From a bacterium (GTDB lineage Bacteria; UBA10199; 2-02-FULL-44-16; JAAZCA01), in NCBI GenBank assembly GCA_963674695.2, contig CAXXGI010000001.1, positions 1-64,000 on the forward strand: a DNA stretch of 64,000 bases, written 5' to 3'. Of the stretch, positions 1 through 64,000 are shown piece after piece. The notes beneath the pieces are model-generated. The model saw only the letters and a list, made by a program, of their open reading frames with translations, ran no database searches and was not told where the DNA came from. Both the position numbers and the translations under genes were made by a program. Positions within the stretch are counted from its first letter, which is position 1, and the number at the start of each line of letters is the position of its first letter.

Positions 1-1736
1 TTCTGGGCGCGATTCAGATCGCGCTGGGCATTGCGCTGCTGCTGGGTTCCGGTGGCAGGCAGCGGCATCTCAGGGCAGATAGAGAGACAGCTCTCACCGC
101 AACCGATCGGGTCGACGAAATGGCTCGCCGCGATACCGTTGGTGACGAAGTAATCGCGAATCGTCTTGGCCCGATTTTCAGAGAGGGTCTGGTTTGATGC
201 GTGCGAACCCTCCGACGATGTGTAACCGATCACGCCAAACTGTGCATCCGGTTCCTGCGCAATTCTCTGCTGCAGCTGATAGATCGCCGCACCGAGCGCA
301 ATATTCGAGTGAATACCATCCGCAGCCCTATCGTTGACCATATCATTCATTCCAAACTTGCCGGATTTGAAGCTCACGCCGGAGAGCTCCAGCGGCGGCT
401 GCGGCTCGGGCTCTGGGGGCGGCGGAGGAGGAGGTGCAGCAGGCTCGGGACATCCGACGCCGGCGCTGCTGTTGCGTGGACCGGGCCGTCTCGGGCACTC
501 ATCTTCGGCCACCGCGCGTGGGGCATCAAAGATGCCATCGCCGTCGCGATCGCGTTCACAACCATTGAGACCTTCAGCGCTCTGCCGCACGCCGGGGCGC
601 GTCGGACAGTCGTCCTCATCGTCGATGATGCCGTCGCCATCGCGGTCTTCAATCTCAGGCTCCGCACAAACATCCCAGGGGATGTGCCGTGATTCCATAA
701 AATAGGCCATATTGCCCGAGGAAAGACGCTCCACGAACTCGAGTCCCTCGTCATAACAGCCGGAATAGCGCTGCCCATCGACGATTTCGTTGCTCTGATC
801 GACCTTACACGTAATCTTCTTGGCGTCGAGCAGACTGCGATTCTCGGCCGGCTCCGTACCAGCCTCCTCTTCGGCATCCTCTGTCTGCGCTTCCCCAACA
901 TTCTCGAGGCCCATGAACCGCTGCATCTGTTTCGGCGTGAACCCAACGAAGATCCGAAACTTCGTGTCCTCATTCTCCGGAACGGAACTATGATCTTCAC
1001 CATGGTACCAGCGAATGAAGGGATCGGCCTGGTCCTCCTTGAGCTGATCGATGAAATCGATCGGATTCCAGACATAGTCGCGTTCGCCATTCATCTTGAC
1101 GCGCGCCGCAGCATCAAGGACCGCCTGCATCTTCATCTCGAGCTCAAGATCGGGGCCATAGTCACAATACCGACCATTATTCGCACAGGCCTCTTCGTCG
1201 ATATATCCTTCATATTGCGTCCATTCATACGCATCGCTCTGACCACAGAAGAAGTTGACGTCGTCACATTTGTCACAGATCTCATCGTGTTCACTGAAGA
1301 TCGTAATGCGCCCACCGACCGCATGCGCTTCATGCGTACCACGATCGAGATCTGCCCCGTGCGTCTGGAAGAGCGCACAGCCGGCCATGGCGAAAAACGC
1401 AGCACCCGTTGCCAACGCGGCGTTCTCAGTCAGGACCGCGCCCTCTTCCACCATATCGGCGACGCTGGCTCCACCCGCAACGTCTCGACAGAGCAGGCCA
1501 CGTTGATGGGCGGGCTCCTTGCAATATCCGTCTATGCCAATGATCTGTTTGAAATCTGTGACGACATCCTTGCTCACATCGCGCAGATGGGAGAGCCCGA
1601 GCGATTCGTTGGCCGAACGCACGGCCCGATCGACCGCACCCTCGCGGCTGTCCGAGCCCTTGCGCAGGTCCGTATCGGACGTGCCGCTCTTGGATTGATG
1701 ATAACGTGCACCGCTTAAGGCCGTAAAGTCTCCCAT
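1..1736 (-). CDS. OmpA-like peptidoglycan-binding protein with thrombospondin type-3 (DxDxDG) repeats; runs off the left edge
   Basis: Absent from the ORF track because it has no stop in the window. AAGGAGG RBS before ATG at 1736. Translation gives DRDGDGIIDDEDDCP and DRDGDGIFD repeats, a PPPPPPEPEP linker, then the OmpA C-domain motifs GVIGYTSSEGSHASNQTLSENRAKTIRDYFVTNGI and GCGES. Confidence 0.85.
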   Translation of the reverse strand, partial: MGDFTALSGARYHQSKSGTSDTDLRKGSDSREGAVDRAVRSANESLGLSHLRDVSKDVVTDFKQIIGIDGYCKEPAHQRGLLCRDVAGGASVADMVEEGAVLTENAALATGAAFFAMAGCALFQTHGADLDRGTHEAHAVGGRITIFSEHDEICDKCDDVNFFCGQSDAYEWTQYEGYIDEEACANNGRYCDYGPDLELEMKMQAVLDAAARVKMNGERDYVWNPIDFIDQLKEDQADPFIRWYHGEDHSSVPENEDTKFRIFVGFTPKQMQRFMGLENVGEAQTEDAEEEAGTEPAENRSLLDAKKITCKVDQSNEIVDGQRYSGCYDEGLEFVERLSSGNMAYFMESRHIPWDVCAEPEIEDRDGDGIIDDEDDCPTRPGVRQSAEGLNGCERDRDGDGIFDAPRAVAEDECPRRPGPRNSSAGVGCPEPAAPPPPPPPEPEPQPPLELSGVSFKSGKFGMNDMVNDRAADGIHSNIALGAAIYQLQQRIAQEPDAQFGVIGYTSSEGSHASNQTLSENRAKTIRDYFVTNGIAASHFVDPIGCGESCLSICPEMPLPATGTQQQRNAQRDLNRAQ

Positions 1737-1773
1737 GCGGTCCTCCTTGAAGTAATGCCCCCTTGCATAAGGA

Positions 1774-1800
1774 GTATCGGCAGGAATACGAAAATGTTGT
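1774..1800 (-). promoter_or_regulatory. Recurrent sigma28-like promoter motif (ACAACAT-N12-GCCGATAC)
   Basis: Matches the motif found at six other sites; about 40 nt upstream of the OmpA gene. Confidence 0.55.
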
Positions 1801-2024
1801 GACATTGCTGATCGGCAATCGAGGGGGAAAAGAGGAGGAAGCAATTTTACATTGCCTCTCCATCTCCAGGGGTTGGGCTGCAACTTTCGGCAAAATGGTG
1901 TGTACAGATGTACACGGAAATTTCAACGCCCATCGCAAAACATCCGACACCGCAACATACAATCGCCGTCCGGGTCTTTTCCCGGACGGCGATCCCATCG
2001 ACACATCCTTGTGCACCGCAACGG

Positions 2025-3701
2025 CTAGCGAACCTGAACAACGCGGGTTTTGAGCACGCCGACCGCGTGCGAACCACCCGCGACGAGCGTCTCGACGTCC
2101 AGACCATGATCGCGCGGCGTAATTCCATTTAATCCCACCCAACGATTAGGCGCGAGCGCACTGGCCGCATAGAGCCAATCGCGATCATAGACAAAGCCAC
2201 TGAACCGCAGAACCCGACGCACATCCATGAACCCCTGTTGCCCCAACGCCTTCATCAGGAAGACACGCGAAGGATCGGAAAAACGCACTGAAGCGTCTCC
2301 GCCCTTCGCCGCACGCACGGCTTCAAGCTCCTTCATGAAGGTTTCGTAATCAAACCCCGCGACATCGCGTTCGGAAAAAGCCGCGTTCCGAACAAAAGCG
2401 ATGGTCGCATCGTAATCTGGCATGAGCCGCAGGGTATGTCCGATATGCTGACTGTCGAAGAGCTTCGTCGAGAGCATCTTCTTAAATTCTGCTTCGCTGA
2501 ACCCAAACCGATGGGCCTCCAGCTGCAGATTCGCACCTTCCTGCATCTCGCCGAGCTTGTCGTGTGAAACAAACCCAAAGGTCGTGCGCACGCCCATCGG
2601 AATGCCGAGCGCCGCGCCAATAACGCTCTCCATCACCCCACCGGTGAGCCCGGCAAAATGCAGTGCCCCACCCGCCAGCGCCGGCGCGAAGATCGAATCG
2701 CCATCCGATGGCGTCATGATATGCCAGGGTTTCATCCCCGCATTCATCCAGGCGTTGAACGTGGTCTCATGCCGCGGCCGTGCCAATGAGGCCGCGCGCA
2801 GCCCGGAGGGGTCGATATTGAATGCTGCGGACGCACGCGCGACGACGGAAGTCGGCTTGCTATCGATCTGAATACCACTGCCATCCATCTGCCAGCGCGT
2901 CATGAGGCGGTTGAGATAGAGATCGTCGGAGAGCGAACGCACGCCGTCGCTGTTGTTGCCGTTGACCGCCAGCATGAGTGAGAGCGCCCCGGAGTATCCC
3001 GGATACCAGCAGCGCGAGTCAGCAAGCTGTGGGTCCCACCCTTCACCGACGCCGCGTGTCGCGCCGGTCGCATTGAGCATCTTGGTGGCATTGGTCACCT
3101 CCAACGGATCGACGAGAAACCGAACAGGGAATCCCCCACCGATACCAACCGGCTCACCGCGATAGAGCGCCGCCCCACGCCCCATCAGATCGCGACCGCC
3201 GCCCTCGCCGCCGCTGATGATGCCCTTCATCCACATCCGATTGAAAACCGCGCGCATCGCATGAGTCGCAGCGGTATCCCCCTGTTCCTTGATCTGCTTG
3301 GCGTGCGCCTTCTCCGGACCGCCCTGGCCCATCGAAGGATACGCCGCAACCGCCGCTGCGATCGGACCCACCGCCAGACGAGCATTCATCTCGACATCGC
3401 CCAACGAATAAATCGGCGGGGCAATCTCGGTATATGTGGCACCTTCGATGCGATACTGACCCTCGCCCGCATCGAACTCCACACCCGTGAGCATGCGCCG
3501 CATCGTCTCGACAGGCAAACCATCCGGCAGCGGCTCATAGCCGCGCGTCGCACGATAGGCCTCGATACCAACGCTGACATCATCGAGCGAGACCGGAAAG
3601 GTGCCCTTCATCTGATCCGCGGAGAAATCCGAAGGCAGATCGCCGAAGAAGGTCGTGGGGGCATACGGGTAGTTTGCGGGAACCGGGATGATCGTGCTCA
3701 T
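2025..3701 (-). CDS. Divergent class II fructose-1,6-bisphosphatase (GlpX-like) with N-terminal extension and internal insertion
   Basis: GDTAATHAMR...GGEGG, LYRGEPVGIG, LVDPLEVT, RPRH, SDGD and GGVMESVI follow the GlpX motif order (AAVDAMR, GEGE, DPLEGT, RPRH, DGD, GGAPEGV); GAGGAGG RBS. Confidence 0.7.
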   Translation of the reverse strand: MSTIIPVPANYPYAPTTFFGDLPSDFSADQMKGTFPVSLDDVSVGIEAYRATRGYEPLPDGLPVETMRRMLTGVEFDAGEGQYRIEGATYTEIAPPIYSLGDVEMNARLAVGPIAAAVAAYPSMGQGGPEKAHAKQIKEQGDTAATHAMRAVFNRMWMKGIISGGEGGGRDLMGRGAALYRGEPVGIGGGFPVRFLVDPLEVTNATKMLNATGATRGVGEGWDPQLADSRCWYPGYSGALSLMLAVNGNNSDGVRSLSDDLYLNRLMTRWQMDGSGIQIDSKPTSVVARASAAFNIDPSGLRAASLARPRHETTFNAWMNAGMKPWHIMTPSDGDSIFAPALAGGALHFAGLTGGVMESVIGAALGIPMGVRTTFGFVSHDKLGEMQEGANLQLEAHRFGFSEAEFKKMLSTKLFDSQHIGHTLRLMPDYDATIAFVRNAAFSERDVAGFDYETFMKELEAVRAAKGGDASVRFSDPSRVFLMKALGQQGFMDVRRVLRFSGFVYDRDWLYAASALAPNRWVGLNGITPRDHGLDVETLVAGGSHAVGVLKTRVVQVR

Positions 3702-3816
3702 GGGGAACGCCTCCTCTTATGATGAACGGTGGAGCGCTCCCCCAAGCGCGGAGGCCTTGGTAATACAATTGTTACCAGGGATTCAAGACTTTTCTATCGG
3801 GCTGGAAATAGGGGGC

Positions 3817-4503
3817 TTAGGCTGGCGTTTCCGCCAAAAGGACAAAACTAAACTGCCGCTCATCCGCATCCTGATCGCGGCGCCAGGAGGAAAAACGTGT
3901 ATCGCAGAAGGTGCAGGGACCGACCGTTTCAATCCGATCAGGAGCGATGCCGGCGCGCATGAGAAACGCATGGTTGGCCGCACCGAGATCGACATGGCGC
4001 TCATCGGCGCGCCAACCCTCATCGATGCCGAGGCCCTCGAATGCAGCGATCACTTCCGGGCCGACCTCATAACAGGAGGAACAGATATGCGGCCCGATCG
4101 CCGCCACACAGTCGGCCGGATCGATGCCGAAGGTGGTCTGCATCGCCCGCAGGGTGGTGCCGACGACATCCTCCGCCGTTCCGCGCCAGCCGGCATGCAC
4201 CGCCGCCACCGCCGCGCCGTTGGCCTCTGCGATCAGGATGGGAACACAGTCAGCCGTGCGCACAAAGCAGACCAGCCCCGGCCGATCGGAGATGAAGGCA
4301 TCGCCCGCGAGCTTGGGCCCCTTCTTCGGCCAGGCCAGATAGTGGACACAAGCCCCATGCACCTGATCGGTCTCGAAGAGAAACCGATCGGGAATCCCCA
4401 TCGCATCGAGCGAATCCGCCACCGACACCCCGCGCAGACCAAAGCCATGCGCCACATGCGGCACGGCGTTCAAGAGTTTTGAATGCAAACACAATTGCGT
4501 CAT
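3817..4503 (-). CDS. pgeF: Peptidoglycan editing factor / YfiH-family purine nucleoside phosphorylase
   Basis: QVHG, TADCVPIL, HAGWRG, AIGPHI, CYEVG, CT..D.RFSSWRR; start set at ATG 4503 after AAGGA; adjacent to rluD. Confidence 0.93.
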   Translation of the reverse strand: MTQLCLHSKLLNAVPHVAHGFGLRGVSVADSLDAMGIPDRFLFETDQVHGACVHYLAWPKKGPKLAGDAFISDRPGLVCFVRTADCVPILIAEANGAAVAAVHAGWRGTAEDVVGTTLRAMQTTFGIDPADCVAAIGPHICSSCYEVGPEVIAAFEGLGIDEGWRADERHVDLGAANHAFLMRAGIAPDRIETVGPCTFCDTRFSSWRRDQDADERQFSFVLLAETPA

Positions 4504-4534
4504 ATCCTTATACCCAACACTGACTTGCGATTTT

Positions 4535-4576
4535 GCCATCTCACTATTCAGCCATCTCACCATCTCACGATCCAAC
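4535..4576. repeat. Short degenerate tandem repeat (CCATCTCA-like units)
   Basis: gccatctcactattcagccatctcaccatctcacgatcc between rluD and pgeF. Confidence 0.5.
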
Positions 4577-5530
4577 ACCTAACCGGAATAGCGCATCCTC
4601 AATATCCTCTGGCAACGGCGCGACGAACTCCATGCGCTCCCCCGTTCGCGGATGATCGAGGCCCAAGCGCCAGGCATGCAGCAGGGGGCGATCGATCGGG
4701 GCCACGAGTTTCTCCACGGTCGCATCGGTGATCCGCTTGAGCTTTCGTGCGCCGCCGTAGAGCGGATCGCCCACGAGCGGATGATTCTCCTCGGCCAGGT
4801 GCACGCGGATCTGATGCGTGCGCCCGGTGTGCAGACGAATTTCGAGCCAGGAGGTCGGGCCGGGGAGTTGGTCCAACACGCGCCATTCGGTGATGGCGAT
4901 CCTCCCTTTTCGCGTATGCGATGAGATCTTCTTGCGATCCCCCTCGCAACGCCCCAGCTCCGATTCGATACGGCCGCTGCGCTCCGGCATCGCGCCGAAG
5001 ACAAGCGCCCCATAGATCTTGAGCACCGTGCGCGCCTGAAACTGATCGGAGAGTTTCTGGTGCGCCGCATCGTTCTTCGCCGCAACGATCACACCGGTGG
5101 TGCCCACATCAAGCCGATGCACGATTCCCGCCTTGAGTTCGCCCCCGATGCCGGAGAGATCGTCGCAGTGTGCCAAGAGCGCATTCATCAGCGTGCCGTC
5201 CGGATGCCCGGCCGCCGGATGCACGACCATCCCCGCGGGTTTATTCACCACGATGATATCGGCATCCTCGTGGAGGACATCGAGCGGAATCTCCTGCGCG
5301 ATCGCCGAGGGTTCGCGCGGCGGCGGCACGCAGACGTCGATCACCTCCCCCGCCTCCACCGCATAGGACGCCTTCACCTGTTTCCCATCGACGCGCACGC
5401 ATTCCTCGTCGAGCAGGCGTTTGACCTGCGAACGCGTCAGCCCCTCAACGCGCGCAGCGATGAAGGCATCCACGCGCATGCCCGCGCCCTCGTCCTCCAC
5501 CGTGATGATATGTCGTTGTTCAGAGGTCAT
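4565..5530 (-). CDS. rluD: 23S rRNA pseudouridine synthase, RluA/RluD family
   Basis: N-terminal S4 domain, VVNKPAGMVVHP, GIVHRLD, TGRTHQIRVH, GDPLYG. Confidence 0.95.
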   Translation of the reverse strand: MTSEQRHIITVEDEGAGMRVDAFIAARVEGLTRSQVKRLLDEECVRVDGKQVKASYAVEAGEVIDVCVPPPREPSAIAQEIPLDVLHEDADIIVVNKPAGMVVHPAAGHPDGTLMNALLAHCDDLSGIGGELKAGIVHRLDVGTTGVIVAAKNDAAHQKLSDQFQARTVLKIYGALVFGAMPERSGRIESELGRCEGDRKKISSHTRKGRIAITEWRVLDQLPGPTSWLEIRLHTGRTHQIRVHLAEENHPLVGDPLYGGARKLKRITDATVEKLVAPIDRPLLHAWRLGLDHPRTGERMEFVAPLPEDIEDALFRLGVGS

Positions 5531-5554
5531 CGAAGATCTCGAGAGAGAAACGAA

Positions 5555-6475
5555 CTACTCCACGTCCAACGCACCGATGAGATCGGCGATGCGCGCAACA
5601 CCCTGCTCGTCGCCGTATCGCTGCAACCCCTCGATGATTTCAAGCGCTGCCATCGGCCGCACGAAGTTTGCCGTGCCGACCTGCACGGCCGTGGCGCCCG
5701 CGAGGAGAAACTCGACCGCATCGAGCGCGTCCATGATGCCGCCCATGCCGATGATCGGAACCGGCACCGCACCGGCGGCCTCGCGCACCATCCGCAGGGC
5801 GATCGGCTTGATCGCGGGACCGGAGAGCCCTCCGACAACATTGGACAGCTGTGGTCGACGCGTGATCGGGTCGATGGCCATCGCCGGAATCGTATTGATG
5901 AGCGAGAGGGCATCCGCGCCCGCATCGACCACCGCTCGCGCCATGCCCGGAATATCGGAACACTGCGGCGAGAGCTTGACGATGAGCGAACCGGGGAAGA
6001 CCTCTCGCACCGCCTGCGTCACCTTTGCTGCCGCCTGCGGATCGACGCCGAACTGAATGCCGCCGGACTTGACGTTCGGACAGGAGATATTGACCTCGAT
6101 CGCAGCCACCCCATCGACGCCGGCGAGACGCTCGGCCACCCCTCGATAGGCATCGACATCGGGTCCGAATATATTGACGATGACGGTTGCACGGGCCGCG
6201 CGCAGGAGGGGGAGTTTTTCCGACACAAAGGCTTCAACGCCGACGCCCGGCAACCCGATCGCATTGAGCATCCCCGAGGCCGTCTCGACCACCCGCGGCA
6301 TCGGATTGCCCGCGCGCGGTTCGAGTGAAATGCCCTTGGTCACCACCGCGCCGAGCTGCGAGATGTCATAGAGATCGTTCTGAAATTCCTCGCCATAGCC
6401 AAACGTCCCGGACGCAACCATGACGGGATTCTTGAGCGTGAGTGAACCGATCACTGTTGTGAGGTCTGTTTTCAT
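5555..6475 (-). CDS. pyrD: Dihydroorotate dehydrogenase family 1B, catalytic subunit
   Basis: NPVMVASGTFG, GNPMPR, EVNISCPNV, VKLSP, GGLSGPAIKP. Confidence 0.96.
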   Translation of the reverse strand: MKTDLTTVIGSLTLKNPVMVASGTFGYGEEFQNDLYDISQLGAVVTKGISLEPRAGNPMPRVVETASGMLNAIGLPGVGVEAFVSEKLPLLRAARATVIVNIFGPDVDAYRGVAERLAGVDGVAAIEVNISCPNVKSGGIQFGVDPQAAAKVTQAVREVFPGSLIVKLSPQCSDIPGMARAVVDAGADALSLINTIPAMAIDPITRRPQLSNVVGGLSGPAIKPIALRMVREAAGAVPVPIIGMGGIMDALDAVEFLLAGATAVQVGTANFVRPMAALEIIEGLQRYGDEQGVARIADLIGALDVE

Positions 6476-7226
6476 AGGCGGAGTTCTTCCACGCGAAAGA
6501 CCGGGCCTTCGCGACAGGTGCGCACATATTCGCCCGATGCCGTTTCACAGGCACAACCGAGGCAGACGCCAATGCCGCAGGCCATATACGATTCCATCGA
6601 AACCTGCGTCGGAATATCTTTTGCGCGCGAAAACTCGGCGATGGCCCGCAGCATGCCGTCCGGCCCACAGGCGAAGAGTTCAGGTTCCGCGATCGAAGCG
6701 ATCTCGCGTGCGAGGCGATCGGTGACAACCCCCTTCTCACCGGAACTCCCATCATCGGTGGCGATGCGCAGATCGATGCCGCACGCCGCAATCTCATCGG
6801 TCAAAAAGAGGTCGCTGCCCGACCGCGCACCGACATAGAAGACCACCGCCCGACCGCCAGCGCGCAGCCTTCGCGCCAACCCCATCAGCGGTGCCAACCC
6901 GTAGCCGCCGGCCACGAGCACCGCGGTCTTGCCTTCATCCGGCAGGGCAAACCCCTTCCCCAGCGGACCCAACACGCGCAAGCGCGCACCCACTTCGAGC
7001 GCGGAGAGCGCCTCGGTCCCCTTGCCCACGACCTTATAGCAGATCTGCGCCTGACCCTCGTTCACATCGGCGATGCCGAACGGACGGCGCAAGAAGACGA
7101 CGGAACCCGGAACCTCAACCATGACGAACTGCCCGGGCGTCCATTCCGACCACTCGACGGCAACGCTGAGACGAAAGACGCGCTCGGCGATCGCTTCATT
7201 CGAAATGAGAGTGGTTTCGATATCCT

Positions 7227-7230
<4 letters not shown>
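6472..7230 (-). CDS. pyrK: Dihydroorotate dehydrogenase electron-transfer subunit
   Basis: PGQFVM, LRRPF, GPLGKGF, AGGYG, ACGP, MACGIGVCLGC...C 2Fe-2S motif; overlaps pyrD. Confidence 0.95.
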
Positions 7231-9136
<1,906 letters not shown>

Positions 9137-9205
9137 TTATTTCCGCTGAAAAACCGCGCTGTTGCTACCGCGACGCCGTGGTGGTGTCAATGGGGGAAGG
9201 CAACG

Positions 9206-10123
9206 TTATCCGAGAAAAGTCGCGATTTCCGCACCCAATCCATCGACATCGACGGGATCGAACCAGCGCAGCTGTGACTCGGAGCGAAGCCAGGTGAGCT
9301 GGCGTTTGGCAAACCGACGTGAGTTGCGTTTGGTCAGTCGCACGGCCTCCTCGAACGGCATCTCATCGCGAAGGAAGGCCACGATTTCGCGATAGCCGAC
9401 CGCGCGGAAGGGTTGTTCATCGCCCGTGGCCTCCTGCAAAAGCGCGCGCACCTCATCGACGAGCCCCTCAGTCAGCATTCGGTCGACGCGCGCATCGATG
9501 CGGGCGTAGAGCTCGGCGCGATCGATGGTGAGCCCGAGCTTGAGGGCGTCATAGCGATCTTCCTTAAAGGCGTGCTCGCGCCGGATGACACTTGCCGGCT
9601 GTCCGGTGAGGTGATGAATCTCGAGCGCACGCACGATGCGCGTGCGATCGTTCGGATGCAGGATGCGCCCCGATTCCGGATCGACCTCACCGAGCTTGGC
9701 GTGCAATTCGTGCAGAGCATCGAGGCCGCGTGCATCGATGTCTGCTTCGAGCCGCTGCCGATACGCCTCATCGCATTGCGGCACCTCGCAGATCCCATGC
9801 AGGAGCATCTGCAGAAACATGCCCGTCCCCCCCACGACGAAGGGAACCTTTTTTCGCGAAACGATATCGGCGATCGCCGCATCGGCCGCCGCCACAAAGC
9901 GCGCGGCATCGAAGTGTTCATGCCGGTCCACGATATCGATCAGGTGATGGGGAACGTCGGAACGCTCGGCGAGGTCCGCCTTGGCCGTGCCGATGTCGAA
10001 GCCGCGCCAGACCTGCTGCGAATCAGCCGAGACGATCTCGCCGCCAAAGCGCCGAGCCATCTCGATGCTCACCGCAGTCTTGCCCACCGCGGTGGGCCCA
10101 CAGATGATGATGATCTTCTTCAT
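9206..10123 (-). CDS. miaA: tRNA dimethylallyltransferase
   Basis: GPTAVGKT, SADSQQV, DIGTAK, VGGTG, FAKRQLTW; start overlaps the mutL stop (ATGA). Confidence 0.96.
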   Translation of the reverse strand: MKKIIIICGPTAVGKTAVSIEMARRFGGEIVSADSQQVWRGFDIGTAKADLAERSDVPHHLIDIVDRHEHFDAARFVAAADAAIADIVSRKKVPFVVGGTGMFLQMLLHGICEVPQCDEAYRQRLEADIDARGLDALHELHAKLGEVDPESGRILHPNDRTRIVRALEIHHLTGQPASVIRREHAFKEDRYDALKLGLTIDRAELYARIDARVDRMLTEGLVDEVRALLQEATGDEQPFRAVGYREIVAFLRDEMPFEEAVRLTKRNSRRFAKRQLTWLRSESQLRWFDPVDVDGLGAEIATFLG

Positions 10124-11895
10124 GGAATACGCCGAAACCATTTTTCAATCTGGTCCGTTTCGATCCGCACGATGACAGGACGCCCGTGCGGGCAGTGCGT
10201 GACGTCCTCGCGCTGCATGTCGCGCAGGAGTGAGGTCATCTCCTCGATCGAGAGCCGATCGCCGGCGCGCACCTGACCGTGACAGGCGGCCAGAGCAAAG
10301 ATCTTTTCGAGGGCGTCATCGATCGAACGCGACGCGCCGATCTGCTCCACCTCCAGGGCAAAACGGGCGAAGAGCATCTGCAGATTCGCGTCGGCCAGTA
10401 GCGCCGGCACGGCCTTCACGAGAATACTGTGGCCGCCGAAGGGCTCGATCTCGAAACCGGCTCGGGCCAGCATCTCACCGTGGTCGTCGATATAGGCGAG
10501 CGATTGCGCATCGAGTTCGATGCGCTCCGGAACGAGCAAGCGCTGCTGGGCCACGCGCCCTTGCGTATACTGTTTCTTGAGCGCATCGAACCCGAGCCGC
10601 TCGTGTGCGGCGTGTTGATCGATGAGGACGAGCGCGCCATCGACATCTTCGCAGACGATATAGGTCTGATTGAATTGGCCCAGGGGACGGAGACCGGCTT
10701 CCGCTCGACTCTGATTCTCCCGAAAGGAGATCTGTGCCGTCTCGTTCACACACTCCTGCGCATTTCGAAGGACGATGGACGTCCGTTCACTTCGTTCACT
10801 CGGACGATGGACGAAAACACTCTTTCGCCCGTCGCCCATTGTCCATGCGAACCCTTCGGCATTGTTCAGGGCTGGCTCCGTGAGCGATTGTCCTTCGCGC
10901 AACAACGTCGCCCCTCGCGAGACGCCCTTTTGCACCGCGCGCATCACGAAATCGTGCACCGCGGCACTCTGGGCGAAGCGCACCTCGCGCTTGGCCGGAT
11001 GGACGTTCACATCCACCTGTTTGGGATCCATGTCGATCCAGAGGACACATGCGGGATGATCGCTGCCCAGATGTCCCTCGCCGAAACCGGCGTTCACCGC
11101 ATGGATCAGCACGCGATCGCGCACGGGACGACCATTGAGGAAGAGATGGACGTCCTTTCCGCCCGGACGCCCATTCGGGGCGACCCAGCCGCGCACGCCG
11201 AGATCGCCGCTCACTTCATCGATGACAACGAGGGCCCCGCGAAAACGCTCGCCCAGGACCGCGAGCGCACGTTCTTGGGCGGAATCGGCACCTGCCTGAT
11301 AGCGACGACGCCCGTCGGCGGTGAGTTCGAAGCGCACCCCGGGGCTGGCGAGCGAGAGCTCCTGAACGACGCCGACGATATGCCCCAGCTCGACCCCCGC
11401 CGACCGCAGAAACTTTCGCCGCGCGGGGACGTTGAAAAAGAGATCGCGCACATCGATGCGCGTGCCGCCCGCGCATCCGGCCACGACCGGCTCGGTCATT
11501 TCGGAGCCAATCACTTCTATGCGCGCGCCCTCGATGACCTCCGGGCGATTCACACGCGTTTCGATCGCCAGCTGTGAAACCGCCCCGATCGTTGCGAGCG
11601 CCTCGCCGCGAAACCCCATGGTGGTAATACGCTCGAGGTCCTGCTCATCACTGATCTTGCTCGTCGCATGGCGTTGAACACTCAAGGCCAGGTCATCGGC
11701 ATCCATGCCACAGCCATCGTCGGTGACGCTGATGCGCACGATTCCGCCGCCTTCAACATCGACGCGAATGGCCCCTGCCCCCGCATCGATGGCGTTTTCG
11801 ACGAGTTCCTTGACGACCGAGGCCGGCCGCTCGACCACCTCGCCCGCCGCGATCTTCTCTGCCACCGCCCGTGGCAATGCTCGAATCGTTCCCAT
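10120..11895 (-). CDS. mutL: DNA mismatch repair protein MutL
   Basis: IAAGEVVERPASVVKELVEN, GFRGEAL, VDVNVHPAKREV, DQHAAHER, CPHGRP. Confidence 0.97.
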   Translation of the reverse strand: MGTIRALPRAVAEKIAAGEVVERPASVVKELVENAIDAGAGAIRVDVEGGGIVRISVTDDGCGMDADDLALSVQRHATSKISDEQDLERITTMGFRGEALATIGAVSQLAIETRVNRPEVIEGARIEVIGSEMTEPVVAGCAGGTRIDVRDLFFNVPARRKFLRSAGVELGHIVGVVQELSLASPGVRFELTADGRRRYQAGADSAQERALAVLGERFRGALVVIDEVSGDLGVRGWVAPNGRPGGKDVHLFLNGRPVRDRVLIHAVNAGFGEGHLGSDHPACVLWIDMDPKQVDVNVHPAKREVRFAQSAAVHDFVMRAVQKGVSRGATLLREGQSLTEPALNNAEGFAWTMGDGRKSVFVHRPSERSERTSIVLRNAQECVNETAQISFRENQSRAEAGLRPLGQFNQTYIVCEDVDGALVLIDQHAAHERLGFDALKKQYTQGRVAQQRLLVPERIELDAQSLAYIDDHGEMLARAGFEIEPFGGHSILVKAVPALLADANLQMLFARFALEVEQIGASRSIDDALEKIFALAACHGQVRAGDRLSIEEMTSLLRDMQREDVTHCPHGRPVIVRIETDQIEKWFRRIP

Positions 11896-12026
11896 GCTCG
11901 CTCCCTAACACGGCGTTCCCGTCGATTTCAACGCAATAAGCCACGCTGCCGATTTCTCCTTGAATTGCGATGGCGAAACGAACAGAATCGGCGGCCCTGA
12001 CGATAAATGGCGAAAGGAACGCTCTT

Positions 12027-12506
12027 ATGGCAACCGCACTCATCTGCTCCTACTCCAAAACCGGCCACACCCGAAGGATGGCCGAGGCGATCAACGAGGC
12101 CATGATCGGCACCGGCGTAAAAACGAAGCTCGTCGATGTGGCCGACGTGCTCCTCGAGGATCTCGAAGCCGCCGATGCGATCATCCTGGGCAGCCCCACC
12201 TACTATGGCACGATGGCCGCGCCGATGAAGGATCTCATCGACCGCAGCGTGAAATATCACGGCAAACTCGCGGGCAAGGTGGGGGGCGCCTTCTCCTCCT
12301 CCGGCATGCTCGGCGGCGGAAATGAAACGACGGTCCTGTCGATGCTGGAGGCCCTGCTCATTCATGGGATGATCGTCATCGGCAGCCCGAAGATCGCCCA
12401 CTACGGACCGATAGCCATCGGCGACCCGGATGCCAAGGCCCTGCAGGAATGCCACGCCTATGGCAAGCGGTTGGGGGAGCTGACGCTCGCACTCACACAC
12501 GGATAG
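12027..12506 (+). CDS. Flavodoxin / WrbA-family NAD(P)H-dependent oxidoreductase
   Basis: YSKTGHTRRMAEAI, GSPTYYG, GKVGGAFSSSG..GGGNET; AAAGGA RBS. Confidence 0.9.
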   Translation: MATALICSYSKTGHTRRMAEAINEAMIGTGVKTKLVDVADVLLEDLEAADAIILGSPTYYGTMAAPMKDLIDRSVKYHGKLAGKVGGAFSSSGMLGGGNETTVLSMLEALLIHGMIVIGSPKIAHYGPIAIGDPDAKALQECHAYGKRLGELTLALTHG

Positions 12507-12521
12507 GACAACGTATATGGT

Positions 12522-12590
12522 GTCATTCCCGCGAACGCGGGAATCTCGATTCTCACGAAACACCGAGATCCCCGTTTTCACGGGGATGAC
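12522..12590. repeat. REP-like palindromic element
   Basis: GTCATTCCCGCGAACGCGGGAATCTCG...CGAGATCCCCGTTTTCACGGGGATGAC. Confidence 0.85.
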
Positions 12591-12620
12591 AGAAACTGGT
12601 CGTGTTTTCGAGACACAGCT

Positions 12621-15284
12621 ATGTCTTTTCTCTTCCCTGAAGATCGCACGCTCTCCGAACGGATGCTCGTGACCCTGCATCCGCTCTTTTGCGTTGTGCG
12701 CCGCATTTTTCCCAAGACGATGGCCCCGCCCGATCCCGCACCGCCGCACCCCTCAGCGATGCTGACCGAGCAGAACGCGCTCTACCGCTTCGTCTTCCCG
12801 CGCTTCTTCCGCCGCATCAGTTTCGATGAGACGCAGATCGAACGCCTGCGGGAAACGGCCAAAACGGGGACGCTCGTCTTCGTGATGCAGCGCGCCGGGC
12901 AACTCGAGTACAGCTATTTCAACTTCCTCTTTCAGGAAAAGGGACTGCCGCCGGCGCAGTTCGCCAACATGCTGCAGCTGCGCCGGTGGATGCGGCCGCG
13001 CGATCTCTGGGCATCGTTTCGCGCACAGCAGGACGAGATCGCGCGCACCGGCCGACCCTTCGACCCGATTCAGGCGGGGACGCTTCCTGAACTGATCGCC
13101 GATGGAAGCAGTGCCTTCATCGCCCTGCCCCCATCGGCGCTGAGCGATGAGGTGCTCTTTCAGACCGGGCCCAGACGCACCTTCGGGATGCTCATCGAAG
13201 CCCAGCGCAAGAGCTCCCGCCCTGTCTTCGTGGTGCCGCTCGATTTCCTCTGGAGCCGTCGGCCGGAGGGCTCGCGCCGACGCATCTCCGACATCCTCTT
13301 CGGCGAAGTCGAAAACCCGGGGCATCTGCGCAAAGCGGTGCTGTTCTGGCGCAACTACAAGCGACACGCCCAGGCGGTGATCGGCACGCCGATCGCGCTC
13401 GGCGATCTCATCGCGCAATCGCCACAACAGGGAAATGATGCCCTGGCCGAGGAGCTTCGGCCGAAGCTCCTCGAGACGTTTCACACGCAGCGACGCACCG
13501 TGACGGGGCCGCCGATTCGTCCGCGCAGCTGGTTCATCCACGAGGTCGTCAGCGACGATGAGCTGGATGAAACCCTCTGCCGCATCGCCCTCGAGCGGGG
13601 AAAGTCCGTGGACGATGTGCGCACCCTGGCGCTGCGCTATGCGCGCGAGATCGCGGCCGATGTCGATCATACGGCGATCGAACTCCTCGATCGCGCACTC
13701 GGCACCATCCTGCGGCGACTCTTCGATGACGTGCACATCGATCGTGAAGGGCTGGCACGCGCCAAAGATCGCTTTGCCGCCGGTCCCGTCATCTTCGTCT
13801 CCAATCATCGCAGCCATGCCGACTCCCTGGTGCTCTCGCACATCATCTATCGCAACGGCATGACCGTCCCGCACATCGCCGCCGGCATCAACATGGGGTT
13901 CTGGCCGCTCGGCGCGCTCTTCCGCCGCTGCGGCGCCTACTTCATCCGGCGTTCCTTCCGCGACAACCCACTCTACCGCGCGGTCCTCGAAACCTACCTC
14001 AAGGTCCTGCTCAAAGAGGGGTACAGCCAGGAATTCTTCATCGAGGGCGGACGCAGCCGATCGGGAAAACTGGGCAGCCCGCGCATGGGGCTGCTGTCCA
14101 TGCTGCACCGGGCGGCCCAGCGCGCCCATGTGGACACGCTGCATTTCGTGCCGGTCTCGATCACCTATGATCGGGTGATCGAACAGAAGAGCTATGTGCG
14201 GGAGCAGGAGGGAGGCACGAAAGAACGCGAACGCGTCGGGCACCTCTTCGGCCTCACCCGTTTTTTGCGCCGCAACCAACGGTATGGATCGATCTCGATC
14301 CGCTTCGGCCAGCCCGTTCCGGCCGCTCACGAAGGAGAAGTCGACCGCGAGAAACTGGCCAATGTAGCCGATGACATCTGCCATGAGATCAACCGCGAGA
14401 CGGTGGCAACACCGCTGGCGGTCGCTTCTGCGGCGATTTTAGCCGAATGCCGGCGCGGCATCACGCTGGGGGAATTTGGACGTAACAGCCAGCTCATCAT
14501 CGAAGCGCTCCAGCAGAAAGGGGTGCAACTCGCCGAGACGCTCACGACGATGCCCACCACCGTCATGGAGGATTCCGTTCGCGAACTCGCGGGCCGCCGA
14601 CTGATCATCCGCCGCCTGGATGCGGTGGAGCCCTATCTCGCCGTGGAAAACCACCGGCGCATCCCATTGGCATTCATTCGCAACGGCATCGCCCACTTTT
14701 TGGTGACGCTCGGAGTAACCGCCCTCGTGCTCGAACGTCGCCTTGCCCAGGAAGCCGCGGTGCGCGCCGAGGAGGTCGTCAACGATTTTGCCGAATGCCG
14801 ACGCCTGCTCTGGCATGAATTCCGTTTCGCCACGCGCGGAACCCTTGCGAACCATGTGGAAAAGGCCCTCGCGTTTTTTGCACAGCAGAAAATCATCGAA
14901 CGCACGACAGAGGGGACCTTCACACGCAATGCAGCACAGTCGTGGGGACTGGGCGTCTTCAGTTCACAGGTCCGCCCGTTTCTGGAAACGCTCTCCATCG
15001 CGCTCTATCAGAGCGCGGTCCTCTTTCCCGCTGCCATCGATGAACGCGTGCTCATCAGCGATATGCAACGCACGGGGGAGGACCTCTATCGTCTCGGGAA
15101 GATTCAATGCTATGACGCCATCGCCAAGGCGGGGTTCATCAGTGCCATCGACGTGCTCGTCGAACAGGGCGTACTCATCGCCGAGGAACCCGAGGCGGGA
15201 AAGCGTCGGCGCAATCGCTATCGGCCCAGCGGCAACACCGAACGGATCGCTACCTTTCAAGAAGAACTTCAAAAGCACCTCTGA
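12621..15284 (+). CDS. plsB: Glycerol-3-phosphate acyltransferase (PlsB-type, long form)
   Basis: NHRSHAD (HX4D), IAAGIN, GAYFIRR, FFIEGGRSRSG, VPVSITYD. Confidence 0.88.
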   Translation: MSFLFPEDRTLSERMLVTLHPLFCVVRRIFPKTMAPPDPAPPHPSAMLTEQNALYRFVFPRFFRRISFDETQIERLRETAKTGTLVFVMQRAGQLEYSYFNFLFQEKGLPPAQFANMLQLRRWMRPRDLWASFRAQQDEIARTGRPFDPIQAGTLPELIADGSSAFIALPPSALSDEVLFQTGPRRTFGMLIEAQRKSSRPVFVVPLDFLWSRRPEGSRRRISDILFGEVENPGHLRKAVLFWRNYKRHAQAVIGTPIALGDLIAQSPQQGNDALAEELRPKLLETFHTQRRTVTGPPIRPRSWFIHEVVSDDELDETLCRIALERGKSVDDVRTLALRYAREIAADVDHTAIELLDRALGTILRRLFDDVHIDREGLARAKDRFAAGPVIFVSNHRSHADSLVLSHIIYRNGMTVPHIAAGINMGFWPLGALFRRCGAYFIRRSFRDNPLYRAVLETYLKVLLKEGYSQEFFIEGGRSRSGKLGSPRMGLLSMLHRAAQRAHVDTLHFVPVSITYDRVIEQKSYVREQEGGTKERERVGHLFGLTRFLRRNQRYGSISIRFGQPVPAAHEGEVDREKLANVADDICHEINRETVATPLAVASAAILAECRRGITLGEFGRNSQLIIEALQQKGVQLAETLTTMPTTVMEDSVRELAGRRLIIRRLDAVEPYLAVENHRRIPLAFIRNGIAHFLVTLGVTALVLERRLAQEAAVRAEEVVNDFAECRRLLWHEFRFATRGTLANHVEKALAFFAQQKIIERTTEGTFTRNAAQSWGLGVFSSQVRPFLETLSIALYQSAVLFPAAIDERVLISDMQRTGEDLYRLGKIQCYDAIAKAGFISAIDVLVEQGVLIAEEPEAGKRRRNRYRPSGNTERIATFQEELQKHL

Positions 15285-15302
15285 ACCCTTCGCAATTGCG
15301 TC

Positions 15303-15508
15303 ATCTCCACATGATTATCAACAGACCCCAAATATAATCCGACCTTCGGTCAAGATGAGGGACACTTCTTCGGTACCAGTAACACACTGCATTACAAGGA
15401 ATAATACTGTGCAACAAGTGATCATTTCAGAGACACCCCCCTTTGGGACAACGACGACTCCCTTCCGCTGTGGATATCCACAGAGTTATACACAGGAGGT
15501 GTGAAAAG
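15303..15508. promoter_or_regulatory. Cluster of DnaA-box-like sites in a lower-GC gap between convergent genes
   Basis: TTATACACA 15486-15494 (perfect TTWTNCACA); overlapping opposed TGTGGATAT/ATATCCACA 15469-15482; TTATCAACA 15315-15323; TGTGAAAAG 15500-15508. Confidence 0.5.
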
Positions 15509-15520
15509 TAACCAACGGGC

Positions 15521-15595
15521 ATCATTCCCGCAGGGGTAAACGCGGGGATCCCGACTGTCATGGCACATCGAGATCCCCGTTTCCACGGGGATGAC
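15521..15595. repeat. REP-like palindromic element
   Basis: ATCATTCCCGC...GCGGGGATCCCG...CGAGATCCCCGTTTCCACGGGGATGAC. Confidence 0.8.
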
Positions 15596-15655
15596 AGAAC
15601 CGGGACCATCAGAGATGATATATTCTTCGATGATTTGAGTATGAATGGAACTGAA

Positions 15656-17251
15656 TCACGCGGTGAAGATCGCATCGCCCTGGGCGAAGGGGGTCTCTGA
15701 AACGACGGGGGCTTCAAGCTCTTCTTCAGCCTCGCCCTCCTCCTCATCGGCCTGGGCGAAGGCATCACCATCTTCATCCTTTTTCTGCTGATCATCGGTG
15801 CTATCGCGCTTGGTGGAAAGCTCGGCAACGGGGCGATCCTCGCCCTCCTTGCGGCTCACCTCACCACCCTTGAGCAGGGAGACGATGAAGGCCGTCGATG
15901 GCACGCTCATCCCCTTCTTCTCGCTCTCCTTGGCGATCTCGTATTGATCGGTATTTTCATCGAAGACCATCACGCCCATTGCCAGAACGTTCAGCTTCGG
16001 CAGACCACCATTGAGATGACCACCGCGCGTCATGCGATCGGCGGCCCTGGTGCGCTCTTCATGAGAACGCTGAATCTGATCGATCAGGGAAAGCTTGCGC
16101 AGGCCCGCATCCGTTGCGACGGAAACTCGCGGCACGCCCTTGTCGCCCTTCGGACTCAGATCCGCATTCGAGCGGGAAGAGATCACCATGACGGGCTCAA
16201 TCGTTCCCAACGGCAACCCCGATGAAGCAACTACACACTCAGCACCAGAGCAGATCGCCTCCACGGTCTTCTCGACACGGCGCGTTTCGCTCTCAGCGAC
16301 GATGGAGTCACGCTCCTGCGTCGACATCTCGGCGATGAAACAGGCCCCGATATCGATGGGATCGAATGCAATCGTCGAAGAGGTATCGGGCATCTCGCCG
16401 ACATCATACCCACCGCCGGATCCCGAGTCCTGCCCCATGCCCAACTCATTGGAAACGTCGAGCTCGGTCGGATCGTTGGGCGAGCCTTCATCGGCAGGCG
16501 GACCATCGACATCGCCGTCCGGAAAGAAGACGCCCGATTCATCGAGATCGAGGTCTCCATCGCTGGAACACTCGTGCTCGACTTCTTCGACCTGTTCCGA
16601 AGCTGCTGGCTCCGGCATCGGTGCGGGCGCAGCGGTCTGCTCCGCATCCACAGCGGGAACCTCATCGCCATCCGGTGGCGTCGGCGCAGGGGCCTCATCG
16701 GCGAAACGCTGGGCGTTGTTGCCCAGGCCCTCGGCCATCGCATCCTGATAGTCCTGATCGTCGCCCGGATAGGTAACGTTGCCCTCTTCGTCGACGCAGT
16801 AGCCATCCGCATGACAGTATCCGACGCCCTCTTCGGGCGGCATGCACATGTTCGGTTCTTCCACCTCATCCGGCGGCAACGACATGAGCGCCGAGTCGGG
16901 ATCGTAATACTCCGGCTCTTCGCAGATGGGCGGAACCGACATCGCCGCGGGCTCGATCGACTCTAGCGCACCCGCCTCCACTTCCTCAGCCGCAAAGAGG
17001 AGAATCGCGCCATCGCGCACGATGGCCACGCTGCCGTCGAGATCCTGCACCGCAACCGGAACCGCGGTCTCCGGATCATCTTCGGAACGAAAATAGAGCA
17101 CCGCGCCATCACGCGAAATCGCGGTGAGCGCCATGCCCAAGATATCTTCAACGAAATTGGAGGAGGAGACGGGCGCAAACTGCTGCTCGATCGGAAGGCC
17201 CAAGCCCCCGAGATGCGTCTGAATCAAATTGTCCATGCCATAGGCGTTCAT
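15656..17251 (-). CDS. Hypothetical protein, highly acidic and low-complexity
   Basis: 531-aa ORF, D/E/P-rich, no signal peptide, preceded by the recurrent promoter motif; no family recognised. Confidence 0.75.
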   Translation of the reverse strand: MNAYGMDNLIQTHLGGLGLPIEQQFAPVSSSNFVEDILGMALTAISRDGAVLYFRSEDDPETAVPVAVQDLDGSVAIVRDGAILLFAAEEVEAGALESIEPAAMSVPPICEEPEYYDPDSALMSLPPDEVEEPNMCMPPEEGVGYCHADGYCVDEEGNVTYPGDDQDYQDAMAEGLGNNAQRFADEAPAPTPPDGDEVPAVDAEQTAAPAPMPEPAASEQVEEVEHECSSDGDLDLDESGVFFPDGDVDGPPADEGSPNDPTELDVSNELGMGQDSGSGGGYDVGEMPDTSSTIAFDPIDIGACFIAEMSTQERDSIVAESETRRVEKTVEAICSGAECVVASSGLPLGTIEPVMVISSRSNADLSPKGDKGVPRVSVATDAGLRKLSLIDQIQRSHEERTRAADRMTRGGHLNGGLPKLNVLAMGVMVFDENTDQYEIAKESEKKGMSVPSTAFIVSLLKGGEVSRKEGEDRPVAELSTKRDSTDDQQKKDEDGDAFAQADEEEGEAEEELEAPVVSETPFAQGDAIFTA

Positions 17252-17288
17252 GCAAATCCCGTCGCAGACAGACTCGTATCCATAAGTA

Positions 17289-17316
17289 TTATCGGCAGGT
17301 TAAGGCGATAAGTTGC
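17289..17316 (-). promoter_or_regulatory. Recurrent sigma28-like promoter motif (GCAACTT-N13-GCCGATAA)
   Basis: Perfect GCCGATAA -10 about 40 nt upstream of the ATG at 17251. Confidence 0.7.
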
Positions 17317-17351
17317 TCCTTTTTTCCACTATTTTAACTCCTTGATAACAC

Positions 17352-17381
17352 TTGACAATACCTCATATCGGATGCTAGTTG
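17352..17381 (+). promoter_or_regulatory. Sigma70-type promoter for the tRNA locus
   Basis: TTGACA (17352-17357), N18, TG-extended TAGTTG. Confidence 0.5.
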
Positions 17382-17472
17382 CCCCCACTCGAAGCGATTA
17401 GGGTCGGCAGTTTAACCTGGCGAAAACGCGACGTGTTTCGAGTATTTTCAGAAGCCATCCAGACGAACACAT

Positions 17473-17543
17473 TCAGGAGTCATCCAACGGTAGGATGCCG
17501 GTCTCTGGAACCGGTCATCGGGGTTCGAATCCCTGCTCCTGAG
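17473..17543 (+). tRNA. tRNA-Gln(CTG), intact copy; CCA not encoded
   Basis: Cloverleaf: TCAGGAG/CTCCTGA acceptor, ATCC/GGAT D-stem, CCGGT-CT CTG GA-ACCGG anticodon arm, CGGGG-TTCGAAT-CCCTG T-arm. Confidence 0.96.
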
Positions 17544-17544
17544 C

Positions 17545-17583
17545 AAAGAGAAAGGGTCGCCTTAACGGCGGCCCTTTTTCTTT
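17545..17583 (+). terminator. Intrinsic terminator after tRNA-Gln; the stem extends into the tRNA 3' end
   Basis: AAAGGGTCGCC-TTAAC-GGCGGCCCTTTTTCTTT. Confidence 0.75.
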
Positions 17584-17620
17584 GCTCAGGAGCAGGGTGA
17601 GACACCGATCGGGGTTCGAA

Positions 17621-17828
17621 CCGCAGCGAGATCCTAGCCGAAGGCGGATGTCGCACGCTACAAACAAAAGTGACGAGCGCGGGCGAGGAACACATCACCT
17701 TATAGGTCAGAACGAAGTGACAACCGCAGCGAGATCCTAGCCCGAAGGGCGGATCGAGACCGCTACAAACAGAAGTGACGAGCGCGAGCAAGGAACAAAT
17801 AACCCTATAGGTCAGAACGAAGTGACAA
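17621..17828 (+). repeat. Two tandem ~104-nt structured units inserted in the loop of an orphan tRNA T-arm
   Basis: Units 17621-17723 and 17724-17828 (CCGCAGCGAGATCCTAGCC...GAACGAAGTGACAA); the flanks ATCGGGGTTCGAA and TCCCTGC rejoin into the tRNA-Gln T-arm. Confidence 0.9.
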
Positions 17829-17877
17829 TCCCTGCCCGCTCTTTTCAGGGATTCGAAGTGGGAAATTGAAAAATTAT

Positions 17878-18026
17878 TCAGGAGTCATCCAACGGTAGGA
17901 TGCCGGTCTCTGGAACCGGTCATCGGGGTTCGACGACCTTCCGAAAAGCAGTTCGCCGAACAGGCGAACAGTAAAATGATGAAGTGTCGGCGAGTGCGTG
18001 CGCGAGCCGACGTCCCTGCTCCTGAG
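17878..18026 (+). tRNA. Second tRNA-Gln(CTG) copy with a ~78-nt insertion in the T-loop (interrupted gene or pseudo-tRNA)
   Basis: 17878-17933 identical to copy 1 up to GGTTCGA; 17934-18012 is foreign sequence; 18013-18026 TCCCTGCTCCTGAG resumes the tRNA. Confidence 0.85.
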
Positions 18027-18030
18027 CAAC

Positions 18031-18060
18031 AAGAAGGGCCTCCGCAAGGGGGCCCTTCTC
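18031..18060 (+). terminator. Hairpin / likely terminator after the second tRNA copy
   Basis: AGAAGGGCCTCC-GCAA-GGGGGCCCTTCT. Confidence 0.65.
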
Positions 18061-18136
18061 GTTGTTCTGCAGTATGGGGTGAGATGACCTTACCCAAAAT
18101 TGCCCTCCATCACACACTGTGATAACATTTACGCTT

Positions 18137-18679
18137 ATGAAACGGATAGGAACACTTCTCGTCCTCATCGCACTCATCCTGAGCGTTTCCTGCGGAGGAT
18201 CAAGCGGCAGCCCTACACCATCGACGGACGATGGTGATTCGGGCGACAGCGCATCGGACGACACCGTCGGCACTGAGGAGAGCCGTGCCTATACCTGCTC
18301 GTCTTGCTATGAAGACGATACAACGACCACAACAGAAATAGGCGTGGTGATTGCAGGCTTGTGTACACGCTTCACGCAATGCGACGACAATACCTCTCTC
18401 GATCCATGCCTGTACTACGCCAACTCAGACGCAACACTCATTACGGCCACAGGTGCCGATGCATCAACCTACGCTACCTTTGAAGCGCTCCAGGCAGCCA
18501 TCGATGCAGGTGATGTCACCCAAACCTTAGCCGACTACGCCGATTGCAACAATGCGATGCCGTCCATAGCCTGTTCATCTTTTACAGATGCGGGCTCCTA
18601 CAATGAAAGTACGGGAGTGTATTCGGGATTCACTTCGGTGTTACCTGCAGCCTGCACAAACATATATACGGATTCTTAA
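18137..18679 (+). CDS. Cys-rich lipoprotein of unknown function
   Basis: MKRIGTLLVLIALILSVSC lipoprotein-type signal, S/D/T-rich linker, several Cys. Confidence 0.8.
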   Translation: MKRIGTLLVLIALILSVSCGGSSGSPTPSTDDGDSGDSASDDTVGTEESRAYTCSSCYEDDTTTTTEIGVVIAGLCTRFTQCDDNTSLDPCLYYANSDATLITATGADASTYATFEALQAAIDAGDVTQTLADYADCNNAMPSIACSSFTDAGSYNESTGVYSGFTSVLPAACTNIYTDS

Positions 18680-18786
18680 AACTCCTCACACCCAACCCAT
18701 GTCTGAACATCACCGTAAAAATATAGGGTCACGTTTTGACATGGATACGGAAACAATCACCCCCTCGATCCATCTCCACCGCAACT

Positions 18787-19188
18787 CTATTTCACAAGCG
18801 GAAATGGCCATCTTGTATAGCCGCCAAAGTTCATTAAGCGAGTATATCCTTTCGCCTCCAGCTTACGAATTACCAGTTGAGCTCGTATGCCGGTCTCACA
18901 ATAGAGGATGTACGAGCGATCAACGGGAAGCTCATTCAACCTATCCATGATTTCACTCGCTGGAAAAGATTGTGCCGTAGGAATATGACCCTTCGCATAG
19001 GCCTTTGCAGGTCTCACATCAATTATCGCTATGCTCTGATCAGGCTTCTCGGTGAGAGCACGCAGCGCCTCGGGTTTTTCAAAATCATTTAAACGCGCAC
19101 CACCTTCAGAGGTATAACCCTCGTAAAATGAACACGCACTCAATGCGCACGACATGACAAGAGTGCAAACGATTGTTTTGAGTTTCAT
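18787..19188 (-). CDS. Rhodanese-domain lipoprotein
   Basis: LSAC lipobox; IIDVR...YAKGHIP.A; LYCETGIRA active-site loop; GG...W. Confidence 0.88.
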   Translation of the reverse strand: MKLKTIVCTLVMSCALSACSFYEGYTSEGGARLNDFEKPEALRALTEKPDQSIAIIDVRPAKAYAKGHIPTAQSFPASEIMDRLNELPVDRSYILYCETGIRAQLVIRKLEAKGYTRLMNFGGYTRWPFPLVK

Positions 19189-19261
19189 TCATCCCCCTGA
19201 GATTGTTGGAAACAATACAACGGTTTGACTCTATATTCAATTGCAAGTCTCCTCCTACACA

Positions 19262-19471
19262 TTATCGCACCACGATCTTCTGATCGTCATATTCCACAAA
19301 TTGCCCCTGGTGTATTTTACAGCGCATGCGCAGTTCCACTTCGCCATCAACTTTCACCCGCCCATCAGTGATAACCATCTTTGCCTCACCACCGGTCTCG
19401 CAAAAGCCCGCAACCTTCAGCAGGTTCTTCAATTCGATCCATTCCCGACCTTCAAGTGCAAATTCATTCAT
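19262..19471 (-). CDS. Small S4-like RNA-binding protein (YbcJ/YaaA type)
   Basis: IELKNLLK..G..ETGGEAK..I.DG.VKVDGEVE.R...KI..G. Confidence 0.9.
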   Translation of the reverse strand: MNEFALEGREWIELKNLLKVAGFCETGGEAKMVITDGRVKVDGEVELRMRCKIHQGQFVEYDDQKIVVR

Positions 19472-19557
19472 CGCTCGCTCCAGATATCCTCACGCAGGTA
19501 GCCCCGTTTCTGGGGACAAGGTCAATCTACATGGCATCGATATCCAACTCCGTCTCG

Positions 19558-20991
19558 TTACGGACAATCATAACCGCCTCCACTATTTTTCTCCCTGAGC
19601 GCCTGACGCCTCCTGACAAAACCAAAGAAGGCAACAGGGGCGAGCAAGAGGAAAGCCCAGCATGCATTCGGTGGCATGGTGGTGCGTATGAGCGTGCTCG
19701 AACAGCTCGCGACTGGACTCGGCGCCATGGTGGTATAGGAAGATGTATCCGTGATCTGCAGACCAAAGGCGTCCGTTGCCGTCACCGTTGCGGTATTAGT
19801 GAACGGAATGGTCGCAGACTCTGGAATCGTATAATCGACGCTGAATCCAGAGGAAGCGTGTGACGCCAGATCGCCGATTTCATAACTCCAATCATCCCCA
19901 AAGAGAGGGTCCGTCACGGAAACATCGGTAAAACCTTCACTGCTGTTGTTATAGACCGTAAAATCATAGCTCACGGCATCGCCCGCAACGGCACTGGCTG
20001 GCCCAAACTTCAGGAGCGTGACCAACCCCGTCTGCAGGAAAACCGTGTGACTGTTTGTATCCGAAACCTCGGTGTCGGCCTTATCCGTTGCGGTAGCCGT
20101 GGCATTATTCTCCACGGACGTCGTTGCCGAATCCGGAATGGTGTAGTTTTTCTGAAAAGAAACCGTATCATTCTGCACAATCGGATCCAACGGATGAACG
20201 CCTTCCCAGAGAAGCGAGTCGGTAACACCAACATTGAACAATGTATCAGTGCCCGTGTTCTTCACCGTAAAGGTATAGGTGATGGTATCCCCCGGCGTCG
20301 CCTCATCAGGGCCGGTCTTCGTGAGAGAGATGGAGGGAAATAAAATAGAACCAACAACCTCGAACCCATCTGGCAATTGACCGCTCTCGCCATCGGCGTT
20401 TTCCACAACCACATCCCAATGGCCATCGTCGGCATCCGTGATATCGAACGAACACGTGATCTGCTCCGAAGAGACAACGGCAACATCGGTCGCGACAATA
20501 TCAGTCTCTCCCGATTTTCTGAGCCGAACAGCAGCCTCATCGCGAAAGTTGGTGCCGGCAAGGTTCGTGATATCGACAACTCCGTCATTCACCCCCACTT
20601 CCGGCGTAATCCCGGTTACGGTCGGCAGGGGGAACTCCACGGTAAAACCACCCGCAAGAGGGTCCGGCGTCTCCGCACCGGTAATGACGTTCACATCCCG
20701 AGCGCTGGACTCCGCATCAGGCTCAACGGTGATATTGGCGATGACATGGGTCGCATCGACAACAGCGGTACTGTTGACGGTGATACCGTTTCCAGAAAAT
20801 GTCGCCACAGAATCGCCCGTAACAAAGTGCGTCTCACTCCCCCTGATCTTCACATCGAGGGTCTCATTCTGACGAACACTTGTCGGGTGAACTGCTGCGA
20901 TGGAAGCGGCTGCCTGGCAAACCGATGAGAGCACAATGAGAACCAGAACAACCAAGAGACCGAATACAGACGGCAGCGTTTTTCTCTTCAT
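19558..20991 (-). CDS. Surface protein with Ig-like (IPT/TIG-like) and DUF11-type domains and a C-terminal membrane anchor
   Basis: Signal peptide; two KTGP..A..GD.ITYTFTV.N repeats; tail SC + hydrophobic helix + RRR. Confidence 0.8.
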   Translation of the reverse strand: MKRKTLPSVFGLLVVLVLIVLSSVCQAAASIAAVHPTSVRQNETLDVKIRGSETHFVTGDSVATFSGNGITVNSTAVVDATHVIANITVEPDAESSARDVNVITGAETPDPLAGGFTVEFPLPTVTGITPEVGVNDGVVDITNLAGTNFRDEAAVRLRKSGETDIVATDVAVVSSEQITCSFDITDADDGHWDVVVENADGESGQLPDGFEVVGSILFPSISLTKTGPDEATPGDTITYTFTVKNTGTDTLFNVGVTDSLLWEGVHPLDPIVQNDTVSFQKNYTIPDSATTSVENNATATATDKADTEVSDTNSHTVFLQTGLVTLLKFGPASAVAGDAVSYDFTVYNNSSEGFTDVSVTDPLFGDDWSYEIGDLASHASSGFSVDYTIPESATIPFTNTATVTATDAFGLQITDTSSYTTMAPSPVASCSSTLIRTTMPPNACWAFLLLAPVAFFGFVRRRQALREKNSGGGYDCP

Positions 20992-21096
20992 ATTCCCCCC
21001 AGAAACTTCATGTTCATGTATTCATAATCCCCGAAGCAGATTGAGAAGCTCAAGACGCACAGAAAACCCCCACACCCCCAGCTCTCACTTCCTTCA

Positions 21097-21127
21097 AAAA
21101 AAGCCCCGACAGCGAGCGGGGCTTTTG
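21097..21127. terminator. Intrinsic terminator, probably for the minus-strand gene ending at 21181
   Basis: AAAAAAGCCCCG-ACAGCGAG-CGGGGCTTTT. Confidence 0.7.
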
Positions 21128-21180
21128 GTGGTTGACCTTACCCCATACGGGGATGACAGCATTCCCCCCGTGGGGATTCA

Positions 21181-21738
21181 TTATTTTTTGGGGTAGGGAA
21201 GTGCCGAGTGATGCAAATTAATTCTCAACGCCCCATCGCCATCTTTGAAATATCCAAATGTATATTCAACCTTCACCTCTGCACCATCTTTCGGCGTAAA
21301 ATAATAATTGCCCATAGCAACGGCATAGTCATCATGAATGGAGGTCCCCGCATTTTCAAAACGAACCTTTGTCCACGGTTCCAGCGCGAAGCCCTCATCC
21401 TCGGGAAAGTTCTCATCACCTCCCACGAAGTAGGATATCGCCCCTTCTCGTGTCTTCCGAAATTGATCGTGCGTCGCCTTTGTGGGTGCAAAGAGCACAG
21501 GGTCGAACTGGTACGCATACCGCTCATCAACATGCTGTTCGGCGGCCTTCTTATAATCACCCCCATCTGAATAAACGCTCCCGATATGGACAACCCCATC
21601 CGCCCATATTTTCTGGGCCTCTCTGATTTCATCCTCCGTAATGCTTTTTTTCTTTGCGCAGCCCGCTGCAACGGCAAGAAAACCGATAAGGCTCAACGTG
21701 AGAGCGACCCTGAGATGATGTGACCGAGTGATCTTCAT
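21181..21738 (-). CDS. COG4337-like (iota-class carbonic anhydrase-type) lipoprotein
   Basis: AAGC lipobox; VLFAPTKA, FR...GAISYFVGG, EDEGFAL.PW..VRFEN, AMGNYYF, KVEYTFGY, LHHSALPY. Confidence 0.75.
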   Translation of the reverse strand: MKITRSHHLRVALTLSLIGFLAVAAGCAKKKSITEDEIREAQKIWADGVVHIGSVYSDGGDYKKAAEQHVDERYAYQFDPVLFAPTKATHDQFRKTREGAISYFVGGDENFPEDEGFALEPWTKVRFENAGTSIHDDYAVAMGNYYFTPKDGAEVKVEYTFGYFKDGDGALRINLHHSALPYPKK

Positions 21739-21888
21739 TGCATCCCCCTTTTTTATCTGCACCTTTCTTGTATACAGGACGAACATCCCATTGGAAAGCT
21801 TCATCGTTCTCCCCCCCATCCAGAGAAAAACTTGCGATTGCTGGCCCTATCCAGTAAATTATTTTCTCCACAAGAAAAGGGGGAAAAT

Positions 21889-23331
21889 ATGAAAACACGT
21901 TCAACCATTGTTGGAATCCTGGCTCTCGCCACCATCCTCTCTCTGGGGCTCGGGTGTGGTTCATCCGGCAGTTCGAGCGGGAGCAACGTCACCATCACCG
22001 GAACGCTCGCCACGGGGGATATTTCCGCCATGACGACCAAGGCGGGCGTGGCTGCATCTGGATATACCGTCGTCGTCCACAACAACGCCAGCAACCAGAC
22101 ATATAACGCCACCACCGACGCGACCGGATCCTTCTCCGTCCAGGCTCCGTCGGGATCGGACTATATGATAAGCCTGGTGAGCGACGGCTCCTACATCGGA
22201 CCCATTGTCTTCGATGGCTCAGGCACATCGGTCAACACCGCGATCACGCTGGCCGGCGATACCGCACTCGGCACCACAACCGTCGACACCACCAATGGCT
22301 ATGCCCGCACAGCGACAGCTCCGCTGACGGTAGCCAGCGGCGTTACCGCCGTCGCGGTGAACGGCATCCCCGTCGGCTCGGGAAATGACGGCTCAACCGA
22401 ACAGACCGGCATCACCAATCGCGACGACTCCGACATGGATCAGGATGGCATTCCCAACCTCTTCGATGCCGATGAGGACAACGACGGCTTTCGCAACGGC
22501 ATCGCGGTGGAGCCGAGCACCTTGAGCGTGGTGAGCACCTCTGTCGATCAGGTCTACATGAGCAGCAACATCTGGGCCGATCACGGCATCCTGACCTCTG
22601 GCACAGCGCCGGCCGACATCGCTCCGGAACTCATCGCGCTGCGACTGCATGTCGTGCCCATCTCCGGACAGGAGAGCATGTTCGCAAGCGTTGCCTGCTC
22701 GAGCGTTCCGGCCTCCATCGCCACGGACGCAACGGTTCGCTATGCCGACTCACTCGGCAACCCAACGAGCTATCCGACGGAAGGATCGCTCTGGAGTGCC
22801 GCGAGCTACGGCCTCTATAACACCACGACGCTCACGCCCGAGGAATGGATCATCTCCATCGCTCCCAACCAGCCGATGAACATCGGGGACACGTTTTCCA
22901 TCCTGGTGACCTATACCGATTCAACCACCGAGACGTTCTACATCTCTATGCCGTACGTGCTCACCGACTGGGCGCGCATTCTCACCTATAACAGTACCAC
23001 CATGCCCAACACCGAAGGCACGAGCGACAATCCGGTTGTACTCACCACCAACACACTGGAGATTGATTTCAGCAAACCCCGCGATGAAACCGGCGTGGTC
23101 CTGGCAGGTCTGAGCTATTCCGTGCGATATGGGCCCTCGACCTGGGATGCCGCTGCCGGCCGCTGGTTGGTGCCGAGCAGTCCGACCGAAGCCAGCACCA
23201 CAACCTGCGATGCCGACTCCTGCACCTATACGCTCACGGTCCCCACCGGTGAAACCTACTACGTTACGCCGGTGGCCGAATCGGTCGACGGGCAGCGCAA
23301 CGGCGAAGAAACCTGGTTCACGGGACCGTAA
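21889..23331 (+). CDS. T/S-rich lipoprotein with a DxDxDG Ca-binding motif, unknown function
   Basis: AAGGGGG RBS; LGLGC lipobox; carboxypeptidase-regulatory-like ATTDATGSFSV; DMDQDGIPNLFDADEDNDG. Confidence 0.85.
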   Translation: MKTRSTIVGILALATILSLGLGCGSSGSSSGSNVTITGTLATGDISAMTTKAGVAASGYTVVVHNNASNQTYNATTDATGSFSVQAPSGSDYMISLVSDGSYIGPIVFDGSGTSVNTAITLAGDTALGTTTVDTTNGYARTATAPLTVASGVTAVAVNGIPVGSGNDGSTEQTGITNRDDSDMDQDGIPNLFDADEDNDGFRNGIAVEPSTLSVVSTSVDQVYMSSNIWADHGILTSGTAPADIAPELIALRLHVVPISGQESMFASVACSSVPASIATDATVRYADSLGNPTSYPTEGSLWSAASYGLYNTTTLTPEEWIISIAPNQPMNIGDTFSILVTYTDSTTETFYISMPYVLTDWARILTYNSTTMPNTEGTSDNPVVLTTNTLEIDFSKPRDETGVVLAGLSYSVRYGPSTWDAAAGRWLVPSSPTEASTTTCDADSCTYTLTVPTGETYYVTPVAESVDGQRNGEETWFTGP

Positions 23332-23350
23332 TATCGTGAACGCTCGATAC

Positions 23351-23382
23351 AAAAAACGCCCCCTCGCGGGGGCGTTTTTTTT
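23351..23382. terminator. Bidirectional intrinsic terminator
   Basis: AAAAAACGCCCCC-TCGC-GGGGGCGTTTTTTT between convergent genes. Confidence 0.85.
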
Positions 23383-23399
23383 CATCACATCATCGATAT

Positions 23400-23765
23400 T
23401 TATTCGCAGTTTCCCGTCGTCGCGGTGTGGTCCGTGAGGAGATAAATGCAGAAGTCGCCGCCGCTCCAGGTGAGCCCTTTGCTGTAGGTGTCGCCGTCGG
23501 GCCATTCATAGTCGCCCATGATATCATCGGTGTCGTTGCCACAGACCTTGTTCGACGCGCCGTCGGCGAGCGTGAACGTATCGAACTGGATGCCGGAGAG
23601 TGTATTGGCGCTGACGATGACCGTCTCGCCCGACTCATTGACGAACGTGGTCCCGCCGCAACCGCCGCCGCTCCCACAACCGGACGTCTGCAGCAGAAAC
23701 AACACCCCGACAAGAACGACCACCAAGGCGGTCAAAACCGATACCACGCAAGCACTCTTTTTCAT
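23400..23765 (-). CDS. Small exported or lipoprotein-like protein
   Basis: AGGAGGGG RBS; hydrophobic N-terminus then TSGCGSGGGC. Confidence 0.75.
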   Translation of the reverse strand: MKKSACVVSVLTALVVVLVGVLFLLQTSGCGSGGGCGGTTFVNESGETVIVSANTLSGIQFDTFTLADGASNKVCGNDTDDIMGDYEWPDGDTYSKGLTWSGGDFCIYLLTDHTATTGNCE

Positions 23766-23964
23766 GTCCCCCTCCTGAATGAAGTGAAAATCAAATCTAT
23801 TTTAAAACACTGTCGTCCTGAAGACAACGTGTTTTCCCAGAGCGACCGCCATCATATCATCTATTCGCATCAGCGCCATCACGCGCAGGCATTTTGTCAC
23901 GCAATTCCATTGTCCCGCACGCCCACCTCCTCTATAATCGCCGCACGTCATCCACGGGGGATCC

Positions 23965-25431
23965 ATGAGCGAAGCCACCATTCCGAAAAAACTCAAACAG
24001 CCGCGCGTCATCTACCTGTCGTTCTTCACCGCGATGTGCGAACGCTTCGGCTACTACATCATCGGGTTCCTGCTCACCCTCTATGTCAAAAGCGTCTACA
24101 ACTTCTCCGATGCGCAGGCCTTTGCTGCCTTTGGCCTCTTCACCGCGCTGGGATACCTGACCCCCGCCATCGGCGGCTATCTGGCCGACCATGTCATCGG
24201 CATCAAGCGCTGTCTCGGGCTCGGGCTCATCCTGGAGGCGTCGGGTTATGTCTTGCTCGCCATCCCCTCCCCCGATCCCGTCCTCTTCTACACCGCCCTG
24301 GGCGCCATTATCGTGGGCGCAGGCATCTTCAAGACCGCGCCGACCAACATCCTGGGGCGCGCCTATGACGACAACGACCCGCGCATCGACAGCGGATTTA
24401 CGCTCTATTATATGGGCATCAACATCGGATCGCTCGCCTCCTCGCTGATCGCCGGCAGCATCCAGGAGGCCTACGGATGGCATGTGCCCTTCCTCTTCGC
24501 CGCCGCCGGCCTCGCCGTCGGCTTCATCTGGTTCATCTTTTTCAAGCATCACGCCAAAAATCGGGAATCGAGTGCGGGCCTGCGCCCCTTCTCGATCGGC
24601 AAGTGGGCACTGACCATCCTGGGCTCCTGCATGAGCGTCGCCCTCTTCGCCTACTTGATGAGCAACGCGTTCGTCGCCAACATCTGCTTCTATGCCGGCA
24701 CCGCTATCGTCATGCTCTATTTTCTCTATGAGATCATCGTGAGCCCCAAAGAGGAGAAGCTGCGCATCATCGTCTGCCTTATCTTGATCTTCATGGCGGT
24801 GGTCTTCTTCATCCTCTACTTTCAGCTCTACACCTCGATGGATCTGTTCATCGAACGCAACATCGAGCGAACGATTTTCGGCTTCACCGTTCCCACGCCC
24901 TATTTCCTCGGACTCAACGGATTCTGGATCATCGCGCTCTCGCCACTGTATGCCTGGCTCTACAAGGCGCTGGAACGGAAACACTGCGATCCGTCGATCA
25001 CGACGAAGTTTCCGATGGGAATTCTGCTCATCGCCACCTGTTTCTTTTCGCTGGCGTTTGCCTGCCGATACTTCGCCACACCCGCCGCCACCATCTCGCC
25101 GCTCTGGATGGTGCTGGCCCTCTTCCTCTATTCGGCAGGCGAACTCCTCACCAGCGCCCTGGGCGTTGCGATGATCACGCGAATCGCGCCGACGCGCATG
25201 TACGGCATCATGATGGGATCCTGGTTTCTCATCGCGTTTGCGCTGGCCGCCGAACTCTCCGGACGCGTGGCAGCGCTCGCCAGCGTCCCCGAACATCTTC
25301 AGCACGATCTGCACGCGGCGCTCGCCATCTATTCCGGCGCCTTCGTCAAGATGGGGCTGATGGGATTGGCGGTCGCCATTCTGGGGTTCATCGCCAGTCC
25401 GTGGCTGAGAAAGAAGGCGGGGCTGGCATAA
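23965..25431 (+). CDS. Proton-dependent oligopeptide transporter (POT/PTR family, MFS)
   Basis: ERFGYY, GGYLAD..IG, GIFK, DSGFTLYYMGINIGS, GELLTS. Confidence 0.93.
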   Translation: MSEATIPKKLKQPRVIYLSFFTAMCERFGYYIIGFLLTLYVKSVYNFSDAQAFAAFGLFTALGYLTPAIGGYLADHVIGIKRCLGLGLILEASGYVLLAIPSPDPVLFYTALGAIIVGAGIFKTAPTNILGRAYDDNDPRIDSGFTLYYMGINIGSLASSLIAGSIQEAYGWHVPFLFAAAGLAVGFIWFIFFKHHAKNRESSAGLRPFSIGKWALTILGSCMSVALFAYLMSNAFVANICFYAGTAIVMLYFLYEIIVSPKEEKLRIIVCLILIFMAVVFFILYFQLYTSMDLFIERNIERTIFGFTVPTPYFLGLNGFWIIALSPLYAWLYKALERKHCDPSITTKFPMGILLIATCFFSLAFACRYFATPAATISPLWMVLALFLYSAGELLTSALGVAMITRIAPTRMYGIMMGSWFLIAFALAAELSGRVAALASVPEHLQHDLHAALAIYSGAFVKMGLMGLAVAILGFIASPWLRKKAGLA

Positions 25432-25676
25432 TGCATTTCATCTACATCCTCAAATGCGCGGACGATTCGCTCTATACCGGCTACACGACCGACGTCGCGC
25501 GGCGGGTTGCCGAACACAATGCGGGAGAGGGCAGCCGGATCACGCGCTCCAAACGCCCCTGCGATCTCGTGCATCAGGAATCGTTCGAGACTCGGAGTGC
25601 GGCTATGAAACGCGAGGCCGAGATCAAGCGCTGGCCGCGCGCGGAGAAACTGGCGTTGATTGGTCAGGACACATGA
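25431..25676 (+). CDS. GIY-YIG nuclease (YhbQ/UPF0213-like)
   Basis: IYILKCADDSLYTGYTTD..RR..EHNAG.G...T...RP...A.KRE..IK; start overlaps the transporter stop. Confidence 0.92.
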   Translation: MHFIYILKCADDSLYTGYTTDVARRVAEHNAGEGSRITRSKRPCDLVHQESFETRSAAMKREAEIKRWPRAEKLALIGQDT

Positions 25677-25683
25677 CACCCCG

Positions 25684-26124
25684 TTACGGCGCGACCGCAA
25701 AGGGATCATCATCTTCCTCATCATCCTCCGCCTCAACCTCCGCTCGCACGCTGCACCACGGGCCCTGGAAACACTCTTCACACCAACCGCCGCAGCCGTT
25801 GAAGACCATGCGCATATCGCCCGGCGTGGAGAGCCCCTCGGTGACCAGCGCAAGGTATTGTCCATACAGCGCACGCACCTTGAGCGGTGTTGCGCGGTCG
25901 AGTTCGACGTCGAACCCGCGGCCAGCCAAATGCTGCTCCAACGCATCGCACTGCTGCTGGGTGCGTTCAACCTCCTCCGGAGGAAGATGCGAATCAAATG
26001 TGGAAGGCAGACAAAAGTCCCCCATCTCCTCCACGCGTTGGTCGATGATGTCGTCGATCGCATCCGACTCCTTCATCATCCGCTCATACTTCTGACACTC
26101 CTCGATGAATGCTTTGCGATTCAT
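25684..26124 (-). CDS. Hypothetical protein with C-terminal [14 protein letters not shown] Cys cluster
   Basis: AAGGGAGG RBS before ATG 26124, overlapping the native stop of the upstream ORF6N gene. Confidence 0.75.
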
Positions 26125-26814
26125 AGATCCTCCCTTTCGAGTGTGAAGCCGATCGATTTTTCGGTCGGCAATGGAATCATCATCTGTCGGATGGCATCGA
26201 AGACCACCTTGAACTGGGCATCGTATTTCTGCTCCAGGGCATTGAGCTTCCGGGCCAGGTCCTCGTGGGAGGAGAGCATCGCTCGCAAGCGCACGAACGC
26301 GCGCATGATCTCGATGTTGACCTAGGAGCCTGTCGGAGAACCCTCCGACTGCAAATTTCGCTGGCATCTGCCTGACGGCGTCAGATTTCGGGAAAAACCC
26401 GTCAATGTAGCTACGGCTACACCTCCGGGTTTTTCCCTCATCTTCCTTGTCAGTCAGCGCCATCAAAATTTTCGTTTTCGTCGGGTTCTCCGACAGGCTC
26501 CTAGCCGCCCGCTTGCTCCGCAGGACGCTGGAGAGCATGGCCACGCCCTGTTCGGTGAAGGCATAGGGCATAGCTCGACGCACTCCGCCCCAACTTGAAA
26601 TCACAATTTGTGATTTCAAGATTACAACTTCTTGTTTTGTAAGCTGAAATGCGAAGTCCGACGGAAAGCGTTCCCGATTTCGTTTCACCGCCTGGATGAG
26701 CACCCTCGGTTCGACCTCATAGAGCGCGGCGAGTTCATCGCTCAGCATGACGTTCATGCCGCGTATGAGATAGATCCTCTGCTGAATCCGACCGCCCTGT
26801 ATCTGCGTCTCCAC
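26121..26814 (-). pseudogene. ORF6N-domain DNA-binding protein interrupted by a MITE
   Basis: N-half IYLIRG..VML..LA.LY.V...QAVKRNRERFPSDF..PYAFTEQGVAMLSSVLRSKRA; C-half [13 protein letters not shown]...[14 protein letters not shown] lies in another frame beyond the insertion. Confidence 0.85.
26326..26500. mobile_element. 175-bp MITE with 18-bp perfect terminal inverted repeats, flanked by CTAG on both sides
   Basis: CTAG|GAGCCTGTCGGAGAACCC...GGGTTCTCCGACAGGCTC|CTAG; internal hairpin GGGAAAAACCCG..TGTAGC-TACG-GCTACA..CGGGTTTTTCCC. Confidence 0.92.
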
Positions 26815-26842
26815 TGGCACCTCCCAGGTCACCTCAGCAAAA

Positions 26843-26859
26843 AGCAAGGAGCGTGCCAA
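26843..26859 (-). promoter_or_regulatory. Sigma54 promoter of the ORF6N gene
   Basis: TTGGCAC-GCTCC-TTGCT matches the -24/-12 consensus. Confidence 0.8.
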
Positions 26860-26921
26860 AGAGGGCCTCCATCTATCCAATTGAAATCAGGCGTGTTTTA
26901 TCAAATGGGCCGAGCCGGGGG

Positions 26922-26959
26922 TGCCGCCATTTGCAGCAGCGGTGCCGAAAAACGCAGCA
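26922..26959. promoter_or_regulatory. Tandem enhancer-like sites for a sigma54 activator
   Basis: TGCCGC-CATTT-GCAGCA and TGCCGA-AAAAC-GCAGCA, about -90 to -127 from the predicted +1; the first site is identical to 55333-55349. Confidence 0.65.
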
Positions 26960-27011
26960 CCCCACCATCTCGATGCATGCGCCAAAGCCGAAAATCCCCT
27001 TTCAAAACCGC

Positions 27012-27038
27012 GCAACCTTTGTCAGACGCAGCCGATAC
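27012..27038 (+). promoter_or_regulatory. Recurrent sigma28-like promoter motif (GCAACCT-N12-GCCGATAC)
   Basis: Followed by AGGAG RBS and ATG 27059. Confidence 0.65.
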
Positions 27039-27058
27039 GAATGTGACCAGGAGAGACG

Positions 27059-28536
27059 ATGACGATCTATACACTCCCGATGCTCCCCGGCGCCGTGGCG
27101 CTCTCGCCCGGTATGCAGGTCTTCGGTACCGAGGAGAGCATCATCGGCGACAAGGCGGGCGCGCTGCTCGAATATGGCGATGCGATCGAAGCGGCCGGGT
27201 TCGACACCCCGCCGCGCGTCGTCTTTCCGCAGGAGATGCTCGACGAAGTCGTGCGCGCAAACAACTGGGGCGAAAGCATCGATTCCATTTATTTCAGCGT
27301 CTTCACGAACCTCCCCAAAACAGAGATCCCTGCCTCCGTGGAGACCCCTATTGCCCAAGCAGCGAGCGCCATCCGCGAAAAATGGGGGGATGTCCCCATC
27401 GCCGTTCGTTCCACTGCGGGCAGAGATGCTCGCGGTACGGGGGTCTATACCTCGCACATCGTCGCCAACGAACCCCGAGCCATTCGATGGGCATTCCTTG
27501 ACGTCCTCGAGAGTTTCTTTACATCAAGTGCACGCGAATGGCGCCGGCTCACAAACGCACCGAAGAAATTTGCCATCATGATGGAACCGATGGTGGGTCA
27601 GGAGATCGCGATCGACGAAACACGGCGCATGGCGCCGATCCTCTCGGGGATGGGATATTCCTCCTCCTATACGGGAGCGGGTTTCCTCAAGAAGACCTAC
27701 GGCATCGGCGGCGGTTCTGGGCAAAAACTGACACGCATGCTCCTGGCCGACTATGACTTCGATGCCGGGCGACTCTTCCAGGACGGCGGGATCCTCAGGG
27801 GACATCCCTTCTGCGACGTCGCCTATGAGAATGATAGCGACTCCAGACTCATCACGGCACAACCAAGCGGAATCGACCACACCTCCCTCCATCGACTCAT
27901 TCAGGATGTCAGCTACCTCCCAATCCTCTCAGGGCTCGAGATGCTCCAAGAAGCCACGGGCAAGCCCATGTACATCGAATGGGCCGTGCGGCGACACGAG
28001 GGGCGACAACAGAACTTCCTCACGCAGATCGCGCCGATCGAGCCGGAGACGGATATCTGGGAATTCGGGACCGTCGATTCGGCGCTGCTGCACATGAGGG
28101 ACGTCCGCCGCGGGCACGATGCGGATATCGCGCGGTCGTCTTCGCCCAGAGTCCATATCAGCTCCCCTCGCTGGCGTCGTTCAATGCGCAAGGCAATCCG
28201 TTTCTCCTGATGTATGGAGAGGGCCTTCTCGGTTCCCAATTTCTGCAACGGGACTGCCCGCTTCAGGTCGAACACGTCTCCAACGCATCGGCGCTGATGA
28301 TGGCGCCAGGGGTGCAGACCACCCCGGGATGGGAGGAGCACCTCCGGGGATTGTCCGAATCGCTCGGCGTGATGATCGGCGACGGCACGGTCATGGATGC
28401 CGGCGAGCTCTTCGCAAACATCAGACATTTTACGCTGGAGAACGGCCTCTCCATCTATCGCCGCCCGATGCGCATTCGTTACTCCTCTTCCCGGCGGGTG
28501 GCGGTCGTCACGCCGCGGGAAGCGGGATTGAAATAG
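27059..28536 (+). pseudogene. Divergent PEP-synthase/PPDK N-terminal (ATP-grasp)-like protein, apparently frameshifted near 28100-28125
   Basis: IGDKA, PIAVRSTA..DARGTGVYTS, AIMMEPMVG, IEWAV, FLTQI; protein-like reading continues in a second frame to TAG 28536. Confidence 0.6.
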
Positions 28537-28602
28537 GGCTTTCAAAACGCAGCTGCTTTCGTTAGGAACCATCACACGGAAGCAACCATCCAGGAGGGCG
28601 GC

Positions 28603-29289
28603 ATGCAGGGACTGACGATCGGTATCGCCGGGGGATCCGGCTCGGGCAAGACCACCATCGGGCGCAAGATCATGAAGCGCGTCGGCGCCGGCCGCATCAG
28701 CTTCCTGGAGATGGACTGCTACTACCATGACCTCTCGCACCTGCCGCTTGAGCAGCGCTTGCAGAACAACTTCGACCACCCCGCCTCGCTCGACATCGAG
28801 CTCTTCGCCGAACACATCCGGATGCTCAAGAACGGCATCGACGTCGAAAAACCGCAGTACGACTTCGTGACGCACTCGCGCGTGGCGACCACCACGACCG
28901 TCAAAGCCCACCCGGTGATCATCGTCGAGGGGATCCTGCTCTATGAAAACCCGGCGGTGCGCGAGCTCATCGACATCAAGGCCTATGTCGACACGCCCGC
29001 CGACCTGCGCTTCATCCGGCGCCTCACGCGCGACCTTGAAGAACGCGGCCGCACGCCGCAGACGGTGGTGAAGCAGTATGCCGAGACGGTGCGCCCGATG
29101 CACATGACCTTTGTCGAACCCACGCGGGAGCTCGCGGACATCATCATCCCCTGGCAGGATTACAACGAGGTTGCCATCGACATGGTCATCCACCGCGTCG
29201 AAGGGGGCCTCACCTCCCGCATCCAGAAGGAAAACGTCGTCAGCATTAACGAGCGCGCCGTCGCTGCTTCGAACTCAATCAGGGAATAA
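28603..29289 (+). CDS. udk: Uridine kinase
   Basis: IGIAGGSGSGKTT, DCYY, NFDHP, IIVEGIL, RFIRRLTRD..ERGR, VRPMH..FVEPT..ADIIIP. Confidence 0.96.
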   Translation: MQGLTIGIAGGSGSGKTTIGRKIMKRVGAGRISFLEMDCYYHDLSHLPLEQRLQNNFDHPASLDIELFAEHIRMLKNGIDVEKPQYDFVTHSRVATTTTVKAHPVIIVEGILLYENPAVRELIDIKAYVDTPADLRFIRRLTRDLEERGRTPQTVVKQYAETVRPMHMTFVEPTRELADIIIPWQDYNEVAIDMVIHRVEGGLTSRIQKENVVSINERAVAASNSIRE

Positions 29290-29323
29290 GCCTCTCCTTC
29301 TCATCCCCGAGCAATTAACGATT

Positions 29324-29407
29324 GTCACCCCCGAAGGCTGTAATCGGGGGTCCAGACCGTGTTTGTACAGCATGACTGGATCCCCGACTCAAGCACTCGG
29401 GGATGAC
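29324..29407. repeat. REP-like element, variant subtype
   Basis: GTCACCCCCGA...TCGGGGGTCCAG...CTGGATCCCCGA...TCGGGGATGAC. Confidence 0.75.
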
Positions 29408-29411
29408 AGAC

Positions 29412-29448
29412 AAAAAAAGCCCCTCGCTTTTGCGAAGGGCTTTTTTTC
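29412..29448. terminator. Bidirectional intrinsic terminator
   Basis: AAAAAAAGCCCCTCGC-TTTT-GCGAAGGGCTTTTTTT. Confidence 0.85.
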
Positions 29449-29466
29449 GTCCTGAAATATCGTTCC

Positions 29467-29724
29467 CTACTTGCAGCAAGAGCAAGAGGCCATCTTGTTG
29501 TGGATCCAGGCAAAGATCAGGCCGATGACAAACCCATCGATGAAGGCCAGCACCATGCCCAGGATGAGCCCGCCGATCGTCGGCGAGATCCAACCGAAGT
29601 AGAACTGGCTGAGCAGATCATGCGGAACCATCCCGATGCCAAGCAGAGCGATAACGACCGCCCAACCTGCAAAGAGCGCCCAGACCACACCCAGTGCCAC
29701 CGCAAATCCCTTGATACTCAGCAT
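29467..29724 (-). CDS. Small two-helix membrane protein (resembles a family often annotated as holin-like)
   Basis: K.FA.ALG..W...G.I.G...AFIDG...G.IFAW.HN pattern; GGGGG RBS. Confidence 0.7.
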   Translation of the reverse strand: MLSIKGFAVALGVVWALFAGWAVVIALLGIGMVPHDLLSQFYFGWISPTIGGLILGMVLAFIDGFVIGLIFAWIHNKMASCSCCK

Positions 29725-29789
29725 ATCCCCCCCTTTACCGTTGTGGTTGATAACCCGAGAGGGAAAATACCATTTTTCTCAGGAGGTCG

Positions 29790-30356
29790 CTACCAGTTTC
29801 TGGAGCGGCAGATACCGGAGGGAGAACACTGGACGGGACAGGCATACCATAAGCCCCGCATGTATTTGCGGGCACCGTGCTCGAGCTCGAGAAAGTCTTC
29901 GCGATAGGGATATTTGCCCTTGCGACGAGCGAAGGCAAAGCCCTTCTCGACCAGCCAGGCGTTGATGATGGTGCCGTCATAAAAGAGGTAGATCCGACGT
30001 CGGCCGTGTTTGTCGCGACGCGAACCCTGAAGCTTCTCATAGGTGTAGGTCACCCGTTTTCCCAGAATCTTCTGCGACAGCGCAGCAGCCGACTCCTGTG
30101 CGTAACAGTCGCTCCCTGCGCTCTCCGGCGCGTCCACACCGAGCAGATACATCCGCTTTCCATCGATCTTGATCGTATCGGCATCGATCACGGCCGTGAC
30201 CGTCCCGGTCAGCTCCCCCGCATAGACGATCGGCAAGCCCTCGATCGAGACCTCACCCCCCTCGATCGCGTTGTCGCGCGAATCCCCGGGATGATCAGCG
30301 GCCCCGGCGGAACCGGCCAGGGCCACGAACACAATGATGAGCAGACATCGACGCAT
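29790..30356 (-). CDS. Exported thermonuclease (SNase) family protein
   Basis: Signal peptide; VIDADTI, LLGVDAPE, DKHGR, INAWLVEKGFA, AR...RGLW. Confidence 0.88.
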   Translation of the reverse strand: MRRCLLIIVFVALAGSAGAADHPGDSRDNAIEGGEVSIEGLPIVYAGELTGTVTAVIDADTIKIDGKRMYLLGVDAPESAGSDCYAQESAAALSQKILGKRVTYTYEKLQGSRRDKHGRRRIYLFYDGTIINAWLVEKGFAFARRKGKYPYREDFLELEHGARKYMRGLWYACPVQCSPSGICRSRNW

Positions 30357-30405
30357 ATGAACGATTCCTCCCTCTTCAAGGGCGTATCCCTACCCACCGG
30401 AAGGA

Positions 30406-30954
30406 TTAATTCAAGGGAAAAGCACCCAGCGGCGCCCCCGCAGATATCCGCCGATGCGTCTGCCCTTCAGGACGTTGACCCCTTTTCCCCTTCTGTTCAT
30501 CGCCACGCCCCTTCTTCCGGCGATCAGACCCCTTGCCCCGCATCGCCTTGAGTTTGCGATATTGCTCCTGGCTCATGACCGAACGAATACGGACGAGCCC
30601 CTCCATGCGCTGACGCGAGAGTTTTGCGCGAACCGCCTCGATCTTATCCACGACCTTGAGCGCCGCCGCTGAATCGAACGCCTTCGCATCGAGCAGGTTC
30701 TCCAGGTCGATCTCGAGGAGTTCCGTCTCGCTCCGAAGTTGAATCGATGTCTTGCGACTTTCGGTGGAGATCTTCTTGATCTGCTCCTGCTGCTCGGAAC
30801 TCAGCGACAGTTGCGCGACTATTTCCTCGTTCTGCCACCACGATCCATGGGGCATGCCCATCCCCTTGCCCGCCCCCCCCTTTTTGACACCGGCGCTGAG
30901 CGGCAGCGACCAGATCAAGACCAGCAGACCAACGACCATGAATGTGCGTTTCAT
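30406..30954 (-). CDS. Periplasmic Spy/CpxP/ZraP-like helical protein
   Basis: Signal peptide; WW...QLSLSSEQQEQIK; VMSQEQYRKL (LTxxQ-like). Confidence 0.8.
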   Translation of the reverse strand: MKRTFMVVGLLVLIWSLPLSAGVKKGGAGKGMGMPHGSWWQNEEIVAQLSLSSEQQEQIKKISTESRKTSIQLRSETELLEIDLENLLDAKAFDSAAALKVVDKIEAVRAKLSRQRMEGLVRIRSVMSQEQYRKLKAMRGKGSDRRKKGRGDEQKGKRGQRPEGQTHRRISAGAPLGAFPLN

Positions 30955-31340
30955 AACGCCTCCTCTGCCCCCTCGCCGGGAACGATGAATTCGATGACCC
31001 CCTCGAAATCGCCCTCGTCATCAAAGCCGTTGAGGACATAGAGGCCATCGGGAATATAAGTGCTGTATGAATTGCTGAAGAGCTGCTCGACGGTGATAGA
31101 TTCGGACTCGACCGCGACGGTCGGCACGCGATCGCTCGAGGGCCAACTCAGGATACCGATGATCGCCAACACCAGCACTGCCGCCGCGGCATACGCCGGC
31201 ACGAATCGAAAACGCCGCACCGGCGCCATCCTTCGCCGCCGATCGATGGATGCGCGCTGCTGCTCCCAATCGACGCCGAGACGATCGATATCGATCGCAA
31301 ACTCCTTCCGAATCCGCATGTCATCATCATCGCGTTTCAT
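30951..31340 (-). CDS. Putative single-pass anti-sigma factor
   Basis: One TM helix; overlaps the ECF sigma stop and the Spy-like start. Confidence 0.65.
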   Translation of the reverse strand: MKRDDDDMRIRKEFAIDIDRLGVDWEQQRASIDRRRRMAPVRRFRFVPAYAAAAVLVLAIIGILSWPSSDRVPTVAVESESITVEQLFSNSYSTYIPDGLYVLNGFDDEGDFEGVIEFIVPGEGAEEAL

Positions 31341-31905
31341 CGGCATCCCCCTTTCCCACGCGTCGTCGCAAACCCGCCAGTTTCGTACGCGCACGCGTCC
31401 AGTGCGTCTTGGCACTCGAAACGCTCATACTGAGGGCATGAGCGATCTCGGCGAAGGTCATCTCCTCGCCCGCCCGCAGCTGAACGACCAGGCGCTCCCG
31501 ATCCGACAACCGCGCCTGTTGCCAGACATCGAAGAGGCGCATCATTTCATTCCGCCCCGCCAACACTTCAGGCGATGCCTCAACGGATGCCTGATCATCG
31601 GCCGGCGACACAGCGGCACCAAACCAGGCGCGAATGCGTCGAAACCGGCGCCGATCGCGGGCCTCGTTGACCGCTGTCCGCACCAGCCATGCCCCGACCG
31701 CCTCCGGATCTGAAATCGTTTCGATGTGCCCCATGAGCTTCACAAACGCCTCCTGCGTCACCTCATCGGCCTCCTCGACCGATCCCGAAACCACCAGGGC
31801 CGCGGCGAAGATCCGCCGCTGAAAACGCCCAACGAGCTCCCTCCAGGCCATCTCGTCACCCCCCGCAGCCCTGCGTACGATGTCGGACACCTCTTTGATC
31901 TGCAT
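31327..31905 (-). CDS. ECF RNA polymerase sigma factor
   Basis: GD..AW.ELV.R, ADEVTQEAF, AWL.R.AVN..RD, EIA..L..S.SSAK....RAR. Confidence 0.92.
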   Translation of the reverse strand: MQIKEVSDIVRRAAGGDEMAWRELVGRFQRRIFAAALVVSGSVEEADEVTQEAFVKLMGHIETISDPEAVGAWLVRTAVNEARDRRRFRRIRAWFGAAVSPADDQASVEASPEVLAGRNEMMRLFDVWQQARLSDRERLVVQLRAGEEMTFAEIAHALSMSVSSAKTHWTRARTKLAGLRRRVGKGDADETR

Positions 31906-31972
31906 GCACTCTCCTCGACGGATGGGCGAAGCATACGGTCGACAGGAAAACGATGCACATGGTTTTTTTTAT

Positions 31973-32005
31973 AAAAAAAACGGCCCGTCCCTGAGGACGA
32001 GCCGT
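31973..32005 (-). terminator. Intrinsic terminator downstream of the lytic transglycosylase gene
   Basis: Minus strand CGGCTCGTCC-TCAG-GGACGGGCCG-TTTTTTTT. Confidence 0.75.
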
Positions 32006-32026
32006 GATGATCGAAAACGGTCTCTT

Positions 32027-32593
32027 TTATGACAGCGGATGGGCGACGAAGACCTTTTTGTAGGTGTGATAGTGCTTCATCACCTTTTTCACATATCGAC
32101 GCGTCTCGCGATAGGGCGGGATGCCCGCATACTTCTTCACCGCACCCGGGCCCGCATTATAGGCGGCCAGCGTCATCCGGAGATTTCCGCCGAAGCGATT
32201 CATCAGTTCGCGCAGATAGCGCGTTCCGGCATCGATATTCTGGCGCGGATCATAGACGTTGCGCAGTTTCAGGTGCCGCTGTGTCGGCGGATTGATCTGC
32301 ATCAGCCCCTTGGCGCCGACCGGTGACTGCGCGCGCGGATTGAAGTTCGATTCCGCATGAATCACCGCCGCCACCAGCGCCGGATGCACATGATGTTCGC
32401 TCGCCGCCGCGTTGATCGCGTCAGCGAACTTCACCTGCGCCCCCATCTTTCCGGCAACCCGTTTCACCTGCGCCGTAAAGGCCTTGCGCTCAACGTGTTG
32501 TCCATAGGCAAAGCAGGCCACATAGATGAGCGCTATGCCCGCCAGATTGAGACCCAACCGAACCCACCCCATGTTGTCGTTTTGTTTTCGCAT
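32027..32593 (-). CDS. Lytic transglycosylase (SLT domain) with N-terminal membrane anchor
   Basis: LVAAVIHAESNFNP.A.S..GA.GLMQI, NI.AG.RYL, LAAYNAGPG, ETRRYV; start is 32593 or 32572. Confidence 0.92.
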   Translation of the reverse strand: MRKQNDNMGWVRLGLNLAGIALIYVACFAYGQHVERKAFTAQVKRVAGKMGAQVKFADAINAAASEHHVHPALVAAVIHAESNFNPRAQSPVGAKGLMQINPPTQRHLKLRNVYDPRQNIDAGTRYLRELMNRFGGNLRMTLAAYNAGPGAVKKYAGIPPYRETRRYVKKVMKHYHTYKKVFVAHPLS

Positions 32594-32606
32594 AGGACTG
32601 ATACAA

Positions 32607-32639
32607 AGCAATTTTGATGCCAATTCTAAGTTGTTGATA
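32607..32639 (-). promoter_or_regulatory. Sigma54 promoter with adjacent IHF-consensus site
   Basis: TTGGCAT-CAAAA-TTGCT (32623-32607); TATCAACAACTTA matches WATCAANNNNTTR just upstream. Confidence 0.75.
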
Positions 32640-32798
32640 TCACCGTTGATTATAGTATTTCTTCCGCCCCACTTGCGGTGGGCTCCCCCCACCGTCAAGG
32701 GCGAGCACCCCACCGGGATCCGCTGAAGCGACACGCCCATATAATGATGCCATCGCACCTGTCACGACGCGGTGCATTCTCATCTCTGCCGGGGCCAT
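32640..32798 (-). CDS. Putative 52-aa small protein
   Basis: GAGGAGG RBS, ATG 32798, TGA 32640; directly downstream of the recurrent promoter motif; below the ORF-track length cutoff. Confidence 0.4.
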   Translation of the reverse strand: MAPAEMRMHRVVTGAMASLYGRVASADPGGVLALDGGGSPPQVGRKKYYNQR

Positions 32799-32825
32799 CC
32801 TCGATCCTCCTCATGTGGCGAGGGG

Positions 32826-32852
32826 ATATCGGCAATCGGCGCAAAAAGTTGC
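32826..32852 (-). promoter_or_regulatory. Recurrent sigma28-like promoter motif (GCAACTT-N12-GCCGATAT)
   Basis: Strong match to both elements. Confidence 0.65.
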
Positions 32853-32898
32853 GTCCAATGTTGGATTGTCGAGAACGGCAAAGGACGACGTTTGACGC

Positions 32899-33621
32899 CT
32901 ATGGGGAGAGAAGAATCGCCTGCCGCAGGCCGGGCATGCGGCGAAAGCAGCCGCCGGCTTTGAGGTGGGCATATACGGCGTCTGCATCGACGACGTGACT
33001 GCCGCAGAGGACGTCGACGCCGAATGCGAAGAGCAGCGGTGAAAGAATGGTGGAGGGACCCAGGAGCATCACGCGCTTTTCTCGCGCGAGGTCGAGCAGG
33101 CCGTCGATGGTATGGTTGATGAGCGTCGTCCCGGTGATCGCTACGACATCGGCTGCGGGAATGATCCGTGGTGCCTCTTCCGCTGGAAGATCTCCCGGGG
33201 CGGGAATGAGTTCCAAAATCTTCAGATCCGCGGCGACCGAGCGCAGCCGCTCGACGAAGGGAAAGTGTCCGACGACGACCACGCGTTTTCCCGCACCCCA
33301 CTCGCAGAGCAGGTCGAAGGCGTTGCGTTCGATCGCATCGGGCGTCGGTGCGACCACGGCATTCATCGCGGCCACACCGACGGAGGCCTCGAGAAACGAT
33401 GACGATCGCGCAAGCGCCGCCACCTCCTGCACAGGCCGACCGCACAACACGGCCACATCCGGCATCGCCTCGCCCGCGTCGATTGCGCGTTCGAAAAAAC
33501 TCGAGGCCAGCCCCGCACCCCGATCGGTCTCGACGATCGTTCCACGGGGAAGGATCTGGACCTCGCGAACCATCGCATCAGAGGAGATGGCGTCGACAAG
33601 GGTATCGATGATGGTGGACAT
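32899..33621 (-). CDS. DUF364 / Rossmann-like putative heavy-metal chelation protein
   Basis: ASVGVAAMNA, VVVGHFP, ADVVAITGTTLINHTIDGLL, LLGPST; AGGGGAG RBS. Confidence 0.85.
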   Translation of the reverse strand: MSTIIDTLVDAISSDAMVREVQILPRGTIVETDRGAGLASSFFERAIDAGEAMPDVAVLCGRPVQEVAALARSSSFLEASVGVAAMNAVVAPTPDAIERNAFDLLCEWGAGKRVVVVGHFPFVERLRSVAADLKILELIPAPGDLPAEEAPRIIPAADVVAITGTTLINHTIDGLLDLAREKRVMLLGPSTILSPLLFAFGVDVLCGSHVVDADAVYAHLKAGGCFRRMPGLRQAILLSP

Positions 33622-33725
33622 TGCTCCCCCTATAGCGACCCTCCGCGAACGGAACAACCCCTTTCTCGGCATGACTTCCCGATCCAAAATCGCTATAGTA
33701 GCCCCTGTTGGGGATGCTGGTTTTT

Positions 33726-33821
33726 GTCATTCCCGCGAAGGCGGGAATCTCGATTTTTCAAGCACAGCGAGATTCCCGCCGGAGTTTACCCTCGAATGAT
33801 TTAATCGGGGGCGGGAATGAC
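33726..33821. repeat. REP-like palindromic element with enlarged second loop
   Basis: GTCATTCCCGCGAAGGCGGGAATCTCG...GCGGGAATGAC; nearly identical to 63278-63373. Confidence 0.9.
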
Positions 33822-33884
33822 AACAATAATTCTTTTCCCAACAGGTACGATAGTGTCGCCTTCACCGGTATTGGAGGAATTCCC

Positions 33885-35054
33885 ATGCACTTTCCCCGCC
33901 TCGAACGCCTGCCCCCGTACGCCCTGGCAGAGGTCGCCGCCTGGATGAAGGGCGCACGCCGCGACGGCCACGACATCATCAACCTCGGCATGGGCAATCC
34001 GGATCTGCCTACGCCCGCCCACATCGTCGACAAACTCTGCGAAGCAGCGACAAAACCCGCCAACCATTGTTATTCGGTTTCGCGCGGCATTCCGAAACTT
34101 CGCGAAGCGATCTGCGCGCGCTATCGCCACCGCTTCGGTGTGGAGCTCGACCCGGAGACGGAAGCGATCACCGTGCTGGGCACGAAGGAGGGGCTCTCCC
34201 ATCTGGTCCTGGCGGCCACCGGCCCGGGCGAAGTCGTGCTGGCGCCAAACCCCACCTACCCCATCCACGCCTATTCGGTCGTCATCGCGGGCGCGGATCT
34301 GCGCAGCGTTCGCATCGGCCCCGAAGAGGATTTTCTGGCCAACCTCGATCGCGCCTATCATGGCAGCTGGCCTCGACCGAAGCTCGCCATCGTCTCCTTC
34401 CCCGCCAACCCGACGACCGTCTGCGTCGATCGCGCCTTTCTCGAGAAACTCGTCAGCTTTGCGCGCGAACACGAACTGCGGCTCATCCATGACCTGGCCT
34501 ATGCCGATCTCTGCTTCGACGGCTACCGCGCGCCCTCGATCCTCGAGATCGATGGCGCACGCGAGGTCGCCGTCGAGTTCTATTCGATGTCGAAGGGGTT
34601 TTCGATGGCCGGCTGGCGCGTCGGCTTCTGTGTGGGCAATCGTGAGATGGTCGCCGCGCTCGGTCGCATCAAGAGCTATCTCGACTACGGCATGTTTCAA
34701 CCGGTCCAGATCGCGGCGACCGTGGCGCTTCAGCAGGACGACACCTGTGTGCGCGAGATCGCCGACGTCTATTGCACGCGTCGCGATGTCCTGTGCGATG
34801 GACTGGCGCGCATCGGGTGGAACGTGCAGCGCCCCGCCGCGACGATGTTCGTGTGGGCACCGATCCCGGAGGCCTTTCGCGCAGAGGGGTCATCGGCATT
34901 CGCGCACCGCCTCCTCGATGAAGCCCATGTCGCGGTCTCGCCCGGCATCGGTTTCGGAGACGCCGGCGAGGGATTCGTGCGCTTCGCGCTCGTGGAAAAC
35001 GAGGAACGCATCCGCCAGGCCGTGCGCGGCATCCGGAGGGCCATCGACGCATGA
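33885..35054 (+). CDS. alaC: Class I/II aminotransferase, AlaC-like
   Basis: LPPY, GMGNPD, YSVSRGIPKLR, NPTYPIH, HDLAYAD, SMSKGFSMAGWRVG, IKSYLDYG, VRFALVEN; GGAGG RBS. Confidence 0.9.
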   Translation: MHFPRLERLPPYALAEVAAWMKGARRDGHDIINLGMGNPDLPTPAHIVDKLCEAATKPANHCYSVSRGIPKLREAICARYRHRFGVELDPETEAITVLGTKEGLSHLVLAATGPGEVVLAPNPTYPIHAYSVVIAGADLRSVRIGPEEDFLANLDRAYHGSWPRPKLAIVSFPANPTTVCVDRAFLEKLVSFAREHELRLIHDLAYADLCFDGYRAPSILEIDGAREVAVEFYSMSKGFSMAGWRVGFCVGNREMVAALGRIKSYLDYGMFQPVQIAATVALQQDDTCVREIADVYCTRRDVLCDGLARIGWNVQRPAATMFVWAPIPEAFRAEGSSAFAHRLLDEAHVAVSPGIGFGDAGEGFVRFALVENEERIRQAVRGIRRAIDA

Positions 35055-37096
35055 TGCTCACGCCCACCATCACTCGATGTTGCCGCATCACGCAACGCGA
35101 GATCGTCGCCGTCCTGGGTCTTGTCTGCCTGGCGCTGGTCCTGCTCGGTTCCGAATGGATCGCGCGCACGGAGGATAGTGCCTACCGCCTCGCAGTGCGA
35201 ATCGCCTCTCCCGCCACATCCGCATCGATCGCCGTCGCCCCCATCGATGCCGCCGTCATCGATGCACAGGGCGCGTGGCCCTGGCCCGCGAAGACGATCG
35301 GCACCATCATCGAACAGCTGCGCGCGCGCGGCGCCACGCTCATCGTCCTCGACCCGCAGGTGACGAAAGCCTGGCGCCCACAGGCGAACGCTTCGCAGAA
35401 CGAGGATCTCGCCGCCGGATATCAATTCGTGACGGAGCACGCCGAAGCAATCGATGCCGTCGATATCGCCGCGCTCGCCGAAGCGTGGGGATTCCCCACG
35501 AGCCCCGAACACGGCTCACTGATCCCGAAGGCGGCGGGCATCGATGCCAAAGAACTGCTCCCGGCACAGACACAGATCGCTCAAGGCTTCGTCCACGTCC
35601 TCCCCGACGCCGACGGCACCACGCGTCGCACTGCGTTTGCCATGCGCCTGGACGGCCACGCCTTTCCCTCGCTCGCCCTCGTCGCCGCCGCGCGCCGCAA
35701 GGGCTTCACGCCGATCCTCACCCAGGACGCGAAAGGACATGCGAGCGGCATCTCCATCGGCGGGGTCCGCATTCACACCGGCGCCGATGCACGCGCCGCC
35801 ATCGCCTTTCGCCGAACCGAGAGCATCCCAACGATCTCCGTGGCCGAGCTCCTGTCGAGATCGAACGCACCCGCACCCATCGACGCACAGACCGTCCTGG
35901 TCGGCGTCGTCGATCCGGCGATCGTCGCGCCCGTGGTGACCCCGTTGGGAACGATGTCGATCATCCATCTGGAAGCGCAGGTCATGGAGGACCTCATGGC
36001 CGGAGGGATGTTGCGGCTGCTCACGGGGATGATTCCTCGAGCGCTCCTCATCATTTTCCTGACCGGACTCTGGGCGTTCGCCATCGTACAACTGCGCCCC
36101 TGGACACAGATCCTGGCCGCCATCGGCATCGCCGGCGCACTGGGAATCGGTTCCATCCTGCTCGTACAATGGGCCGGGGTGCAGTTGCCGACAGTCACGC
36201 TGTTGGCAATGACCGCCATCCTGTTCACCTCTGCAGGATGGGCAAACCTGATCGCACGCATCATTCCACGCCGACTGCTCCTCCGTCATTTTCGCCATCG
36301 GCTGAATCGTCGTTCGATCGAGGCGATCCTCGCAGACCCCTCCTGTCTCGCCCCTTCGACGCCCCTGCACGAAGCCACCGTCCTCGTCGTCGACATCAAG
36401 GGGTTCGGCGCCATCAGCGGACGACTCACGCCCCGCACGCTCGCACGCTTCGTGCGCCTCTGGCGCACGCTCGTGAGCGACACCCTCACCGAAGCGGGCG
36501 CGCTGATCGACTCGTGGGCGGGGGATGAATGTCGCGCAATCTTCGGCGCGCCGGTGGCGATGCCCGATCACGCACAGCAGGCCTGCCGTGCCGCGCTCAC
36601 GTTGCGCGCGAGCATCGCCGCACAACGCGAGGCATGGGCTCAAGACTTCGGCATCGAGGGATTTCGGATCGGCATCGGCATTCAGACAGGGCAGGCCACG
36701 GCGCACGACCTCGGACCCGAACGCGCATTCGAATACGGCGCGGTGGGTCCGGCGGTGGAGGCGGCCATGCAGCTGCGCGCGCTCTGTCGGGCGTATGGAA
36801 CGACGATCCTTGTCGGAGAGCTCACGCAGGCCGCATGCATCGGCACGCTCGCCTTCCGCCGACTCGATGCGGTGCAGCTGCGCGGTGAGGAGAACCCATC
36901 GCCGCTCTTTGAGCTCATCGGCGAACACGGCATCATCCTACCGCAGCGGGAGGCGTTTCAATCGGGCCTTGAAGCCTATCTCGCGGGAAACTATGAAGAC
37001 GCCGCATTCGCCTTCCAAAGCATCGTCGCCGAATATCCGAACGACGGCCCCGCACGCCTCTTCCTCGCCCGAGCACGGAAGCACCGCGACTCGTAA
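35051..37096 (+). CDS. CHASE2-TM-class III nucleotide cyclase-like protein with degenerate active site and TPR-like tail
   Basis: WPWP, DADG..RR, 3 TMs, VDIKGF, DSWAGDE, IGIGIQTG; VGPAVEAAMQL replaces canonical IGDTVNLASRL. Confidence 0.85.
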   Translation: MMLTPTITRCCRITQREIVAVLGLVCLALVLLGSEWIARTEDSAYRLAVRIASPATSASIAVAPIDAAVIDAQGAWPWPAKTIGTIIEQLRARGATLIVLDPQVTKAWRPQANASQNEDLAAGYQFVTEHAEAIDAVDIAALAEAWGFPTSPEHGSLIPKAAGIDAKELLPAQTQIAQGFVHVLPDADGTTRRTAFAMRLDGHAFPSLALVAAARRKGFTPILTQDAKGHASGISIGGVRIHTGADARAAIAFRRTESIPTISVAELLSRSNAPAPIDAQTVLVGVVDPAIVAPVVTPLGTMSIIHLEAQVMEDLMAGGMLRLLTGMIPRALLIIFLTGLWAFAIVQLRPWTQILAAIGIAGALGIGSILLVQWAGVQLPTVTLLAMTAILFTSAGWANLIARIIPRRLLLRHFRHRLNRRSIEAILADPSCLAPSTPLHEATVLVVDIKGFGAISGRLTPRTLARFVRLWRTLVSDTLTEAGALIDSWAGDECRAIFGAPVAMPDHAQQACRAALTLRASIAAQREAWAQDFGIEGFRIGIGIQTGQATAHDLGPERAFEYGAVGPAVEAAMQLRALCRAYGTTILVGELTQAACIGTLAFRRLDAVQLRGEENPSPLFELIGEHGIILPQREAFQSGLEAYLAGNYEDAAFAFQSIVAEYPNDGPARLFLARARKHRDS

Positions 37097-37130
37097 CTCG
37101 TAACTCGTGACTCGTGACTCGTAACTCGTA
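37089..37130. repeat. Heptamer tandem repeat (ACTCGTR) x6
   Basis: Read directly; the first unit junction supplies the TAA stop of the cyclase gene. Confidence 0.9.
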
Positions 37131-37171
37131 AGAGCGTAGTCGCCGCGAGGGTGATGACAAATCCTAGCGTT

Positions 37172-37244
37172 GTCATCCCCGCGAAAGCGGGGATCTCGAT
37201 GGACCATGACAATCGAGATTCCCGCTTACCCCCGCGGGAATGAC
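37172..37244. repeat. REP-like palindromic element
   Basis: GTCATCCCCGCGAAAGCGGGGATCTCGAT...ATCGAGATTCCCGC...GCGGGAATGAC. Confidence 0.9.
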
Positions 37245-37268
37245 ACTTTTTCGGAATATGACCGGCAC

Positions 37269-38393
37269 CTACAACACTTCAAGCTGCTTTGGAAATCCGG
37301 CGATCAGGTTGCATCCGGTCTTCGTGATCTGCACCAAATCCTCGATGCGCACGCCGCCGATGTCGGGATAGTAGAGGCCGGGCTCCACGCTCATGACGGT
37401 GCCGGCCTCGAGGGTGTAGTGGCGCATGTTGATGCGCGCCGGCTCCTCATGCACCTCGAGCCCGATCGAGTGACCGGTGCCGTGAAAGAAACCGACCTGA
37501 CGCCCGCGGCGTTCCTCGGTCGGATAGCCGCATTCGGTAAAATAGTTCTGAATCTCCCGATGGACCGCGTTGCCGTCTACGCCCGCACGGATGCGATCGA
37601 GTCCCAACTGTTGCCCCTGACGAACGATGGCATACATCTCCTTGAGCGCCTCAGGCGCACGCCCGCGACAGAAGGTACGCGTGGCATCGCCGCAATAACG
37701 CGTCTTCATCGACTGCGGAAAGATGTCGACGATGATCGAACCATGCGCATGCAGGGGACCGGAGCCCTCGTCGTGCGGATCACAGGCATGTTTTCCGCTG
37801 GAGACGATGACCGCCCCCGCAGCATATCCCTTTTCGAGCAAAAGGATGCTGATCATCGTGCGCAAACGCTCCGAGGTGAGCGCCTTCCCCCGAAGGAGCA
37901 AACGATTCCCTTTGATACGACTGGCCTTCAACGTATCGCGCGCGAGGCGGATAGCCGCGAAGACCACTCGCTGTGCCTGCGTGATGCAGCGCAACTCCTC
38001 GGCCGTCTTGACGATGCGTTCGGGGAAAAAGGGCTGACCGCCGGACTGAACGTGATACCCCTTGTCGCGCAGCGCATCGACGATGGTGAACCCCGTCGTC
38101 TGCGGCACGCAGATCTTTTTCACGCGAAACTCGCGCAGCAGTTCGTCCATGACGTCGGTGATATCCGGTGCGGCGTGCTTGGCCTGCGCGCGCTTGAGAT
38201 ATCGCGACAGCGGCAACACCTCGTCGACGCAGGACTGCGCGCGCGCGCGGTCGATCTCTAACTCACTCGCGACGATCAAACGCTTTCCGCGCACCTGTAA
38301 GAAGAGAAACGGATCGGGCGCCAAAAACCGTGTGGCGTAATAGAGTTCGGCGTTTTTTTCGGAAATATCGTAGATGAGCTGGGCCTGTGCCAT
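37269..38393 (-). CDS. Xaa-Pro peptidase family (M24) protein
   Basis: R.VKT.EE, DPH, IVDIFP...YCGDATRT, FFHGTGHSIGLEVHE, SVEPGLY, GVRIED. Confidence 0.94.
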   Translation of the reverse strand: MAQAQLIYDISEKNAELYYATRFLAPDPFLFLQVRGKRLIVASELEIDRARAQSCVDEVLPLSRYLKRAQAKHAAPDITDVMDELLREFRVKKICVPQTTGFTIVDALRDKGYHVQSGGQPFFPERIVKTAEELRCITQAQRVVFAAIRLARDTLKASRIKGNRLLLRGKALTSERLRTMISILLLEKGYAAGAVIVSSGKHACDPHDEGSGPLHAHGSIIVDIFPQSMKTRYCGDATRTFCRGRAPEALKEMYAIVRQGQQLGLDRIRAGVDGNAVHREIQNYFTECGYPTEERRGRQVGFFHGTGHSIGLEVHEEPARINMRHYTLEAGTVMSVEPGLYYPDIGGVRIEDLVQITKTGCNLIAGFPKQLEVL

Positions 38394-38465
38394 AGAAAAA
38401 CTCCCCCTTTACAGTCAACACCCGATACGATAAGCTTCATGAAACTCCCGAACAACTAAACACCC

Positions 38466-39116
38466 ATGAATCCTTTGTCCAACAAAAAGGGACGGTTTGT
38501 CGTGCATATCGGCTTGGCCGTATGCCTCATCGCCCTCTCCATCATGGCCAGTTCCTGCGCCCCCTATCAGGCCGGGCGCCGTCCGCTCCATTACAAAACG
38601 ACCGGGCACGCATCCTGGTATGGACCCGGATTTGCCGGGCGCAAGACCGCCAACGGCGAACGCTTCAACCCGAACAAGCTCACCTGCGCACACAAGACCC
38701 TTCCGTTCAACACGACACTGAAAGTGACCCACGTTGAAAACGGAAAATCCGTCGTCGTGCGCGTGAACGATCGCGGGCCCTTCATCCGTGGACGCGTCAT
38801 CGACCTCTCGAAGGAAGCCGCACGCCGCATCGGGATGCTGGGAAGCGGAACCGCCAAGGTCGAGATCGTCGCCATCGCATCGCCCGAGCAGAGGCGCGCG
38901 ATGAACAAACGCATCGTCATCGCACAGAAGGAAACGCCGCCTGCAACCAAACCCTCCCCCGCCGATGAAGCAGAAAACCCCACCGCCACGAACGCCGACA
39001 TCGGCTCGGTCATCACCGAAGAGAATAGAGCCGAAGAAACACCCGAACCCGACGTCCCCAACCTCGAAGAGATGAACCAACAACAGGCCCCCACCCCTCC
39101 GCCGGATGGGTTTTAA
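38466..39116 (+). CDS. rlpA: RlpA-family lytic transglycosylase lipoprotein (no SPOR domain)
   Basis: ASSC lipobox; [39 protein letters not shown]. Confidence 0.92.
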
Positions 39117-39163
39117 ACCTCTCCTCGTCAATTCAAAACGGCCGGATTTATCCCAGAAATGGC

Positions 39164-39190
39164 ACAACTTTCCCCACTTTGAGCCGAAAA
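39164..39190 (+). promoter_or_regulatory. Recurrent sigma28-like promoter motif (ACAACTT-N12-GCCGAAAA)
   Basis: Ends 7 nt before ATG 39198. Confidence 0.55.
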
Positions 39191-39197
39191 GAAAGGC

Positions 39198-42100
39198 ATG
39201 GCGAGGAACGTCCACAATGCCGCCCAACATGACGAATCGCTCTTCAGGGGCCTCGATGATTTTCTGCGCCGCGCCGATGCGAACGGAAAACTCGACACCG
39301 CCTCGGAGGCTGCACAGCACGCCCACGCCATCGATCGTTGTTTGAAGATGGAGGAGCACGAGCAGTGGCTCACCCGGTTTGGCACCTCAAACCTCAAGGC
39401 CTGGCACGGCATCTTGACCGGGCTCTCCGACGAGCAGCAGTTCGCGCGATGGCGAACGTGGAAGCCGGAAGCGAACACCCTTCGCACCTATCTGATGGAC
39501 CAACACTTCTACGGCGTCCCCACGCGCTTCATCCACCAGGACGGCCGCAACCCGCGCAAGCGCTATCTTGAAAGCCCCCTGCACCCCCGCATCGAGCAGG
39601 AGATCGTCGCCCTCTGCGAAACAGCAGGCTCGGCAAAAAAGGTGATCCGATTCATCGCGCAACTCGAAAAGAGCTTTCCGGATGAATTCAGTTCATGCTG
39701 GAAGCCTTTTTCCGAAAGAAAGGAGCTCGTCTTCGATCGCAGCTTCTTCAGGGCGCATCACGGATGGCGCAACACATTGAGTAGCACCGACGAGCCCGGC
39801 GCCTTCGACGGGCGCACGCCGGACCGCATGGCGGCGATACTGGCGACGATTCGGCAGATGATTGGGCGCCGGGATTTCCTGGCGTTTACCCGGCGTGTGG
39901 ACGGCATCCTCGGCTGGCGCTTCTCCTTCCAGAAGGCCAACGCCTATTTCCGCTTTCACGACCGCTGGATCAAGGAAGGCGAGGCGTTCTTCGCCTGCCT
40001 CGAACGACGCCAGGGGTTTCTCGACCTGCTCGCCAATGAAGGGGTCGCCGACCGGATCGAAGAAGACATCATCGCCCGCGTGACGGAATCGAAGGAACGC
40101 ACGGAGATGATCACACGCTTCGTCCGCGCAGCGGGGGAGCATCATTTCTTTGATCCCAGTCTCAACAATACCTGGGCATTCATGCAGTTCGGCATGTCGA
40201 ACTACCGCCAGAGCGATGAAGTGCGATGGTTCCTCGACACGGTCGAGAAGCGCGGCGAGGGATGCTTCGCCGATATCCACCGCGCGGCCGGGCTTTCCAC
40301 CCCCCCGACGCTGCGCCTGCGCGAATTCTATGAACTCTTCTGGAAACTGGAGAAAGCCAATGTCAAGGATGTGGAAGGCATCATGCGCATCCTTCGCACA
40401 CACATCTTCGATGCGCATCGTGTCGACGACACGGCCATCGATATCGCCGGAATGTGGTACACGCCGTTCATGAAATACATCAGCTCCAACTTGCCACAGT
40501 TTCATGCCGAGAAGGACCTGATCCAGATACTCGATACGCTTCACCAGGAAGGCCTGCTCGACTCCACGCTCACGAACCTGCGCGAAGGGTATGTCGCCGA
40601 ATCGACAAGACTGCACGCATGGCTGATGAACCCCACGCTCACCGAAGAACAAGAGCGCCTCCTGGATGATCGCAGTCTCCGAGGACTCAAGATCGACGCC
40701 GAAAGACTCGAATCCGAATCGCGGCTCCACGCCATCCGCCTGCTCATGACCCTGGGCCGCCGGGACAACGTGAACGTCGGCGGCGGTGGCTGGCACATCG
40801 AGTTGAGTCCGTCCGCGCTGCAGCCGGAGACGATCGAACAGCAATCCTTCTGGATCACGAAGACATTTGCGCTCCATCAGATGATGGAGGATCGTTCCAT
40901 GGACTATTGGTGGGGCTACAGCACACACCGCGACACCCTCACCGACCACCTCTACCGGATGGGCGAAAAAAAGGACCCGCCCACCGATGAGGTGAACGCG
41001 CTGCAGGCCTGGGTCCAGAAGATGGGAGAGCGGTACCCGCGCTATCCCAATCCGCGCAACGAGATCTGGAACGAACTCTTCTTTCACATCATGCTGAGCG
41101 CGAACGGCGGGCTGCCCCCGCAGGAGGAGTTGGACTTCTTCGAACAAAAGGTCTTTGCATCGACGCTCAGCACCGCGCTCGACGGCGGTCGCGTCAATGC
41201 GACCTTTGTCGACATCGTGCAATTCTACAGCCGCTCTCCGATCGCCGCGTGGAAGCAGTTCCCGCAGGCGATGAGATGGATGGACCGCCTGATCGAACGC
41301 GACGTCCGCAGGGGCATCTTCGCCAACCGCTCTTGGTTCGACGATCCGGAGGTGATGCAATCGATCGCCCGGTTCGATGCGGCGGTCGGTTCCGCCTCGA
41401 TCGATGCGCTCGCGCGCATGGAGCGCCTCTTCTTCTCGGCAGAGCCGCTCTTTCCCATCCACTACAAGTGGGACGGCGGAAGCACCCCCGGCATCACCGA
41501 TTTCCTCTCGCTGTGCATGGACGCCCTGACCGGATCCGATGAAACGCTCGAAGCGCTCCTGCAGACCATCGCAAGAGCAGAGGAGAAGCCGGAGTTCGGT
41601 TCCTTCAAGGGGTTCGAGCGCATCCGCTCCTCCTTCGATCCAAACAATCCCGGCGCGCTCGTCGGCGTCTTCCAGCAATGGCGCCGGCTCGGCCTCTCCC
41701 CCAAACGGTATCGAGGGGAGAAGGGCTTCTTGCACCTTACCGAAGGCGATGAACGACACATCCAGACCTATGCCCAACAGATTGTCCAACGCGAGGAGCT
41801 GCGTTTTTACGAGCTCCCGTTCCTGCTCGGCGTCGAAGAGGAGCGCTTCATTCGGTGGCTCGACCTGGACAAGACGCTGCGCGAACGCAAGCTGGATGTG
41901 AGCCACTTCGTCTCGATGGAGCTCGTCGACCTCCCCCACGTCGTGGAACTCTTCGCCTATCTCAACGAGGAAGGGTTGTTGGTCAGCATCGACAGACGGT
42001 TGGCCAGCGCGCTCGACCCGAATACGCATCCCGCCTTTCGCGTGTCGCCGGAAGCCATCGCTGCCTTCAAGAAGATGCTCGCCTGGTGCGCCGAACACAT

Positions 42101-43163
42101 CGACGAGATGAAGCAACACGCAGGAAAGCTGAAGGAACGCTTCGCCGGATACTTCTTCAACGAACTCGGCGGCACATCCGCTCTCGGCACCATGCAGGAC
42201 TTCGTCCGCTTCAAGGAGGATTTCGCGGGACCCTTCTTCGACGGCAACGCCCCCTGGAACGACCTCGAGGTCGTCGTCTTCGGCAATCGTGCGGACCGAC
42301 ATGCGACGCATCCCTTTTTGCAGGACACACCGGGCTTCGGCTTCACCATGCACGATCACGCGCTCTATACGCACATCGCCAGCGAACGCACCTATACGCA
42401 GGTCATGAACGGGCAGCGTCGAGCGGAACTGATCGAGAATCTCCTCGTCCAGTTCACCGGCCTCCCGACGAGACCGCGCTCGAAGAACAAGCTCTATGCC
42501 GACAGCGAATCGGTGAGCCGTACCCTGTTGAACGGACTCCCCACCTCGAAGCTCATCCGGATTCAGTGGCTCCTCAACAACCTCGCCGACCCGCGCTTCC
42601 GGCGCGAGATCATCCGGTCGATCGACGCGGACTGGAACGACAGGACGGGGGAGCACGGCGGCATCGTCATGCCGCGCGAAGATCGCCGGAACGGCATCGC
42701 CGACCCCTTCGAACCGATGACGATCACGAAGCTCCCGTCCAAAAACTGGAGCGCCGAGGACCCCGAGATTCGTAAACTCATCGATCAGATCGCCCGCGCA
42801 ACGAACCCGGATGAACAAAAGAAGCTCATCGTGCTTCGCGACGAACTGCTCGACGGGGGATATGGCCCGAACGAAGGAATGAAGCAGACCCGCTTCGGAT
42901 GGAGCATGCACTGGCACCAGCATGCCGTCCATCACGTTGGCGAAGAGATCGGCAGCTATGCCGGCCCCAGCGGCAGCCTGCAGACCGGCGGGGACATCGG
43001 GTCCGCCGTGGATCTCGGCGACGGCATCGTCATCACGCGGCTGGGCGATGAACGCTTCAATGTCGACCTCTACGGCGTCTATCCGGCATCGCCGAACGAA
43101 GGACCCCTCAAGGGAACCAAATGGAATGAATACGTCATCGACCTGGGCGTCTACGGACCGTAA
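39198..43163 (+). CDS. Large hypothetical protein (1321 aa) with possible C-terminal JAB/MPN-like metal site
   Basis: Long ORF with host-like codon style; EHGG...WHQH...GPS...GD near the C-terminus. Confidence 0.8.
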   Translation: MARNVHNAAQHDESLFRGLDDFLRRADANGKLDTASEAAQHAHAIDRCLKMEEHEQWLTRFGTSNLKAWHGILTGLSDEQQFARWRTWKPEANTLRTYLMDQHFYGVPTRFIHQDGRNPRKRYLESPLHPRIEQEIVALCETAGSAKKVIRFIAQLEKSFPDEFSSCWKPFSERKELVFDRSFFRAHHGWRNTLSSTDEPGAFDGRTPDRMAAILATIRQMIGRRDFLAFTRRVDGILGWRFSFQKANAYFRFHDRWIKEGEAFFACLERRQGFLDLLANEGVADRIEEDIIARVTESKERTEMITRFVRAAGEHHFFDPSLNNTWAFMQFGMSNYRQSDEVRWFLDTVEKRGEGCFADIHRAAGLSTPPTLRLREFYELFWKLEKANVKDVEGIMRILRTHIFDAHRVDDTAIDIAGMWYTPFMKYISSNLPQFHAEKDLIQILDTLHQEGLLDSTLTNLREGYVAESTRLHAWLMNPTLTEEQERLLDDRSLRGLKIDAERLESESRLHAIRLLMTLGRRDNVNVGGGGWHIELSPSALQPETIEQQSFWITKTFALHQMMEDRSMDYWWGYSTHRDTLTDHLYRMGEKKDPPTDEVNALQAWVQKMGERYPRYPNPRNEIWNELFFHIMLSANGGLPPQEELDFFEQKVFASTLSTALDGGRVNATFVDIVQFYSRSPIAAWKQFPQAMRWMDRLIERDVRRGIFANRSWFDDPEVMQSIARFDAAVGSASIDALARMERLFFSAEPLFPIHYKWDGGSTPGITDFLSLCMDALTGSDETLEALLQTIARAEEKPEFGSFKGFERIRSSFDPNNPGALVGVFQQWRRLGLSPKRYRGEKGFLHLTEGDERHIQTYAQQIVQREELRFYELPFLLGVEEERFIRWLDLDKTLRERKLDVSHFVSMELVDLPHVVELFAYLNEEGLLVSIDRRLASALDPNTHPAFRVSPEAIAAFKKMLAWCAEHIDEMKQHAGKLKERFAGYFFNELGGTSALGTMQDFVRFKEDFAGPFFDGNAPWNDLEVVVFGNRADRHATHPFLQDTPGFGFTMHDHALYTHIASERTYTQVMNGQRRAELIENLLVQFTGLPTRPRSKNKLYADSESVSRTLLNGLPTSKLIRIQWLLNNLADPRFRREIIRSIDADWNDRTGEHGGIVMPREDRRNGIADPFEPMTITKLPSKNWSAEDPEIRKLIDQIARATNPDEQKKLIVLRDELLDGGYGPNEGMKQTRFGWSMHWHQHAVHHVGEEIGSYAGPSGSLQTGGDIGSAVDLGDGIVITRLGDERFNVDLYGVYPASPNEGPLKGTKWNEYVIDLGVYGP

Positions 43164-43260
43164 GCGCGCGAAAAAATATGATGCAACCTTTCCCCTTGTA
43201 AACCATATTTATCGGCACTATAATAACACTAACTCTAATAAATAATGAATTAGTGCCATT

Positions 43261-43566
43261 ATGATATCACTTATAACACCATGCGAAGCGCTTGAAACGG
43301 TCGCAAAAACCATGCGACAGAGACGGCTGCAGCTCAACATCACGCAGGTTCAACTCTCCGAACGCTCGGGGGTCAGCCTCGCCGTCCTGCGCAAATTCGA
43401 ACGCACCGGAAAGATTTCGATCGAGTCGTTCCTGAAGCTGGCCCTGGTCCTGGGGGTGATGCAGGAGATCTTGGACGCCCTCGCGATCAAGGAGGAGGTG
43501 TTCACCTCCATCGATGAAGTGCTGGAAGATCATACCGCGAAACGGAGAAAACGAGCACGTCCATGA
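43261..43566 (+). CDS. hipB: XRE-family HTH protein, HipB-like antitoxin
   Basis: RRLQLNITQ..LSERSGVS...LRKFE..G; ATGA overlap with hipA. Confidence 0.8.
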   Translation: MISLITPCEALETVAKTMRQRRLQLNITQVQLSERSGVSLAVLRKFERTGKISIESFLKLALVLGVMQEILDALAIKEEVFTSIDEVLEDHTAKRRKRARP

Positions 43567-44804
43567 AACAGACGACCATCAATCTCATTTCGGTGTCGCT
43601 CGATCGTGGCGAAACATCGCTGCGCGTTGGTCGCCTCGCCTCACGAGACCACCGCATCTATTTTGAATACGACCCCGAATGTATCAAACGAAAACTCGAG
43701 ATCTCACCGTTTCACCTTCCCTTGAAGGCCGGCCTTCAATCCTTCGACAACAGCCCCTTCGATGGACTGCCCGGTATCTTCAACGACAGCCTCCCCGACG
43801 GTTGGGGGCGATTGCTCCTCGATCGCGCGATCAGGGCGCGGGGCGGCAATCCCGCCGCATTCACCCCGTTGGATCGTCTGGCCCATGTCGGACGACAGGG
43901 AATGGGCGCGCTGACCTACGAACCGGACCACGGTGAACACGTCTCCTCGGAGAAAATTCATCTGAATACATTGGCCGCGCACGCCCGCGATGTCCTTGAA
44001 GGCAAAACCGAAGCGGTCTTCGAGGAACTCCTGGCGTTGAACGGTTCTTCCGCAGGCGCACGCCCAAAGGCACTCATCGGCGTCAGCGACGGAAAACGAT
44101 CCATCGTGCACGGCGTTGCCGATCTGCCCGAGCATTACGAACACTGGCTCGTCAAATTTCCCAACACCCAGGATGGACCTGACAGCGGGGCGATCGAATA
44201 CGTCTATGCCGAAATGGCCCGTGCATCCGGCGTGGAGATGACTGAAACCCACCTCTTCCCCGCCAAGAGAGGCGCCGGATATTTCGCCACGAAGCGATTC
44301 GATCGAGATCACAACGGCCGCATCCATGTCCATACGGCATGCGGCCTGCTGCACACCGATTTCAGAGCACCTTCTCTCGACTATGAAGATCTGATCAAGG
44401 CAACGCTCATCCTCACCAAGGATACACGGGAAGTCGAAAAGATGTTTCGCCTGGCCGTCTTCAACGTCCTCGCGCACAACCGGGACGATCACGCCAAGAA
44501 CTTTTCTTTCCTCATGGATGAAGACGGCCAATGGAAACTCGCTCCGGCCTACGACCTCACCTTCTCATCCGGCCCGCGCGGCCAACAGAGCACGATGGTC
44601 ATGGGCGAAGGAAACAACCCCACCGTCGAACACCTCATAGCACTCGCGCATATCGCCGATATCGACGCCGCAAAGGCCGGATCCATCATCGAACAGACGA
44701 AGGCTACCCTGAACACCTGGCCCAAACGGGCAAGACAAAACGGGGTGTCCAAGACGAAACGCGATGCGATTTCGAAGGCGGTTGTGCCATCACCCGAAAA
44801 TTGA
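43563..44804 (+). CDS. hipA: HipA-family kinase toxin
   Basis: DSLPDGWG, GSSAGARPK, LVKF, KRFDR, HNRDDHAKNFSF, LAPAYDL. Confidence 0.93.
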   Translation: MKQTTINLISVSLDRGETSLRVGRLASRDHRIYFEYDPECIKRKLEISPFHLPLKAGLQSFDNSPFDGLPGIFNDSLPDGWGRLLLDRAIRARGGNPAAFTPLDRLAHVGRQGMGALTYEPDHGEHVSSEKIHLNTLAAHARDVLEGKTEAVFEELLALNGSSAGARPKALIGVSDGKRSIVHGVADLPEHYEHWLVKFPNTQDGPDSGAIEYVYAEMARASGVEMTETHLFPAKRGAGYFATKRFDRDHNGRIHVHTACGLLHTDFRAPSLDYEDLIKATLILTKDTREVEKMFRLAVFNVLAHNRDDHAKNFSFLMDEDGQWKLAPAYDLTFSSGPRGQQSTMVMGEGNNPTVEHLIALAHIADIDAAKAGSIIEQTKATLNTWPKRARQNGVSKTKRDAISKAVVPSPEN

Positions 44805-44869
44805 CTTCCCCCCCCTTTTCCACTAGATCCTCCTGCAGAGTGTCCCTTCAAAACCTTTCAGGAGGTCTT

Positions 44870-46420
44870 ATGCCGACGCCGTTTGCCAACGAACCCTTTA
44901 CCGATTTTTCCAACCCCGAGAATAAGCACGCCATGGAGCAGGCGCTCGCCGATGTCGCCGCGCAGTTCGGCGCCGAGTATCCGATCGTCTTGGGTGGCGA
45001 GCACATCACCTGCGAAAAGAAGATCCGTTCGATCAATCCATCGAAGACCAGTGAAGTGGTCGGCAGTGCCCAAAAGGGAACGCCCGATATGGTGGAGACG
45101 GCGCTCGACGCGGCCGAAAAGGCATTCGAGACGTGGCGCTTCACGCCCGCGACGGAGCGCGCCGATCTCTGCTTCAACCTCGCCGCTGAGATGCGCCGTC
45201 GCAAATACGAGCTGGCCTCCTGGATGGTCTATGAGATCGGCAAGAGCTGGGCGGAGGCCGACGGCGATGTGGCCGAAGCGATCGATTTCTGTGAATTCTA
45301 CGGCCGTGAGGCGTTGCGCTGGGGCGAAGTGCGCCAGTCCCTCCCCTATCCGAATGAAACGAACGTGCTCGTCTATCAGCCGTTGGGCGTCGGTGCCGCC
45401 ATCCCGCCGTGGAACTTTCCGCTGGCGATTTTGGCCGGCGTGACGATCGGTCCGGCCGCCGCGGGAAATACCATGATCCTCAAACCCGCCAGCGACACGC
45501 CGGTGATCGCCGCGAAGTTCATGGAGATGGTCGAGAAGGTCGGCTTCCCCAAGGGCGTGATCAATTTCCTGACCGGTTCTGGATCAGACGTCGGCGAGAC
45601 GCTCATCACGAACCCGCGCGTGCGCTTCGTCAACTTCACCGGATCGCGCGAGGTGGGTCTGCACATCGTCGAGGAATCCGGAAAGACGCGTCCGGGGCAG
45701 AAGTGGATCAAACGGGTCGCCGTCGAGATGGGCGGCAAGGATGCGACGATCGTCGATGCCGAGGCCGACATCGATGCGGCCGTCGAGGGCGTGGCGATGG
45801 CCGCCTTCGGCTTCCAGGGTCAGAAGTGTTCGGCCTGTTCGCGCGCCATCGTCGACGCCAAGCTCTACGATGCATTTTTGGAGAAGCTCGTCGCACGCGT
45901 GAAGACGATCACCGTCGGCCCCGTGAACGACCCGGAGAACTTCATGGGCCCGGTCTCGAGCAAGGCCGCCTTCGACAAGATCCGCAGCTATATTGAAATC
46001 GGCAAAAAAGAGGGGCGCCTCATGTGCGGCGGCGAGGGAAATGACAAGACGGGCTTGTTTATTCAACCCACGGTCATCGCCGATGTCGCCCCCACCGCGC
46101 GCATCGCGCAGGAGGAGATCTTCGGACCCGTGCTGGCCGTCATCAAGGCGCAGGACTTCGACGATGCCATCTCCATCTTTAACGGCACCGACTACGGGCT
46201 CACCGGCGGCGTCTTCACGAAAAGCCGCGACAAGATCGAGCGCGCCAAGCGCGAGTGCTACTGCGGCAACTTCTACGTCAATCGCAAGATCACCGGTGCG
46301 CTCGTTGCCGTGCAACCCTTCGGCGGCTACAACATGTCGGGCACCTGCTCCAAGGCCGGCGGCCATGACTACATGGGCCTCTTCCTGGAGGCGAAGGCGG
46401 TGTGTGAACGCATTTCGTGA
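44870..46420 (+). CDS. pruA: L-glutamate gamma-semialdehyde (P5C) dehydrogenase
   Basis: EAIDF, PWNFPLAI, FTGS, EMGGKD, GFQGQKCSACSR, EEIFGPV, QPFGG; AGGAGG RBS. Confidence 0.95.
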   Translation: MPTPFANEPFTDFSNPENKHAMEQALADVAAQFGAEYPIVLGGEHITCEKKIRSINPSKTSEVVGSAQKGTPDMVETALDAAEKAFETWRFTPATERADLCFNLAAEMRRRKYELASWMVYEIGKSWAEADGDVAEAIDFCEFYGREALRWGEVRQSLPYPNETNVLVYQPLGVGAAIPPWNFPLAILAGVTIGPAAAGNTMILKPASDTPVIAAKFMEMVEKVGFPKGVINFLTGSGSDVGETLITNPRVRFVNFTGSREVGLHIVEESGKTRPGQKWIKRVAVEMGGKDATIVDAEADIDAAVEGVAMAAFGFQGQKCSACSRAIVDAKLYDAFLEKLVARVKTITVGPVNDPENFMGPVSSKAAFDKIRSYIEIGKKEGRLMCGGEGNDKTGLFIQPTVIADVAPTARIAQEEIFGPVLAVIKAQDFDDAISIFNGTDYGLTGGVFTKSRDKIERAKRECYCGNFYVNRKITGALVAVQPFGGYNMSGTCSKAGGHDYMGLFLEAKAVCERIS

Positions 46421-46438
46421 AAACACGAGGAGGCGGTC

Positions 46439-47383
46439 ATGGCAACCCAACTCACGGCAACACGAGGGCCGGTCATGAAACAGAGCTCATCAACGCTGCA
46501 CAGCGCGCCCCGTCACTTCGGCACGCTGCTCTCAAAACTCATCGCCCCGTTCGCGCGACGCTACATCGCGGGGACCACGCTGGCCCAAGCGCTGGACAAA
46601 CTCGCGCAGCTCAAGGCGGAAGGGTTTGAAACCACCTTCGACCACCTGGGCGAGAGCGTGACCAGCCCCGAAGAAGCCAAAATGGCAACGGAACAATATG
46701 TCGTGATGCTGCGCGCGCTCAAAGAGCGGGGGCTCGATCGAAACGTCTCCGTGAAACTTACCTCCATCGGGCTGGCGATCGACGAGAACCTTGCCCGCGA
46801 ACACCTCGCCCAGATCGTGCATGCCGCCGAGGAATCCCACGGGTTCGTCCGCGTCGACATGGAGGGGTCCGACGTCACCAGCACCACGCTCGACATCGTG
46901 CGCGACACGAAAAAAAATCGCTCCACGCCGGTGGGCACGGTGCTTCAGGCCATGCTCAAGCGCACGCCAACCGATGCGTTGGAACTGTTGCGCAAAGAGA
47001 CGACCATCCGCCTCTGCAAGGGGGCCTACAAGGAACCGCCGGAGACGGCCTATCAGGACATGAGCGAAATTCGGCACCAGTTCATGGCGCTGACCAAGAG
47101 ACTGCTCACCTCGGGGCTCTATCACGGCATCGCCACGCACGATGTGCAGCTCATCACCGAGCTCAAACGCTTCGCGCGCGAACAGAAGATCCCGAAGGAC
47201 GCCTTCGAATTCCAGATGCTCCTCGGCATTCGTTCCAAGGTGGCCCGCCAACTCGTCGCCGAAGGCTGGCGCGTGCGCATCTACGTCCCCTTCGGCCGCG
47301 CCTGGCTCCCCTATATGTGGCGCCGGCTGCGCGAGCGAAAAGAAAACGTTTGGTTTTTCGCGCAGAGTATATGGCAACGATAA
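46439..47383 (+). CDS. Monofunctional proline dehydrogenase
   Basis: RYIAG, DHLGE, SVKLT, VDME, RLCKGAYKE, ATHD, EFQMLLG, YVPFG...Y..RRL.ER. Confidence 0.93.
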   Translation: MATQLTATRGPVMKQSSSTLHSAPRHFGTLLSKLIAPFARRYIAGTTLAQALDKLAQLKAEGFETTFDHLGESVTSPEEAKMATEQYVVMLRALKERGLDRNVSVKLTSIGLAIDENLAREHLAQIVHAAEESHGFVRVDMEGSDVTSTTLDIVRDTKKNRSTPVGTVLQAMLKRTPTDALELLRKETTIRLCKGAYKEPPETAYQDMSEIRHQFMALTKRLLTSGLYHGIATHDVQLITELKRFAREQKIPKDAFEFQMLLGIRSKVARQLVAEGWRVRIYVPFGRAWLPYMWRRLRERKENVWFFAQSIWQR

Positions 47384-47386
47384 CAT

Positions 47387-47414
47387 CCGTGACACGTGAC
47401 CCGTGACACGTAAC
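47387..47414. repeat. Heptamer tandem repeat (CGTGACA-like) x4
   Basis: ccgtgacacgtgacccgtgacacgtaac between PRODH and rocD. Confidence 0.7.
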
Positions 47415-47426
47415 AGAGGAGATACT

Positions 47427-48626
47427 ATGTCGAAGACGGATACGTTCATTCAGGAAGTCGAAACATTCAGTGCGCACAACTATCATCCGCTGCCCGTCGT
47501 CATCTCTAAAGCGAAGGGCATCTGGGTCACCGACGTCGAGGGGAAGCGCTACATCGACATGCTCTCCGCCTATTCGGCCGTGAACCAGGGGCATCTCCAC
47601 CCGAAGATCATCGCCGCCTTGAACAGACAAGCCGAGACCCTCACGCTGACCTCGCGCGCATTTCACAACGACAAAATGGGACCGTTTCTGCGCAAGCTCA
47701 CAACGCTCACGGGGTATGACAAGGCGCTGCTCATGAACACGGGGGCAGAGGCGGTGGAGACGGCCATCAAAGCGGCACGCCGCTGGGGCTACACCAAGAA
47801 GAACATTCCCGAGGGGAAGGCCAAGATCATCGTCTGCGCCGAGAACTTTCACGGCCGCACGACGACGATCGTCGGCTTCTCGACCGATGCCACCTGCCGC
47901 ACGGGATTCGGCCCCTTCACACCGGGGTTTGAGATCATCCCGTACAACGATCCCAAGGCGCTCGAGGCGGCGATCGACGAGAACACCGTCGCCTTCCTGG
48001 TGGAACCGATCCAGGGAGAAGCCGGCGTGAACGTCCCCTCCGACGGCTACCTCGCGCGTTGCCGCGAAATCACGAAGGAGAAGAACGTCCTGCTCATCTG
48101 CGACGAGATCCAGACCGGGTTTGGCCGTACCGGCCGCATGTTCTGCAGCGACTGGGAGAACGTGCGCCCCGACATCATCTGCATGGGCAAGGCCCTTGGC
48201 GGCGGCGTCTACCCGGTCTCCGGTATCGTGGCCGACGACGAGGTCATGATGGCCGCGTTCGAACCGGGCAACCACGGCTCGACCTTCGGCGGAAATCCGC
48301 TGGCCTGCGCGGTGGCCTCGGCCGCCGTCGACGTGATCGTCGATGAACACCTGCCGGAGCGCTCGGCTGAACTGGGCGATTATTTCCGCGGTGAGCTGCG
48401 CAAGATCGACAACCCGAAGATCACGGATGTGCGGGGAAAGGGACTCCTCACCGGCATGCAGTTCGAAGGAACGATCGCGCACGACTATTCGGTAAAGCTC
48501 ATGGAGCGCGGAATCCTGGCCAAGGATACGCACGGACACACGATCCGTTTCGCCCCACCGCTGGTGATCACCAAGGAAGAACTCGCGAGCGCCCTCGACA
48601 CGATCCGGGAGGTCTGCGGGAAATAG
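47427..48626 (+). CDS. rocD: Ornithine aminotransferase
   Basis: AHNYHPLP, LSAYSAVNQGH, MNTGAEAVETA, EPIQGEAG, DEIQTGFGRTG, GKALGGG, HGSTFGGNP. Confidence 0.96.
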   Translation: MSKTDTFIQEVETFSAHNYHPLPVVISKAKGIWVTDVEGKRYIDMLSAYSAVNQGHLHPKIIAALNRQAETLTLTSRAFHNDKMGPFLRKLTTLTGYDKALLMNTGAEAVETAIKAARRWGYTKKNIPEGKAKIIVCAENFHGRTTTIVGFSTDATCRTGFGPFTPGFEIIPYNDPKALEAAIDENTVAFLVEPIQGEAGVNVPSDGYLARCREITKEKNVLLICDEIQTGFGRTGRMFCSDWENVRPDIICMGKALGGGVYPVSGIVADDEVMMAAFEPGNHGSTFGGNPLACAVASAAVDVIVDEHLPERSAELGDYFRGELRKIDNPKITDVRGKGLLTGMQFEGTIAHDYSVKLMERGILAKDTHGHTIRFAPPLVITKEELASALDTIREVCGK

Positions 48627-48643
48627 CCAGACACGCCTCACAC

Positions 48644-48678
48644 AAAAGCCCCACCCGAAACCGGGTGGGGCTTTTTTA
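48644..48678. terminator. Bidirectional intrinsic terminator
   Basis: AAAAGCCCCACCCG-AAAC-CGGGTGGGGCTTTTTT. Confidence 0.85.
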
Positions 48679-48694
48679 TCTCTTCATCGTATGG

Positions 48695-49420
48695 CTACGC
48701 TTTCATCTTGCACTGGTAATATCGGCGTTTACAAAACTGAACTTCGTACACAAGGTGTGGCAAGTGACCACGTTCAATACACCCCTCATCTTTAGAGAAT
48801 GCCTCTTCCAGGAAACCCACACGATGCATGCAATCGACGTAATCATCGTCACACGCATCGGCGGGACAGATCGTCTCTTCATCGTATATCGTCACATCGG
48901 GTTCGCACAATGGAGCGGGCGCGATCACAACACATCCATCATCCTCGCTCTCTTCAGCGTCGCCTTCACATTCAAGCTCAATAATCGCCCCCTCAAGCTT
49001 CTCAATTTTTTCCCTTCCGGCCCAATCCTTCACCTGAAAGTCCCCTCCGGCGATGGACGCAATCGCCGCTTCATCCGCATGCATCACATCCCGAAGGCGC
49101 TGCGCTTCATCAGATGCGACATCCTCAAGTGTGTCCTCGTAATCGCTCGAATCCTTGGAGCTCGAATCCTTGGAGATAATACATGTGATAATTTTAAATC
49201 CTTCCTCATTACGCACTATGCAATAGCTCTGCGGGTTCTCAGCCGATGGCGCTGTTTTCGCAAGTTCGTTGATGGTATCACTTCTCGCCCGATCCCAGCG
49301 CGGTTCCTCAAAGCGAATCGCCCTGGAGGTGTCAATTATAACGTTGTGCTGCGTTGCCAAAACCGGAAGCGCAAAGGAAAAACCCATCACCAACACCACT
49401 GCCCAGATTGCCTTCTTCAT
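48695..49420 (-). CDS. Secreted acidic Cys-rich hypothetical protein
   Basis: AAGGGGG RBS; Sec signal MKKAIWAVVLVMGFSFALPVLA; multiple Cys. Confidence 0.78.
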   Translation of the reverse strand: MKKAIWAVVLVMGFSFALPVLATQHNVIIDTSRAIRFEEPRWDRARSDTINELAKTAPSAENPQSYCIVRNEEGFKIITCIISKDSSSKDSSDYEDTLEDVASDEAQRLRDVMHADEAAIASIAGGDFQVKDWAGREKIEKLEGAIIELECEGDAEESEDDGCVVIAPAPLCEPDVTIYDEETICPADACDDDYVDCMHRVGFLEEAFSKDEGCIERGHLPHLVYEVQFCKRRYYQCKMKA

Positions 49421-49468
49421 TATTGCCCCCTTTAAAAGATTGAGTTCATCCCCCCGCCTACACCTCCA

Positions 49469-49497
49469 TTATCGGCAACGTGACAGTTCAAAGTTGC
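49469..49497 (-). promoter_or_regulatory. Recurrent sigma28-like promoter motif (GCAACTT-N14-GCCGATAA)
   Basis: Perfect elements about 50 nt upstream of ATG 49420. Confidence 0.65.
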
Positions 49498-49586
49498 GTC
49501 CCACACCCAAAAAAAGCGCTGATTGACATATCCCGCCGAATTTTATAGGGAATTTCATTCATTTCATCCGCGAAGAGGACGTTTCC

Positions 49587-52394
49587 ATGACGATGACCGA
49601 GCTTGCCAAGGCCTACGATCCGAAGGATGTCGAACAGAAGTGGTACGCCTTCTGGGAAAAGGGCGAATACTTCCACGCCCCGGATGATCCAAAGAATGAA
49701 ACCTACTGCATCGTCATCCCACCGCCGAACGTCACCGGCGCGCTGCACATGGGACACGCGCTCAACAACACGCTGCAGGATATCTGCACGCGCTTCAAAC
49801 GCATGCAGGGGTTGGCCACGCTCTGGCAGCCGGGGACCGATCACGCCGGGATCGCCACGCAGAACGTCGTGGAACGCGAACTGATGAAGACGGAGGGCAA
49901 GCGCCGCCAGGAGATCGGGCGCGAGGCGCTCATCGAGCGCATCTGGACGTGGCGCGAGGCCTACGGCGACCGGATCCTCAAACAGCTCAAGGCCATCGGC
50001 TCGAGCTGCGACTGGGAACGCACGCGCTTCACCCTCGACGAGGGGCTCAGTCAGGCCGTGCGCGAAAGTTTTGTACGCCTCTATGATGAAGGGCTGATCT
50101 ATCGCGGCAAATATATCGTCAACTGGTGCCCGCGCTGTCACACCGCGCTCGCGGACGATGAAGTGGATCATGCCGATGAGAACGGCCACCTCTGGCACAT
50201 CCGCTATCCCTTCTCGTCGAAATCCGAAACCCAAAATCCAAAATCCAAAACAAAGCCTGACGGCGTTGTCGTCGCGACGACGCGCCCGGAGACGATGCTC
50301 GGCGACACGGCCGTCGCGGTCAACCCGAAGGATGAGCGCTATTCGAACCTCATCGGGAAGATGCTCACGCTCCCCGAGACCGGCCGCCAGATTCCGATCG
50401 TCGCCGATGACTTTGTCGACGCCGCCTTCGGCACCGGCGCGGTGAAGGTGACCCCCGCCCACGACCCGAACGACTTTCAGATCGGCGAGCGCCACAACCT
50501 GCCCCGCATCAACGTCATGAACGAAGACGCCACGATGAGCGCAGAGGCGGGAGAAACATACGCCGGCATGACGCGCGACGAATGCCGGAAAAAGATCGTC
50601 GAGGCACTGGAAAAACAAGGCCTCCTCGAAAAAATCGACGAGCATGCCCATGCGGTCGGCCATTGTTATCGATGTCACACCACGATCGAGCCGTGGCTCT
50701 CCGACCAGTGGTTCGTGAAGATGCGCCCGCTGGCCGAAAAAGCGATCCGCGCCACCGAGGAGAGCAAGGTTCAGTTCCACCCCGAACGCTGGACGCAGTT
50801 CTACCTACAGTGGTTGGAGAACGCGCGCGACTGGTGCATCTCACGCCAGATCTGGTGGGGACACCGGATTCCGGTGTGGTACTGTAAAACTCGGGACCCG
50901 GAACCCGGGACCCGGAACCCGGGATCAGAACAAGATCTTTCCGAATCCCGAATTCCGAATTCCGAATCCCGAGCTCTCTGTCCTCCCATCGTCTCCCGGG
51001 AAACGCCGACGACATGCCCACACTGTGGCAGCACCGAACTCACGCAGGACGAGGATGTGCTCGACACCTGGTTCTCCTCGGCGCTCTGGCCCTTCTCCAC
51101 GCTCGGCTGGCCGGACAAAACCCCGCTGCTCGAACGGTACTACCCGACCAGCACGCTCATCACCGACCGCGGCATCATCTATTTCTGGGTCGCGCGCATG
51201 GTGATGATGGGGCTCAAGATGATGGAGGAGGTCCCCTTCAAAGATGTCTACATCCACGGCACGATTCTGGATGAACAGGGCCGCAAGATGAGCAAGTCGT
51301 TGGGCAACGGCATCGACCCGCTCGAAATGATCGACCGCTACGGCGCGGATGCCATGCGTTTCTCGCTCGTGGTCCTCTCGACCGAGGGCCAAGATTTGAA
51401 ACTCTCGGAATCGAAGTTCGAGATGGGGCGCAATTTCTGCAACAAGCTCTGGAACGCCTCGCGCTTTGCCATGATGAACCTCGAAGACTTCGACGGCACC
51501 GCGCCGGACGAGAAGGATCTCACGCTCGCCGACCGCTGGATCATGAACCGCCTCCAGACGACGACCAACGACGTGATCGACGCACTCGATGGCTTTCGTT
51601 TCTCGGTCGCGGCTCAGGCGCTCTATCAATTTATCTGGAACGATTTCTGCGACTGGTATCTCGAAGCCGCCAAGCTCCATTTGAGCCCGAAAGACGAAGA
51701 GCAAGGGGCGAAGGGTGCAACAGCACAACGGCATGCAACCCAACACACGCTCACGGAGACGCTCGGTACCGTTCTCAAGCTCGCCCACCCCTTTCTCCCC
51801 TTCATCACCGAGGAGATCTGGAACCACCTGGAGCCTGAGGCCAGCCCCCTGATCGTCGACACCTATCCCACTTCCAGTGCCGTCCCCTTCGAGGATGAGG
51901 CAAATCTCTTCATCATCACGAAGAAGGAGCCGGTGGAAGCCATTCGCAACATTCGTGGCGAGAGCAACGTCGACCCCGCAAAGCGCATCCCAAAAGCCTT
52001 TTCCGGATTTTCCACGCAGGCGCTGGTCGACTATGCGGAAGCATCGCCCCGCTACGTCGAACACCTCGCGCGCGTCGAAGAACACCGCGCCTTCCTCGTC
52101 GGCCAGGAACCGGAGGAGACAACAAAGGCAGCTGCAGGCGTCACCGAAAACCAGACGATCTACATCCCGTTGGCTGGGCTCATCGATGTGGCCGCCGAAA
52201 CGGCGCGCCTCGAGAAGGAGATCGCGCGCACGGAGAAAGAGATCGCCAGCGTCGAGGGCAAGCTGAAAAACGCCGGCTTTATCGAACGCGCTCCGGCCGA
52301 GATCGTGCAACGCGAACGCGATCGGGCGCAGCAGGCCAAAACAAAACTCACCACGCTTGCCGAGGCGATGGAGAAGGTCAAACAGATGGCATAG
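49587..52394 (+). CDS. valS: Valine--tRNA ligase, with two repeat-derived in-frame insertions
   Basis: PPPNVTGALHMGHA, GTDHAGIATQ, ATTRPETM, DWCISRQIWWGH, KMSKS, C-terminal coiled coil. Confidence 0.98.
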   Translation: MTMTELAKAYDPKDVEQKWYAFWEKGEYFHAPDDPKNETYCIVIPPPNVTGALHMGHALNNTLQDICTRFKRMQGLATLWQPGTDHAGIATQNVVERELMKTEGKRRQEIGREALIERIWTWREAYGDRILKQLKAIGSSCDWERTRFTLDEGLSQAVRESFVRLYDEGLIYRGKYIVNWCPRCHTALADDEVDHADENGHLWHIRYPFSSKSETQNPKSKTKPDGVVVATTRPETMLGDTAVAVNPKDERYSNLIGKMLTLPETGRQIPIVADDFVDAAFGTGAVKVTPAHDPNDFQIGERHNLPRINVMNEDATMSAEAGETYAGMTRDECRKKIVEALEKQGLLEKIDEHAHAVGHCYRCHTTIEPWLSDQWFVKMRPLAEKAIRATEESKVQFHPERWTQFYLQWLENARDWCISRQIWWGHRIPVWYCKTRDPEPGTRNPGSEQDLSESRIPNSESRALCPPIVSRETPTTCPHCGSTELTQDEDVLDTWFSSALWPFSTLGWPDKTPLLERYYPTSTLITDRGIIYFWVARMVMMGLKMMEEVPFKDVYIHGTILDEQGRKMSKSLGNGIDPLEMIDRYGADAMRFSLVVLSTEGQDLKLSESKFEMGRNFCNKLWNASRFAMMNLEDFDGTAPDEKDLTLADRWIMNRLQTTTNDVIDALDGFRFSVAAQALYQFIWNDFCDWYLEAAKLHLSPKDEEQGAKGATAQRHATQHTLTETLGTVLKLAHPFLPFITEEIWNHLEPEASPLIVDTYPTSSAVPFEDEANLFIITKKEPVEAIRNIRGESNVDPAKRIPKAFSGFSTQALVDYAEASPRYVEHLARVEEHRAFLVGQEPEETTKAAAGVTENQTIYIPLAGLIDVAAETARLEKEIARTEKEIASVEGKLKNAGFIERAPAEIVQRERDRAQQAKTKLTTLAEAMEKVKQMA
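50889..50974. repeat. Inverted pair of heptamer arrays inside valS
   Basis: (CCCGGRA)n, spacer, (TYCCGAA)n; encodes TRDPEPGTRNPGSEQDLSESRIPNSESR. Confidence 0.85.
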
Positions 52395-52480
52395 GTTGGA
52401 GGGTGTCGGGAAAGGGATCTTTGCTGTCATTCCCCGACAGGCTCAGAATGGCGCCTCACTCTGCGAGGCCGGAGAACATC

Positions 52481-53341
52481 ATGGATCTCAATACCCTCGA
52501 CGAATACATCCGCTTCACGCTCGAAGAGGACATCGGACCGGGCGACATCACCACCGCCGCCATCATCAGTGAACACCGTTCCGCCTCTGCGCGCATCAGC
52601 ACCAAGCAACCGCTCCTCCTGGCGGGCATGAAGGTCGCCCACCATGTCTTCGAGATACTCGATCCGACCGTCTCCTGGAACGCGCGTCGCCAGGACGGCG
52701 AACGCTGCCCCGCCGGCGCGGTGATTGCCCTCGTCACGGGGAACGCCCAAAAGATCCTTGCGGGCGAGCGCACCGCACTCAATTTCCTGCAGCGCCTCTC
52801 CGGAATCGCCACGATCACGGCACAATTCGTCGCGGCGGTCGCCGGAACGGATGTCAAAATCCTGGACACGCGCAAGACCACGCCGGGGCTGCGCCCGTTC
52901 GAAAAATATGCCGTCCTCATGGGGGGCGGAAAGAACCATCGTATGGGGCTCTACGACCACTATCTCATCAAGGATAACCACATCGCGGTCGCCGGCTCAA
53001 TCACGGCCGCCGTCAAAGCGGCGCAGTCGCACTACAAACCGGGACAGCTCATCGAAGTGGAGACCGAAACGATCAGCGATGTGAAGGAGGCGCTCAAAGC
53101 GAACGCCGACGTCATCCTGCTCGACAACATGACGCCGCAGGAGGTCAAGAAGGCCGTCGGCATCGCCAAGGGAAAAGCTCAGCTCGAGGTCTCGGGAAAT
53201 ATCACCCTGCAGAATATCCGTGAATATGCCGAAACCGGCGTCGACTTCATTTCGATCGGGGCGCTCACCCACTCAGCCCCGTCCGCCGACATCAGCATGA
53301 AGATCGACGTCGAAGACTCCATCGATCAATCCAGAAAATAA
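52481..53341 (+). CDS. nadC: Quinolinate phosphoribosyltransferase
   Basis: ED...GDIT, ERTALNFLQ.LSGIAT, DTRKTTPG, HR.GL.D..LIKDNH, LLDNM, ISIGALTHS; GGAG RBS before 52481. Confidence 0.96.
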   Translation: MDLNTLDEYIRFTLEEDIGPGDITTAAIISEHRSASARISTKQPLLLAGMKVAHHVFEILDPTVSWNARRQDGERCPAGAVIALVTGNAQKILAGERTALNFLQRLSGIATITAQFVAAVAGTDVKILDTRKTTPGLRPFEKYAVLMGGGKNHRMGLYDHYLIKDNHIAVAGSITAAVKAAQSHYKPGQLIEVETETISDVKEALKANADVILLDNMTPQEVKKAVGIAKGKAQLEVSGNITLQNIREYAETGVDFISIGALTHSAPSADISMKIDVEDSIDQSRK

Positions 53342-53347
53342 AGCAAT

Positions 53348-54634
53348 TCACCTCCGACGCGCGATGCGTTCTTCGAGCGCACGACGATATTCGTCCATGT
53401 CGTCGATGGGGCGTGAGGCCACGCCCGATCGCATGGCCGCATTTGCTACCGCCGGCGCCTCCCAGGTCAGCACGCGCGAGTCGAACGGCTTCGGAATGAT
53501 GTAATCGGGGCCGAATTCGAGCGAGGCCACGCCATAGGCGCGACACACCGATTCCGGCACCGGCTCCTTGGCAAGGCCGGCCAATGCCAGCGCCGCCGCC
53601 TTCTTCATCTCTTCATTGATGCGGCTGGCCCCGACGTCGAGCGCCCCCCGAAAGATGAAGGGAAACCCCAGGACATTATTGACCTGATTGGGATAATCCG
53701 AACGCCCTGTTGCGATGATCGCATCGGGCTTGGCCGCGCGCGCCACCTCCGGCGCGATCTCCGGATCGGGGTTGGCCATCGCGAAGATGATCGGGCGATC
53801 GGCCATCGTGCGCACCATCTCCTCGGTCACCAGCCCGCCGGCGGAAAGACCGATAAAGACATCCGCCCCGCGCATCGCCTCGGAAAGCGTCATCGGGGTG
53901 TCACCGTTAGCGAACTGACCGCGATGCAATTCGCGCTCGGCTCGGTCGCGCGTCACCAAGCCCTCGCGATCGACGAGCCAGATCCCATCGCGCGCCACGC
54001 CCATCTCCTCGATGAGCTTGGCACAGGCCACCGCTGCCGCGCCCGCACCGGAGAAGACCACCTTGACCGCATCGATCGACTTGCCCGCAATCTCCAGGGC
54101 GTTGATGAGCCCCGCCGCGGTGATGATGGCGGTACCATGCTGATCATCATGAAAGACGGGGATCGACATCTCGCGAATGAGGCGTCGCTCGATGTGAAAA
54201 CATTCGGGCGCCTTGATGTCCTCGAGGTTGATCCCGCCGAAGGTCGGCTCCATACTCTTGACGATCTCGACGAAGCGATCGGGATCGCGCGCATCAATTT
54301 CGAGATCGAAGACATCGACATCAGCGAAGCGCTTGAAGAGCACACCCTTGCCCTCCATCACGGGTTTGGCCGCCAACGGCCCGATATCCCCGAGCCCCAA
54401 GACCGCGGTCCCATTGGTCACCACCGCCACGAGATTCCCGCGCGCCGTGTAGCGATAGGCCTCTTTCGGGTCGCGTGCGATCTCGCGACAGGGCTCGGCC
54501 ACGCCGGGCGTGTAGGCGAGCGAGAGATCCTCCTGCGTTTCACAGGGCTTGGTGAGCCCCAACTCGATCTTTCCGGGTCGCCCTTCACCGTGATAGCGAA
54601 GCGCCTCTTCGCTCTGCGTCTTCTTCGATTTCAT
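53348..54634 (-). CDS. NAD(P)-dependent malic enzyme (no PTA domain)
   Basis: [56 protein letters not shown]; AAAGGA RBS. Confidence 0.94.
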
Positions 54635-54699
54635 CGCACCATCCTTTCTCGTATCCCGCATAGCTATCGCGTTCGCGCGCAGAAGGCAAGAAGGCGCAT

Positions 54700-55263
54700 T
54701 CAGTAGACGAGATGATCGACGGGATCGACCGGATGCCCGTGCCGCCGCACCTCGAAGTGCAAGTGTGAACCGGTGGCGCGGCCGGTGCTCCCCATGCGTC
54801 CGATCACCGCTCCGGCGACAACGCGCGAGCCCGCCCGCACCTCCACGCGATCGAGATGACAATAGCGCGTTTCGAGATTCGCTCCGTGATCGACGATGAG
54901 CATCAGCCCGCATGCGCCGCTCCTGCCGGCGAACCGAACGCGTCCATCCGCCGCGCCGTGCACGATCGAACGCCTGCACGAGGCAATGTCGATTCCCGTG
55001 TGAAACCGTCTCTGCCGCGTAAAGGGATCGCGACGCCATCCGAAGGGGGAGGTCACCCGCCCGTCGGTCGGAATCAGGAGCGGCCGCACCCTCTTCGGAA
55101 AAAAGCGATCCAGATCATCATAGAGCGGTGCAAGCGGATCGCACAGAGACGCATGTCGTGAAAAAAAATCGGAGATCGGTACACGCTGTTCGGCAATGCG
55201 CACATCAGCGAAGGCTGTGTTCGCAAACAGAAACAACACCAGCAGCATAATCCATTTCTTCAT
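54700..55263 (-). CDS. Exported M23-family peptidase
   Basis: Signal [19 protein letters not shown]; [32 protein letters not shown]. Confidence 0.92.
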
Positions 55264-55276
55264 ACACGCACTGCAT

Positions 55277-55292
55277 TGCAAATATCGTTCCA
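55277..55292 (-). promoter_or_regulatory. Sigma54 promoter of the M23 peptidase gene
   Basis: TGGAAC-GATAT-TTGCA with GG and GC at the correct spacing; IHF-like ATTCAACCGTTTA just upstream. Confidence 0.65.
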
Positions 55293-55332
55293 CATGCATT
55301 CGGTATTTATTCAACCGTTTACAAAAACATGC

Positions 55333-55368
55333 TGCCGCCATTTGCAGCAGCTGCATTTTTTTGCGGCA
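55333..55368. promoter_or_regulatory. Tandem enhancer-like sites
   Basis: TGCCGC-CATTT-GCAGCA and TGCATT-TTTTT-GCGGCA; 19-nt identity with 26922-26940. Confidence 0.65.
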
Positions 55369-55419
55369 CCGCCGCTTTGTGAATTGACGCGTCGCCATTC
55401 GATCGATAGAGAAAGAGAC

Positions 55420-57057
<1,638 letters not shown>

Positions 57058-57376
57058 ACGTCGGCACCGTCAATATTCAGACATCGAAAACGAAAAAATG
57101 CCCCATCTTACGAAGAGGTCCACCGCCCTTCTCTCCCCCTCTCGCCGCCGGGTCATTTGGCACTCAGGCTCTCTGTGGAGCGGGGGCCTGAGACATCACC
57201 CGCGTGCCAATGGCACGAAATGTGTTTGAAAGAGTTTTTTCCGTATCCTTTCGTCCGACGCGGAATGAGGATACAATACAGATTCGAAAGCCTTGAAATT
57301 CTATCGGAAGCATGCGAGCGTCGGGCATCATGAAAGGGAAGGCATTCATCGGCAACAATTCTCACGGGGAGGCAAT

Positions 57377-59455
57377 ATGAAGAAGCAACTCGGGTGTTTG
57401 GGGATCCTATTCGTGGTCACAGCGTTCATTGCCGGCTGTGGTGGCGGTGCAGGCGGTGGCGGCGGCGGATCAGCACAGGAGGTCTTCACCGATTTCAACT
57501 CGGTTCCCAGCCTCGACCTCTCCTCCTACGACCAAACGGGCGCAACGGCGGCAAACATCGCCAACGGAAAAGCAAAATCGACGCTCACCCTGATCGACGG
57601 CGATTGGTCGGCAGCTGGCTGTCAGGCCTATTCAGAGAAGCGTCAACTCTACAACATGGCCAGCGCCATGGACTTCAATCGCTGCATGGTCGCCACCATC
57701 CAGGAAGCGACGGGAACGACGATCCCCATCAATGAGCACGTCTATGTTCAGGCGACGCTCCCCTACGGCGTCGGCCCCGGCGGTGAACAGGGCGGTGAAA
57801 CCGAGCTGCTCGTCCGCGCGGGACTCACCCAAGACAGCGTCAGCGTGGATATCTGTTTCGACGGCACGCTCCAAGAACAGATGCGGCTGACCGCCGTTGC
57901 GGGTGCGGACGGAAACCCGGTCCTCAACGGAACGATGTATCATGGCTAGGAAGAGGCCTGGACCGAACCCAATGGCATGACCCGCGAGGGACGGATGAGC
58001 GGCGTCATATCGCTGAGCGATGTCATCGTTGCCGCGAGCGCCCAGAACTTTACGAACCCCATCACCGGCGAGGTCTATCCGATCTATGAACTCGTCAGCG
58101 GAACCTTTGAGGGACAGTTTCAGGACATCAGCACGATGACACAGGACATGTCCGGAATTCCCGGCGGTGGCGTGATGTCGAATAACCACGCCTTTACCGG
58201 CCGGATGTCGCTCAGCGGTGATTTTGCGAACGACCTCTATAGCTTCTCCGGCGGCGGCTCCTTCAGCGAGAGCGGCTTCGATCCCTTCGGCGGCGATTTC
58301 AGCTTCGACGGTTCGGAATTTGCTGCCGCCTATTGGTCCGGATCGCAGGGATGCGCCAGCCAGCTGCTCAATATGCAGGAGGAACCCTGGATCGCCCCCG
58401 ACGGCATCCATTGTTACGACCCCTGCGCCAACGACGGCATGGGCGGCGAAATCGCAGCGGTCGGCGGTCTGTGCACCACGACCTGCACCGTGAACCCGCA
58501 TCTCTTTGCCGTCAGTGGATCCGACCGCGTCTTCACGGTCGATCCCTCGATCGCCACCGACTACTGTGCCAGCGTACCGACGCTGCTGACCGACGCCGAT
58601 CTGCCCAGCGAAATTCCTGCGCCGTCCGCCCCATGGGACTGCGCCATCCCGGCGAGCGCCACGACGGTCAGCTTGACCACGGAAAATCTCATGCAGGTCA
58701 TGAACAGCTGCGGCAATCCGGACGACATGCCCGACCGCATGGACTGCCGCTGTCCGTTCTGGGGATATGAATATCGCATCAGCGACAGCTCGACTTGCTT
58801 TACCGCAGAAGAGCTCGACTCCTATGCGGACATGCGGACCGATCTCTTCTGCGATGGCCTGCGCGCCGTCTCGCTCGGGGCATTCCCGCAGTTCAAGGGA
58901 AATGACTCGGAGTGTTTCATGGACAGCGACTGCCCCGACGGGAACTTCTGCAACCTGGAATTTGAATTCGACTTCGAAACCGAGGATGCACCGATGGGCA
59001 TCTGCATGCCCGACGGTCAGGACGGCTTCTTCGCCTTGACCTGCCCGGCCCAGCCACTCTTTATGAAGGGGACGCTCAAGGCCACCTCGATCATCGATAT
59101 GGCCTCCGAAACATTCATGCTGCCACCGGACGATCCCTGTTCGGATGGAGGCGTCATGGCCATCACGGGTTGCTCCGCCGATATCTCCGGGTTCGACGGC
59201 GATCTCACCTTCAACTGTACGCGCGGTGAGAGTGCCTGTACGATCCTCGTCACCGGAATCGACATGCGATCCAACCGCGGAGGTGGCGAAGGCGACGGTG
59301 ATGAAATCCACCTGCCGGAGCAGTGCCGAGCCGATTGCGCCGGCGTTCAGGATCCGTCAGATGCCACCCCTGAGTGCGTCGCGTGCGTGACCGATTATTG
59401 CGCTGCCGCCAGTGCGGAGGATCCGTTCTGTATACAAGTAGCATCACATCTCTGA
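57377..59455 (+). pseudogene. Large Cys-rich lipoprotein split by an in-frame TAG at 57947-57949 (nonsense mutation, readthrough or sequence error)
   Basis: GGAGG RBS, IAGC lipobox; ORFs 57293-57949 and 57977-59455 share a frame, with open codons between TAG and the next ATG and no clear RBS. Confidence 0.7.
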
Positions 59456-59476
59456 TACAACGACATTGAACCCGTC

Positions 59477-59507
59477 AAACGCCGGCCCCAAAAGGGTCGG
59501 CGTTTTT
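59477..59507 (+). terminator. Intrinsic terminator
   Basis: AAACGCCGGCCC-AAAA-GGGTCGGCGTTTTT. Confidence 0.75.
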
Positions 59508-59557
59508 CATTGAAGCTTCAACCGCATTCCCATAACGTGCGCCATCAGAGGTGACCC

Positions 59558-60589
59558 ATGAAGGAAGCGATGTTCTTCGAGAAAGAAAATGACGACGCCG
59601 TTCGCTGTGGACTCTGCCGCCACGGTTGTCTGATCCCCGAGGGAGGATCCGGCATCTGCCGCGTGCGCCAGAACCGCAACGGCACGCTCTATTCGATCTT
59701 CTACGGCAAGCCGATCGCCCTCGGGGTAGACCCGATCGAGAAGAAACCCCTCTTTCACTACAAGCCGGGCTCGCAGGCCCTGTCGATCGCGACCCCCGGC
59801 TGCAACTTCCAGTGCGACTTCTGCCAGAACTGGGACATCTCGCAGTATGGGCGCGGCACATCGAACCGCATTCCGGACAAGGGGGTCACACCGGAGGCGG
59901 TGGTGCGCGAAGCCAAGCGTCAACGCTGCGCCTCGATCTCGTATACCTACACCGAGCCGACGATCTTTTATGAATACGCCTACGACACCGCACGACTGGC
60001 CCATGCGGAAGGCATCGGCAACAGCTTCGTCACCAACGGCTACATGACGCGCGAAGCGCTCGATGCGATCGCCCCCTATCTCGACGCGGCCAACGTCGAC
60101 CTCAAGGCCTTTCGCAAGGAGACCTATCGAAACGTGATGAAGGCGCAGCTCGATGGCGTCACCGATTCCATTCGCCACATGAAAGAGCTCGGCATCTGGG
60201 TGGAGGTGACCACCCTCATCGTCCCCGGCATGAACGACGATCCGGCGGAGCTGGCCGACATCGCCACCTTCCTGGTCGAAATCGGGCGCGACATCCCCTG
60301 GCACATCAGCCGCTTCATCCCGCAGTATCGCCGCACCGATGCAAAGCCCACGTCGATCAAGGCGCTTCAGGGTGCGTACGAGATCGGCCGCAAGGCAGGC
60401 CTGCGCTACGTCTATCTCGGCAACGTTCCAGGGGATGAATCGGAGAGCACGTTCTGCTACGAATGCGGCACCCGCCTCATCGAGCGTAGCGGATACGAGG
60501 TCAAACAAAACCGCATCACCAATCGCAACGAATGTCCGGAGTGTCATGCGAAGATCGATGGAGTGGAGATGGCGGGGAAAGAGGAATAG
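59558..60589 (+). CDS. amrS: AmmeMemoRadiSam radical SAM enzyme
   Basis: C.LC...C, G.C.VR.N, DPIEKKPLFH, GCNFQCDFCQNWDISQ, YTYTEP, W.EVTTL..PG.ND, YVYLGNV. Confidence 0.93.
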   Translation: MKEAMFFEKENDDAVRCGLCRHGCLIPEGGSGICRVRQNRNGTLYSIFYGKPIALGVDPIEKKPLFHYKPGSQALSIATPGCNFQCDFCQNWDISQYGRGTSNRIPDKGVTPEAVVREAKRQRCASISYTYTEPTIFYEYAYDTARLAHAEGIGNSFVTNGYMTREALDAIAPYLDAANVDLKAFRKETYRNVMKAQLDGVTDSIRHMKELGIWVEVTTLIVPGMNDDPAELADIATFLVEIGRDIPWHISRFIPQYRRTDAKPTSIKALQGAYEIGRKAGLRYVYLGNVPGDESESTFCYECGTRLIERSGYEVKQNRITNRNECPECHAKIDGVEMAGKEE

Positions 60590-60623
60590 AAGAACCTGAA
60601 GGAGAAAATCTGGTGATCGAGGT

Positions 60624-61763
60624 CTACGTCGCTGTCGCCGCAACCCCGCCATCTTCCATGCGTCCCACCGTATCGTCAATGCGATTTTGGGTATCGTCGA
60701 AGCGTTCCTGCATCGCATCGATGCGATCGCGGGTCTGTCCGATCCGATTGTTGAATCGATCGACCTTACCGGCGAGCGTGTCCTTGCTGGTCTCGTAGCG
60801 GGACGCGATCACCTGCTCCTGATCATCAACCTTGGCCCCGGCCGCTGCGATCTTCTTGCGTGAGAGCGCCGCACTGTCCGCAACCTGTTGCTGTTTATCG
60901 GAGAGCTCCCGACGCTTGGAAGCGAGCTGTCGCTCCGCCGCCGCAATTTTCTCCTCCTGCGCCCGCGTCTGATCGTAACGCGATCGCAAGCCAATAGCGC
61001 CTTCGCGTACGGCGGCATCGGCATCATCAGTCTGCTTGGCGGCAGAGATCGCCATCTGCTCGTTGGGCGGATCGCCGGCGAACGGCCGCACCTGGCGCGT
61101 CGAAGGCATCTGCGGCCGATGGGTCGAAAGCTCGCCCATGATCTGCTTCGCTGCCAGCTGCGCCATATATATTTGAAAGTGAGTGAGCCAGTCATCGCGC
61201 TCCTGCTGCCGATCCATCGCGTCATGCTTGGTCAAGCCGCAGTATTTCGCGTTGTCACGCACGAGATAGGTCCACATCGTATTGGCATAGTTGCGCTGGC
61301 GATTGGCCGCGAGCTCACGCTCTCGCTGGCGCGACTCCTCATAGCGCGTCTGGATCTTTCCGTCGTTGATCTCGTTCTTCTGATCCCCGATCTGCCGAGC
61401 CTGATCGTCGAGGCTTCGCAACTGTGAGTTGAGCTCTTCCCCCTGATTGCGAATCTGGTCATCGAGTTGTTCGAGCTGGCGCGCCATCTCATCGCGCTGG
61501 TTGTTCAGCTCTTGAAGTTGGAGCCCCTGGTTGCGATCGAGATCCGTGCCCTGGGCGGTGAGCCCATCGATCTCGCGCTGGATATCCTGGATGCTGTTCT
61601 CGAGGGAGACCTTATCGTTTGTAAGCGCGCGCTTCTGCCCCTCGAGGCCGTAGAGGCGATCCTCAAAGCCCTGCTGACGCAGCTTGGCCTGATTCGCATC
61701 GCGATCAGCGATCTGCTGTGCCAAGGTCATCGGGGTTGTCGAGACTGCACCTGCACCGATCAT
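60624..61763 (-). CDS. Q/E/R-rich coiled-coil hypothetical protein
   Basis: GGAGG RBS; long heptad-like segments around a central aromatic region; no signal peptide. Confidence 0.8.
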   Translation of the reverse strand: MIGAGAVSTTPMTLAQQIADRDANQAKLRQQGFEDRLYGLEGQKRALTNDKVSLENSIQDIQREIDGLTAQGTDLDRNQGLQLQELNNQRDEMARQLEQLDDQIRNQGEELNSQLRSLDDQARQIGDQKNEINDGKIQTRYEESRQRERELAANRQRNYANTMWTYLVRDNAKYCGLTKHDAMDRQQERDDWLTHFQIYMAQLAAKQIMGELSTHRPQMPSTRQVRPFAGDPPNEQMAISAAKQTDDADAAVREGAIGLRSRYDQTRAQEEKIAAAERQLASKRRELSDKQQQVADSAALSRKKIAAAGAKVDDQEQVIASRYETSKDTLAGKVDRFNNRIGQTRDRIDAMQERFDDTQNRIDDTVGRMEDGGVAATAT

Positions 61764-61784
61764 AGACGGATGCCTCCGAAAGTA

Positions 61785-61812
61785 TTATCGGCAGGCCGGA
61801 GGGCAAAGTTTC
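61785..61812 (-). promoter_or_regulatory. Recurrent sigma28-like promoter motif (GAAACTT-N13-GCCGATAA)
   Basis: Perfect -10, 21 nt upstream of ATG 61763. Confidence 0.68.
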
Positions 61813-61924
61813 GCATAAAAGACAAATAGTTCACTTTTATTGAGTATGCATAATTATATCTATATTATGCAACATTATGCTTTATTATATTTAATTAACA
61901 TCCACCGGAAAGGGGCTTTTTGTT

Positions 61925-62018
61925 GTCATTCCCGCGAAGGCAGCCTGCCCGCCGGTTGTGTGGCGGGGGAATCTCGCTTGTAATGACCAATCGAGATCCC
62001 CGCTTTCGCGGGGATGAC
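61925..62018. repeat. REP-like palindromic element with nested module
   Basis: GTCATTCCCGCGAAGGC[AGCCTGCCCGCC...GGCGG]GGGAATCTCG...CGAGATCCCCGCTTTCGCGGGGATGAC. Confidence 0.88.
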
Positions 62019-62145
62019 AAAAGCGAAGACTCCTTTTGTTTTAGGGGGTTATGGTCAAATGAGGACATGCCCAAATCAGTTCCCACCCAAAAAAAGTATA
62101 ATTATATATATTTATACCTAATTATAACTCTTTATACATACATCA

Positions 62146-63216
62146 CTATAACGACAACATGCGGTCGAGGGCGAGCTTGGCATCGCGGGCGATCTCGGGG
62201 GGCACGGAGACCTCGTTGACCGAGCCCAGGGCCTCCAGGGTCCAGCAGAGGCTCGCCAGCGATATTTTGAACATGTTGGGGCAGAGGGAACGGGCCAGCG
62301 GCAGGACCTGTTTGTCCGGGTGGCGCTTCGCGAGCCTGGCCACCATGTTGATCTCGGTGCCGACGACGATCGTAGCGCCCGCGGGTGCGGCCTCGACCGC
62401 CTCCTTGAGATAGGCGGTGGAGCCGGATCCGTCGGCGGCGTTCACGACAGCCGGTTCGCACTCCGGGTGCACCACCACCGTGCAGCCCGCATATTTCTCG
62501 CGCGCCGCGCGCACCTGATCGACCGTGAAGAAGGTATGCACGTGGCAATACCCCTTCCAGACGATGACACGCGCGCGCTTCACATCCGCCTCGGTCACGC
62601 CGCCATCACGGAGCGTCGGATCCCAGAGGAGAATCTCGTCATCGGCAATGCCGGCGGCGATCGCGGTGTTGCGCCCGAGATTCTCGTCGGGAAGGAAGAG
62701 GATGCGATTCCTTCGTGCAAACGCCCAGTCGAAGGCCTTGCCCGACGAGGACGAGGTGCAGACGATCCCCTCGCGCGCACCGCAGAACGCCTTGATCGCC
62801 GCACTCGAGTTCATGTACGTGATCGGCGTCACATCACGGGCCAGACCGGCCGCCTCGAGCGCGCGCCAGGCTTCATTCACCTGATCGATCTCGGCCAGGT
62901 CGGCGAGCGGACAGCCGGCGGTCATGTCGGGCAGAAAAACGCGCTGTCCCTGACGCGCCAGCACCACGCTCGACTCGGCCATGAAGTGCACGCCGCAGAA
63001 GACGATCGACTGCGCCTTTGTCGCTGCCCCCTTCTTCGCGAGCTCGAAGCTGTCCCCTTCAAAATCAGCGAAGGAAACGACCTCGTCGCGCTGATAGTAG
63101 TGGCCGAGGATACAGAGCCGCTCGCCGAGCGTTTTTTTCACCGCCGCGATACGCGCACGCAGATCGTCGTCGGATTGGTCGCGATAGGTATCGGGCAAAA
63201 CCTTCTGTGTGTGCAT
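62146..63216 (-). CDS. nadA: Quinolinate synthase
   Basis: LGHYYQ, GDSFEL, FCGVHFMAES, AGCPLAD, YMNSSA, LFLPDENLG, GYCHVH, HPEC, VGTE, CPNM. Confidence 0.96.
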   Translation of the reverse strand: MHTQKVLPDTYRDQSDDDLRARIAAVKKTLGERLCILGHYYQRDEVVSFADFEGDSFELAKKGAATKAQSIVFCGVHFMAESSVVLARQGQRVFLPDMTAGCPLADLAEIDQVNEAWRALEAAGLARDVTPITYMNSSAAIKAFCGAREGIVCTSSSSGKAFDWAFARRNRILFLPDENLGRNTAIAAGIADDEILLWDPTLRDGGVTEADVKRARVIVWKGYCHVHTFFTVDQVRAAREKYAGCTVVVHPECEPAVVNAADGSGSTAYLKEAVEAAPAGATIVVGTEINMVARLAKRHPDKQVLPLARSLCPNMFKISLASLCWTLEALGSVNEVSVPPEIARDAKLALDRMLSL

Positions 63217-63277
63217 GATAATACGTCCTTTGTTTGTCATTCCGATAAAACAGAACCTGGCGGGGCTGCTGGTTATT

Positions 63278-63373
63278 GTCATTCCCGCGAAGGCGGGAAT
63301 CTCGATTTTTCAAGCACGTCGAGATTCCCGCTGGAGCCTGCCCTCGAATGATTGAATCGGGGGCGGGAATGAC
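63278..63373. repeat. REP-like palindromic element
   Basis: Near-identical to 33726-33821, including about 15 nt of left flank. Confidence 0.9.
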
Positions 63374-63382
63374 ATCAATGCT

Positions 63383-64000
63383 TCACGCATCACGCTTCAC
63401 GCGTTTGAAGAATTCCTCTTCCGAGATGATCTCGACCTTGGCGCCCTTGGCGATGAGCTTCTCGGCCTTGGCGAGCTTTGAGCCCGCGCCGCCGCCATCG
63501 CCGACGACGAGATAATCGAGATCCTTGGTCACCGACTGCGCGGCCTCGCCGCCGTTTTCCTCGACGAGTTTCTGCGCATCGCTGCGCCCCATCGTGAGGA
63601 GTTTTCCCGTGAAGAGGACGGATTGTCCGCTCAGCACGCCTTCGATGCGCGTCGGAACCCCCTCTTCGACCGTCACCTGCCGCAGCAGCTTTTCGATGAG
63701 CGGCGCGCGCATCGCAAGCCCTTGAACCACCTCGCGGGCAATCACCGGGCCGATCGTGTGGATCGCGGCGAGCTCCTCCTCGGTAAGCGCCCGCACGCGC
63801 TCGAGCGTGCCATATCCGGCGAGCACTTTGGAGACGTGTTTGCCGACCTCGCGCATGCCGAGCGCCTGCAAAAAGAGCAGCAGCGGAATCGAACGCTTTG
63901 CCTCGATGTTGGCGAGGAGTTTCTCCGCTAGCGTCTCGCCCATGCGCTCCATCGCGAGCAGTTCTTCACGCGTGAGCTCATAGATCTCGGCGGGATCGGT
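63383..64000 (-). CDS. ligA: NAD-dependent DNA ligase, C-terminal part (HhH + BRCT); 5' end outside the window
   Basis: FL.ALG.R.VG...K.LA, IGP..A, LSG.S..FTGKL..R..A...VE..GG....SVTK..DYLVVG...GSKL.KA. Confidence 0.93.
   Translation of the reverse strand, partial: TDPAEIYELTREELLAMERMGETLAEKLLANIEAKRSIPLLLFLQALGMREVGKHVSKVLAGYGTLERVRALTEEELAAIHTIGPVIAREVVQGLAMRAPLIEKLLRQVTVEEGVPTRIEGVLSGQSVLFTGKLLTMGRSDAQKLVEENGGEAAQSVTKDLDYLVVGDGGGAGSKLAKAEKLIAKGAKVEIISEEEFFKRVKRDA

Follow-up and report, generated by a model that had tools for sequence, protein, structure and literature searches.

Structured repeat units in redundant copies of tRNA 3' ends at tRNA-Gln and other tRNA loci of a bacterium of the UBA10199 lineage

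Why should the T-arm of a single tRNA occur three times within 600 bp, twice in pieces? The question is posed by the window, a 64,000-nt stretch of bacterial DNA in which ARAGORN finds one tRNA only, tRNA-Gln(CTG), here termed copy 1. Downstream of it lie two more T-arms, each split by an insert: an orphan T-arm, and a second tRNA-Gln gene, copy 2. The original prediction offered two readings of these inserts, as a family of miniature elements targeting the T-loop or as a removable, mini-intron-like segment.

The locus is laid out as that prediction described it, in every statement on the sequence (Table 1). The T-arm of copy 1 is intact. The tandem units of about 104 nt that split the orphan T-arm measure 103 and 105 nt and share 84% identity over 88 nt, at a spacing of 105. 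The different insert in the T-loop of copy 2, at first put at about 78 nt, is 79 nt long, and it contains both of the hairpins seen at the outset (GTTCGCC/GGCGAAC and GTCGGC/GCCGAC). On either side of it copy 2 matches copy 1 exactly: 17876-17933 is identical to 17471-17528 at 58 of 58 positions (2 nt of upstream sequence plus the tRNA up to A58), and the 3' part agrees as well. The hairpin downstream of copy 2 is terminator-like. Misassembly, raised as a concern, finds no support in short-read Logan contigs, which bridge all junctions with zero or one difference (17499-17905, 17904-18004, 17983-18200, 17876-18004, and 17607-18017); these come from three runs, two samples, and one study, which is probably the source of the assembly itself.

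Table 1. Features of the tRNA-Gln locus in the window.
Feature	Position	Strand	Basis or remark
Conserved motif CTTGATAAcACTTGACAATAcc upstream of copy 1	17341..17363	+	Match by eye in G003, G004
Intact tRNA-Gln(CTG), copy 1	17473..17544	+	ARAGORN; Rfam RF00005, 56.9 bits (threshold 29)
Long palindrome: tRNA 3' end, terminator 1, inverted tRNA 3' end	17531..17597	+	Repeat search
Antisense arm AS (inverted tRNA 3' end), GCTCAGGAGCAGGG	17584-17597		Within palindrome 17531..17597
Orphan T-arm, 5' half, ATCGGGGTTCGAA	17608..17620	+	Direct-repeat match
104-nt-type unit, copy 1; start CCGCAG, end GAAGTGACAA	17621..17723	+	103 nt
104-nt-type unit, copy 2	17724..17828	+	105 nt
Orphan T-arm, 3' half TCCCTGC, then small hairpin	17829..17857	+	Inverted-repeat match
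tRNA-Gln copy 2, 5' part (positions 1-58, end ...GGTTCGA)	17878..17933	+	58/58 identity, including 2 nt upstream
79-nt unit in copy 2 T-loop	17934..18012	+	Covariance model R1, 95.9 bits
tRNA-Gln copy 2, 3' part (T-stem 3' strand, acceptor 3' strand, discriminator)	18013..18027	+	15/15 identity to copy 1
Terminator 2	18032..18059	+	12 pairs, then T-rich tail; resembles terminator 1, not identical

Each insert sits inside a larger sense-antisense-sense module, which the original prediction had missed. It had also overlooked the inverted tRNA 3'-end copy directly after terminator 1 and, at 17846-17857, a piece of the T-arm in inverted orientation. The palindrome that ends in the inverted copy has arms of 31 nt, complementary at 94% and separated by 5 nt. 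The orphan T-arm has CGGGGTTCGAA on its 5' side (17610-17620) and TCCCTGC on its 3' side (17829-17835); the far arm of the hairpin that follows is the inverted T-arm piece, CAGGGATTCGAA. The same layout (unit, then 3' half and hairpin with inverted T-arm piece) recurs in G001 and G007. (G-numbers denote related genomes, and f-numbers denote families within the class.) We infer that the orphan T-arm and its pair of 104-nt units represent such a module at a greater age and in a more decayed state, with orthologues in the interrupted Gln copies of two other genera.

The motif CTTGATAAcACTTGACAATAcc also stands, as judged by eye, upstream of tRNA-Gln in G003 (L023) and G004 (L027). A scan for consensus promoters did not score it as a promoter. 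It is probably part of the tRNA-Gln promoter region, and it appears to mark copy 1 as the tRNA-Gln gene in ancestral position. The 5' part of copy 2 scores 25.6 bits against Rfam, below the threshold of 29. Most likely, copy 2 is a disabled duplicate gene that the 79-nt unit has inactivated, and the unit is not a removable intron.

The 79-nt unit has a conserved CGACCTTC on its 5' side, then hairpin P2 (the GTTCGCC/GGCGAAC stem), the conserved TAATGMTGAAGTG, and hairpin P3, in which an internal loop of tandem G.A type and a U.G pair that is conserved stand out. Structure statistics were compiled from 51 distinct copies. Paired cells make up 98.7%, as against 35-49% with partners slid; double changes occur at 13 of 20 pairs; and none of 500 shuffles reaches any of these measures. 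The unit hairpins are conserved as read on the tRNA-sense strand: the U.G pair is kept in 47 of the 51 copies, and G.U outnumbers A.C by 12 to 2 at the other pairs. Covariation extends to a GC hairpin that lies between the inverted copy and GTTC(GA). (A further helix predicted by RNAalifold, P1 (CCUUC/GAAG), never covaries and has uncompensated breaks; it was not counted.) The consensus fold of the 104-nt unit is weak (-5.66 kcal/mol, with double changes at 4 of 20 pairs). The comparison with Rfam that the original prediction called for, made with release 15, gave the units no curated match; the tRNA alone reached threshold, and the rest were hairpins that matched microRNA models by chance.

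How widespread is this arrangement? The covariance model of the unit, R1, finds 22 matches in this genome at E<=0.001. For twenty-one of them, a tRNA gene, a tRNA with an intron, or the 3' fragment of a tRNA stands upstream within about 800 nt; these matches fall at nine loci: Gln, His, Ser-GCT, Glu-TTC, Gly-CCC, Met(C3), Arg-TCT, Asn, and one Met fragment. At the remaining match (C2:855028), a His-like 3'-end remnant comes after the unit. For another abundant repeat, taken as control, only 11 of 502 end motifs genome-wide are within 1.5 kb of a tRNA. The proposal of a miniature T-loop element family is supported, and on a much larger scale: both insert types are repeat families, spread through the genome and the bacterial family, at T-loop positions beside nine or more other tRNAs, but they occupy redundant 3'-end copies, not working genes.

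The modules follow a common order: the tRNA; terminator 1; the inverted tRNA 3' end (A3-T3-T-loop, stopping at G53); the covarying GC hairpin; GTTC(GA); one or more units; a direct copy of T3-A3; and terminator 2. The place that the units prefer is the T-loop, after C56 or A58, in redundant 3'-end copies just downstream of a working gene. What follows the unit is a near-perfect copy of the cognate T-stem and acceptor 3' strand: 13-16 nt are identical in six of the seven modules compared (Gln 15/15, His 16/16, Ser 14/14, Glu 13/13, Gly 16/17, Met 15/15), and 9 of 10 in Arg. At each of the ten unit loci in this genome the same tRNA is also present uninterrupted, as a gene or as a gene fragment, and only one locus, Gln copy 2, has a 5' exon. 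Intact genes cover all anticodons, and copy 2 is not needed for a complete tRNA set; the intact upstream tRNA is what supplies the function.

Inverted 3'-end copy and unit occur together at all ten loci that carry the inverted copy. No empty module was seen among them, which argues against a simple history of duplication first and insertion later. Units also form tandem arrays of four and five near-identical members, and whole modules are arrayed as 3x171 nt and 3x193 nt. The Arg-TCT unit is interrupted by another repeat element, P3 of the Asn unit carries an insertion, and a 104-type unit is found in inverted orientation.

Relatives share both the unit and its sites. R1 detects the unit in 11 of 12 family relatives and in 15 of 93 genomes of the class, this one included (f1, 11/12; f3, 1/1; f4, 1/4; f15, 1/3, a weak match); of 72 genomes from the class's 20 remaining families, none has it. 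The same tRNAs are occupied in different genera: Gly-CCC in four genomes, Glu-TTC in three, Glu-CTC in four, Met in at least four, and Asn and Arg-TCT in two each. In G007 and G012, the 3'-end copy after the unit tracks that genome's own tRNA-Gly variant. Unit sequences, for their part, cluster by genome and not by locus: six of this genome's own units, drawn from six tRNA loci, form one group, and the Gly and Met units of G008 form another (support 99/96). G003 has an empty Gln site, and the units found there in other genera are of three different types; in G001, paired changes separate the interrupted Gln copy from the intact one, as if the two were of different origin. Ten of 24 unit contexts in relatives have no tRNA linkage and are nested inside other repeats. 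Left flanks of such copies vary, and no single target word was defined by them.

Among named genomes, the full unit pattern occurs at five loci in four MAGs, all family members (G001, G003, G004, and G008). A metagenome scan returned 20 loci, 13 with true units, nearly all within the same module, and seven that are chance matches in coding DNA. The pattern of the unit 3' half hit one locus in viral contigs, a chance match in GC-rich coding DNA, and the 104-unit end pattern hit none there. The His module matched nothing among 72,556 plasmid and 50,697 phage records. Full-text searches of the literature turned up no paper that deals with T-loop-split tRNA 3'-end copies in bacteria; the 'multicopy nucleotide sequences' of Geobacter (PMC2996986) may include related repeats.

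Which enzyme might move such units? The genome has five matches to the tyrosine recombinase family (PF00589), namely three integrases and two XerC/D-like genes; all of these and the four Y1-transposase matches fall outside the window, where the original prediction had seen no recombinase. One integrase belongs to a separate 15.6-kb island that runs from tRNA-Met (C1:336679) to its 3' fragment (C1:352300). None of the modules contains an integrase gene or pseudogene, or indeed an ORF of that size. RAYT-like genes are present in 13 of 13 family genomes, with a unit nearby at one of the 30 loci compared. The flanks of this genome's own four Y1 ORFs carry other repeats and no units, and G005 has nine Y1 matches and no unit. 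TnpB is absent from this genome, and no IS91-type Y2 transposase was found above threshold in it. Y2 genes in three of 12 family relatives and in G014 lack unit-like ends, and 13 Y2 loci in 11 genomes of the class gave no R1 match below E=0.97. Judged by local GC skew, six modules are co-oriented with replication and five opposed; this lack of strand bias does not fit single-strand transposition of the IS200/IS605 type. (One degenerate reverse transcriptase adjoins a DUF559 gene; it has no link to the units.)

On balance we favour, with confidence that is about evenly poised, a reading in which the units are non-autonomous, structured repeat elements, mobile or amplifying DNA that colonises redundant duplications of tRNA 3' ends. 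They would belong to lineage-specific small families of about 60-125 nt, protein-less and hairpin-structured. Such units would spread or be homogenised at the DNA level through recognition of their hairpins, whether in single-stranded DNA or in RNA. Snap-back copying at hairpins may have produced the sense-antisense-sense frame, whose topology matches that of tandem inversion duplications or rolling-hairpin concatemers. At the locus studied here, the 79-nt unit would have inserted into a duplicated tRNA-Gln, leaving copy 2 inactive and copy 1, upstream, functional. Several observations sit awkwardly with this proposal. A partner enzyme was not found among the TnpB, Y2, and RAYT-like/Y1 candidates checked; replication-strand bias is absent; left flanks differ among copies away from tRNAs; and the proposal does not account for the covarying GC hairpin, which stands exactly where both palindrome arms stop (G53). 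Moreover, the persistence of units at the same tRNAs in different genera and even families, conserved unit ends, G.U tolerance, and constant co-orientation with the tRNA would suit a functional RNA equally well.

That alternative, a possible one though we hold it unlikely, takes the modules as genes or cis-elements of a structured non-coding RNA: GC hairpin, unit, and tRNA 3'-end copy, closed by terminator 2. This RNA would arise either from the strong promoter of the tRNA, by read-through, or from its own promoter. The tRNA-derived ends might serve processing or stability, or mimic a tRNA 3' end; paired with each other, inverted copy and 3'-end copy would make an acceptor/T minihelix, the type of substrate used by RNase P, RNase Z, and the CCA-adding enzyme. 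Minimum-energy folds do close the Ser-GCT and Glu-TTC modules in this way, but the closing stem is absent from the Asn and Met352 folds and partial in His, and the antisense arm is degenerate in several modules. An RNA would account for sense-strand structure with its conserved U.G pair and G.U excess, strong covariation in P2, P3, and the GC hairpin, the co-orientation of every tRNA-linked unit with its tRNA, indifference to replication strand, occupancy of the same tRNAs across genera and families, and a near-identical 3'-end copy usually followed by a terminator. Also in its favour is a -10-like T[A/C]TAAT three nucleotides before GAAGTG, perfect TATAAT in 12 of 51 copies and matching at five or more of six positions in 34, but position 2 is A in only 22. 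(A complete internal promoter, TCGACG, 18 nt, TATAAT, was rejected as confined to short-form units.) P2, upstream of that motif, covaries and so would itself need to be transcribed, and terminator 1 separates the tRNA promoter from the module. Clustering of units by genome rather than by locus, identical tandem arrays, nested or inverted copies outside tRNA loci, broken and decaying copies, and the empty Gln site in G003 all tell against an RNA gene.

More speculative, and doubtful when taken as a whole, is a reading that combines DNA and RNA roles. Here an undescribed site-specific process would act on tRNA T-arms, with breaks at 52/53 and at either 56/57 or 58/59, rebuilding the 3' end as a sense-antisense-sense palindrome around the GC hairpin and installing a protein-less structured cargo. 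The units would be T-loop-homing mini-elements of a new class, each restoring its essential target, and the RNA (hairpin scaffold, 15-17 nt identical to the tRNA 3' end, and terminator) may be a tRNA-end mimic or guide.

It is improbable that the modules are miniature or decayed integrative elements, served in trans by a tyrosine integrase that recombined an element bearing a copy of the tRNA 3' part with the tRNA gene, so that attL lies in the gene and attR downstream of it, the unit being the arm beside attR. Direct repeats of the tRNA 3' segment around about 150-550 bp, with the gene restored upstream, have the expected look; the genome encodes three integrases and has one real island, at tRNA-Met; and the paired changes between interrupted and intact Gln copies in G001 would fit. 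Yet there is no contiguous core site, since the putative attR T-arm is split by the unit and has a hairpin for its 5' side; one family would need matched sites for at least ten different tRNAs; inverted copy and GC hairpin have no place in the scheme; RNA-like covariation with G.U tolerance is unexpected for integrase arm sites; the modules have no integrase gene or pseudogene; and plasmid and phage records and viral contigs yielded no similar DNA.

The group I model RF00028 has no match in 17300-18200 at E<=10, nor in five other module loci at E<=0.01, and it does detect the genuine group I intron that interrupts the tRNA-Asn anticodon loop (71.4 bits). EndA (PF01974) has no match in a genome rated 100% complete, whereas the control search was positive in four archaea. 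That the 79-nt insert is a mini-intron, excised for instance by self-cleavage and RtcB ligation to give a working tRNA-Gln, is very hard to credit, even with exon-like halves identical to copy 1, T-loop nucleotides 54-58 intact on the 5' side, a gene for RtcB (372 bits, a widespread protein), and T-loop introns known elsewhere (group I in tmRNA; archaeal): the reading fails because an intact copy is always present, most modules (nine of ten loci) have no 5' exon, and there is no splicing endonuclease, and, besides, no tRNA species depends on the split gene, copy 2 is preceded by a strong terminator and no promoter-like site, removal of the 79 nt would leave a 6-nt T-loop, and no ribozyme matches.

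The non-autonomous elements that we favour, if mobile, would be selfish DNA able to inhabit biology's most conserved loop without killing the host, by way of spare tRNA tails that they occupy or create. If the modules instead make RNAs, these would be an unrecognised class that pairs a perfect tRNA 3'-end copy with a conserved scaffold. Either way, the modules account for 'extra' and 'broken' tRNA calls in this lineage, and they break short-read assemblies at tRNA loci. The unit itself is a well-supported new structured motif, on the strength of its 51 distinct copies and 13 covarying pairs among 20.

Several known systems resemble the modules in part. Tyrosine integrases fall into classes by sublocation within the tRNA, T-loop sublocation among them, and CIMEs are cis-mobilisable mini-elements flanked by att sites. 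Integration into a tRNA gene leaves one complete and one partial tRNA copy, as set out in a section of PMC9897764. The modules likewise show an intact tRNA gene, a downstream direct repeat of its 3' part, and a breakpoint in the T-loop. They differ in size (only about 150-550 bp) and in lacking an integrase; in a downstream T-arm that is split by a structured unit, its 5' strand replaced by the GC hairpin; in the inverted 3'-end copy and GC hairpin; and in the sharing of one unit family by more than ten different tRNAs.

REP/BIME-RAYT systems and the palindrome-associated elements of IS200/IS605 are likewise short, non-coding hairpin repeats with conserved end motifs. Their structure is strand-specific and tolerates G.T or G.U, they form clusters or arrays after genes, and they are lineage-specific. 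The units differ in being longer, with two or three helices, in having no replication-strand bias, in residing strictly at copies of the tRNA T-loop, and in their absence from the flanks of RAYT-like genes.

The IS91/ISCR/Helitron group, whose IS91-type members insert next to GTTC/CTTG, offers other parallels: joining, in subtype i, directly after 5'-GTTC with no target duplication, subterminal palindromes, and head-to-tail arrays (targets and ends of IS91-family elements are described in bioRxiv 10.1101/2025.01.24.634351). In subtype i, GGTTC^unit^GAATCC, the join is exact in Gly (four genomes), in Gln of G010, and in Met of G021. Points of difference from that group are the join after GTTCGA in subtype ii, the variable left flanks of copies not linked to tRNAs, the absence of a Y2 transposase from this genome, and the lack of unit-like ends at transposase loci in relatives.

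Introns also place short structured inserts at precise positions in tRNA loops, with related inserts in several tRNAs. Archaeal bulge-helix-bulge introns occur at non-canonical positions that include the T-loop, and archaeal tRNA introns transpose. A group I intron in the tmRNA T-loop is described in part of 10.1101/2020.01.27.920355. The units are unlike both kinds in having neither catalytic core nor splicing endonuclease, mostly no 5' exon, and an intact gene alongside; this genome's own group I intron in tRNA-Asn is entirely unlike them.

The frame of the module, finally, recalls tandem inversion duplications and rolling-hairpin concatemers, in which a short segment runs sense-antisense-sense with hairpins at both junctions; the modules have that order, with terminator and GC hairpin at the two junctions. 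In E. coli tyrT, too, repeats that carry the tRNA 3' end lie downstream of the gene. Unlike tandem inversion duplications, the modules recur at many tRNAs and across genera, sharing both breakpoint (G53) and cargo, which argues that they are no one-off accident of replication.

The inserts that split two tRNA-Gln copies belong to families of short repeats found throughout the 3.03-Mb genome. BLAST searches located two further full-length copies of the 79-nt insert, partial copies of it, and additional 104-nt units (see table), all just downstream of tRNA genes. R1, a covariance model of the 79-nt unit, gave 22 matches in this genome. In 21 of them a tRNA gene or fragment lies upstream, nine in all: Gln, His, Ser-GCT, Glu-TTC, Gly-CCC, a Met gene on contig C3, Arg-TCT, Asn, and a 3' fragment of tRNA-Met that a genomic island left behind. 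The 22nd still has a His-like remnant attached. Three 104-type units are present at Ser-GGA. This linkage favors the first alternative of the original prediction, a family of miniature non-autonomous elements at the T-loop. A different, very abundant repeat, taken as a control, is not so linked: 11 of its 502 end motifs lie near tRNAs. This hairpin repeat (ends GTCATCCCCGC and GCGGGAATGAC; 14 end motifs in the window) may be the REPIN-like partner of RAYT-like genes, and at tRNA-Arg-TCT a copy of it interrupts the 79-nt unit.

Repeat comparison confirms the predicted layout of the Gln locus, with three T-arms inside 600 bp, one intact and two split. The orphan T-arm between the gene copies encloses two tandem units, and 79 bases separate the halves of copy 2, the second gene. 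A palindrome that takes in the 3' end of copy 1, the intact gene, and an inverted T-arm piece had not been noticed before. A conserved upstream motif precedes copy 1, as it does the single tRNA-Gln of relatives G003 and G004. No promoter-like site of its own was found for copy 2, which is preceded by a strong terminator. Copy 2 is most likely the downstream gene copy, now with a 79-nt unit in it. Misassembly, raised earlier as a concern, is unlikely because independently assembled contigs span every junction with 0-1 differences; they come from three public runs on two samples of a single study, which probably also yielded the assembly.

Coordinates of features in the window and elsewhere in the genome (contigs C1-C3)
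Feature	Position	Remarks
tRNA-Gln(CTG), copy 1	17473-17544	sole tRNA in window (ARAGORN); Rfam, 56.9 bits
Palindrome	17531-17597	31-nt arms; tRNA 3' end inverted after terminator 1
Orphan T-arm, 5' part	17610-17620	CGGGGTTCGAA
Tandem 104-nt units	17621-17723; 17724-17828	103 and 105 nt
Orphan T-arm, 3' part	17829-17835	TCCCTGC
Inverted T-arm piece	17846-17857	
Copy 2, 5' part	17876-17933	58/58 identical to 17471-17528
79-nt unit	17934-18012	
Copy 2, 3' part	18013-18027	15/15, final tRNA bases
Terminator-like hairpin	18032-18059	3' of copy 2
Control hairpin repeat	9023-9105; 12522-12580; 15585; 21147; 33726-33811; 37172-37234; 61925-62008; 63278-63363	
79-nt unit, other full-length copies	C2:841293; C2:364509	90% and 83% identity
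104-nt units elsewhere	C2:658759-659239; C2:841408; C1:352595	three copies at the first
tRNA-Asn(GTT) with group I intron	C1:924071-924432, - strand	L006:1707-2068; RF00028, 71.4 bits
Island locus L031	C1:335001-353500	island ~15.6 kb
tRNA-Met at island	C1:336679-336752	
Island integrase	C1:336942-337397, - strand	
tRNA-Met 3' fragment	C1:352300-352355	
RAYT-like Y1 transposase ORFs	L098; L117; C3:279738; C3:474227	241-257 aa
Reverse-transcriptase match	C2:706163-709429	L089; 31.7 + 39.1 bits, two frames

At every locus the units sit in the same frame, here termed the module: the tRNA; terminator 1; an inverted tRNA 3' end; a GC-rich hairpin; one or two bulged bases; GTTC or GTTCGA; the cargo, either one unit or several in tandem; the 3' end again, as a direct copy; and usually a second terminator. 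The inverted copy, often degenerate, covers the 3' part of the upstream tRNA up to and including the T-loop and stops opposite G53; it reads GGACTCGAAC where the T-loop is TTCGAGT, and GGATTCGAAC where it is TTCGAAT. Stem sequences of the GC-rich hairpin vary between loci, with pairing always kept. The direct copy, nearly perfect, comprises the T-stem and acceptor 3' strands of the same tRNA as the upstream gene (Gln 15/15, His 16/16, Ser 14/14, Glu 13/13, Gly 16/17, Met 15/15, Arg 9/10), and in relatives G007 and G012 it tracks the tRNA-Gly variant of the respective genome. One subtype has its unit precisely between C56 and R57, no base being lost or duplicated (Gly in four genomes, Gln in G010, Met in the class genome G021); in the other it follows A58, and positions 59-60 are replaced. 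Tandem copies may be whole modules (Met, 3 x 171 nt; Ser-GGA, 3 x 193 nt) or bare units (four at Met, five at Gly). All ten inverted-copy loci of this genome contain a unit, pointing to a module that forms or is kept as one whole.

Second copies of tRNA-Lys(CTT) (L046, contig C86 of relative G011) and tRNA-His (L077, a metagenome contig) hold another small insert at the border of anticodon stem and variable loop; it measures ~110 nt and includes a GAGGATCCTC hairpin. Other loops of spare tRNA copies are thus also colonised. The G011 copy has a T-loop unit as well.

The Gln site differs among relatives. In G001 and G007, from other genera, an interrupted copy directly upstream of the intact gene consists of a 5' part, a 104-type unit, and the T-stem 3' strand with a small hairpin; positions 17608-17877 match this arrangement. 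Behind the intact gene, G002, G004, and G008 have a module containing a third unit type, and G010 has a fourth type, inserted exactly at GGTTC^GAATCC. The site is empty in G003.

The 79-nt unit is present in 11 of 12 family relatives and, in a scan of the class, in 15 of 93 genomes: this one, the 11 relatives, two from sister families, one apiece (once more behind tRNA-Glu-CTC and tRNA-Met), and a weak match without tRNA linkage. It was found in none of 72 genomes from the remaining 20 families, nor in the viral contigs and the plasmid and phage collections searched. Metagenome contigs contain 13 true units; nearly all of them lie in the module described above, behind a His, Asn, Gly, or Met tRNA. 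Among 24 contexts inspected in relatives, 10 have no tRNA linkage; such units occupy the loops of hairpin repeats of other kinds or are embedded in larger inverted-repeat elements. The 104-type unit also occurs in reverse orientation.

In 51 distinct copies of the unit, 98.7% of cells are paired, versus 35-49% with the partners slid, and 13 of 20 pairs show both-side changes, values reached by no shuffle, in an alignment whose fitting to the model favors pairing. Covariation resides in hairpins P2 and P3; helix P1 never covaries and is doubtful. P3 contains an internal loop with tandem G.A, and a U.G pair that 47 of 51 copies retain; outside this pair G.U exceeds A.C by 12 to 2, a strand asymmetry less affected by the fitting. 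The G.U excess and the conserved U.G imply that the structure belongs to the tRNA-sense strand, whether as RNA or single-stranded DNA. A short form (61-65 nt) is without P2. Comparison with Rfam, proposed earlier, matched the units to no family.

Our best reading, held with about even confidence, is that of non-autonomous structured DNA repeats. The modules would be elements of the REP/MITE kind, strictly preferring the T-loop of spare tRNA 3' ends, a profile suggested by repeat dynamics, conserved end motifs, and strand-specific hairpins. Signs of such dynamics are identical copies in tandem arrays; nested, inverted, and broken copies; and single sites with different unit types, or empty. Units group by genome rather than by tRNA locus, except that this genome's Asn unit groups with a metagenomic Asn unit. 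In topology the sense-antisense-sense frame matches a tandem inversion duplication or rolling-hairpin concatemer, both known mechanisms, with turning points at the terminator and the GC hairpin.

No IS91-type transposase was found to accompany the units in this genome or at transposase loci of class genomes, and the RAYT-like genes, TnpB, and the single reverse transcriptase examined showed no link to them. Three of the four RAYT-like ORFs are close paralogues with GCCGCCATTTGCTGCAGC hairpins on their flanks; repeats of type CAACCACCACGAACGGCCTTCG flank the fourth. The reverse-transcriptase match, weak and the only one in the genome, lies next to a gene for a DUF559 endonuclease-like protein and probably represents the remains of a retroelement.

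A functional RNA is a possible but tentative alternative. Several features are consistent with it: a sense-strand structure that tolerates G.U; absence of replication-strand bias; units retained beside the same set of tRNAs in different genera and families; a 3'-end copy maintained almost perfectly, with a terminator after it; and an imperfect -10-like motif. Preceding P3, the stretch T[A/C]TAAT-G-M-T-GAAGTG resembles a -10 box, and 12 of 51 copies have a perfect TATAAT; short-form units place it 18 nt downstream of TCGACG, which the T-loop/unit join creates. Unit-driven transcription of the P3 hairpin, tRNA 3' end, and terminator from this putative motif is conceivable.

That the modules are mini integrative elements seems improbable: for a classical prophage or island scar, integrase and integrase remnant are both absent, the core site is split, and the inverted copy has no place in the model. 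(The L031 island, between tRNA-Met and a 3' fragment that begins in the anticodon stem, is a classical integrase scar; an old module lies just beyond the fragment.) The removable mini-intron offered as the second original alternative is rejected as very improbable, since a 5' exon is present at only one of ten loci in this genome, an intact gene always exists, the tRNA set is complete without copy 2, and neither a catalytic core nor EndA was found.

The only "missing" tRNA, Asn, is accounted for: a true group I intron interrupts the anticodon loop of its gene. This gene, outside the window, is the genome's only tRNA-Asn and is not called by ARAGORN; its exons read ...CTGACTGT and ...TAATCAG..., its end is GGAGCCA, and a 79-nt-unit module follows.

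A full-text literature search, at the level of abstracts, returned no description of such modules. Their kind, small structured non-coding repeats, is already known; the novelty lies in where they sit, within T-loops of copied tRNA tails, in their palindromic frame, and in the motif itself. Joins just behind GTTC that duplicate nothing, as in one of the two subtypes, are reminiscent of the IS91 family, as are the subterminal palindromes and the head-to-tail arrays (bioRxiv 10.1101/2025.01.24.634351).
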